Notes under the pieces: model-generated | Seen by the model: only the letters and a program-made list of their open reading frames with translations | Told to the model about the DNA's origin: nothing | Databases searched by the model: none | Sequence record: SRR22947727_2786 | DNA length: 39,019 nt | Direction: 5' to 3' (one strand) | In this document: positions 1 to 39,019 of the stretch, piece after piece | How the letters are laid out: each line of letters begins with the position of its first letter | Position numbering within the stretch: position 1 is the first letter of the stretch | Translations under genes and position numbers: made by a program

Positions 1-203
1 CTAGGGACAGAAAATATTTCCTACCCTAGCGAGGTTTTTTGGAGGTCTAATATACTGTTTATAGAAATTTCCCGGCGACTTTTTGAAAACCCGCCAGCTC
101 GATTCCCCTCGAACCTCCGCAGCCAGCAAAACTTTTTTTGCTACTAAACCTCGGAGAATACTGCAATTTCCACTAAAACACAAAATAATATCAAGATTAG
201 CGT

Positions 204-231
204 TTGACAACTACGATAACTATGCTAGGAT
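204..231 (+). promoter_or_regulatory. sigma70-like early promoter
   Basis: TTGACA (204-209), 16 nt spacer, TAGGAT preceded by TGn; upstream of first ORF with AAGGAG RBS. Confidence 0.65.
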
Positions 232-283
232 CTACTGAGACGAAGCGAGTTTTACTAACTACTAACACGAAGGAGACCATGAC

Positions 284-466
284 ATGAAATCAGAACTTAT
301 CGTACACTACAGCAATAAATCATCACACCCATTCAGAGGCACTCAAGTATTCAACGAGCATAATCTCAGACGATGGGCTATAGCCTTAGTAAAGAACGCA
401 GACATTATTGGAGCTACTTTATATGTTCGCCAGCCAGATGGGACAGACATAGCTGAAGAATATTAG
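284..466 (+). CDS. hypothetical early protein (60 aa)
   Basis: ORF with AAGGAG RBS downstream of promoter; no recognisable motif. Confidence 0.65.
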   Translation: MKSELIVHYSNKSSHPFRGTQVFNEHNLRRWAIALVKNADIIGATLYVRQPDGTDIAEEY

Positions 467-525
467 AGACCCCCCCTCCCCTATTTTTACCCCCCCTACC
501 CTTTATTATTTTGGAGATAACTAAA

Positions 526-609
526 ATGACACTACTAGACTTAATTATCGTGGCAGGCATCATGCTTGTCGGTTCACAAATCATAATCACAATGACAGGA
601 GAAAAGTAA
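526..609 (+). CDS. small hydrophobic peptide (27 aa, MTLLDLIIVAGIMLVGSQIIITMTGEK)
   Basis: Below ORF-track cutoff; GGAG RBS; one hydrophobic stretch; TAATG overlap with next ORF. Confidence 0.55.
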   Translation: MTLLDLIIVAGIMLVGSQIIITMTGEK

Positions 610-689
610 TGAAGATCATGCTACTATACGTACTGATTATGATCGCACCCTTCATCGTATGGAGTATCGCAGATAGATTCGGAAAATAA
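609..689 (+). CDS. small hydrophobic peptide (26 aa, MKIMLLYVLIMIAPFIVWSIADRFGK)
   Basis: AGGAG RBS, TAATG coupling, single TM-like segment. Confidence 0.55.
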   Translation: MKIMLLYVLIMIAPFIVWSIADRFGK

Positions 690-692
690 TAC

Positions 693-721
693 TTGACACT
701 AACTAGACATTCGTATACCTT
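693..721 (+). promoter_or_regulatory. sigma70-like early promoter
   Basis: TTGACA-17 nt-TACCTT, followed by A/C-rich leader and AGGAG RBS. Confidence 0.7.
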
Positions 722-761
722 TACTACAGACACGAAACAAAACTTTAACAGGAGATAAGAG

Positions 762-989
762 ATGAGTCAGTTCCAGAAATCAAAACATTGCCGCAACTGC
801 GGATGTAACACACTACACGTAAAACCAGACGTATCCTGTACCAGCTTCGGACTTAGCTTTGGCATGGCAGCGTTAACTGTGCTTACTTGCGGCTTATTCC
901 TACCAGTCGCTATCATCATGATAGTGCTTGATGGAGCTAAGCGTGGATCTGTCGGCTACAACTGCCAGCGATGCGGCACTCGAAACTAA
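762..989 (+). CDS. membrane-associated zinc-ribbon protein (LITAF-like architecture)
   Basis: CRNC ... hydrophobic segment ... CQRC; AGGAG RBS. Confidence 0.6.
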   Translation: MSQFQKSKHCRNCGCNTLHVKPDVSCTSFGLSFGMAALTVLTCGLFLPVAIIMIVLDGAKRGSVGYNCQRCGTRN

Positions 990-1005
990 CATAAGGAGAA
1001 CTAAC

Positions 1006-1437
1006 ATGAAGATTAAGAAGACAGTTGGGTTTATTAGCGGAGAAGGTAGTCGTAAAGGCTACGACATCCATACCGAGTGCGGTGAGGTGTTCCGAGCTAC
1101 ACCACTAGGATCACAACGATACCAGTGCAACGGGCTAAGCTACAAGAGCCTCAGAGCAGTCAAGGATAGCATAATCAAGGGAGCATTAGCTGAGACTGAT
1201 GATGACGAGGTAGCTGCTGATGAGACCTCGACATCCGATGGGGCGGACACTTGGGATTGTGTGCATCCATGTGCTTTACTGATCGCATTGCTCAAAGCAG
1301 AAGACTACCTCGGCTACCGGACAGCTATCGAAACTCTCGATAACTATGGATGGCTCGACTGCATGGGTCGGCCAGACATCGCCAGAGCAGAGCGTGAGAT
1401 AGCTCGTGTAAAAAATCTCAAAAAATCTTCAGAATAG
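1006..1437 (+). CDS. hypothetical early protein (143 aa)
   Basis: Start moved to ATG 1006 behind AAGGAG; basic N-terminus, acidic linker. Confidence 0.7.
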   Translation: MKIKKTVGFISGEGSRKGYDIHTECGEVFRATPLGSQRYQCNGLSYKSLRAVKDSIIKGALAETDDDEVAADETSTSDGADTWDCVHPCALLIALLKAEDYLGYRTAIETLDNYGWLDCMGRPDIARAEREIARVKNLKKSSE

Positions 1438-1440
1438 CTG

Positions 1441-1469
1441 TAGACAGCCATGAACCAAGTCGATACCTT
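1441..1469 (+). promoter_or_regulatory. sigma70-like early promoter
   Basis: TAGACA-17 nt-TACCTT; same -10 hexamer as promoter at 693. Confidence 0.6.
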
Positions 1470-1484
1470 ATACGTATCAAGAGT

Positions 1485-1517
1485 ATGAGCTTCGCCGGAT
1501 ACGCTCTAACCGGCTTT
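1485..1517 (+). repeat. 33-nt dispersed leader element, copy 1 (pseudoknot/leader-peptide candidate)
   Basis: ATGAGCTTCGCCGGATACGCTCTAACCGGCTTT; 32/33 identical to 8968-9000. Confidence 0.9.
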
Positions 1518-1546
1518 ACTTTCACTTTACTTTGAGGAGCTTTATT

Positions 1547-1633
1547 ATGTACGATTTCGATTCACCAGTTCAGGACATCACTCGCGAAGACTTCACCGCA
1601 CTTTGGATGGAGTACATCAGCGACGAAAACTGA
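1547..1633 (+). CDS. small acidic peptide (28 aa, MYDFDSPVQDITREDFTALWMEYISDEN)
   Basis: GAGGAG RBS; directly downstream of promoter and leader element. Confidence 0.6.
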   Translation: MYDFDSPVQDITREDFTALWMEYISDEN

Positions 1634-1771
1634 AAAAACTTTTCTGGCGTAAGTGTAAAAACGCCAAGCAGTTACGGAAACGAGAGAAACTAATTTTAAT
1701 TTTAATCCGCTAAACCCGTCAATTAGTGACTATACCTTTTGACGGGCAACAACAACGAAAGAGAGTTAAAC

Positions 1772-2092
1772 ATGAGTAAGCACACCACACGACCGACAGA
1801 CGACACTAGCAAAGACTTCTGCGTGTTCTTCATGTCGATCAAAAATTATCCCGGCGAGCTTTACTACAGTACACGTAAAGAAGCTCAGGAGATGTTCGAT
1901 ACGATGACAGATGGGAGTATCATCTGGGCTAAGATCGTCTACATGCCAGAGTTCAAGGTAGTGGCTGAATTCAATAATGAGTTCCACGCTCCTATCCTGA
2001 CGAAGACAAAGGCAGTCGAGAAGCCTTGGGTTAACACTGTCGATGGAAAATCTCCAGAAGCAGCGGTTGACTACGCAAACTTCGAAGACTAA
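1772..2092 (+). CDS. hypothetical early protein (106 aa)
   Basis: ATG 1772 behind GAGAG and a CAA-rich leader; TACCTT -10 at 1733-1738. Confidence 0.65.
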   Translation: MSKHTTRPTDDTSKDFCVFFMSIKNYPGELYYSTRKEAQEMFDTMTDGSIIWAKIVYMPEFKVVAEFNNEFHAPILTKTKAVEKPWVNTVDGKSPEAAVDYANFED

Positions 2093-2137
2093 ACTATACG
2101 TATTACAGTTCTTTACTTTTCTTGGAGGGAAACAGAT

Positions 2138-2416
2138 ATGAAAGATTACACAACCAATAACGCTAACCCAGCACTTCCACCACAGTGGAACGATTGCACT
2201 ACTTGCGGTGCAGGCATCACTCGGAAGACTGACGAATCACAGCAATGCCGAAGCTGTCGAGAAGATCAGGTCAGGCGAGAGATTAGCGGTGCATACGCCG
2301 ATTACGAGCAGCTAGACCGCGAGGTGTTCGGTAGCTACGGTTTCGGTAAGAATAACAATCCTAGTGAGTGGGGTTATGGTGATTCAGATTGTAGCTCAAC
2401 AGGGGGGTGGGGTTAA
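2138..2416 (+). CDS. hypothetical zinc-finger protein
   Basis: CTTC ... CRSC pairs; GGAGG RBS. Confidence 0.65.
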   Translation: MKDYTTNNANPALPPQWNDCTTCGAGITRKTDESQQCRSCREDQVRREISGAYADYEQLDREVFGSYGFGKNNNPSEWGYGDSDCSSTGGWG

Positions 2417-2417
2417 T

Positions 2418-3005
2418 ATGACAGATTCAGAACTATACCAAAACCTACTGGACGCATCAGAGGCTTTGCTAAGAAATGACATGTTATTGGAAGGTGTATC
2501 CCATGTAGAGGAGGTAGCCAACCAAGCATACGTAATGATAAAAGACGGTAGCTTGAAGTTATCGAACGAGAACCCATCATATAAAGCTGTAGTCTTGACA
2601 GCAAAGAAGGTCTTAACTGGAGGTACTGCCACTTATCGGAACGATAAAAACAAGAGCGATTTCAAGAAATTGAAGTACGGAAAGTTTGTCCAGTACCAAG
2701 GCTTAGAAGATCAGATAGCAGGCTTTACCTACTCTGAACCCGATTCAGACCTCGATGAAGTTCTACCACTAATCCTAGGCATGATGAGCGAGAAAGGCAG
2801 GGAGATCGTCGAAGGTATCCAACCCTTCGAAGGTAATATTAATGCCTATGCTGAGTCTATCGGCATACCGCAGAGAACAGCCCACGACAGAGTTAATAAA
2901 GCTCGTAAAGAGTTCCTTAGCCTCATCCCTGAAGACTGCGTCCTTTACAACACCTCTCGTCGGTTACGCCGTCGATACAATATTGGAGATTACGATGTCA
3001 ATTAA
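2418..3005 (+). CDS. sigma-70/ECF-like transcription factor (region 4 HTH)
   Basis: C-terminal MSEKGREIV...AESIGIPQRTAHDRVNKARKEF resembles a sigma region 4 HTH; ~195 aa. Confidence 0.55.
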   Translation: MTDSELYQNLLDASEALLRNDMLLEGVSHVEEVANQAYVMIKDGSLKLSNENPSYKAVVLTAKKVLTGGTATYRNDKNKSDFKKLKYGKFVQYQGLEDQIAGFTYSEPDSDLDEVLPLILGMMSEKGREIVEGIQPFEGNINAYAESIGIPQRTAHDRVNKARKEFLSLIPEDCVLYNTSRRLRRRYNIGDYDVN

Positions 3006-5232
3006 GAACTACCGCAATTGGCTCGTCTGGCAACAGAAGCACCAACCCGTCTCTGCCCTCACAGGCAAGTCAGCAGGCTGGAACCGCAACCTAGCCACAT
3101 ACGCCGAAGCAGAGCAATTCTGCCTCGACAATCCCGGCTACCAGATTGGTCTATGCTTCTCCGATGACTTGCCGTATGTAGGCTTAGACCTCGACGCTTG
3201 CATCGGTGAGAATGGCTTAGAAGACTGGGCTAGAGACGTTATCTTATCGTTGGTTGATTGTATGGTCATCGACAATTTGAGCGTCTCAGGCACGGGTGCG
3301 AAGGTTGTGCTGCGATGTAGCGAGGCTGTCAAGAGAGGTGTTAAGTTTGTTGAGGCTGCTCAGCATGGCGACCATAAGCCGCAGATTGAGCTATTCAGCG
3401 ATAACAAATACTTCGCATTGACTTCACCGCTCTACATCGACGACGAAGCTGATGAAGCTAACCTAGACACTCTTAGCGAGATCATGGGCTACGATGTTAC
3501 AGCTTTCGAGGCGATAGAATCTTCAGACGCTACATCCGGCGAGACATCGCCAGAAGAGCTACGAGGGATGCTCGACAAGCTAGACATCGAGAACTACGAC
3601 ACTCGCGAGAGTTGGTTCAAGATGCTGAGTGCGGCTCACCATGCTACAGGAGGCTCAGACGAAGGTTTAGAAGTCTTTAAAGCATGGTCGGCGGGTGATG
3701 AGTCCAACTACAACGAAGCCCATTTACAGCGAGACTGGGATAGCTTGGACACTAACACCGCTAGGCCAATCACAGTGGCTACAATCGTTAAGGAGATAGC
3801 TCCTGAAGATCGGCCACGCATTGAACCTAACCAAGACTTCGAGCCAATCGCAGCACCTAAGTCAACATCTCGGCTACTAGGCTGGTTGCTGAATGAGACG
3901 ACTCGAAACCACAGCAAAGTGGTGGAGCAGTTGGCTGTAGACCGCGAAGGTGAGGTTATCAAGTATGTAGTGGATTGGGATAGCTGGATCATCTACGATG
4001 GGAGTAAATGGGTGCGAGACAATAAAGGCTCACGCTTCCACCAGCATATGATCGAGTACGTAAATTCGCTTATGTCTCGCATACCCGACAATGGGGACAG
4101 CGAGCAGGCAGCTAAGGCACTAGGCTGGGTGAGTAGCTTGCTGAACTATAACCAGACTATGGGAGTAGTAAGGCAGGCAAAAGGTGAACGGGGCTTGATG
4201 ATTACGCTGGAGGAGATGGGTGAAAAGCCTTACCTCCTAAATTTCCGAAATGGGACTTATGATCTTGAGCAAGATGAATTTCGAGGGCACGAACCGGGCG
4301 ACTACCTATTCCACTCCTGTGAGACGGATTATGTGGCTGACCAAAAGGCTGAGTTATGGGATCGAGTTATTAGGGAGATTTTCGATGGAAATACTGAACT
4401 CATTAGCTACGTCAGACGGTTGCTTGGGTATAGCATCTCAGGCGACACTAGCGATCCTGTATTCAACATCTTTTACGGTGGCGGTGCGAATGGTAAGTCT
4501 ACAGTTGTTGGTACTATCAGCGGTCTGCTTGGCGAATATTCTAGGGATTTGCCCTCAGAGCTATTCAACAAGCAGAAAGAACTGCATCCTACATACCTCG
4601 CAACTTTACGAGGGGCAAGGCTTGCAGTCGTCGCAGAGATGGAAAGTGACGTACAACTCGCGGAAGCGACAATCAAGAAGGTGACATCATCTGACAAGAT
4701 TGAAGCACGTAGGATGCGAGAAGATCCTTGGAGCTTTAAGCCTTCACATACTTCGGTGCTGTGTACTAATCACCTCCCGACTGTACGTGGAAGCGATAAG
4801 GGCATCTGGCGGCGGCTCAAGTGTGTACCGTTTAACGTGGATCTGTCAGATAGGAAGGATGCGACGATTCCAGAGCGACTCACGCATGAATATGCTGGGA
4901 TAGCTAACTGGCTCATCGAAGGTTATCGCGAGTATAAGAAGCAAGGCATCGGGAGCTGTAAAGCAGTCGAAGAAGCTACAGCATCTTATCGAGATGGTGA
5001 AGATGAGTTTCGCCGAATGTTCGAGGATCTTTTTGCTGAAGCTGAAGATGCCTGCTTACCAGTTGTGGACGCACTCCAAGTGTATGCCGCGAATGGTGGC
5101 CGGTTAGGGCGTAAGAAGTTCGTGAGTGAGATGGAGAGGATGGGCTTCACAGCCAAGAGAAACCGAGTCAACGGGGCACAGGTTCACAGTTTCAAAGGTT
5201 TACGATTAGTAATGACAGAATTTGGAGGATGA
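2995..5232 (+). CDS. primase-polymerase / PriCT-2 / D5-like SF3 helicase (P4-family primase)
   Basis: N-terminal GLDLDAC, SVSGTG, IELFS motifs; PriCT-2-like WFKMLSAAHH..FKAWS; LNFRNGTYDL; Walker A GGGANGKST; DKGIWRR; ATG 2995 behind GGAG. Confidence 0.9.
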   Translation: MSIKNYRNWLVWQQKHQPVSALTGKSAGWNRNLATYAEAEQFCLDNPGYQIGLCFSDDLPYVGLDLDACIGENGLEDWARDVILSLVDCMVIDNLSVSGTGAKVVLRCSEAVKRGVKFVEAAQHGDHKPQIELFSDNKYFALTSPLYIDDEADEANLDTLSEIMGYDVTAFEAIESSDATSGETSPEELRGMLDKLDIENYDTRESWFKMLSAAHHATGGSDEGLEVFKAWSAGDESNYNEAHLQRDWDSLDTNTARPITVATIVKEIAPEDRPRIEPNQDFEPIAAPKSTSRLLGWLLNETTRNHSKVVEQLAVDREGEVIKYVVDWDSWIIYDGSKWVRDNKGSRFHQHMIEYVNSLMSRIPDNGDSEQAAKALGWVSSLLNYNQTMGVVRQAKGERGLMITLEEMGEKPYLLNFRNGTYDLEQDEFRGHEPGDYLFHSCETDYVADQKAELWDRVIREIFDGNTELISYVRRLLGYSISGDTSDPVFNIFYGGGANGKSTVVGTISGLLGEYSRDLPSELFNKQKELHPTYLATLRGARLAVVAEMESDVQLAEATIKKVTSSDKIEARRMREDPWSFKPSHTSVLCTNHLPTVRGSDKGIWRRLKCVPFNVDLSDRKDATIPERLTHEYAGIANWLIEGYREYKKQGIGSCKAVEEATASYRDGEDEFRRMFEDLFAEAEDACLPVVDALQVYAANGGRLGRKKFVSEMERMGFTAKRNRVNGAQVHSFKGLRLVMTEFGG

Positions 5233-5438
5233 TCATGATGGATTGGATTAGAGAGAAGCTGGCAAGTAAGCAGCAGGCAATCGAGGACGGTGTATGCAAC
5301 CTATGCGGTGAACCTGTTCTCAGCTTTAAAGACCAACTGAGTCTCGACGAGTATGAGATCTCAGGAATCTGCGGGAACTGCCAAGATGAGTTATTTGAAC
5401 CTGACCCATATTTCGAGGAGGACGAAAATGAAGTATAA
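5229..5438 (+). CDS. small zinc-binding protein
   Basis: CNLC ... EYEISGICGNCQD; ATGA overlap with primase. Confidence 0.65.
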   Translation: MIMMDWIREKLASKQQAIEDGVCNLCGEPVLSFKDQLSLDEYEISGICGNCQDELFEPDPYFEEDENEV

Positions 5439-6204
5439 ACTTAGACCTAGCGGCTCCGCTCGCTGGTTAGCTTGCCCAGCATCTTTGGTGCTGGAGGCTG
5501 GTGTAGCTCCTGAGAAGCGAGACGACATGATCGCGGCTTATCTCGGCTCAGCAACACACGAACTGCTTGAGATGTGTATCAAGCAGCAGAAGCGTGCTGA
5601 GGAGTTCCGAGGCGAGCATATCACTGTGTTTGATGAAGAGTACCAGAACTTTCCTTATGTTAAGGAAGTTGATCAGGCAATGATCGAGTCGGTTAACTTC
5701 TTCATCGACGAAGTGGGCGAGCCATTGCCAGACTCGGAAGTTTACTCTGAGTTGGAGATGGAACATAGCGAGCTACCAGAGTTGCGAGGTACGGCGGATT
5801 TCCTGTGTATTCACGGAGAACACGCATTACTCGCAGACCTGAAGAATGGAACGGGTATCGTTCAGGTACAGAAGAGAGATGGGACAATTAACACTCAGCT
5901 TCTCTCCTATGCCTCGATGGTGTTCGATAAGTTCCCGCAGGTTGAGACTATGACGATAGCTATTGTCCAACCAAACGGTAAAACTAAGAAGAAAGTACGC
6001 TCCACAGGAATAAATCGCAAAACTTGTGAAATATACCTTGACAGGGTACGAGAGGCCGCTAAACTAGCTAATGAGTCAACCGAAGCTACACTGGACGTGA
6101 TAACTACAACCGGCTCTCACTGTTTCTTTTGCAAGGCTCGTAACCTATGCCCTGCAAGAGGTAAGGCAGAAATCGACAGGGATTTCGGAGGCAGCGATGC
6201 TTGA
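5428..6204 (+). CDS. Cas4-like PD-(D/E)xK exonuclease (DUF2800 family)
   Basis: RPSGSARWLACP, GTAD, DLKNG, QLLSYA, C-terminal CFFCKARNLCP; GAGGAGG RBS. Confidence 0.85.
   Translation: MKYKLRPSGSARWLACPASLVLEAGVAPEKRDDMIAAYLGSATHELLEMCIKQQKRAEEFRGEHITVFDEEYQNFPYVKEVDQAMIESVNFFIDEVGEPLPDSEVYSELEMEHSELPELRGTADFLCIHGEHALLADLKNGTGIVQVQKRDGTINTQLLSYASMVFDKFPQVETMTIAIVQPNGKTKKKVRSTGINRKTCEIYLDRVREAAKLANESTEATLDVITTTGSHCFFCKARNLCPARGKAEIDRDFGGSDA
6038..6065 (+). promoter_or_regulatory. internal sigma70-like promoter upstream of SSB gene
   Basis: TTGACA-16 nt-TAAACT inside the DUF2800 gene. Confidence 0.4.
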
Positions 6205-6277
6205 TGAAGAGTGGTACGGATTATGTATATTTTTAGAATGGCTTTATTCGGAGGAGACGCTAACCAAAGTAAAATAA
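6197..6277 (+). CDS. small peptide (26 aa, MLDEEWYGLCIFLEWLYSEETLTKVK)
   Basis: GGAGG RBS, overlaps end of DUF2800 gene. Confidence 0.4.
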   Translation: MLDEEWYGLCIFLEWLYSEETLTKVK

Positions 6278-6307
6278 GTTTAAGAAGTTTAAGAAGTTTT
6301 TAAGTTT
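6275..6307 (+). repeat. AT-rich short tandem repeat (AAGTTT/AAGTTTAAG units) in SSB leader
   Basis: taagtttaagaagtttaagaagtttttaagttt. Confidence 0.8.
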
Positions 6308-6336
6308 ACTAAGTATTAAAAAGAAAGAGATTTATT

Positions 6337-6852
6337 ATGTCTACCAGAATTACAACCCCAACATTTATTGCCAGCTTCCCTAACCTTTTCGAAGCATCAG
6401 GCTTCGAAGGGCAAGAACCTAAGTTTAGCGTAACAATGCTTTGGGAAAAAGAAGAAGACCTATCGGCACTGAAGGCTGCATGTGAAGCAGCAATCGTAAA
6501 GAAGTGGGGCGATAAGAGACCAGCTAACATTCAATTTCCACTGAAAAACGGTGACGAGAAGCTGGATGCAGAGGGTAAAGTACGACCTGAGTATAAGGGT
6601 CGGAAGTATGCCATCGCGAAGGCTAAGCAATCAGATCCACCAAAGGTTGTGGACTTGGAGCTTAACCCGGTTCTCGACAAAACAGTCGTCTACGGCGGTT
6701 GTGAGTTGCGAGCAGCGGTCTCTGCTTACGGCTGGGATTTTGCTGGCAAGAAGGGTGTAAGCCTATATCTCGGCAATGTGCAGCTAGTGTCTCCCGGAAC
6801 CCCATTCGGTGGCGGCGGCAACTCGGTAGAATCTGACTTCGGTGGATTCTAA
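6337..6852 (+). CDS. single-stranded DNA-binding protein (DUF2815, T7 gp2.5-like)
   Basis: SFPNLFE, PKFSVT, PLKNGDEK, VYGGC, KKGVSLYLGNVQ, tail ending DFGGF; follows DUF2800. Confidence 0.88.
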   Translation: MSTRITTPTFIASFPNLFEASGFEGQEPKFSVTMLWEKEEDLSALKAACEAAIVKKWGDKRPANIQFPLKNGDEKLDAEGKVRPEYKGRKYAIAKAKQSDPPKVVDLELNPVLDKTVVYGGCELRAAVSAYGWDFAGKKGVSLYLGNVQLVSPGTPFGGGGNSVESDFGGF

Positions 6853-6866
6853 TCATTACTAACCAC

Positions 6867-6900
6867 AGTAGCCCCTCAATAGTGGGGGGCTGCTTTTTCT
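6867..6900 (+). terminator. intrinsic terminator after SSB
   Basis: AGTAGCCCCTC / GGGGGGCTGCT stem followed by T tract. Confidence 0.8.
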
Positions 6901-6923
6901 TTTATTTTTATTAAGATTACCCA

Positions 6924-6951
6924 TTGATCTCGCCGATACCATGTGTATACT
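6924..6951 (+). promoter_or_regulatory. sigma70-like promoter of HNH cassette
   Basis: TTGATC-16 nt-TATACT; shares CATGTGTATACT with 8589-8616. Confidence 0.6.
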
Positions 6952-6987
6952 GTAACTGAGGCCAAGAAACTAAACGAAAGGGAGACC

Positions 6988-7626
6988 ATGAAAACTTGTA
7001 GCAAATGTAAGATTGAGAAGCCTTTCGAGGACTTCTATAAGCGTAAATCAACGAAAGATGGATTTCGGAGCCAATGCAAGGTTTGCGAGAAAGCCTACGC
7101 TAGATCGGAAGCTGGGAGGGCTTCAGCAGCGAGGTCGAACGCCAAGCCTTCAACAAAGGCTAGGAAGCTGGCTTGGAAGAAGACAGAGAAGGGAAGGGAG
7201 GCCGAGGCTAGATACGAGAGGTCGCAAGCAGGGAGAGCCAAGAACTCTAGGTATAGGAAATCGGATAAAGGTAGAGCTACTTGGCAGGCATACTACGCCA
7301 AGCACTCTGATGAATACAAGCTACGTGCTAAGGAACACGGCGTTACAAGAAGAGCATGGAAACACGACACAACTTCAGACGACTGGAAACCATCAGAGGT
7401 CTTCAACTCAGCCAACTGGAGATGCTTCTACTGCGGAGTTGACGTGGAGGTTAGGCGAGAGCGTTGGGTCAGCCAGCCTAACGAAGCACAAGCAGATCAT
7501 TTCATACCATTAAGTAGAGGAGGAACTAACGAGCGTAAAAACATCGTCTGCTCATGCGGACAGTGTAACTTGAGTAAGGGAAGTAAGAACCCGTTTGATT
7601 TCATTCGGGACAACATTAACCAGTAA
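6988..7626 (+). CDS. HNH endonuclease with N-terminal zinc finger
   Basis: KTCSKC...CKVC; CFYCG, DHFIPLSRGGTN, CGQCNLSKG; ATG 6988 behind GGGAG. Confidence 0.9.
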   Translation: MKTCSKCKIEKPFEDFYKRKSTKDGFRSQCKVCEKAYARSEAGRASAARSNAKPSTKARKLAWKKTEKGREAEARYERSQAGRAKNSRYRKSDKGRATWQAYYAKHSDEYKLRAKEHGVTRRAWKHDTTSDDWKPSEVFNSANWRCFYCGVDVEVRRERWVSQPNEAQADHFIPLSRGGTNERKNIVCSCGQCNLSKGSKNPFDFIRDNINQ

Positions 7627-7642
7627 TTGGAGGAGTAGAGTT

Positions 7643-8335
7643 ATGGCAGTTAAGAAGACAGAGTATAATGAGCGAGTTCTTATAATTGGGGACACACATT
7701 GCCCTTGTATGAGAGATGGATACATCGACTTCCTCAAAGGGATAGAAGAGGCTTGGGGAACTACGCGAACGGTACACATTGGTGATTTGTCAGACATGGC
7801 AGCCCTGAGTTTTCACACCAAGCACCCAACCCTCAAGAATGTTCTAGGGGAGTGGGAAGAGGCTAGGGAGCAGATCGCAGAGCTAACTGAGGCGTTCCCT
7901 AATGTCGATCTACTAACAGGAAACCATTGTGCATTACCTGCCAGAGTAGCTCTCGAAGCAGGAATCCCACCGGAGTTTCTGAGGTCACAGAAGGATCTAT
8001 TCGATCTACCGGAAGGCTGGACTGTATACCCTCGATACTACAAGCTAGAGATTGACGGGTGTCTTTATTTCCACGGTGATGCTGGAAAGAGTACTTCGAT
8101 CAACAATGCTAAAGATCACTTTATGTCCTGCATCAACGGCCATCGCCATGCTCAAGCTGGTGTAACATACTACGCCAACAAGCACGCCAGAGTTTTCGGT
8201 ATGCAAGTCGGCTGCGGAGTTGACGACACTAGATTGGCGCTTGATTACGGCCAACGATACAACGCAAAGAGTATCTTAGGTTGTGGTGTCGTGATAAATG
8301 GCAAGACCGCCATCTTCGAACCGTTTGAAGTTTAA
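7643..8335 (+). CDS. calcineurin-like metallophosphoesterase
   Basis: GDTH, GDLSD, GNH, HGD, GHRH motifs; GGAGGAG RBS. Confidence 0.88.
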   Translation: MAVKKTEYNERVLIIGDTHCPCMRDGYIDFLKGIEEAWGTTRTVHIGDLSDMAALSFHTKHPTLKNVLGEWEEAREQIAELTEAFPNVDLLTGNHCALPARVALEAGIPPEFLRSQKDLFDLPEGWTVYPRYYKLEIDGCLYFHGDAGKSTSINNAKDHFMSCINGHRHAQAGVTYYANKHARVFGMQVGCGVDDTRLALDYGQRYNAKSILGCGVVINGKTAIFEPFEV

Positions 8336-8346
8336 GGAGAACTAAA

Positions 8347-8508
8347 ATGCTTGATAAACTGCTGGTAGCCATGCCCGCCATCGTAGGCGTATTGTACGCT
8401 CTCACCGGGCTTGGCTACCTTTGGAAACGAGAATATGGCTGGGCGATTGTCTGGACAAGCTACGCTCTGGCTAATTTGGGGCTGATAATGGCATCTTATG
8501 GAAAATAA
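8347..8508 (+). CDS. small membrane protein (53 aa, two TM-like segments)
   Basis: AAGGAG RBS; MLDKLLVAMPAIVGVLYALTGLGYLWKREYGWAIVWTSYALANLGLIMASYGK. Confidence 0.7.
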   Translation: MLDKLLVAMPAIVGVLYALTGLGYLWKREYGWAIVWTSYALANLGLIMASYGK

Positions 8509-8523
8509 TTCCTAAGAATTTGA

Positions 8524-8578
8524 CACGCTAAAAAGCGGGGTTTCCTGACAAAAACAGGGAATCCCGCGATTTAGAGTG
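8524..8578 (+). other. long intergenic stem-loop
   Basis: 13-bp stem 8535-8547/8555-8567 with two G-U pairs, extendable by CTAAA/TTTAG and CAC/GTG. Confidence 0.7.
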
Positions 8579-8588
8579 AACATTTCGC

Positions 8589-8616
8589 TTGAACATGTCG
8601 TTATCATGTGTATACT
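8589..8616 (+). promoter_or_regulatory. sigma70-like promoter for GNAT-polymerase operon
   Basis: TTGAAC-16 nt-TATACT, followed by CAA-rich leader. Confidence 0.6.
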
Positions 8617-8655
8617 AAGGGCATGACAAACAACAACACACAACGGAGCGAAACA

Positions 8656-8961
8656 ATGACTTACTCAGAACCAAAAATTGCATACAGCAAAGCAAAAGGC
8701 AACCCATTCAAGACTCAAATCGCTCGACTCCCAAACGGCGGCATGTGCATCATCGAGAAGAATTGGGAGACAGGCAAAAGAGCTAAGTATAAGTGGCGAG
8801 CCGTGATGTGTGAACCTAACGTATTCGAGATAGAGAACTGCGAAGGTGTGAAAGAGACATACGTATTAGGCTACAACCAAGTAGAAGGTTGGGAAGGAGA
8901 GCCAGAATATGGGAAAACACGGAAAGAAGCCGTACTAGCCTGCCTTATCAAATACTGGTAG
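8656..8961 (+). CDS. hypothetical protein (101 aa)
   Basis: ATG 8656 behind GGAG; first gene after promoter. Confidence 0.65.
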   Translation: MTYSEPKIAYSKAKGNPFKTQIARLPNGGMCIIEKNWETGKRAKYKWRAVMCEPNVFEIENCEGVKETYVLGYNQVEGWEGEPEYGKTRKEAVLACLIKYW

Positions 8962-8967
8962 AACACC

Positions 8968-9000
8968 ATGAGCTTCGCCGGATACGCTCTGACCGGCTTT
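8968..9000 (+). repeat. 33-nt dispersed leader element, copy 2
   Basis: ATGAGCTTCGCCGGATACGCTCTGACCGGCTTT; one substitution versus 1485-1517. Confidence 0.9.
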
Positions 9001-9026
9001 TACTTAATCACTTTTGGAGGAAAGAC

Positions 9027-9539
9027 ATGATAACTTACAGAAATATGATCGCTGATGATTATGACCGCATCGAACAGATCGAAGAAGATCGTGGAGCAAT
9101 GGACTCATTTTGCGTTGAAGAGCTTGAAGAGATGTTCAATAACGACGAGAACAACTTCGCTACCTACAATGCCTTAGTTGCTCTCGATGGCGATTCAATC
9201 GTCGGATACTTAGTTAGCTTTACACTAGTCCAGTTCCCAAAACGCTCAGCAATCATTCGATGCTATGTCGACCACGATTATCGACGACAGGGGATCGGCT
9301 CAGAACTAATCAAACGGGTCGAACCAACTAAGTCAGGCTATCGTGTGTCTATCGAAGTTGGCGAAGTAGACTACGCTTCTGCGGCCTTCCTTCGCAAGAA
9401 TGGCTACACCGTGACCGAAGTGGTCGATGCTGAGTATAACGAAGAAGGTGAGCTTGAGCTGGAAGGCTATATGATCCTTCAGAACGAGAAGAAGCCAAAG
9501 ATGTCACTAACGCAGCGATTAACTTGGGGGTCTAACTAA
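9027..9539 (+). CDS. GNAT family N-acetyltransferase (RimI-like)
   Basis: IVGY, acetyl-CoA motif YVDHDYRRQGIGSELI, AFLRKNGY; ATG 9027 behind GGAGG. Confidence 0.85.
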   Translation: MITYRNMIADDYDRIEQIEEDRGAMDSFCVEELEEMFNNDENNFATYNALVALDGDSIVGYLVSFTLVQFPKRSAIIRCYVDHDYRRQGIGSELIKRVEPTKSGYRVSIEVGEVDYASAAFLRKNGYTVTEVVDAEYNEEGELELEGYMILQNEKKPKMSLTQRLTWGSN

Positions 9540-11410
9540 TGAGGATTTTACACATCGACTTCGAAACATCCTCGAAGGTCAACATCAAAGACACTGGCAC
9601 TTATCGCTATTGTGCAGATCCCAGTACAGAAGTCATCTGTGTGGGCTGGGCATTTGACGATGAGACAGTGCAGGTCTCTGAGAGGCTGCCTAATGAGATC
9701 CGACGACATATCCGCGAAGGTGGGCTAGTCTATGCTCATAACGCAGCTATGGAGGAGCAGGTGCTTTATCACATCTACGGCATCGAGAACGTCAATATGC
9801 GATGTACCTCAGCAGTAGCGAGCTACCATGCTTTACCGGCATCACTAGAGGCTGTCGCAGAGCATCTAGGTCTCGAAGTCAAGAAGGATAAAGAAGGCTC
9901 CAAAGTCCTTCGTAAGCACTTCAAGACTCCGGTTGACGAGATACCAGCATCGGATGCTCAGGTCATTAAAGCCTACTGTAAGCAAGATGTCGAAGTTGAG
10001 CGAGCCATTCATCGTAGGCTTGGCGAACTGCCAGCTAACGAGTTGGCGGTGTGGCAACTGGATCAGAAGATGAATCGTCGAGGTATCAAAGTAGACGTAG
10101 CACTAGCTCAGAACTGCATCGAGGCCGTTAATGCTGCTAAGGCAACCATCGAGACTGATCTACAGAGACTAACAGAGGGAGCCGTTGAGAAGCCTACACA
10201 GGCTAAGCGTATCATCACATGGCTCGAATCTCGCGGGATCGAGACAGATAATCTCACGAAGGATACTGTGGTTGAGTTACTTGAGCAGGATCTACCGGCT
10301 GAAGTCCGCGAAGTGCTGCTATGTAGGCAGCGAGGAGGTGGCTCAGCCACGGGTAAGTTTGAGAAGGCTCTACACATGGCAGGCTCAGATGATCGCGTCA
10401 GAGGCAACCTGAAGTATCACGGGGCAACTACAGGACGCTTCTCTGGTAGTGGCTTGCAGATCCAGAACTTACCTCGCGGCAATGTTAGCGACACTGACGC
10501 TCTAGCTGATATGTTTTTGCGGAAGGATATAAGCCAAGTGGAGGAGGTCGCTGGTAATGTGTACGATGGTGCTAAGTCAGCGGTTAGGCCACTTCTGACG
10601 GCATCTAGCCCTGATAAGCGTCTGATCGTCGCGGACTACTCGGCCATCGAATGCCGGGTGTTGGCTTGGTTAGCTGGCCAAGATGATCTGGTCGAGGAGA
10701 TTCGAAGTGGGGTTGATACCTATTGCAGCTTCGCATCGAAGGTCTTTAAGGAGCCAGTCACGAAGGCTGACAAGAAGAAGCGAGCTGTGGGTAAGGTTGC
10801 TATTCTTGGGCTAGGGTACGGCATGGGTGCGGCTAAGTTCCAAGATACTTTGAAAACTATGGCAGGCTTGCAAGTTAACCTAAACTTCGCTCAGTCTGTG
10901 GTCGATACTTATCGCAGCACCTTCAGCCAGATCAGAGATTATTGGTACGAACTAGAACGGAACGCTATCGAAGCTGTCCGGTCTGGGGAAAGCAAAGATG
11001 GTAAATGGTATCGAGAAGGTTCAGTATTGCATCACATCCTACCTAGCGGTAGGGTCATGCGATACCAGAATGTCTCGTTAATGCGAGGGAAGTTCGACAA
11101 TGATGCCATCAAATATCGGCGGCCTCTAGGTAAGAATATGGTATGGAGCGACACTTACGGGGCTAAGCTCAGTGAGAATATAACCCAAGCTGCTGCTAGA
11201 GATGTAATGGCTGATAGCATGATCGAACTGGATAAGGCGGGTATTAAGCTACTCGCTACAGTCCACGACGAAGTGATAGCTGAGGCAGAAGCATCTGAAG
11301 CAGACTTGACGCTCAGAAAGATGGAAGCTATTATGGTTGCAGACAAGACGTGGAGTAGTGGCCTACCGTTGGCTACTGAAGGTTTTACTAGTTTTAGGTT
11401 TAAGAAATAG
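9539..11410 (+). CDS. DNA polymerase family A with 3'-5' exonuclease
   Basis: Exo HIDFET, AHNA, YCKQDV; TTGRFS; motif A DYSAIECR, motif B RAVGKVAILGLGYG, motif C VHDE. Confidence 0.95.
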   Translation: MRILHIDFETSSKVNIKDTGTYRYCADPSTEVICVGWAFDDETVQVSERLPNEIRRHIREGGLVYAHNAAMEEQVLYHIYGIENVNMRCTSAVASYHALPASLEAVAEHLGLEVKKDKEGSKVLRKHFKTPVDEIPASDAQVIKAYCKQDVEVERAIHRRLGELPANELAVWQLDQKMNRRGIKVDVALAQNCIEAVNAAKATIETDLQRLTEGAVEKPTQAKRIITWLESRGIETDNLTKDTVVELLEQDLPAEVREVLLCRQRGGGSATGKFEKALHMAGSDDRVRGNLKYHGATTGRFSGSGLQIQNLPRGNVSDTDALADMFLRKDISQVEEVAGNVYDGAKSAVRPLLTASSPDKRLIVADYSAIECRVLAWLAGQDDLVEEIRSGVDTYCSFASKVFKEPVTKADKKKRAVGKVAILGLGYGMGAAKFQDTLKTMAGLQVNLNFAQSVVDTYRSTFSQIRDYWYELERNAIEAVRSGESKDGKWYREGSVLHHILPSGRVMRYQNVSLMRGKFDNDAIKYRRPLGKNMVWSDTYGAKLSENITQAAARDVMADSMIELDKAGIKLLATVHDEVIAEAEASEADLTLRKMEAIMVADKTWSSGLPLATEGFTSFRFKK

Positions 11411-11420
11411 GAGGAGTGAG

Positions 11421-12368
11421 ATGAGTAAGAAATGGAAGGCTATCTATCTCGATTGGGATGGTGTGCTATGGGACTTCATGCAGGCTTTTTGCGACTGGTA
11501 TGAGTTAGACATCCCTGCTTCAGGTAACTGGGAGTTCTATAAATCTGTCGGAATGAGTGATGTGGAGTTCCACGACAAGCTAGAACGTCTACCGAAGGAC
11601 TTCTGGCAGCAGCAGAAGTATGTACTACCTCACGCTAACATTCTCGTAGAATGGGCTAAGGCTAATGCTGACAGGGTTTCTATCCTGACAGTAGCACCTG
11701 AGCGAGGGTGTGTACAGGGTAAGACTGCCTTAGCTGGCTCTATCTTCGGTCTTGGGGTGTATGCTGTTGATGATGCGTCACAGAAGGTCAGATACGCTAA
11801 GGAAGGCTGCCTACTGATCGACGACAAGTCTAGTAGCGTGGTTCGGTTCGCCCAGACTAATGCACTAGCTAGTGGGTTAATATGGCCTGCTGAGTACAAT
11901 ATGGGACTCTGCGAGTCGTGGTACTTCGATGTTATGGATCTTGACACGTCGTCCATCGAGGACATCAAGAAGAAAGCTCACTGGGCTTTAACTGACGAAG
12001 ATCGCTCAGCACTGTTGAAGGATCTGAAGGATGAGAAGGCTGAGAAGCCTGCTTTGGATTACGAAGCTATGGATGAGGCGAAGAGGCGTAAGATGACCCC
12101 GATGTATTCTGGGTTGCTTGCTTACTTCCCTGATGCACTGGCTCAGGTAGCCCAGAACTCGATGGTAGGCCACTACCAACACAATGACCCGTCTGACCCT
12201 ATGTACTGGGATAGAACGAAGTCAGCGGATGAGATGGACGCTATGATACGCCACATGGCAGATCATAGCAAAGATCCATACGACAGCGATGGAAGGTTGC
12301 ACATGTCAAAGGTCGCATGGAGAGCTTTGGCGTTCGTTCAGAAATATATTGAGGAGGAGCAGAAATGA
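11421..12368 (+). CDS. HAD 5'(3')-deoxyribonucleotidase-like domain fused to dATP/dGTP diphosphohydrolase-like (DUF5664-like) domain
   Basis: N-terminal YLDWDGVL and LLIDDK; C-terminal SGLLAYFPDALAQVA...DAMIRH...HMSKVAWRALA; AGGAGG RBS. Confidence 0.75.
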   Translation: MSKKWKAIYLDWDGVLWDFMQAFCDWYELDIPASGNWEFYKSVGMSDVEFHDKLERLPKDFWQQQKYVLPHANILVEWAKANADRVSILTVAPERGCVQGKTALAGSIFGLGVYAVDDASQKVRYAKEGCLLIDDKSSSVVRFAQTNALASGLIWPAEYNMGLCESWYFDVMDLDTSSIEDIKKKAHWALTDEDRSALLKDLKDEKAEKPALDYEAMDEAKRRKMTPMYSGLLAYFPDALAQVAQNSMVGHYQHNDPSDPMYWDRTKSADEMDAMIRHMADHSKDPYDSDGRLHMSKVAWRALAFVQKYIEEEQK

Positions 12369-12538
12369 TTAGCATTGAACAACAACAGAAGAACGCAACA
12401 ACCCTACTTAGCGATTGGGCGAAGATACTACACCTTTGCGGATCGGGAGACCGCCGGACAGAAGCAATGTTCGAGGCTTGGCTAGATGCGGCAGCTAGTT
12501 TAGAGATGCGAAAGGAGGCCGAGAATGGCAGCAATTAA
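12365..12538 (+). CDS. hypothetical protein (57 aa)
   Basis: GAGGAG RBS, ATGA overlap; below ORF-track cutoff. Confidence 0.6.
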   Translation: MISIEQQQKNATTLLSDWAKILHLCGSGDRRTEAMFEAWLDAAASLEMRKEAENGSN

Positions 12539-12686
12539 CGCTCTATTGTGGCAAGTGGCACTTATGCTAACGCTTGTCTATCTTGGCCTCGATGCCTTCG
12601 CATGGTTCATAGGTGGCATGATGCTAATGTTTTGGATCGTAATAGTAGTTATAGCAAAGGGGGTGAAAGATGAGCAAAGGCGATAA
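12525..12686 (+). CDS. small membrane protein (53 aa)
   Basis: AAGGAGG RBS; two hydrophobic segments, basic C-terminus. Confidence 0.6.
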   Translation: MAAINALLWQVALMLTLVYLGLDAFAWFIGGMMLMFWIVIVVIAKGVKDEQRR

Positions 12687-12777
12687 GAACCGAACTAAGG
12701 ATAGAGATGCATATCGTGAGACTATGGATCGGATCAAACGCAATGAAGAGAGGAAGGAGGCTAAGAAAGATGAGTAG
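12670..12777 (+). CDS. small charged protein (35 aa, MSKGDKNRTKDRDAYRETMDRIK...)
   Basis: GGGGGTG RBS; tiles the gap between neighbouring ORFs. Confidence 0.55.
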   Translation: MSKGDKNRTKDRDAYRETMDRIKRNEERKEAKKDE

Positions 12778-13012
12778 ATTGAAATTCTTGAGGGTCGTAT
12801 ACATGATGCCTATCCTATTGTTAGGCTTGTGGCCGGTGCCTATCAACTGCCAGCAATGTAGCGATCAGGTTGCTGTGGAGTGCTTCTTCGCTAGAGTAGC
12901 GTCGAGGTTCGAAAACAACTTCTTCTGTGGGCATGAGTGTGCTAACAGGTGGCTAGATGAACATCCGCTTTACGATGAGAACGGTAACATTATTAGGAGG
13001 ACTAAGGAATGA
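12770..13012 (+). CDS. hypothetical zinc-binding protein with N-terminal hydrophobic segment
   Basis: AAGGAGG RBS; CQQC ... FCGHEC. Confidence 0.6.
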   Translation: MSRLKFLRVVYMMPILLLGLWPVPINCQQCSDQVAVECFFARVASRFENNFFCGHECANRWLDEHPLYDENGNIIRRTKE

Positions 13013-13191
13013 GTGAGAACACTACATCACAACTAGCGGCGATTACTCTACGAGAGGCTGTCATGGCTCAAAGTCCTATCAAAGCGAAGGACTCACGAGA
13101 TAGTAAGATCAACATAGCCGGTGCGATTGCTGGGCTAGTCTTCTCGATAGCCTTAGCTTCGACACCCTTCATCGTAATTTTCTCTAACTAG
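13009..13191 (+). CDS. small membrane protein
   Basis: AGGAGG RBS, C-terminal TM segment. Confidence 0.6.
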   Translation: MSENTTSQLAAITLREAVMAQSPIKAKDSRDSKINIAGAIAGLVFSIALASTPFIVIFSN

Positions 13192-13203
13192 AAAGGTAAC
13201 TAC

Positions 13204-13404
13204 ATGATACGAGATGAGAATGGAAAGCTCTCATCTACTCGCATAGTCCTGATGATCATGGTAGCTCTTTTCTGCTACATCGTGATCTCAGGCCATGCAG
13301 TAGATGATATGGTCTACACGATACTCAATGCTGTGATCCTGTTGTGCCTCGGCGGTACATCGGTTCGAGGGACAGTTAGCTGTATCGGAGGTAAACATGG
13401 TTGA
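13204..13404 (+). CDS. putative holin-like membrane protein
   Basis: 66 aa, two TM segments after DENGKLSSTR. Confidence 0.45.
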   Translation: MIRDENGKLSSTRIVLMIMVALFCYIVISGHAVDDMVYTILNAVILLCLGGTSVRGTVSCIGGKHG

Positions 13405-13681
13405 CCCTGAAAGCTACGAAGTCACGGTACTAGGCCAAACCTTCGTAGTAGATCATGTGCCTAACCTACTCGTAGAAGGCGAGAGGTGCGAAGGTGCCTG
13501 CTACGTCAGCGAGAGGATCATCAAGCTAGATGATGAGTTGAGGTTCCAGCCTGCTCGATATAATCGAGTGTTGAAACATGAGCTTATGCACGCTGCACTT
13601 AGGACAAGTGGCATTGCAGAGCTGATGGATCTGAAGATGGAAGAGGCAATCTGTGTACTTGTAGAAAGTATTTCAGTATAG
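13397..13681 (+). CDS. small HExxH metallopeptidase-like protein
   Basis: VLKHELMHA followed by EEAIC; GGAGG RBS. Confidence 0.6.
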   Translation: MVDPESYEVTVLGQTFVVDHVPNLLVEGERCEGACYVSERIIKLDDELRFQPARYNRVLKHELMHAALRTSGIAELMDLKMEEAICVLVESISV

Positions 13682-13686
13682 AAACG

Positions 13687-13727
13687 AAAAAAGCCCCCAC
13701 AGCCTAATAAGCTATGGGGGCTTTTTT
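13687..13727. terminator. bidirectional intrinsic terminator between the two arms
   Basis: AAAAAAGCCCCCA...TGGGGGCTTTTTT. Confidence 0.9.
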
Positions 13728-13732
13728 ATGTT

Positions 13733-13794
13733 ATGGGAGGCGACTTTCGCAACGAGCTACTCATCGCCAGCTATCGGGGCAAATAGCTTCCCAT
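13733..13794 (-). ncRNA. candidate structured RNA (three-way junction or hammerhead-like core)
   Basis: Stems AUGGGA/UCCCAU, AGCUAUU/GAUAGCU, GGCGAU/GUCGCC, GUAG/UUGC; four G-U pairs form only on the - strand. Confidence 0.5.
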
Positions 13795-13799
13795 TATTT

Positions 13800-16694
13800 T
13801 TAGATTGAACCCAGCCCTTCACGCTTCCACGTATAGGTCATTCTCCGGATACCTTTATCAGACGTTATCAACTGGATCGTATACGTCCCAGTATCTGCAT
13901 TCCCTAATAAAGCTCCGTCCATCGACAGTTCTCCTGTGTCCTGCTGAAGTGTGACACCTTCAGGTAGAGTACCACCCACTAAGGTGTACTTACTGAAGTA
14001 GCTCCTATCAGCTAACGAAGTAGGATCTACTTGGAGTACATCATACCCGTCTGCCCACACATGGTTATAGTTAGAATCTGGAGATCCGTTAGTGTGAACG
14101 AAGTCACCGTAGTCGAACGTGCAGTAGTCGCCGTCAGTCTTACATATCCATGAATGGCTCCGGGATAGAACCTCATTACCTTGATTGGTTGTGATACGAA
14201 CAGCGAAGTTCCCCGTAGCGTTATGAGCTTCTGTATGGGCACCGATCTGGAGAACCTGCGTAGTCTGTCCTTTGTTGTACTCGTAGAATAGCTCCCAAAA
14301 GTCACGGTATCCAGTGAGGACACCTGAAGGTACTGCACCAGAGACAACAGTCATAGAACCACTGGAAACTCTGGCACGTTCCCCAGCCACGTCAATAGCA
14401 TAGAACCCAAAGTAATCTAGTCTGTCACTGTAGAGTGTCAGATCGTAGTTAGCATCTGCTGTGTAGTATTCAGGTTGCCTGTATCCATCTCTCCCACTCG
14501 GGTCTCCTGAAGCATACGGGAACGCTCCACATTCATGCCATTCTGCCCTACCAACAGGATACATAACTTGGCATTTATAACCTCGCCAATCATCGTAATA
14601 AGCACCAACTGAGTCATACACTTCGCAATCTCTTAGGTTGACATGGCCTCTCGTACTTACGAAGTCCTTGTTGATGTCGTTAGCAGCAGCAGGAAGTGTG
14701 ACGCTACCATCTGAGTCATTGTAGACTAGCCTAACATCAGCGGGTTGCTCCGGGACACCAGACCTACCGAAGTCGAGAGATGGAGTAGTCAGGTCATAAG
14801 GTGGAACACCACCAGAGACGATAGCATTCATCGTCATCTGATTATCACCAACCACCCAAATGTTAGCATTAGACACTTCAGGGCTAACGCCAGTAGGAGT
14901 TCCACTGTGGATAGGGTTGTCCCAGTACGCGAACAGGTTACCCTGAGTCTCCCACGAGTATACATCAGATGTGACCTTCACACCCTCTTCACCAATAGCC
15001 CAGAATTGTACTGTACCAGTTAGTCCAGCAGCAGTGTTGTACTGGACATCTTGATCGAGAGTGATCACACCCTGATCGAGGAAGTACCCATCAGGTAAAC
15101 CACCAGACTCTATCCCAAACTCATAGTATGGGTTGGCGGTATCATTAAAGTACCCATCATCTGGGACTGATACTGGACGGCGTATAACAGCTTTCGACAC
15201 CTTTGGTTTCAGTGATGAGAACCTTAGAATGTCTCGTTTAGTTCGGTCTGCTGTGGTATACGTTGTTACGTCAGCGTGATTGCCCGCAGGGAACGTGAAG
15301 TCGTATCCTGATATGACAGCAGGCTGACCCAGCCATCTGCCGTTAGGGGGCGATGTCTGCGATACCATGCCGTATTCAAGGTTGCTAAAGACCACCTCTA
15401 GCAGTCCGTATATCCCTGCAACTGTTCCAGTACCCGAAGGTGACCCCCACGAAAAGAAGTCCTTTGAGTTTAGATGGAACGATGCTTCAGAGAAGTACCA
15501 ATCTATCGGAGGCAGGTGTTCACCTATGAAGTTGAATGCAGCAAATGCTGACCAGTGAGGATTAGTGTATGTGTACTGCCAATTGTTTTTTGGGTACTGA
15601 CGTTGGCTTAATGGTGTGTACACTTCGGTGGTGGGGCGATCGTCGCCGACCCCTCTGTAGAACTCAGGGTATGAGGTACCCCATCTCAGGTCAGCATTAC
15701 CGTCAGTTTGCCCTTGAGGAAAGTAGGAGCCGTACTTATCCTCAAGACATCCTATTTGGTCAAGTCTAGTGTGCCAAGCCCACTCACCAGCGTACTGCGA
15801 TCGAGGCCATTCATGTGTGAACACAGCTACCCCATCAATGGTCAGAGTCTCTAACACCGTAAGGGCACCCGCTGTGTCATCAGAGGCTCTATCATATACG
15901 AGGTCGAGTTCCCAAAAGACCTCAGCATCTTGGTTGATAACCCAGCCACCATGCCAACCACCATGAGTTGTACCACCACCTAGGCCTCCGCCATGTATGA
16001 TAGTTTCACTACTGTAGAAGAAGGCCATTGTCTCACTACCTGTGTCGGTAGAGTCGTAAGTGACTACGAATTCCCTTCTAGCACCATAATCACCATTGAA
16101 TATACCGCTTTTGTTCTGCCTATTGGCAACAGAAGGGAAGTGCTTGGAGGCTGTCATACCCCACTTCATCGAAGGCGATCTAGGCGTGTACGTGTTATCA
16201 GCACTTAGGCTCCTAGCACCAAACCTGCACTCCTCTGTACCAGTGAGAAGTTTCGGAGCCGCATACACCTGAAAGTCCATGTAGACCCTACTAGGATAAG
16301 GGTTCTGGAACACTGTCTGTAAACCCTCGTCAACACTAGCGTTTACATACGAATAGTAGCCACTACCGAACTGATCGCTTCCAAGGGCTATGTCATCATT
16401 CGTACCACCCATGCTGATACACACTGTATCGTTAGAGGGTGCTGTTATAGCTCCGACAGAGTGGTCGTAATAGAACAGGGTGCCGGAAAAGTCATCATTC
16501 TTCCATCCAAACGTATGTGGGAGTCCTGATTGCTTTATCGGTGTGGGTGTAGTGCTACCGAGGTTGTTCGATTCATACCTCATTAACTCCTGTGCAAAAG
16601 CGTGCCCACTACCAACATCTTCAGCCAGAGCCTTATTGATGTTTATACCTCTGGGTTTGTGGACTCCTTCTGAGCCGTACTTAGAAATTGGCAT
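13800..16694 (-). CDS. tail tip / receptor-binding protein with Ig-like segments (964 aa)
   Basis: Last gene of tail module; G/S/T/Y/D-rich; Ig-like signatures GGLPDGYFLDQGVI and GTLPEGVTLQQDTGELS. Confidence 0.6.
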   Translation of the reverse strand: MPISKYGSEGVHKPRGININKALAEDVGSGHAFAQELMRYESNNLGSTTPTPIKQSGLPHTFGWKNDDFSGTLFYYDHSVGAITAPSNDTVCISMGGTNDDIALGSDQFGSGYYSYVNASVDEGLQTVFQNPYPSRVYMDFQVYAAPKLLTGTEECRFGARSLSADNTYTPRSPSMKWGMTASKHFPSVANRQNKSGIFNGDYGARREFVVTYDSTDTGSETMAFFYSSETIIHGGGLGGGTTHGGWHGGWVINQDAEVFWELDLVYDRASDDTAGALTVLETLTIDGVAVFTHEWPRSQYAGEWAWHTRLDQIGCLEDKYGSYFPQGQTDGNADLRWGTSYPEFYRGVGDDRPTTEVYTPLSQRQYPKNNWQYTYTNPHWSAFAAFNFIGEHLPPIDWYFSEASFHLNSKDFFSWGSPSGTGTVAGIYGLLEVVFSNLEYGMVSQTSPPNGRWLGQPAVISGYDFTFPAGNHADVTTYTTADRTKRDILRFSSLKPKVSKAVIRRPVSVPDDGYFNDTANPYYEFGIESGGLPDGYFLDQGVITLDQDVQYNTAAGLTGTVQFWAIGEEGVKVTSDVYSWETQGNLFAYWDNPIHSGTPTGVSPEVSNANIWVVGDNQMTMNAIVSGGVPPYDLTTPSLDFGRSGVPEQPADVRLVYNDSDGSVTLPAAANDINKDFVSTRGHVNLRDCEVYDSVGAYYDDWRGYKCQVMYPVGRAEWHECGAFPYASGDPSGRDGYRQPEYYTADANYDLTLYSDRLDYFGFYAIDVAGERARVSSGSMTVVSGAVPSGVLTGYRDFWELFYEYNKGQTTQVLQIGAHTEAHNATGNFAVRITTNQGNEVLSRSHSWICKTDGDYCTFDYGDFVHTNGSPDSNYNHVWADGYDVLQVDPTSLADRSYFSKYTLVGGTLPEGVTLQQDTGELSMDGALLGNADTGTYTIQLITSDKGIRRMTYTWKREGLGSI

Positions 16695-18286
16695 TAGTCC
16701 CCTACTCTTTCTACGTTAAACGTGAAGTCCCCCCACTCGGTTGCGTTGGAGGTACTTGATCCTGAATACGATGCTTCGATACCAAGAGTCACGCCACCAC
16801 TGTTTAGCATCGACTGCGTCACAGTGTAGCCTGTTTGTATCATGAAACCACCGTTAGCTGATGTGCCTGAGTTGAACAGTTGTGTCTGTAGCACTCCGCT
16901 ATGGTCGATGATGCGGATAGATGCGTCGAGTACGTGAGTGAATGTTGTCCACTGCACGGAGACGTTGTACACACCAGTACGAAGCACATCTACTACCGAA
17001 GGGTTTCCCAACGAGGATAGTCCATATCCATAGAACCTCGAATTACCCATATCGACTGTAGACCATTGCCCGTTGAGCATGGAACTATCGATGACCTGAT
17101 CGAATGAACTTCCCATCCACTTCTGTAGCAACGTGGTATGTGACATCCACGAGTTGTCGATGTTGATTGGCCTTGCGAATCCATCAGAACACTCAATAAC
17201 TACCATCCTCACATTCGACGGGATGAAACTACCCATGTCTGTTGACCAGTTGTGGACTACTCTCTTAGTGTTGCCGGTGATCGTCGGATCACTCGCTTCA
17301 TTCGATGCTTCGTAAATAGGTAGGTCTTGGGCAACACCTGCGATGAGTCCGCTAGAGCCAGTCTCAACCATGAAGCCAACACCCGCACCATCTGACCCAC
17401 CATCACCGGCTGCTGCAAGTGCTACGAACCTGTTATACTCTACTGAGTAGGAGACTGTGAGATCACCTGCGGCTACAATAGCATCAGTAGTGTTATAGAC
17501 TGTGATACCATACGCCAACTCATCCTTCTGCACTTCCATATCACCTACAAGAGCCGTAGAGTTAGCTACGCCATAATAGGTAAAGGCTAACCCGCTCTTC
17601 ATAGTTATCACCTCAGAGGCTTCCGTAGAAGCTGCTATGGTGCTGTCTATCTTAGCGAGGAAGTTAGTAGGTCTCTGGTTCATGTCTACAGCCACATAGA
17701 CTGTATCTGTCTCTTCAGCCTTGGATAAGACTGAAGGATCATACCAGCTAAGTAGCTTGAAGTGTCCTACTGGAGCTATTAGCTTGCTATCAGGGCTTAG
17801 GGTGTTATCTGGCACTACGTAGTACGAGGAGTCAAAGTTGCCCTCACGCTCCGCGACCTCCTTATTGAAGTATAGCTCACCAGCTTCCATAGCTACCAAA
17901 GCAATACCAGACACAACGATCCTACCGCCACCTTCGACAGTACAGCCTTCGCCAAGTGTGAAGCCGTAGTTGCCGTGACGTTCGCCATCAGTAGCGTCTA
18001 CAGGCTCCACGATGTACGAAGGCATCGAGATCATCGGATCATTGAAGTTTACTTGCTTTACTATCCTTACGGGATGGTAGGGGTCTACAGACTCCATGTT
18101 GTCAGCGAGTACAGCATTGGCTATGACAGAGTTCTGTAGTAGTGGAGGTAACGGGCTGCTGCCTGTATTGCCTGCATAGAAGTCTTTGTGCATCTGCACG
18201 AAGCCATTCCATTGGCCTGCTGAGATACCACGTCTACTCCCAGCAGAAGCCTTCTGGTAGCTCATACCTTTGTTTGTCTTAGCCAT
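16694..18286 (-). CDS. minor tail protein (530 aa)
   Basis: Second gene after tape measure; N-terminal ISAGQWNGF; beta-rich C-terminus. Confidence 0.6.
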   Translation of the reverse strand: MAKTNKGMSYQKASAGSRRGISAGQWNGFVQMHKDFYAGNTGSSPLPPLLQNSVIANAVLADNMESVDPYHPVRIVKQVNFNDPMISMPSYIVEPVDATDGERHGNYGFTLGEGCTVEGGGRIVVSGIALVAMEAGELYFNKEVAEREGNFDSSYYVVPDNTLSPDSKLIAPVGHFKLLSWYDPSVLSKAEETDTVYVAVDMNQRPTNFLAKIDSTIAASTEASEVITMKSGLAFTYYGVANSTALVGDMEVQKDELAYGITVYNTTDAIVAAGDLTVSYSVEYNRFVALAAAGDGGSDGAGVGFMVETGSSGLIAGVAQDLPIYEASNEASDPTITGNTKRVVHNWSTDMGSFIPSNVRMVVIECSDGFARPINIDNSWMSHTTLLQKWMGSSFDQVIDSSMLNGQWSTVDMGNSRFYGYGLSSLGNPSVVDVLRTGVYNVSVQWTTFTHVLDASIRIIDHSGVLQTQLFNSGTSANGGFMIQTGYTVTQSMLNSGGVTLGIEASYSGSSTSNATEWGDFTFNVERVGD

Positions 18287-18291
18287 ATCTT

Positions 18292-19239
18292 TTATACCCC
18301 GTTGAGACCTAGTAAATCGAAGTCGGATTGTGGATAGACGTTATGGAGGGTAACGCCGGTCACCGTTCTAAACGTCTTAGTCTCACCATTCTGATTGGTG
18401 TTGACTAGTTGATTATAGTTAACATCTACATGAACCCAGCCAGCATGAGCAGGAATGTCCATAGTGTCTGGTGATGAAGATCCTTGCTTCCAGTAGCTAA
18501 ACTTAGATTTAGGGTTGCGAGGTCTGTACTCGAAGTTGTGGGTTACATCCCAGTGACCGTCAGCCCTTTCGTCGGCTTGTATACCTGTTAGCATTACGCA
18601 TCTAGCAGATAAACCGTTCCATTTAGCATCGTTAGTAGTCCATACCTGATCGAAGCGATCATCCCACCAGCTTATAGTAGCCACGTTACGTGATACTACA
18701 GTCTTAGCTGTGATCGTTATGATAGGGCTGTTGACCTCGATACCTTCTGGAGGTAGCTCAGGGTGTTGCTGATTGATAGTGTCAGAGAGGACATCATCGA
18801 AACCGCCTGAAGGAAAGAACTGTGTACTGCCTACAGCAACTACAGATCCGTGAATATCAGTCTGAGGCACTGAGTTCTGTATGACTCTCGATATAGACGA
18901 GAAGTTGAACGACAGGCTAGATAGGTCTTCAGGCTCTTTAGGGTCAGTAGCCGTACTACCCCCACCACCACCACCGGAAGCAATGTCGGGAGTCTTCCAA
19001 GTTACAGTAGCTTCATACAGTGTACGCTCTGGATCAGAGAACACTGGCGATACTGAGTATTCAGGTAGTACACATAGATAGGTGCCTACTACTACATCTG
19101 AGGGGATGTAGTTAGCTAGTGCTGAGAGAGCGTCCTGAGTGTCTGGGTAGTCTATGAGATGGTACATACGGCTTGTAGATGCACTCTCGCTATTCAAGTT
19201 CATTACTCTCGAATCTTGTTTCTCTTCGATATATGCCAT
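18292..19239 (-). CDS. minor tail protein (distal tail/hub-like, 315 aa)
   Basis: Immediately downstream of tape measure; beta-rich. Confidence 0.6.
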   Translation of the reverse strand: MAYIEEKQDSRVMNLNSESASTSRMYHLIDYPDTQDALSALANYIPSDVVVGTYLCVLPEYSVSPVFSDPERTLYEATVTWKTPDIASGGGGGGSTATDPKEPEDLSSLSFNFSSISRVIQNSVPQTDIHGSVVAVGSTQFFPSGGFDDVLSDTINQQHPELPPEGIEVNSPIITITAKTVVSRNVATISWWDDRFDQVWTTNDAKWNGLSARCVMLTGIQADERADGHWDVTHNFEYRPRNPKSKFSYWKQGSSSPDTMDIPAHAGWVHVDVNYNQLVNTNQNGETKTFRTVTGVTLHNVYPQSDFDLLGLNGV

Positions 19240-19240
19240 T

Positions 19241-21448
19241 TTACTGCTCCCAGATAATTTGCCCAGTTGATTTAGTTAGTGTTCCGCTGATCTTCTTCAG
19301 TACCGAAAGCTGATCCTTCGCGACTGAAAGTGTGTCTCGGCTAAATTTAGCTGAAGCACCTGCTACAGATGAAGCACCTACAGCACCGAAAGAGAACTCC
19401 TTAGACTTTTCAACCTTCTTGAATAGCTTCTTCTGCTCTCTCTCGTAGGCTTCTTGAGCTTTCTTAGCATCCTTCTTGGCTTTAGCTGCCTTCTCCTCCG
19501 CTGCTTTGATAGCTGCTGAGTTATCGAAAGCCTTAGCACCTTTGTCAACTCGCTGATTAGCGTCATCAATAGCCTTCTTATTCTGCTCATGTAACTTCTT
19601 TTGCCTTAGATACTCCTCAGTAAAGGCTGCCTTCTGTCGTAGCCTATTCTTACGATCCTCTACAGTAGACGAACCGTTTACCCAGTCCTTGAACTCTTTC
19701 TCTCTCTTCCTACGCTCGGCTAGGCCACGCATGTGTTCGTCGTAGTGTAGCTTAGTCGCACCTTCTTCAGCGTCTCCGAAGACTTCAGCGGAGGCGATAG
19801 ATAATTGACCGATAGCTAATTGACCAGCACCAGCTATGTCTTTAAGGCCGGTGTCAAACCACGCCCAACCTTTAGCTATGAAGGCAAAGTGATCTTTCCA
19901 TGCAGAGTCCATCTCCTCAATAGCACTGAGCGCGGCTAGTGTCATGGTATCCATCGTTAGTTCCCAAGCAGCCTCGAACTCACCTAGTTCTAATGCTGCT
20001 ACGATACCTTTAGATCCCACTGAGACACCATCTAGGAACGCATCGAAAGCATCCTTAGCCACACCGAAAGCCGCACCTAGTAACTCTGCTTGGACTACTA
20101 TACCTGCTACAAGAGCGAGTACAGCAGCGATAGGCATCGCAACTATAGCTCCGCCCAGTGTCACGATACCGCCGAGGATAGCCCCTATCCCAGAGACTAT
20201 AGAAGCTAAGCCAGCGAAGGCTGAGCCTAGTACAGTCGTTATACCTGCGAAGGTTAATAGAGCTACGGCACTACCAGCTAAGGCTGTGAAGATGCCAAGT
20301 ATGATCGGGCCAAGTTCTTTCATGGTCGCTAGGACAGGAGCCAGCCTGTTCAGCCAGTCCGCTATTACCTTAGACACACTCTCTACAGTTGGTAGTATCA
20401 GGTTACCTAGTACGATAGCTATACCATCTATAGCAGATACGAAGCGTTTCAATGCTCCGCCAATACCGCCGTCCATGATACCTGCGACCTCTTTAGTGTA
20501 GCCTTCGATGTTCATCATATCGGTAGCCATCTTCTTTAGCTTGTCTACCTCTCGGACACCGATGATAGCACCCTTAACGCCGAGTCTCTGGAATATCTCC
20601 TGCATCTCTCGCATCTTATCGAGGTCACCGATACCAGCAGCGTCCATCTTCTGGCCTAGTTCTGTGAATATCGCAGGTAGTGAACGCATAGACCCATCCA
20701 AGGCTTCTATGTTGATCTTATACTTATCGAGAACTTCCGAACCTTCCGCTAGTGTCCTGAAGATAGCATTGTATGATGTACCAGCTTTCGATCCTGTGAT
20801 ACCTACGTTTCCTAGTAGGGCGAAACCTGCAACAACATCATCGAACGACTGTCCATACTGAGCAGCCATACCGCCAGCATACTCCATAGACTCACCTAGC
20901 TCGGTTACAGTTAGCTGGGCTTGGTTGACCGCGTAGGTCATTGAGTCAGTAACCTTAGTTACGTTCTCCAGCGTATGATCCATACCGAACTGATTAAGTC
21001 CTCTAGTAGCGAGTGCCGCTGCTTCTGCTGCACTTATTCCTGTGGCTGTCGCGAAGTCTAGCATCTGTGAAGTCATAGCCTTAATGCCACTCTGAGAGAT
21101 ACCAGCTTTAGCTAGTTCAGCCATCATAGCCGAAACTTGGCCTGTAGTGTATCGAGTCTCTCGACCTAGCTTCTCGGCTTCTTCTCTAAGCATTTTGAGG
21201 CCATCAGGAGTTATATCGTTAACTCTAGCCTGTACCTCTCGCATATTGTTATCGAGAGTAACAGCACTCTTAGATGCTTTAAAAAGCCCAGTACCTAATG
21301 CGATAGCGGCTGCACCCATAGCCATACCTGCTCGACGTGAACGGACAGCCATACGATCTAACTTAGCTGACACTTTACGGAGTGCTGGGGACATCTTGTC
21401 TGTTAGAGATAGTATGACATTAGCTCTTGTGGATGGATTCATCGACAT
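19241..21448 (-). CDS. tail tape measure protein (TP901-like core)
   Basis: Ala/Gly-rich helical; LGRETRYTTGQVSAMMAELAKAG, LGNVGITGSKAGT; hydrophobic central region. Confidence 0.92.
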   Translation of the reverse strand: MSMNPSTRANVILSLTDKMSPALRKVSAKLDRMAVRSRRAGMAMGAAAIALGTGLFKASKSAVTLDNNMREVQARVNDITPDGLKMLREEAEKLGRETRYTTGQVSAMMAELAKAGISQSGIKAMTSQMLDFATATGISAAEAAALATRGLNQFGMDHTLENVTKVTDSMTYAVNQAQLTVTELGESMEYAGGMAAQYGQSFDDVVAGFALLGNVGITGSKAGTSYNAIFRTLAEGSEVLDKYKINIEALDGSMRSLPAIFTELGQKMDAAGIGDLDKMREMQEIFQRLGVKGAIIGVREVDKLKKMATDMMNIEGYTKEVAGIMDGGIGGALKRFVSAIDGIAIVLGNLILPTVESVSKVIADWLNRLAPVLATMKELGPIILGIFTALAGSAVALLTFAGITTVLGSAFAGLASIVSGIGAILGGIVTLGGAIVAMPIAAVLALVAGIVVQAELLGAAFGVAKDAFDAFLDGVSVGSKGIVAALELGEFEAAWELTMDTMTLAALSAIEEMDSAWKDHFAFIAKGWAWFDTGLKDIAGAGQLAIGQLSIASAEVFGDAEEGATKLHYDEHMRGLAERRKREKEFKDWVNGSSTVEDRKNRLRQKAAFTEEYLRQKKLHEQNKKAIDDANQRVDKGAKAFDNSAAIKAAEEKAAKAKKDAKKAQEAYEREQKKLFKKVEKSKEFSFGAVGASSVAGASAKFSRDTLSVAKDQLSVLKKISGTLTKSTGQIIWEQ

Positions 21449-21452
21449 TGGG

Positions 21453-22040
21453 TTATCCCTTTGTATTTAGGTTAGCGAATAGATGCGTAAATCTCTTGGT
21501 AGTCTTCCTAGCTGGATCAGATAGGAAGTCACGTTTGCGGTAATGGCATTGCTTGAACGCCATAGGCCATTTGATAGTGCCGTCGAGGGCTGGGGCGATC
21601 ATGTGGCCCGGTATCTGGTCAATGTGTAGTGGTAGCTTTACTTGACCAGTTCCACCTTTAGCGTGCATGATGTCACCATCGAACTTAGTCTTAGCTCCAT
21701 AACTAACAGACATATCAGGGCCAATTCTAAACTGGAACCTTTTCACCTGCTTAAAGGTGACATACTGTAGACCAGCCTTACCCGTAGAACGTCTTCGAGG
21801 TGCTTTAGGTGGAGTCGATGGGGGATGGGATGCCCAGTTGTAGCCTTTGTATCCCTGCTTAGCTTTACGCTTTCTAGGGAAGCCACGCCTCATATCGGTA
21901 CGACAGAAGCCAGCAGCTTTGAACATACGCCTTTCAGACTCTCTAAGGATCTTCTCGCTGCTGTTCCTCAACCAAGTCGAGAAGGCTTGATCGCCAGTGT
22001 AGCTACCCACTCGCAACTTAATATTGAACATGCTAGGCAT
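21453..22040 (-). CDS. putative tail completion/neck protein (HK97 gp10-like)
   Basis: Basic protein in tail operon; SHPPSTPPKAP..STG and RKRDFL motifs. Confidence 0.5.
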   Translation of the reverse strand: MPSMFNIKLRVGSYTGDQAFSTWLRNSSEKILRESERRMFKAAGFCRTDMRRGFPRKRKAKQGYKGYNWASHPPSTPPKAPRRRSTGKAGLQYVTFKQVKRFQFRIGPDMSVSYGAKTKFDGDIMHAKGGTGQVKLPLHIDQIPGHMIAPALDGTIKWPMAFKQCHYRKRDFLSDPARKTTKRFTHLFANLNTKG

Positions 22041-22050
22041 CGACTATCTC

Positions 22051-22260
22051 CTAAAAGTGGCCTTTGAGTGACCTTAGCTTCTCTGTAGTTAAGTCAGACT
22101 TATTGTCCTGATAGAACTTGTGGAACTGATTAACTGTTATGTTCTTGGCACCCTGCATCGACGAAGATATAGCGAGGTCGTAGGCTAATCTATCCCATCG
22201 CTCCTTCTCACATCCTTCACGCATCAAAACAAGCTGATGGAAGGCCAGAGGGTGTGGCAT
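22051..22260 (-). CDS. tail assembly chaperone C-terminal extension (gpT-like), probably made by -1 frameshift
   Basis: Frame is open upstream to the slippery site at 22470-22476; no clear RBS at its own ATG. Confidence 0.7.
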   Translation of the reverse strand: MPHPLAFHQLVLMREGCEKERWDRLAYDLAISSSMQGAKNITVNQFHKFYQDNKSDLTTEKLRSLKGHF

Positions 22261-22304
22261 AATGCCTAATACACCCGCTGACTCCCAGATGAAGTTATAA
22301 ACCT

Positions 22305-22781
22305 CTACTGATTGTTTTTGTCCTTCAGCTTTGCTAAGTTTGCGTCTATCGTCGGAATCAGATTCTTCCGAATCTCCTTCTCTTCCTGCTCCAGCATCAG
22401 TATCGCTCTCTCCATGCCCACTTCCACCGAGTCCACTATCAGTCGTAGTGCCTTCCGCTTGTGGGCGGGTAAAAAAAGCACGATACCTTCGATAAGTGCA
22501 TTGGTAGCTGATGCGATTACTCCGCCATCAAAACCTTCATACATCTGGTCTAGGGTTAGTTCGCGTGACTGCCTCTCTGATTCGAGAAGGATGTCGATCA
22601 TACTTAGCAGGATTTCAATGTTCTCATGTGAAGCCAACTTAGTCATCCAGTTACCTTCTACTTCGAACGATTCTGTGATGTCAATGCCTAGCTTACTTTT
22701 GATGGCTAGGTAATGGCCGATGTTGATATTGATAGTCCAGATAAGACCTTTTGAGTCTTTGAATTGTGTAGCTTCCATCAT
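22305..22781 (-). CDS. tail assembly chaperone (gpG-like, 158 aa)
   Basis: Between tail tube and tape measure; FKDSKGLIWTININIG; ATG 22781 behind AAGGGG. Confidence 0.75.
   Translation of the reverse strand: MMEATQFKDSKGLIWTININIGHYLAIKSKLGIDITESFEVEGNWMTKLASHENIEILLSMIDILLESERQSRELTLDQMYEGFDGGVIASATNALIEGIVLFLPAHKRKALRLIVDSVEVGMERAILMLEQEEKEIRKNLIPTIDANLAKLKDKNNQ
22470..22476 (-). promoter_or_regulatory. -1 ribosomal frameshift heptamer T TTT TTA
   Basis: In-frame CTT TTT TTA; the -1 frame has no stop until 22051. Confidence 0.8.
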
Positions 22782-22797
22782 AACGCCCCTTATGAAT

Positions 22798-22989
22798 TTA
22801 TAGTTCCATGTTAAGATCGTCTTCGATCTCAATCATTGTTTCTTCTTGAATTGGTTTAGGTTGGATCAACTCTCTGATCTCGCCTACTGTACATACTCGA
22901 TCTACGCCGAGTTCTTCAGCTACGTCCTGCCGAAGTGTGATACTTGAGTGATCACTTAGGTCTAACATCCACATTAGTTCTTGCATCAT
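22798..22989 (-). CDS. small acidic hypothetical protein
   Basis: GGAG RBS; fills gap in tail operon. Confidence 0.55.
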   Translation of the reverse strand: MMQELMWMLDLSDHSSITLRQDVAEELGVDRVCTVGEIRELIQPKPIQEETMIEIEDDLNMEL

Positions 22990-23004
22990 ATTACTCCGAG
23001 TGAA

Positions 23005-23033
23005 GAAAAGGGGGCTACGAAGTGTAACCCCCT
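23005..23033 (-). terminator. intrinsic terminator after tail tube genes
   Basis: AGGGGGTTAC-ACTTC-GTAGCCCCCT followed by TTTC on - strand. Confidence 0.8.
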
Positions 23034-23046
23034 AGAATCATCTTAA

Positions 23047-23490
23047 TTAACCCCAAACAGGCTCACCACCGGCTCCTGTTCCAGTTTGACGAACTGGGCA
23101 GAAAGTTACGCTGATGGTCATTCCATCAGTGAGAGGCTGAGATAAGTCTGAAGAGAAACACTGGCCGGTGAAGTAGATACCTTCACTTCCGGTGCTATGT
23201 AAAACAGCGATAGTCATTACATCGCGATCAATGCACTTCTCGATGAAGGCTTTAGAATCGGCGTTGTAAGTAAGAGTAGCTGATACTTCGACTTCAATCA
23301 TCGAAGGACAGTATCGCTTAAATTGGCTGCGACGATCAGTAACTTCAGTCTTATCGACAGAGATAGTTACGTTAACGTCACGAGCAGTGTCGATAGCGGC
23401 AAGGCCAGCGACAGCGGATGGGTCAGTACCGACAGTAGCCGACCATTGTAGGAGGCCATTAAAGCCAACTTGTGCAGTTTCTAAAGGCAT
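23047..23490 (-). CDS. major tail tube protein, paralog 2
   Basis: 147 aa; ARDVNVTIS, SATLTY, QPLTDGMTISVTF; position in tail operon. Confidence 0.75.
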   Translation of the reverse strand: MPLETAQVGFNGLLQWSATVGTDPSAVAGLAAIDTARDVNVTISVDKTEVTDRRSQFKRYCPSMIEVEVSATLTYNADSKAFIEKCIDRDVMTIAVLHSTGSEGIYFTGQCFSSDLSQPLTDGMTISVTFCPVRQTGTGAGGEPVWG

Positions 23491-23501
23491 TTAAAAGTCT
23501 C

Positions 23502-23942
23502 CTATGCTAGTGTTGACCATGCGGGAACTGATCCTTCAGACGCAGGTGCGAATGTAACAGAGTATGTCTGTCCATCAGCAAGAGGCTGAGCGATGTCGTT
23601 CGAGAATACGTATGCGTCGAAGGCAATTCCTTCTGCGGAAGCAGAAAGTGAGCCATCAAAGACACCGACTACAAGTCGGGTTCGACCAATACAAGCAGTA
23701 CGAATAGTAGACTGAGTAGCGTCATTGCTATCGTAGGTAAGTGTGGCTGAGATTTCGCAATCTAGTCCACCAGCTACGTATGCTTTGAACGCACTAGTTC
23801 TATCTGAAACGTCTGATTTGTCCGAGCTAATCGTGACATTGATGTCGCGAGCAGAAGGGACTTCTGTGTATGTGGCTACTAAAGCAAGGTCAGCATCTTG
23901 GCCACCTATACCTAAGCTACCATCAAAACCAGTACATGACAT
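23502..23942 (-). CDS. major tail tube protein, paralog 1
   Basis: 146 aa; ARDINVTIS, SATLTY, QPLADGQTYSVTF; follows tail terminator. Confidence 0.75.
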   Translation of the reverse strand: MSCTGFDGSLGIGGQDADLALVATYTEVPSARDINVTISSDKSDVSDRTSAFKAYVAGGLDCEISATLTYDSNDATQSTIRTACIGRTRLVVGVFDGSLSASAEGIAFDAYVFSNDIAQPLADGQTYSVTFAPASEGSVPAWSTLA

Positions 23943-23945
23943 AGT

Positions 23946-24386
23946 TTAAGTCCTGTTCTTAAAGAAGCGGTAATTGAAATTGGAAATGGCAAACATGACA
24001 CCAGCTTCATCAACCTGATCGGGATCGAAGAGATTCTCCATCTCGAAAGGTGGTACTAAGCAGAAGGTTCCATCAGCAGTAGTAAGCTGGCGGTTAGCTT
24101 TAAGGCTAATCCAATCTTGGATGTCCTCAGCCATGTTCAACCCGTCATCTAAGTCAGATTCAGCTTTGATCGGATAGCTAAGGCCAATCCCAATCGTGTA
24201 CTGAATCCATTCGTTTGATCTGTCTTGCTCCACAGACACTTTGCCTTGTAGTGCCACTTTGATCTGAGGCGTTAAGTCCTCACGTTTAATCTTCGGCACT
24301 AACTGTCTTACAACGGTTGCAGTCCCGAAAGTCGTCTCGTTTAACTTAGCTGTTACAGCGTCAGTTAGATTAACTGCTACTCCCAT
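23946..24386 (-). CDS. putative tail terminator protein
   Basis: Size and position between head-closure and tail tube genes. Confidence 0.55.
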   Translation of the reverse strand: MGVAVNLTDAVTAKLNETTFGTATVVRQLVPKIKREDLTPQIKVALQGKVSVEQDRSNEWIQYTIGIGLSYPIKAESDLDDGLNMAEDIQDWISLKANRQLTTADGTFCLVPPFEMENLFDPDQVDEAGVMFAISNFNYRFFKNRT

Positions 24387-24387
24387 G

Positions 24388-24759
24388 TTATATCTCCTTC
24401 GTGTGGATTCGATAAACAGTTAGGTTAGCATCCTCTTTAGAGAATACATCATCAGCACCATCTTGGGTGACTTGATACTGTCTTACGACTCCGTTAATTA
24501 CTTCAGTGATAATATCATATCGAGCAGGTTCGACGGGATCACCGCCAATGTTGTAAGCCGAGACCTCAATAAGATAGTCTCTGTTCTTTGTGTATAAGGT
24601 CGAGCCATCTGCTTCGAAGGTTGACGATCCAGAGAATCCGACAGTAGCCGTAAAAGGAGCCGAAGTGTTAAGACCTCGGCTCACAGTTACGGATACTCCT
24701 CGAATCTTCTTATGGGCAACCCTGCTTGCTAGATAAGCTCTATAAGCTGGGTTACTCAT
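24388..24759 (-). CDS. head-tail joining / head closure protein (gpFII-like)
   Basis: After capsid; RDYLI...EPARYDII...RIHTKEI pattern. Confidence 0.6.
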   Translation of the reverse strand: MSNPAYRAYLASRVAHKKIRGVSVTVSRGLNTSAPFTATVGFSGSSTFEADGSTLYTKNRDYLIEVSAYNIGGDPVEPARYDIITEVINGVVRQYQVTQDGADDVFSKEDANLTVYRIHTKEI

Positions 24760-24763
24760 TTAA

Positions 24764-25696
24764 CTACGCCTTTACTGCTTCAGCGTGAGTGATAGCGTCA
24801 GTTGTGATAACTGGAACGCCAGCAACATTGTCAACCAAAGGAGCAGGAGCGCCAGTAGCGTTAGTTGCAGTTCGTGAAGCACGTAGGTCAAACTGTGACT
24901 TACGGTTCATGATGCACATGTCTGGAGAGTGTCCAGCAGGGAATCGCTCAAGAGCTTGGTAGATCAAGTCGTCTGTAAGACCGTTAGAAGCATCCAAGTT
25001 AACGATACGAACTACGCTGAAGAGGCTTCCGAAGAATCCAGCGAACCATCCACAACCGGGTGTGTAGTATGCTGGGTAGTTCTTTCCGCTTCCGTCGAGG
25101 AAGTTCTGAACAACGGTTTCGCCAAGCTCAACAGCTCCGTCACCTTTGTAGACCATGCCGCACTCAGCCGAGTTACGACGAATCATGTAGACAGAAGAAG
25201 TTGCACCAACAGCAGAACCGCCAGCGTCAACAACCATGTCATCAGAAATGCTTCCAAGGTTGCTGCTGTCAGCAAGACCATTGAATCCAGCAGCGTTGAA
25301 GCCGGTTCCGTTGATCCACTGGTTCTCTAGGTTGAACATAGCAGACTGAACGTGTCGCAAACCTTCGCGAGCGATGTACTGCTCACGTCCACCAGATAGG
25401 CGGCTAGAATCAGCAAGAGCTTTGTCAACGGCCCACGACCAATCGAGGATCTTAAGATCAACGCTGTCGATTCGATCAACAGAGTGATCAAAGTCACGAC
25501 CAGCGTTCTCAGTACGGAAGCCAGTAACAGGAAGCTGAGTCATAACGCTCTGCTTATGAACGACACCGTTAGAAGCAGGAATAGCAGGAAGAGAAGCGAT
25601 AACAGGAGCAGCAGCACGAACTTCCGAAGTCTCTTGTCCAGAAAGATCGTAAGCATCTGCAACCATGTCCGCAACAGTTAGAAAATCATTCGCCAT
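24764..25696 (-). CDS. major capsid protein
   Basis: 310 aa after protease/scaffold; LPVTGFRTENAG, C-terminal GVPVITTDAI; highly biased codons. Confidence 0.85.
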   Translation of the reverse strand: MANDFLTVADMVADAYDLSGQETSEVRAAAPVIASLPAIPASNGVVHKQSVMTQLPVTGFRTENAGRDFDHSVDRIDSVDLKILDWSWAVDKALADSSRLSGGREQYIAREGLRHVQSAMFNLENQWINGTGFNAAGFNGLADSSNLGSISDDMVVDAGGSAVGATSSVYMIRRNSAECGMVYKGDGAVELGETVVQNFLDGSGKNYPAYYTPGCGWFAGFFGSLFSVVRIVNLDASNGLTDDLIYQALERFPAGHSPDMCIMNRKSQFDLRASRTATNATGAPAPLVDNVAGVPVITTDAITHAEAVKA

Positions 25697-25728
25697 CAGT
25701 AGTGTTCCTTAAATAGGAGTTAGAAAAT

Positions 25729-25747
25729 GCCCCACACGGAAGGGGGC
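25729..25747 (-). other. stem-loop in capsid 5' leader (stabiliser or weak terminator)
   Basis: GCCCC/GGGGC stem flanked on both sides by CATTTTCT. Confidence 0.5.
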
Positions 25748-25765
25748 TAAGAAAATGTAAAAGGG

Positions 25766-27073
25766 TTACTTAATTGATACCTTGAATCCGTTACCTTTGA
25801 CTTCAACAGCTTCGCCGTTGTTGCCAGAAAGTGGCTCGTTCTCGGTCTGCTCTGAAAGTTCGATCTGAGCTTTGAGGCTTTCGATCTGATCCTTCTGAGA
25901 CTTGATGTACTCTGCTTGTGCAGCAGCGAAGTCTAGGCCGTTCATGAAGAAATCAAGTCCAGCTTCTTTACCGAAGTTCTCGATGTATTGTCCGAGTTCT
26001 TCCTTCGAGAAGTGGCCTTTTTCTACAGGAGATTGAGCAGCAGGTGATCCGCCGTCTACGATCTCTTCAACTTCTTCAACTTCAGGAGCTTCAGGAGCTT
26101 CTTCAACTTCTTCAACTTCTTCAACTTCTTCGACTTCAGGAGCTTCTTCAACTTCAGGAGCTTCTTCAACTTCTGGAGCTTCTTCAACTTCTGGAGCTTC
26201 TTCACAGTCACATTCAGCTTCTTCGCAACAAGGTGCGGCTTCTTCTGCTTGCAACTCTTCAACTGGTGCATCTTCAACGATTGGAGTCTCTACGACTTCT
26301 TCGATGTTCTGCTCTTCTTTGTTAAGTTCCACGATTTGTAGTCCTTTAAGGGAGAGAAAATTAGAAACGAAGCCGAGCAGACGATCTGGCTCGACACCGA
26401 AGAGACTTCCTTCGGGTTTGGTATCCGATAGCCCTAGTCCGTATTCCAATAGCTCAGCAGCTTTGGCTGCTGTATCGTCGCGATGGAAGAGACCGTCAGG
26501 ATTAGCAGCAGGCTCGTCAACAATGTCAACGAATCGTAACTGTCCAAGTCTAACATGGGGGTAGTTATTAACGTTATTAGGATCAGGAGAGATTGGGTTA
26601 GCGGCTGCGTACATCTCTTCTGCCTCAGCGTCTCTCATGAAGCTGATAGAGGCTCCAAACGCTTCAGGGTCATCAGTGGCAAGGTCAAGCAAGAAACCCG
26701 CTAGATCGCCGTCTGGGGTCTTGTGAGCAGCCTTCCAGAAGTGAAGGTCTCCTCTAACTTTGCCATCGCCATCTGCTCGGTAGAATACTCGGCCTAAACC
26801 TTTGCTGAGTGAGTCTCCGCATTGGTTAGGATGAGTGTATCGAGATTTGATTCCCTTCTTAGCTTGACCTAGTTCGGCAGCTACTTGAGAGATGAACTCC
26901 CGATCAACCCAAGCACCGTGTCCGAGAGCTTCACCTTCAGTGATAACTGCGAAGTTCTTGATGTATCCGGCTCCGTATTCGCCACCAGTGCGGCTAATCT
27001 CAGGGGCTTGATCGAATCCTCGAACGGTAACGCCTCGGAATAGTGTAGGTTCCATATAAGTCTTATTCGCCAT
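25766..27073 (-). CDS. prohead protease / scaffold fusion
   Basis: After portal; GEALGHG, SRYTHP, FGASISF, VDIVDEPAANPDGLF; acidic C-terminal scaffold-like region. Confidence 0.75.
   Translation of the reverse strand: MANKTYMEPTLFRGVTVRGFDQAPEISRTGGEYGAGYIKNFAVITEGEALGHGAWVDREFISQVAAELGQAKKGIKSRYTHPNQCGDSLSKGLGRVFYRADGDGKVRGDLHFWKAAHKTPDGDLAGFLLDLATDDPEAFGASISFMRDAEAEEMYAAANPISPDPNNVNNYPHVRLGQLRFVDIVDEPAANPDGLFHRDDTAAKAAELLEYGLGLSDTKPEGSLFGVEPDRLLGFVSNFLSLKGLQIVELNKEEQNIEEVVETPIVEDAPVEELQAEEAAPCCEEAECDCEEAPEVEEAPEVEEAPEVEEAPEVEEVEEVEEVEEAPEAPEVEEVEEIVDGGSPAAQSPVEKGHFSKEELGQYIENFGKEAGLDFFMNGLDFAAAQAEYIKSQKDQIESLKAQIELSEQTENEPLSGNNGEAVEVKGNGFKVSIK
26063..26205 (-). repeat. intragenic 18/9-bp tandem repeats encoding EEAPEV / EEV
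   Basis: Repeated ttcttcaacttc(a/t)ggagc on + strand. Confidence 0.9.
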
Positions 27074-28481
27074 TGAAAGGCTCCTGTGGTTGTGGTTCTG
27101 GTCTTAGGTCTGGAGGTAAGATGTTCAACTCTTCGAGAAGTGCTTGCTCTTCAGCTAACTTACGAGCGACATCCGCCCACTCGTCACCGAATCGTTCGCG
27201 TCTGATCTCAGTACGTGACCGAAGACCGTTCTCGATAAGAGCAACATCAGCACTAGCTTCTTTCATTGTGTCCCAGTATTGGAGTCCATCAGGAACCCAT
27301 AACCAATTCTTAGGATCAATCTCGAACGAAGCAGGTAATGTAATCTCACCTTTAAGGATGCCCACTTTAAGTCGCCACATGAACCAATCGTTACGGAAGG
27401 CTACTTGGCGTTCTCTGTCTTTCTCGCAGCTTCGAAGATATAAGATCAAAGCAGTACGTGAACCGTTGAAGTTCGTGTAGCTTTCATCCCAGAAGCTGTA
27501 AGGTATGTTAAGTGACTTCAAGGTAAGACCAATCATGTCCTTCCAGAAGTCTTGAGTAGCTGTCTCAGGTGTAGCTGAAGTTAAGAACTTAGCTTCTTCA
27601 CCCGGATCTAGATCAAGTATCTGCGGGCCTTTGTCAAAGCTAACAGTACGATCAGGATCGCTATTGTCCTCTTCGCCTTCAGTGCCGAGACCCCAGTTAG
27701 CTTCTCGTGTGATCGAGAGAGCAAATAGCTGAGCTACCTTAGCTTTGGCGAGAGCATAATCATAAGACTCGTTTAAGTCCATGATTGTATCGACAACAGC
27801 AGCAAGCGGAGAGATACCTCTAGTCTGGTCGAATCTATCCCAGAAGCCCATGCCGATGACCTTCTTAGCTGATACATTCCTCTCGAACTCATAGTTATTC
27901 TCTGCTCGCTTCCAAACTGCGTAGGACTTATGTCGTCCTGTTACATCAATCTTGACTCCCTGCACCCAATCTTTAAGAGGGCTTTCTTGCTCTCCGTTAG
28001 ATGGGGTAACTCCTGAACGCTCTGCTAAGAATGTTGGCTGACGAATACGATCAGACTCGATGGCCTGCAAGTAACCGCCACGCTGTCGTACACAGTAGAC
28101 ATCGCCATCAATAACAGCAGAAGACTCTAGCATACGCATGAAAGTATTAAGATCATAACGTCCAGAGATGTCAAATTGCTCTTTCTTAGAGCAGTAGTTG
28201 TAAAAGTTACGAAGGGTGTCGTCTAAGGCTTCGTCGCCAGTGTTAGGCTGGAAGTTGTGACGAACAACGAAGTCAATATGCTTGCTGAGAATCCAACGAG
28301 CCGCGACTTCATTACGCCGTAAGTCTCTAGTCGTGGACTGGAGGACTTTTCGATCAGTAGCTCGAAGCTGCTTATCTTCGGTCATTAGCTTCATCTTCTT
28401 CGGCTTGCGGTTCTTGCTCGATGAGCTTGCCCCATCATAGCCAAACTCGATAGAGCCGTTTGCTTCTTCTAACCAGTCCAT
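27063..28481 (-). CDS. portal protein (lambda family)
   Basis: RDLRRN, LQAIESDRI, QGVKID, DQTRGISPLA, LDPGEE, NFNGSR, IENGLRSR. Confidence 0.92.
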   Translation of the reverse strand: MDWLEEANGSIEFGYDGASSSSKNRKPKKMKLMTEDKQLRATDRKVLQSTTRDLRRNEVAARWILSKHIDFVVRHNFQPNTGDEALDDTLRNFYNYCSKKEQFDISGRYDLNTFMRMLESSAVIDGDVYCVRQRGGYLQAIESDRIRQPTFLAERSGVTPSNGEQESPLKDWVQGVKIDVTGRHKSYAVWKRAENNYEFERNVSAKKVIGMGFWDRFDQTRGISPLAAVVDTIMDLNESYDYALAKAKVAQLFALSITREANWGLGTEGEEDNSDPDRTVSFDKGPQILDLDPGEEAKFLTSATPETATQDFWKDMIGLTLKSLNIPYSFWDESYTNFNGSRTALILYLRSCEKDRERQVAFRNDWFMWRLKVGILKGEITLPASFEIDPKNWLWVPDGLQYWDTMKEASADVALIENGLRSRTEIRRERFGDEWADVARKLAEEQALLEELNILPPDLRPEPQPQEPFNGE

Positions 28482-28491
28482 TTTAGGCTCC

Positions 28492-28707
28492 TTAACTTAG
28501 GTCGATGCGATTGAAAATAGGTCGTCTTGCTTGCTTCCCTTGAAGCGTAGCCAATTCAGCTTTGAGATCACGTAATCTCGTAGCTACAGCGGTAAGGTCA
28601 AACTGTGTAGTCTCACCGTCAATTGTTATCATTGAAGCACCAGAGTCTAGTATCTGCTCTAAGTTAGAGATGGCTTCTTTAAGGTCTGTTACGTTTCTGT
28701 TACTCAT
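28492..28707 (-). CDS. head-tail joining protein (gpW-like)
   Basis: 71 aa just before lambda-type portal; ILDSGASMITIDGETTQFDL. Confidence 0.7.
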   Translation of the reverse strand: MSNRNVTDLKEAISNLEQILDSGASMITIDGETTQFDLTAVATRLRDLKAELATLQGKQARRPIFNRIDLS

Positions 28708-29060
28708 TGTTTAACCCATCTTTGCAAACTGAACTGTGATTGATACCCAGACTTCATTGAGCGTACCCACTTCTCACCGTCCCACTTGAACTTGATGAGT
28801 GCTGGTACACTTGAACCTGAATACAGCTTCTTGCCCCAAGCTGAATTGTAATCCACGAAAGCAATGTTAACGCCTGTGTATTTCGAAGCATTAGCTTTGG
28901 TCTCAGCCTTCATCTTTCTGCATGGGCTGCACCATGATGCTCCGATGATTACGATCAAGTTATCCTTCGACTTGTCACTAGCGGCCTTAGCTACTGGGTA
29001 CGAGTCGTATATGCTTCCTGCTGATAATACAGCAACTATTAAAGCTAGTTTACTGATCAT
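28704..29060 (-). CDS. thioredoxin-like protein with N-terminal signal/anchor
   Basis: IIGASWCSPCRKMK (CxxC), SVPALI cis-Pro loop; hydrophobic N-terminus. Confidence 0.85.
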   Translation of the reverse strand: MISKLALIVAVLSAGSIYDSYPVAKAASDKSKDNLIVIIGASWCSPCRKMKAETKANASKYTGVNIAFVDYNSAWGKKLYSGSSVPALIKFKWDGEKWVRSMKSGYQSQFSLQRWVKQ

Positions 29061-29749
29061 CTTGATACATCGCTTTCTACGCAGACATTACCTTTAGTGA
29101 TTGTCCAGCGTGAACCTGCCGAGAACTCGATCTCGACATCAAAGTTAAAGATAGATGCAGCAGGGTCTAGCAATTCTGTAGCTGCTGTAGATAGTGAGAC
29201 TTCAACTAATGACCCAGTAGCTGAGGTGCTTACACCGGCTGTGTCTTGGTCAAGTATGATAACGTCTTTACTATCTCGGATAGTGAAGTTGACAGTTTGA
29301 CCGTCTACATCTTTGGTAGCTGTCCATGCTAGTTTAGCGTTAGCTACACCATCATAGGCATCACCACGAATAAGAGTAATCGTCTCGCTCGAAGGCTGTG
29401 GGCTGTATACGGTTGTGAGAGGTGTAATCTTAGCGATAATCTGATTCAGCTTCTCATCTGCCGAACCTGCTGCGTGATACTCACTAGCATTGATTCGCTC
29501 ACTATCTGTCCCGACAAAGAACGCTTCGTAGCTTGCTACGCCGTACCCAGTTAGGATGTCAGTAATCACGAGTCGAAAGCCGCCAGAGAGTGCAGAAGCC
29601 TCGGTGAAGACAACTTCGTAGATGCCTGAGTTAGATACAGTCTCCGTGATAGATGAAGCAGTTGCCTGCTCGACCATCGCGGTTGTGTATAACTTAGCTG
29701 ACAGAGACCGATTAGGTACTGCCGGAGTCATAACGTATTGAGTTGCCAT
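29057..29749 (-). CDS. virion structural protein (BppU N-terminal-like C-terminal domain)
   Basis: ITLIRGD...VNFTIRD...FDVEI...TITKG pattern; ATG 29749 behind AAGGAG. Confidence 0.5.
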   Translation of the reverse strand: MATQYVMTPAVPNRSLSAKLYTTAMVEQATASSITETVSNSGIYEVVFTEASALSGGFRLVITDILTGYGVASYEAFFVGTDSERINASEYHAAGSADEKLNQIIAKITPLTTVYSPQPSSETITLIRGDAYDGVANAKLAWTATKDVDGQTVNFTIRDSKDVIILDQDTAGVSTSATGSLVEVSLSTAATELLDPAASIFNFDVEIEFSAGSRWTITKGNVCVESDVSR

Positions 29750-29763
29750 AAAAGGCTCCTTAT

Positions 29764-29798
29764 GAAAGAAGCAGCCCACCCGCTATCGAGCAGGCTGC
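29764..29798 (-). terminator. intrinsic terminator after 1108-aa gene
   Basis: GCAGCCTGCTCG/CGGGTGGGCTGC stem followed by TTCTTTC on - strand. Confidence 0.75.
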
Positions 29799-29811
29799 GT
29801 TATTAGTAAAA

Positions 29812-32800
29812 CTAGCTAAGGCCAGAGATGTTGACCGTCTCAATGTCGTTCGACACCATGCTCAATAGGTTAAGCTTGGTGTAGTTCTGGTCAGAAGTCC
29901 AGACTTGGTTACGAATCATGTTGGTGTATGAGTCGTTTGAGCCATCACCCATGAGGTAGACCTGAGTTGCCGAAGCAGCAGTCAGGTTGCCCATCAAGAA
30001 GTTCTGGAAGTCGCTGCCATCGTGAGAGGGTCGATAGTCGTTACCGACCTTATAGTCGTTCAACCAACCAACAGGGTCAGTAATCATCTCCGCGATTTCG
30101 GTGCTATCGGGCATGGCAACATTTCTCCTGAGAGTTGTTGTCACGAACGAGGCAACCTTGCCATGGAAGCTGCGGTTAGTACCGCGACCACCGATGTTCA
30201 GAGAACCAGTGACGCTCCTGTCCATGCGACCACCACTGCTAGACCACGTTCCCCACCCTTGAGCCGTAGGATTGGGGTTGAAGCCCCACGCCGAGCCGGT
30301 GTTGAACATCAAACGGATGTCAAAGGCAGCAGCCAAGTTGGTTGTAGTGGCGTTGGCTCCGCTGAGGCGTGTGCCGTTGAAGCCAACGTAGACTCCGTTC
30401 CAAGAACCCGCTGACACTCTGGCGAGGTAGTACTCGTTGATAGCACCATCGCGTCCCCAACCGAAGTACAGGTTCCTGAATGAGTCTATCCTGAGATAGA
30501 TGTTGTCATCAGTTGAACCTGCACCCTCTCCAATGTTCCAGATGTGCTGGTTGGAGTTGTTGCCATCAGGCGAGAACACGACAGCCGTAGCCCAAGGACG
30601 GGCAGAAGTGTCGTTAGAGGTGTTGCCAGCCGTGCTGGGAGCAGACGTGATAACGCTCTGGTAGTCCATGAGCATCGGGCTGTAGTAGTGCGAAACGCTT
30701 ACCATTTCAGCCCGTTCATTCGAACCACTAAAATCTAGAGCCTTATTCCAGTTTGTCTGGTTGCCAGCGGGTGCAGCAGGAGTAGTTATCGTTTCGATAT
30801 CTGTCGTGCTGATGTCACCAGTCGTGTTTAATGCAGCCATGTGAATAGTTACAGGTGCAGTATCTTCGATGCTTGTGGCTTCGTAAGTATGGCTGAAAGT
30901 TCCACCATCTGCTGGCGAAGGCTCATTCATAATCGAATTGACATTGCAGGCGATTAACCATGCTGATGTTCCGTTAACCTCGATTGCGTAATCGTAATAA
31001 GCATCAGTCGATGAATTGACTACGATGTTCTGGACAACCGAACCGTCACGGTAAAACTTGAACGTGTGGCTAGAGGCTGTTTCATACTCCCAAACAATAG
31101 CAGCATCAAAGTCCGACAAGTCTAATGTACCAAAGGTCTCTGGCTGGTTAGCCAAGCCGATGATATACATGTCGTTTGTTGCTGTTAGGTTTGGTAAGAT
31201 GTTAGTTTCGATGTAAGCCTGTTCAATCACGAATCGTTCGCCATCAGCTACAACAGTGTTAACGTGAACAACAGAACCTGAGTCCATTGTGTCCGCATCG
31301 ACCATAGCTGTAGTTCCGGTAACGTGGTTGAATCCAGAAATTGCAGTTACTGGAGCAGTCAAGTTCGTGACCTGAACAGTCAATGTTCCTGATGAACTAC
31401 CATAGCTGTTTGTACGAACAATCTCGATGTCGTAACTGTCACTAGGATTAGCAACATTGTCGCCAGTAACCTCTGGTGCAGTTCCGTAGATGTGGAAACT
31501 TGCATTGTCCAATAGAAGACCAGAGGAATCTGTGTCAACCATCGACGTTGCCCATGAAGCACCTTGTGGGTGAACCTGAACATTAACTGAACTTAACTCG
31601 TTGACTGTGACAGTCTGGTTCGAGAAAGCAGTTGGAATCAAATCAGCGTTACTAAGAGATGTGATCTCAGTCCAGTTGATTGGGTTTGAATCAAACAGAA
31701 TAGCACTCGTTGGTGCTACGGTTCCGTTGTTGGTGTGACCGTTAGTTGGCTCGTACCAAGTTGTGTTGGTTGAGTCATCTGGGAAGATGTTTGAGATGCT
31801 AGTTCCACCACCACCGTTTTCAGTGTCGTAATAGTTGGCTTCCTCTTCTGTTACGAACAACGGATAGTGGAATACGCCATCAGGACTCTCGATGTAACGA
31901 AAGTACATTGTTGGTGCGGCAGGTTCAAGAAGGTGAACCATAGGAGCCGAGTAGACACGAGCAGCGGGGTTAGCCGATTTAATGCCGAGGTGGAACACAG
32001 AGCCTTGTGGTACTGGGTATGAGCTTCTAGCATGTAGAACCCAAGTGCCATCGTCCTGCAAAGATGAGATGGCGATGAAGCCGTTCTCGTCGATACCGAC
32101 CTTAATCTTAACGGGGTTGCCTGCAAGCCAGTCAGCTTGAGATTCCCAGTTGTACCATCCTGCTCCGTAAGATACTCCAGTGCTTGCACCATAGTTTGTC
32201 CATGACCCGTTAGGTGTTGGATGAAAAAAGTGAGAGAATTGGTAGCTGTAGTGTGCTGAGTTGCTGACAGCGAATGTTGCTGGGTCTGCGTAGGTAGCGT
32301 TCCCTTGGTAGCTGCCTGCTGCGTAACTTGCATCGCTATGGACAAGGCCGAAACCAATTTGACCTTCACCGCGAATATCGAAAGTGAAGTATTCGCCTGC
32401 TTGGTCGATGGTGGCTGTTGATTTAAGACCAGCATAGTTGCCTGTTGAGATGTTAGTGAAGATGTCGTCACCAGCAGGGTCAATAGCACCACTACCTTCG
32501 AGCGTGTATCCAGCAGCAACTCCAGAGACATCAGCAATCATTGTGCTGTATGGGTCTGAGATAACTACCGATTCGAAAGCACCAACTGTGAATAGCTCGT
32601 TGAGTACGTTGATGACATCGTTGAGTCCACCAGAAACTAAGTTTCCGTTAACGCAAGTTGTTGCATTAGCTAGGTTGTAGAAGTGTGTGATTGAGTCGCC
32701 ACTGTCGTTCGAGACAATCTTGATGTTACCACTCTCTGCAACCGCCTTGATTGTGTTTACTCCGTATGAGTATCCGTTATCAAGCATGATTGAGGTAGAA

Positions 32801-33138
32801 GTATCGTCTAGGGTGAAACAGACAGTTTCGCCAGTTAGGTCGATGCCCTGTCCTGAGAGACCAATCACGTTAGCGTTAGTTGTGATGTAGTCAGCAGCTT
32901 CTTGAGCATCTGCGAATGAGTTACCGTCTTTGTCTTCTAGCTCAGTGTATGGTAGAGCGTAGAACTCGTAGTGTGTCTCGCCAGTTAGTCCTGTGATGAC
33001 ATCGTTGATTACGTGAACTTTTGTATTGTCATTAGCGTCAACTTGACCTGATAGGCAGGCGTTGAAGTATGTAGGATTCGAAGAACCCTGAAAGTTAATG
33101 CAGTTACCTGCTTCGTTTCGTACAATGCGAATTGCCAT
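29812..33138 (-). CDS. large multidomain virion protein with C-terminal LamG/ConA-like lectin domain (1108 aa)
   Basis: N/S/T/G-rich, few basic residues; ALDFSG...LYLRID...WNGVYVGFNG...IGGR...FHGKVA in the last ~300 aa. Confidence 0.6.
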   Translation of the reverse strand: MAIRIVRNEAGNCINFQGSSNPTYFNACLSGQVDANDNTKVHVINDVITGLTGETHYEFYALPYTELEDKDGNSFADAQEAADYITTNANVIGLSGQGIDLTGETVCFTLDDTSTSIMLDNGYSYGVNTIKAVAESGNIKIVSNDSGDSITHFYNLANATTCVNGNLVSGGLNDVINVLNELFTVGAFESVVISDPYSTMIADVSGVAAGYTLEGSGAIDPAGDDIFTNISTGNYAGLKSTATIDQAGEYFTFDIRGEGQIGFGLVHSDASYAAGSYQGNATYADPATFAVSNSAHYSYQFSHFFHPTPNGSWTNYGASTGVSYGAGWYNWESQADWLAGNPVKIKVGIDENGFIAISSLQDDGTWVLHARSSYPVPQGSVFHLGIKSANPAARVYSAPMVHLLEPAAPTMYFRYIESPDGVFHYPLFVTEEEANYYDTENGGGGTSISNIFPDDSTNTTWYEPTNGHTNNGTVAPTSAILFDSNPINWTEITSLSNADLIPTAFSNQTVTVNELSSVNVQVHPQGASWATSMVDTDSSGLLLDNASFHIYGTAPEVTGDNVANPSDSYDIEIVRTNSYGSSSGTLTVQVTNLTAPVTAISGFNHVTGTTAMVDADTMDSGSVVHVNTVVADGERFVIEQAYIETNILPNLTATNDMYIIGLANQPETFGTLDLSDFDAAIVWEYETASSHTFKFYRDGSVVQNIVVNSSTDAYYDYAIEVNGTSAWLIACNVNSIMNEPSPADGGTFSHTYEATSIEDTAPVTIHMAALNTTGDISTTDIETITTPAAPAGNQTNWNKALDFSGSNERAEMVSVSHYYSPMLMDYQSVITSAPSTAGNTSNDTSARPWATAVVFSPDGNNSNQHIWNIGEGAGSTDDNIYLRIDSFRNLYFGWGRDGAINEYYLARVSAGSWNGVYVGFNGTRLSGANATTTNLAAAFDIRLMFNTGSAWGFNPNPTAQGWGTWSSSGGRMDRSVTGSLNIGGRGTNRSFHGKVASFVTTTLRRNVAMPDSTEIAEMITDPVGWLNDYKVGNDYRPSHDGSDFQNFLMGNLTAASATQVYLMGDGSNDSYTNMIRNQVWTSDQNYTKLNLLSMVSNDIETVNISGLS

Positions 33139-33140
33139 GA

Positions 33141-33506
33141 TTACCTCCCGTCAGCGTAAAGAACAGTAAGACCGTAAGTAGCGGCTCCAGTGTTAGCGAA
33201 AGTGATGCTAAGTGAATCGCCTCGAGGGATGATAAGGCCATCAGTGATGTTGATGTCTGTTAGGCCATCCATATCTTGAGAGATAAGAAGGGTATCGTAA
33301 GCTGCACCAGCAGCAGAATCAATCTTAACTTCTAATGGCTCTGCACCAGCAGCAGCGTCGAGGTGAAGCATAACTCCAACTACTCGAATGTTAGACTCAG
33401 CGAGAAGTGAGTAAGCAATAGCTCCACTTCCGGTCTCTCGTGCGATCTCGTCTCCGAGATTTACTTGTGCATTAGCTACGTTAGCTTGTTTATTTGTAAG
33501 TGACAT
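33141..33506 (-). CDS. putative structural protein (121 aa)
   Basis: Beta-rich acidic ORF tiling the late operon. Confidence 0.6.
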   Translation of the reverse strand: MSLTNKQANVANAQVNLGDEIARETGSGAIAYSLLAESNIRVVGVMLHLDAAAGAEPLEVKIDSAAGAAYDTLLISQDMDGLTDINITDGLIIPRGDSLSITFANTGAATYGLTVLYADGR

Positions 33507-33510
33507 TTTG

Positions 33511-34254
33511 TTACCTCTGAATTGCTGCTAGGAGTGTAAGGGGCTGAATCTGGATTGGGTTGTCGCAGCGAATAGCTGGCAATGCAACTGCGTTAACATC
33601 TTCATCAGATGCAAAGTAAGCAGTCATCACAGGACGAATCAACTTAGTGATTCCGACAGTTCCAGTTCCGAAGAACAAAGGTGAATGTGTTAGCGAGAAG
33701 CTAAACGTAGGAGTATCGTTCGAATCTCGTGTAACCCAAACTAAAGCAATCTCTACAGTAGAGTTAGCAATCTGAGGTACGATGTTGAAGTCGAAGCGAC
33801 ACTCTAATTTGTCACCCACTTGGCAAGTCGAGAAGTCTAGGCTCCCAGAAGCACCAAGGTATGGGTCTCCGTTGGATAGTGAGCCGTCAACACTCAATGC
33901 TGTGCTTGAGAAGTCGAATAACCTATCCACTCCTTGTGGGAGTTGTGTTCCACCGAACAAGCCTTTGGTAGCGTCATAGCCAGCCATAGCTGCTGTGTCT
34001 GGTGAACCCCAGTAGATGTTGTCGTTAGCAGCTTGTTGTGCTGCATCTAGGCCGAGAAGCATCCAGCGGTTGGCGGTTGCATCAGCGGTTGAGTAGTCTC
34101 GGTTAGAACCAACATCGCTGCTTCCAGCGGCACCTGTAGTTCTGTCTGTGAATCCCCCTGTGAATGAAAGCCCCGAATCTACTTTAAGAAGGTCGGCTGA
34201 TGAGATACTCCCACCTGCTGCTCCTGATTTAACCCCGTTGATGAATATCGCCAT
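33511..34254 (-). CDS. putative structural protein (247 aa)
   Basis: G/S/T/A-rich ORF with beta-rich C-terminus; GAGG RBS. Confidence 0.6.
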   Translation of the reverse strand: MAIFINGVKSGAAGGSISSADLLKVDSGLSFTGGFTDRTTGAAGSSDVGSNRDYSTADATANRWMLLGLDAAQQAANDNIYWGSPDTAAMAGYDATKGLFGGTQLPQGVDRLFDFSSTALSVDGSLSNGDPYLGASGSLDFSTCQVGDKLECRFDFNIVPQIANSTVEIALVWVTRDSNDTPTFSFSLTHSPLFFGTGTVGITKLIRPVMTAYFASDEDVNAVALPAIRCDNPIQIQPLTLLAAIQR

Positions 34255-34257
34255 AGC

Positions 34258-34647
34258 TTATACCTCTTCTGGTTGAACATCCCATTCAGGACGTAATTCT
34301 TCTAGTGTAAGTTCCCCTTCGACCCAAGTGTAGGCACCATCGACTAGGTGTCGTGGTTCTACAAGCTCGACGAAAGCAGCAGCGTCAATAGCCATGAAGT
34401 GGCCTGCTTGAGCAGCACTGTCACTAAGTAGCAACTGAAACTTAGCTGGATCTACGTCGATGATAGCCTGCATGTCTTCCATCGAGCGAGCATTGTCGCC
34501 GTGGGTTACAGGGGCACACCAGCAAACGTCTAGTTGCTTTGTCCACTCGGTTACCTGACGCTTAAATTCGCGGTCAGCACGAAGTAGGATGTTGTTAAGG
34601 TGTTCTGCTGCTTGTGGGGCAACAGGTGTTGGTTCATATTTTGACAT
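34258..34647 (-). CDS. hypothetical protein, possible fibre chaperone (129 aa)
   Basis: Directly follows fibre-like gene; helical and acidic. Confidence 0.5.
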   Translation of the reverse strand: MSKYEPTPVAPQAAEHLNNILLRADREFKRQVTEWTKQLDVCWCAPVTHGDNARSMEDMQAIIDVDPAKFQLLLSDSAAQAGHFMAIDAAAFVELVEPRHLVDGAYTWVEGELTLEELRPEWDVQPEEV

Positions 34648-34651
34648 GTTA

Positions 34652-35560
34652 TTACCCTGCTGATATTTTCATTGTCCCACCATCGTTCCATAATCGACCA
34701 GCTACAAGCGGGTCTGAGGTTGGTAAGCCTGTAAAGTCTACGTTAGCTGCCATTACGACATCGCCACTAAAGTCACCATCTACACTATAAACGCCCGCCC
34801 ACGGAACAGCAGGCTGCCCACAGTTGATGGGTGTCACAGTGTCATAGGGTCGCAAGTCTCCCTTCCTAATCGACACGTAACCGTTCGTTGGTGCGGCAAG
34901 TGTAATTTGGACATTGTTCATTGTTGCTGAAGACCACGCCGAGCTTAATATAAGCGTCGAATTGGCGTAAGCCTTCATGCCGGTAACGCCTGATGAGACA
35001 TCTATTCTTCTGAGTATGCCTGAACCAGTTACTTTAGGTTGGATTTTGGCTACCGTACCATCCCAAGATGTTTCGATGTATTCAGTATCGGCATCGCCAT
35101 CTGTACCGAATCCGTAGACTCGTTGGGTTCCGCCAACTGCACTACTTAGGTTATTGAAACTTCCATCTACGAACGATGGGCTATCAGTGGTGTTTAGGTT
35201 TTGGTCGAACGGGTTGGAGGCAGGGAGGTTTGTTAGCCCTGAACCGTCACCAGAAACCGAGTTGAAAGTTACGTCTGAGGTCGTGTCAAGTGCCTGATTG
35301 TTCTGAGCGGGCAGATTAGTCAAAGCAGAACCGTCTCCAGAAAACGAAAGAGCTGTTACAGCACCGCTAAACATAGCAGCATCAGCATCGAATGTTCCAG
35401 AAAAGTCGTGGTTGCCAGTCCAGTTGTAATTAGCAGTAACGTCAACACCAGTAACGCCAATGATGGCCTGTGCTGCGGCTTGGTCTGCTGCTGTGATTAA
35501 GTCGCGACCTATAGAAGTCGAATCAACTATCTGCGGGCTTATTATTGCTGTCGATGGCAT
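34652..35560 (-). CDS. fibre-like virion protein (302 aa)
   Basis: Duplicated SGDGS(A/G)LTNLPA..Q.L.TT repeat; C-terminal LPTSDPLVAGRLWNDGG; AAGGAGG RBS. Confidence 0.65.
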   Translation of the reverse strand: MPSTAIISPQIVDSTSIGRDLITAADQAAAQAIIGVTGVDVTANYNWTGNHDFSGTFDADAAMFSGAVTALSFSGDGSALTNLPAQNNQALDTTSDVTFNSVSGDGSGLTNLPASNPFDQNLNTTDSPSFVDGSFNNLSSAVGGTQRVYGFGTDGDADTEYIETSWDGTVAKIQPKVTGSGILRRIDVSSGVTGMKAYANSTLILSSAWSSATMNNVQITLAAPTNGYVSIRKGDLRPYDTVTPINCGQPAVPWAGVYSVDGDFSGDVVMAANVDFTGLPTSDPLVAGRLWNDGGTMKISAG

Positions 35561-35720
35561 CAGATGCCTCCTTCTTCTTTCGAGGTTTAATTACGTTCAT
35601 TCGCATCTGTCCGCACTTATCGCAACGAACTCTCTGAACCGAATCTACACCCCTGCTTATCGGATTACCAATCTTAGTATGCTTCTTAGAGCCACATTTA
35701 ATACAACTATTCTTGGACAT
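35523..35720 (-). CDS. small zinc-ribbon protein
   Basis: CIKC ... CDKC, basic; overlaps end of terminase. Confidence 0.65.
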   Translation of the reverse strand: MSKNSCIKCGSKKHTKIGNPISRGVDSVQRVRCDKCGQMRMNVIKPRKKKEASDAIDSNNKPADS

Positions 35721-37854
35721 ATCGCTTCCTCTTCTTACGTTTCTTATTACTAGCAGCCTGTAGCTTCAAAGACGCTACATCCGTTTGGATGTCAGCACCT
35801 CGTATGTTAGCTAGGATATAACAGCCAACTGTAGAATCGAACAAGTGGTTATCTCGCCCAACGTGAACAACTTTCCATTGCTCAATCTGCCGACCAGCAC
35901 CTTCAACAAGAATACCTTCTTCAGCAGTCATCTGCTCAGCGAACATCTGAATGTTCGGGAGCCTTCCATTCTCACGACCACCGTATACAGTCAAAGCTGA
36001 TCGCGATGATACTGGAGTTCGTAAAGCGTTGTTAGTTCGAGTCTTCCATAGGTTAGTGTCGGATATGATGCTTGTGCAGCTATAGCGGTTAGGCATCATC
36101 TTCCATTGACCAACTAAGGAAGCTGGAACATCTGGCTTCTTCTCAGGATCAACCAAAGGCTTCTTGAGTGGAGTAGAACCCCATCCCTTCATAGCGTATA
36201 ACATGCGACTATGGGCGTGACGTTTGCAGAACTGAAGCACTGTGTCATGCTCCTGCCCCCATCCGCTGTCTATCCCGATAGCTTCTACTGGGATGTTACG
36301 GCCACCTTCGTCTTTGTAGTCAACTGCTAAGACTTCATTAACGAAGTCGTTCAAGCCTTCTATGAGTGCTGCTGAGTATTCTAGGTTAGGGTTCCTAGCG
36401 TGGATAGTCTTCTTGACTCCAGCTAGGTTAACGTAGCTCTTGTTCTGGTCAGGCCAGACACCAGCGTTTAAGACATGTGCCCTAAACGTAGCTTTCTCAA
36501 AAGCCACTACTGAGTACCATAGACACTTCTGTGAAATATCTGCGAAGACTGTTATGAAGTCCATTCCAGCAGGTACAACATTGCGAGGAACTTCGATCTG
36601 TCGAGCGATGATGTCCTCTGGCTTTAGTCGAGGTTTCATACCTTGATTAAGCGGTGCAGGCTGGTTCATAAATTCAGCGAAGAAAGCAGGTGCATCTTTA
36701 AGATACAAGTTCATGCAGTTCTGAATAGCTGATACTTCGTCTTTGTTCTTTCGTGCTTCCCAAAGTGCTGTGGTGTTACCGTCAGCCCATCGGTTAGCTT
36801 CGTATAGGTCGTTAGCGTGATGTGTCCCATCGAGTAGGTCGAAGCGTCTAACTTCTCGGTACTCATTCTCCCAGAAGTCAGTGATCTTCTTCTCTGAGTC
36901 TGGCGTGTCTGCGTCTTCCCAAGGCATCTTATCTAATGCACCGAAGCGAACGCCTTTGAAGGTTGGCTGCTTCTCGTGATCCATCAACTGATCTGATAAG
37001 TCATCTTCATACACGATTGTGGTAGGCACTAGGACTCCACAAGGTCTCTCTGGAGATCCGAGGAAACCAATGTCACCAGCTAAGATACTTAGTCGCTTCT
37101 CAACTTGTGCAGGTGAGGCAGCACTTTCACGGGTCTGGGGATCATCTACAACACATAGCTGAGGTCTGATAACTCGACCATCTGGCCTCTCGACAGCCTT
37201 ACCACGTAATCCAGACTCCATAGATGCGAAGTCTAAGATGCCTGTGAAGTTAGGCTTAACCTGTGAGTACCAAGGAGCGTGAGCTTCGTAGTCCATCAGT
37301 GTAGGGAAGATCAACTTATCCGAACCCCAGCGAAGCTCAGTAGTCTCGCCGTGGAATCTCTGTCCACCAGCTTTACGTGCTTCGCCTTCACAGAATCGAA
37401 TAGGAAGGATAATCTCTGGGTAGTCTTTAGCTAATTCGTCATTAAAGCGTAATGTAGTCTTGATACTGGCTAACCTAGATGCCGAAGCACCTTTGTCTGC
37501 TGCAACATAGAGAGCATATTCGACATGTCCGTTAAGTAAGCTCCAGATCATAGCCCAATGGCATAGCGTAGACTTGCCACTACCACGGGGGAGGGCTAAC
37601 GCAAATGATCCACTGTTGAGAGTTGATTGCTCAATCTTCTCGATGACTTCCAAGTGAGCAGGAGACCACTCTAGCCCGAAGGCTTCCTGTCCATACTGCT
37701 CACAAAAGAACTGGAAGCTATCTGCTGCTTCTAATCTTCGATCAAGTGTCTCAGGCTTAGTAACTAACTTATCATACTTATCCCAGTACGCTAGGTCTTG
37801 TGCTGACCTTCTACGCTTCTCGTTTGCGGCTGAGCCGTTATCGTAACTGGGCAT
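35707..37854 (-). CDS. terL: terminase large subunit (lambda gpA-like nuclease domain)
   Basis: Walker A LPRGSGKST, Walker B CVVDDPQT, EFMNQP, FADIS, GIDSGW, DNHLFD. Confidence 0.9.
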   Translation of the reverse strand: MPSYDNGSAANEKRRRSAQDLAYWDKYDKLVTKPETLDRRLEAADSFQFFCEQYGQEAFGLEWSPAHLEVIEKIEQSTLNSGSFALALPRGSGKSTLCHWAMIWSLLNGHVEYALYVAADKGASASRLASIKTTLRFNDELAKDYPEIILPIRFCEGEARKAGGQRFHGETTELRWGSDKLIFPTLMDYEAHAPWYSQVKPNFTGILDFASMESGLRGKAVERPDGRVIRPQLCVVDDPQTRESAASPAQVEKRLSILAGDIGFLGSPERPCGVLVPTTIVYEDDLSDQLMDHEKQPTFKGVRFGALDKMPWEDADTPDSEKKITDFWENEYREVRRFDLLDGTHHANDLYEANRWADGNTTALWEARKNKDEVSAIQNCMNLYLKDAPAFFAEFMNQPAPLNQGMKPRLKPEDIIARQIEVPRNVVPAGMDFITVFADISQKCLWYSVVAFEKATFRAHVLNAGVWPDQNKSYVNLAGVKKTIHARNPNLEYSAALIEGLNDFVNEVLAVDYKDEGGRNIPVEAIGIDSGWGQEHDTVLQFCKRHAHSRMLYAMKGWGSTPLKKPLVDPEKKPDVPASLVGQWKMMPNRYSCTSIISDTNLWKTRTNNALRTPVSSRSALTVYGGRENGRLPNIQMFAEQMTAEEGILVEGAGRQIEQWKVVHVGRDNHLFDSTVGCYILANIRGADIQTDVASLKLQAASNKKRKKRKRYVQE

Positions 37855-37865
37855 GTTGCTACCTC

Positions 37866-38279
37866 TTAGACAGTAATTCCTGTTGGGTTGATCGCTAACT
37901 CGATCTCGCTAGTTGATGACGCGAAGCCAATCAAAGTAACAGCGTTCGTAGATGCGAGGTCAGCGTGCGGGCAAAGATTGCCACCATCGGCTGTTGCACT
38001 TAGAAAGACTGGATCGCCTTTGACTAGTGTTGTGCCAGCGAAGTATGTTCGTGAGGTCTGCATTAAAGCATAACCATCTAGGTCTGATGAAGTCAGTGTG
38101 ATACCTGCTACCAGAGCCTTTGTTACATCAGTAGCGTCAGCGAGCATGTACTTACCTGATGCACTATCGAGGTAGAGTGCTTGGCCTTCTGTTATTGCTT
38201 CTCCGACCTGTACTGTACTGGTTCGGACATTCGAGCCGCTGATCTTTACATTGGCCGGTGTGATTACGTAGTCTGCCAT
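37866..38279 (-). CDS. capsid decoration/cement-like protein
   Basis: GEAITEGQALYLD...LADA...GDPVFLSATADG...IGFASSTSEI pattern. Confidence 0.6.
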   Translation of the reverse strand: MADYVITPANVKISGSNVRTSTVQVGEAITEGQALYLDSASGKYMLADATDVTKALVAGITLTSSDLDGYALMQTSRTYFAGTTLVKGDPVFLSATADGGNLCPHADLASTNAVTLIGFASSTSEIELAINPTGITV

Positions 38280-38280
38280 G

Positions 38281-38643
38281 TTATTTTCTCCGCTTGTATT
38301 GGTAGTTGAAAACTTGCTTATCGAGGTTGTAAAGGTTCTTACCGTTAAAGTCGATTATCAATTGTTCGAGGTCGCGAGCTTCTTTCTCGCTACACTCTTC
38401 TACAATCTCGAAGAGGCACTCGTCACCGTACTGCTTGTACAGGCTGTTGAGTATTCGATTCTTGTGCTGCCCCTTTTCTAGCTTTCGACGATGATCGTGA
38501 AGTCTAGTTCTGATGTTCTTCGAGCTACCAATGTAACTCTTACTCCTTAATGAGCCAAAGTAGATACGATAAACGCCACAAGTATTAGTTGTGACGTTCT
38601 TCGCTATCTGTTCTTTGGTGAGGGGATGGTGCTTATGAGTCAT
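38281..38643 (-). CDS. GIY-YIG endonuclease
   Basis: GVYRI...YIGSS..IRTRL..H, EQ, LYN. Confidence 0.88.
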   Translation of the reverse strand: MTHKHHPLTKEQIAKNVTTNTCGVYRIYFGSLRSKSYIGSSKNIRTRLHDHRRKLEKGQHKNRILNSLYKQYGDECLFEIVEECSEKEARDLEQLIIDFNGKNLYNLDKQVFNYQYKRRK

Positions 38644-38992
38644 CCTCTTTAAGTCCGATCTCCTCCGAGATTCCTTCGCGAATATCGTTAATCGCGTCCA
38701 TTGTCGATTCTGGGTTATTCTTCTTGCTCACTATTGAGTGATGAAGTAGCTGGTAAGCTAACTTGAGCGTTTTGAAGAAGAAGGTGACAACTGCGATAAT
38801 CAACGTAGTAGCCCAGCCAGACTTGAAGAACAGAGATGCTGCGAGTAATGCAACCATTCCCCATGCCATCAATTTGATGAAGCTCATGATGATCTTAACG
38901 CTTGCGAATGAATCGTTCAGCTTCTCTGTTATAGATCCGTTAGACTCAGAATTCTTCTCGACACCAGCTAAGATGTTTCGAAGCCATTGCAT
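38633..38992 (-). CDS. membrane protein (holin candidate)
   Basis: 119 aa, two central TM segments, charged termini; first gene of late arm. Confidence 0.5.
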   Translation of the reverse strand: MQWLRNILAGVEKNSESNGSITEKLNDSFASVKIIMSFIKLMAWGMVALLAASLFFKSGWATTLIIAVVTFFFKTLKLAYQLLHHSIVSKKNNPESTMDAINDIREGISEEIGLKEDDS

Positions 38993-39019
38993 GATAGTTC
39001 CGTTAAAGACCTTAGCCTC

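Follow-up and report, generated by a model that had tools for sequence, protein, structure and literature searches.

A 33-nt element, ATGAGCTTCGCCGGATACGCTCT[A/G]ACCGGCTTT, occurs twice on the + strand of the window (the whole stretch of 39,019 nucleotides that was analysed, from sequence record SRR22947727_2786), at positions 1485-1517 and 8968-9000. The two copies are identical at 32 of 33 positions, and the repeat is a real, conserved hairpin located ahead of ribosome-binding sites. It behaves as a module boundary, at whose edges gene cassettes are gained or lost. What the element does is a guess. The reading that we tentatively place first is a leaky attenuator, similar to a terminator, within a regulatory cassette that recombines; it is followed, in decreasing order of likelihood, by a hairpin recognised by a protein, a pseudoknot riboregulator and a DNA-level operator or linker.

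The first-pass annotation had described an element that recurs with a single change, and this description holds. When matches with at most three mismatches were counted, the window contained two and 100 dinucleotide-preserving shuffles contained none; a repeat listing of the window also recovered both copies as one family, with 97% identity. In copy 1, GAGC (1487-1490) is followed by a UUC linker (1491-1493), by the 5' arm of the stem, GCCGG (1494-1498), by an 11-nt loop, AUACGCUCUAA (1499-1509, consisting of AUAC at 1499-1502, GCUC at 1503-1506 and UAA at 1507-1509), and by the 3' arm, CCGGC (1510-1514), after which UUU takes positions 1515-1517. In copy 2, GAGC lies at 8970-8973 and the stem is formed by GCCGG (8977-8981) and CCGGC (8993-8997), which enclose the loop AUACGCUCUGA (8982-8992, with GCUC at 8986-8989) and precede UUU at 8998-9000. 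The crossed complementarity of GAGC with GCUC and of GCCGG with CCGGC is present as originally reported, and the sole mismatch between the copies (A1508 versus G8991) falls inside the three nucleotides between GCUC and CCGGC.

The window looks like the near-complete genome of a siphophage, that is, of an uncultured marine tailed phage. Its + strand is occupied, between about 280 and 13,700, by replication and early genes, which encode among others a D5-type primase-helicase, a PD-(D/E)XK nuclease, an Enc34-type SSB, a GNAT protein and Pol A; the - strand carries the structural genes (terminase, portal, major head protein and tape measure protein). Since no phage RNA polymerase was seen among the large ORFs scanned, the polymerase of the host is presumably used. 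No tRNA or tmRNA was found in the window. Clear terminators of this phage, with 12- and 19-bp stems, are observed at 6867-6894 and 13687-13727. Megablast of positions 1-12000 of the window against 50,697 phage records gave zero matches, the best cultured relatives of the polymerase show 34-36% identity, and relatives were found solely as marine metagenome or virome contigs. The closest one, L003, has a polymerase that is 84% identical, and when viral contigs were searched with the primase, only its contig was returned.

A covariance model of the hairpin, R1, was run over 33 sources (307 kb in total). It matched both window copies (copy 1 with 56.0 bits and E 2.6e-11, copy 2 with 61.3 bits, both being seed members of the model) and three more distinct copies in related marine contigs. 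Two of these, L001 7598-7637 (the same copy is contained in L009) and L016 6423-6462 (the same copy is contained in L011), are also seed members; the third, L025 744-783 (39.7 bits, E 4.6e-07), is the only copy outside the seed alignment. A match in L004 (E 6.5) was rejected as a further copy, its hairpin being missing. When R1 was run with filters off over 13 other relatives (77.6 kb), which include L003, L002, L014 and L078, the best E was 2.5 and the hairpin was found in none of them; L078, which had been added by an alignment-based polymerase search of viral contigs, is also without the element. The family is small and sporadic, with five copies in four phage lineages or contigs.

Pattern scans gave a similar picture. 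In viral contigs, an exact-type pattern returned no stretches and a degenerate pattern returned four, the true copies being those of the L001 and L016 contigs; the matches in L010 and L012 have no stem complementarity and were taken as chance. Another pattern scan of viral contigs yielded the same two contigs only. A pattern that did not specify S1 (the GAGC/GCUC helix) gave eight stretches, six of them by chance, and no S1 variants. Blastn of 8966-9012 against phages returned just matches with E=3 within Klebsiella phage genes, which were considered fortuitous. In 185,579 species, represented by one genome each, one degenerate pattern found 32 stretches, all by chance: none of these stretches of bacterial or archaeal genomes has 5/5 stem pairs or an upstream GAGC. 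As this pattern gave no true copy in those genomes, a host-derived repeat, either REP-like or CRISPR-repeat-like, was discarded. The failure of the first-pass annotation to match the element to a known family was confirmed by Rfam, with 0 matches in the window at gathering scores. With E up to 10, none was obtained for 8930-9050 and two weak ones, neither of them relevant, for 1430-1570: an intron model (E 6.3, 1534-1560), which lies outside the element, and RybB (E 9, 1510-1548), which overlaps just its last 8 bases. No Rfam family covers the element, the preQ1, SAM-II/V and fluoride pseudoknot riboswitches included.

The alignment of the five copies gives the consensus A(U/C)GAGC, a pyrimidine linker of 3-4 nt, a 5-bp G/C stem, an 11-nt loop and UUU(U)A. 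No similarity was found in this alignment 5' of A(U/C)GAGC; 3' of UUU(U)A there is a loosely similar, pyrimidine-rich leader up to GGAGGA. GAGC is identical in 5/5 copies, and the linker between GAGC and the stem is variable (UUC, UUUC or UUCU). The loop, AUACGCUCU(A/G)A, is nearly invariant (10-11 of 11 bases), with one C-to-U change in L025 that makes its full form AUA(C/U)GCUCU(A/G)A. The stem (S2) reads GCCGG/CCGGC in both window copies and GCCCC/GGGGC in L001, L016 and L025, which corresponds to double-sided changes in 2/5 pairs (positions 4-5), with 40/40 cells paired over the five copies. In the control, in which the 3' partners were slid by 1 to 3 columns either way, pairing was 27.5-70%. 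The stem of the hairpin is under pairing constraint.

This pairing, kept through double-sided changes, speaks for the attenuator, and so do the predicted pair probability of the hairpin, 0.97-1.0 in all five natural contexts (with an energy of -8.3 to -9.6 kcal/mol), and the UUU that directly follows the stem in 5/5 copies. On the other hand, nested ViennaRNA folds, in which pseudoknots are not modelled, were no more stable than those of shuffled sequences (z -0.5 to -1.4), which counts against the same reading. A further point against the attenuator is the small number of independent lineages, about three, in which the stem may have changed just once. Moreover, symmetric changes in a stem cannot alone separate RNA pairing from a palindromic DNA site, given that a change in a DNA palindrome would look identical.

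All five copies are intergenic, belong to early operons and have the sense orientation, and each is followed after 13-19 nt by a strong SD. Copy 1 is preceded by a putative sigma-70-type promoter, TAGACA-17-TACCTT (1441-1469, + strand), with a likely start site near 1476. This promoter was missed by the consensus scan because only 7/12 of its bases match; it aligns with a near-consensus promoter of L003, TTGACG-17-TAAGAT (274-302), which comes after a homologous upstream ORF and whose leader, at the site of copy 1, is without the element. The promoter-like sequence and its alignment to the one of L003 put copy 1 about 9-10 nt past the likely start site, in agreement with the earlier placement about 9 nt after a predicted TSS. 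The copy 2, L001, L016 and L025 elements are found 6-10 nt past the stop codon of a promoter-driven gene. For copy 2, this gene encodes 101 aa, ends 8 nt before the element and is driven by an upstream promoter cassette (8519-8660, + strand), which contains a 13-bp hairpin (8535-8567), the promoter TTGAAC-16-TATACT (8589-8616) and a CA-rich leader to the ATG at 8656. The cassette is homologous to a 141-nt repeat in L001 and to segments in L016 and L025; it, or a homolog, is contained in all four element-bearing contigs. The constant sense orientation (5/5), downstream of a promoter or of a promoter-proximal gene, favours the attenuator.

Downstream of the element, a G-free stretch rich in U, C and A extends for 19 nt in copy 1 and 18 nt in copy 2. 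The leader of copy 1 (1515-1549, + strand) includes the SD GAGGAG (1534-1539) and the ATG at 1547 of a 28-aa ORF; the leader of copy 2 (8998-9029, + strand) includes the SD GGAGGA (9016-9021) and the ATG at 9027 of a GNAT gene (Pfam E 3.8e-12), which is followed by DNA polymerase A at 9539-11410. A U-rich stretch, a strong SD and unrelated genes are read at both copies, as had been stated. Similar U-rich leaders (..ACTTTAC/ACTTTAA..GGAGGA) also precede genes that have no element. Since U-rich leader and SD are shared with these genes, the part that is specific to the element goes from GAGC through the stem. This observation weakens the attenuator, because the U-rich flank resembles a generic leader and is perhaps no terminator U tract.

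Comparison of related contigs showed that sequences are inserted or lost at the edges of the element. With respect to L001, L016 has gained a promoter and a 90-aa gene, and their point of insertion coincides exactly with the 5' edge of GAGC. Contigs of 4/4 DNA runs, in which the relatives have 0.42-0.49 of the sampled words in common with the window, contain a joint 8508->9002 at the 3' edge of copy 2, with intervening letters possible; this joint skips the promoter cassette, the 101-aa gene and copy 2. Another joint, 1394->8519, may likewise have intervening letters. In one DNA run, a different sequence is found directly before 1535, a position within the SD of the 28-aa gene. Breakpoints at the edges are in line with an attenuator that travels on a cassette. 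Their exact position at both edges can also be taken in favour of a DNA-level element, that is, a palindromic operator or roadblock with half-sites GCCGG/CCGGC, or a short recombination linker. A palindromic operator would show symmetric changes in its half-sites as well, and other observations go in the same direction: the near-identical copies in one genome have unrelated flanks, the element is sporadic among close relatives, and in L003, L021 and L018 the equivalent site has a promoter enclosed by a separate inverted repeat that shows symmetric changes. A precedent is given by the PeSL cassettes of T4-like phages, in which regulatory motifs serve as recombination points (PMC4122927). However, a role at the transcript level agrees better with the conserved centre, which is asymmetric, with GAGC on the 5' side and with the sense orientation in 5/5 copies, and a pure recombination linker needs no complementarity between the stem arms. 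In addition, the centres of the half-sites are 16 bp apart, about 1.5 helical turns, a spacing that is unusual for dimeric binders. Of the four principal readings, we regard the DNA-level element as the least likely.

In the leaky attenuator that we prefer, the G/C hairpin and the immediate U's would form in the nascent transcript and release part of the host RNA polymerases. This partial release would throttle read-through from the strong upstream promoter cassettes into the downstream genes, and termination might be tuned or regulated by the conserved loop or by a contact between GAGC and GCUC. The element would spread and persist as a module boundary, with cassettes inserted or lost exactly at its edges. 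Action at the RNA level, termination of transcription and the only partial nature of this termination are all steps that we infer. Strong conservation of the tract between GAGC and ATG against a diverged background points to the attenuator: in L001 and L016, 54/57 bases of this tract are common, and the downstream proteins are only 25% identical.

Leaky or conditional action would be required by the position of copy 2. In the window, no promoter was found between copy 2 and the GNAT-polymerase operon, so that transcription must pass through the element; a promoter inside the element was considered as well and rejected, for no acceptable -35/-10 pair is present. In the element-less L003, L021, L018 and L014, the promoter TTGCC(T/G)-17-TA(A/T/G)ACT directly precedes the same 34-aa/GNAT leader. 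Because the essential GNAT-polymerase operon of the window does not have its own promoter there, efficient termination at copy 2 would be lethal, and because essential genes lie downstream the attenuator must be leaky or conditional.

The resemblance to an intrinsic terminator, noticed at first sight, is only partial. The element shares with intrinsic terminators and attenuators a sense-strand G/C hairpin under pairing selection, directly followed by U's. It differs in its weak hairpin of about -8 to -10 kcal/mol: a 5-bp stem with a conserved 11-nt loop is a poor shape for an intrinsic terminator, and the element is absent from the nine terminator-like sites of the scan, which have loops of 3-8 nt. 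In a plain terminator, moreover, there would be no need for the loop or the 5' GAGC to be conserved. Copy 1 comes after a promoter, whereas at 6867/6924 and 8535/8589 the terminator comes first and the promoter second. The shape, the unexplained conservation and this position of copy 1 stand against the attenuator. The need for read-through into the essential operon at copy 2 is a further difference from an intrinsic terminator.

Alternatively, the conserved loop would be read by a trans-acting protein, of the phage or of the host, either as a translational operator or as a nut-like loading site for antitermination, a reading that we consider unlikely and nevertheless rank second. The two near-identical copies would then co-regulate both blocks of replication genes; in fact, they precede the primase/exonuclease/SSB block and the GNAT/polymerase block. 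A hairpin recognised by a protein would be expected to combine, as here, a covarying stem and a near-invariant loop (11 nt). The spacing to the SD is short and fixed (13-19 nt), and (C/U)GCUCU in the loop corresponds to the first bases of boxA. The likeness to boxA, which the first-pass annotation had seen in CGCTCT, does not extend further: of the 10 positions specified in the gamma-proteobacterial consensus GYTCTTTAANA (PMC5725501), GCTCT(A/G)ACCGG fits only the first 5. Agreement at half of the positions speaks against the protein site, and the remainder of boxA, its 3' part, would fall inside the stem. No candidate binding protein was found. The L001 and L016 copies stand before a secreted protease-like gene instead of replication genes. 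Finally, L003 lacks the element at both sites, and its absence from the closest relative means that such control is dispensable.

The first-pass annotation had proposed that the element folds as a compact H-type pseudoknot, with GAGC/GCUC (S1) and GCCGG/CCGGC (S2) as crossed helices and loops of 3-4, 4 and 3 nt. This architecture is a matter of complementarity only. Covariation among homologs, named there as a check, was obtained for S2, in which 2/5 pairs covary, and not for S1, whose pairs never vary in the five copies: 3/3 counted pairs are unvarying, and the fourth, uncounted because it falls in a gap column, is nevertheless C-G in 5/5 copies. The S1 helix is neither supported nor contradicted by covariation. 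Complementarity of this kind is common by chance. When 5' flanks of 12 nt were compared with loops of 11 nt, a Watson-Crick match of at least 4 bp was observed in 21% of 20,000 shuffles and, when random pairs of window segments were used, in 15% of 20,000; with G-U pairs allowed, a 4-bp match was found in 50% of cases. Folding of the element as a pseudoknot is a hypothesis, since S1 is invariant in 5/5 copies and gives no evidence of covariation. What stands of the proposed cis-regulatory RNA outside known families is a discrete, intergenic, sense-strand hairpin that has no match in Rfam.

A pseudoknot acting as a cis-regulatory RNA, perhaps by switching between the GAGC:GCUC contact and pairing of the SD with the loop or the 5' flank, is in our opinion quite unlikely, below the protein-recognised hairpin. 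Some observations agree with it. Both arms of S1 are intact in 5/5 copies, while the adjoining linker varies in sequence and length, and the changes seen are either compensatory or located in loops. Loops of 3-4, 4 and 3 nt are, in our judgement, sterically plausible, and the SD of copy 1 has a predicted probability of just 0.05 of being unpaired, its partner being the 5' flank. These observations are offset by the unvarying S1, by the frequency of 15-21% with which a 4-bp match between flank and loop arises in the random controls, and by the low stability of S1, which alone contributes just -3.7 to -4.4 kcal/mol. Also, the stems are separated by a junction of 4 nt, which in our judgement does not allow simple coaxial stacking, and no Rfam pseudoknot family matches. 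Occlusion of the SD is inconsistent, its probability of being unpaired spanning from 0.05 to 0.78 across the copies, and for this reason a consistent sequestration of the SD was rejected.

A more elaborate form of this idea, to which we assign a low probability, is a portable riboregulator, a compact RNA of an undescribed kind. The anti-SD-like GCUCU of the loop would pair either with the upstream GAGC, an SD mimic, so that the H-type pseudoknot forms and the RBS is left free, or with the downstream GGAG of the RBS, which would be blocked; alternatively, the loop would be held by a phage protein. If this were true, one 33-nt cassette would give coordinated and switchable control of any gene placed behind it, and marine siphophages would shuffle the element together with gene cassettes.

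The repeat begins exactly at an ATG (1485 and 8968), and it could be asked whether a small gene has been duplicated here, with the repeat as its 5' end and with ORFs of 16 and 20 codons. These ORFs (MSFAGYALTGF...) end at or in the ribosome-binding site of the next gene. The only change between the copies, CTA/CTG, is synonymous and affects a third codon position; an in-frame ORF starting with ATG is kept in L001; and TACGCTCT.ACCGG is also found inside a 53-aa membrane ORF, at about 8392-8411. In L016 and L025, however, ACG stands in the place of the ATG and an alternative start codon is lacking, and L016 has an in-frame TAA two codons upstream. The ATG of copy 2 is not preceded by an SD. In addition, the changes in the stem are radical for a protein (Gly to Pro, Thr to Arg) and exactly compensatory for pairing. 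The loss of the start codon in two lineages largely refutes the small gene, which we regard as very improbable.

Among known systems, the closest to the element are short repeated cassettes of other phages. PeSL (promoter-early stem-loop) cassettes of T4-like phages adjoin insertions, deletions and gene replacements and have been proposed as points of genetic exchange (PMC4122927). They have in common with the element that they are short, repeated composite motifs, intergenic, located in early or variable regions and ending in an SD and a start codon. They differ in having a sigma-70 promoter 3' of the stem-loop, which the 33-nt element does not have, and in being present in many copies per genome, as compared to one or two. 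The PeSL-like unit of the window is rather the neighbouring cassette at 8519-8660, with its stem-loop, promoter, SD and start codon. In Cluster K mycobacteriophages, each genome has 11-19 copies of SAS, a 13-bp motif; ESAS, an inverted repeat of 17 bp whose spacer measures 4-13 bp, lies just upstream of the RBS-associated sequence, and no function is assigned to these repeats (PMC3203893). SAS and ESAS resemble the element in being conserved repeats with one orientation, tied to the translation starts of a subset of unrelated genes (PMC3203893). They differ from it in that there is no sequence similarity, the hosts belong to another group and the window contains just two copies.

Two classical regulatory sites also deserve comparison. 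With respect to lambda nut/boxA, the element has its motif inside the hairpin loop, and this loop is of 11 nt instead of a pentaloop; no N-like protein was identified. The translational operator of T4 gene 32, which controls autogenously the gene for the ssDNA-binding protein, has a compact pseudoknot on its 5' side and, from there to the RBS, a U/A-rich leader without structure. A U-rich leader to the RBS also follows our element, whose pseudoknot is hypothetical; unlike in T4, the SSB gene of the window (6337-6852) has no copy of the element. The likeness to lambda nut consists in a 5-bp G/C hairpin and (C/U)GCUCU, placed after a promoter-proximal gene and before replication genes (PMC5725501, PMC2800207).

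With five copies in four contigs, as judged from the sequences searched, the family appears tiny, and the element, which does not amount to a striking discovery, is reasonably suited to a reporter or termination assay. Its size of about 30 nt would make it a handy and easily tested part, and it comes from a clade of uncultured marine siphophages of which almost nothing is known. If functional, this compact hairpin motif outside Rfam would join the few "regulatory cassettes" of phages, such as PeSL and SAS/ESAS, a type of cassette that both controls expression and marks the points at which gene modules are exchanged.

In the window we observed a cassette at 8519-8660, in which a 13-bp hairpin (8535-8567) is followed by a predicted extended -10 sigma-70 promoter (8589-8616) and then by a CA-rich leader that runs to an ATG. 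This layout of hairpin, sigma-70 promoter and leader to a start codon resembles that of PeSL, the promoter-early stem-loop cassettes of T4-like phages. Further copies were located in the related marine contigs L001 (6830-6970 and 8427-8567, 98% identical to each other), L016 (5281-5418 and 7363-7500) and L025 (321-460), and unrelated genes stand downstream of different copies. The cassette was found in all four contigs that carry the 33-nt hairpin element, and a search for it in L003, L002, L014 and L021 gave none. Contigs from all four sequencing runs contain a joint between the cassette and position 1394 of the window.

Judged by their sequences, the early promoters fall into families, as seen in the window at 6924-6951 and 8589-8616 (the latter being that of the cassette) and at 1441-1483 and 2067-2108, in L003 at 274-310 and in L016 at 6071-6099. 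Two of them have in common ..ATCATGTGTATACT or ..ACCATGTGTATACT (repeat family D16, 79% identity). A CGAT/CCGAT spacer motif recurs in several promoters, and in several the transcript would begin with (A/G)(T/A)ACGTAT. At the site that holds the element in the window and in L025, the relatives L003 (6542-6574), L021 (728-760), L018 and L014 have a promoter, TTGCCT-17-TAAACT or TAGACT, whose -35 box and spacer are flanked by an inverted repeat, AGGGCTT...AAGCCCT. This repeat, which in L018 is symmetrically changed to GGGGTT/AACCCC, could serve as an operator or form a second structured element.

The genes immediately 3' of the element in L001 (7652-8416) and L016 (6477-7316) encode products that both have signal-peptide-like N-termini and are 25% identical. 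The L001 product contains HELLH and matches Peptidase_M10 (matrixin; E 2.4e-05). Within the window, TACGCTCTCACCGG at 8392-8411 matches the loop and 3' arm of the element at 13 of 14 bases and falls within the ORF of a 53-aa membrane protein (8347-8508). The likeness may be due to chance, the probability of which was put at about 0.01 in a rough, post hoc estimate, or may be a trace of the origin of the element.

Other repeats and tracts were also noted. The 18-mer CGGC(C/G)AGACATCGCCAGA (repeat family D9; 100%, 94% and 78% identity) occurs three times, at 1369-1386, 3537-3554 and 5715-5732, each time in a different coding region, and high-depth contigs accumulate around 1330-1400, where one copy lies. 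A C-rich intergenic tract at 466-525, with C runs of 7, 4, 7 and 3, separates the first early ORF from the next small membrane ORFs. Between the genes for the portal and the major head protein, a 435-aa ORF on the minus strand contains a repeat with a 9-nt period in thirteen overlapping copies (26046-26225), and a similar 9-nt repeat is present in contig L002 (11518-11637).

As regards gene content, contigs of two of the four runs lack the gene for an HNH endonuclease (6943-7626) and instead show a joint, 6904->7625, with 10 other letters between the joined sides; depth was 0 at 7108-7371, within the gene, in every run. From these data the HNH gene looks like a mobile or dispensable one of the homing type. 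The ORF at 11421-12368 contains a dATP/dGTP diphosphohydrolase N-terminal domain (PF18909; E 4.9e-07, 30.1 bits vs. a cut-off of 27), the name of which suggests that its product manipulates the nucleotide pool.
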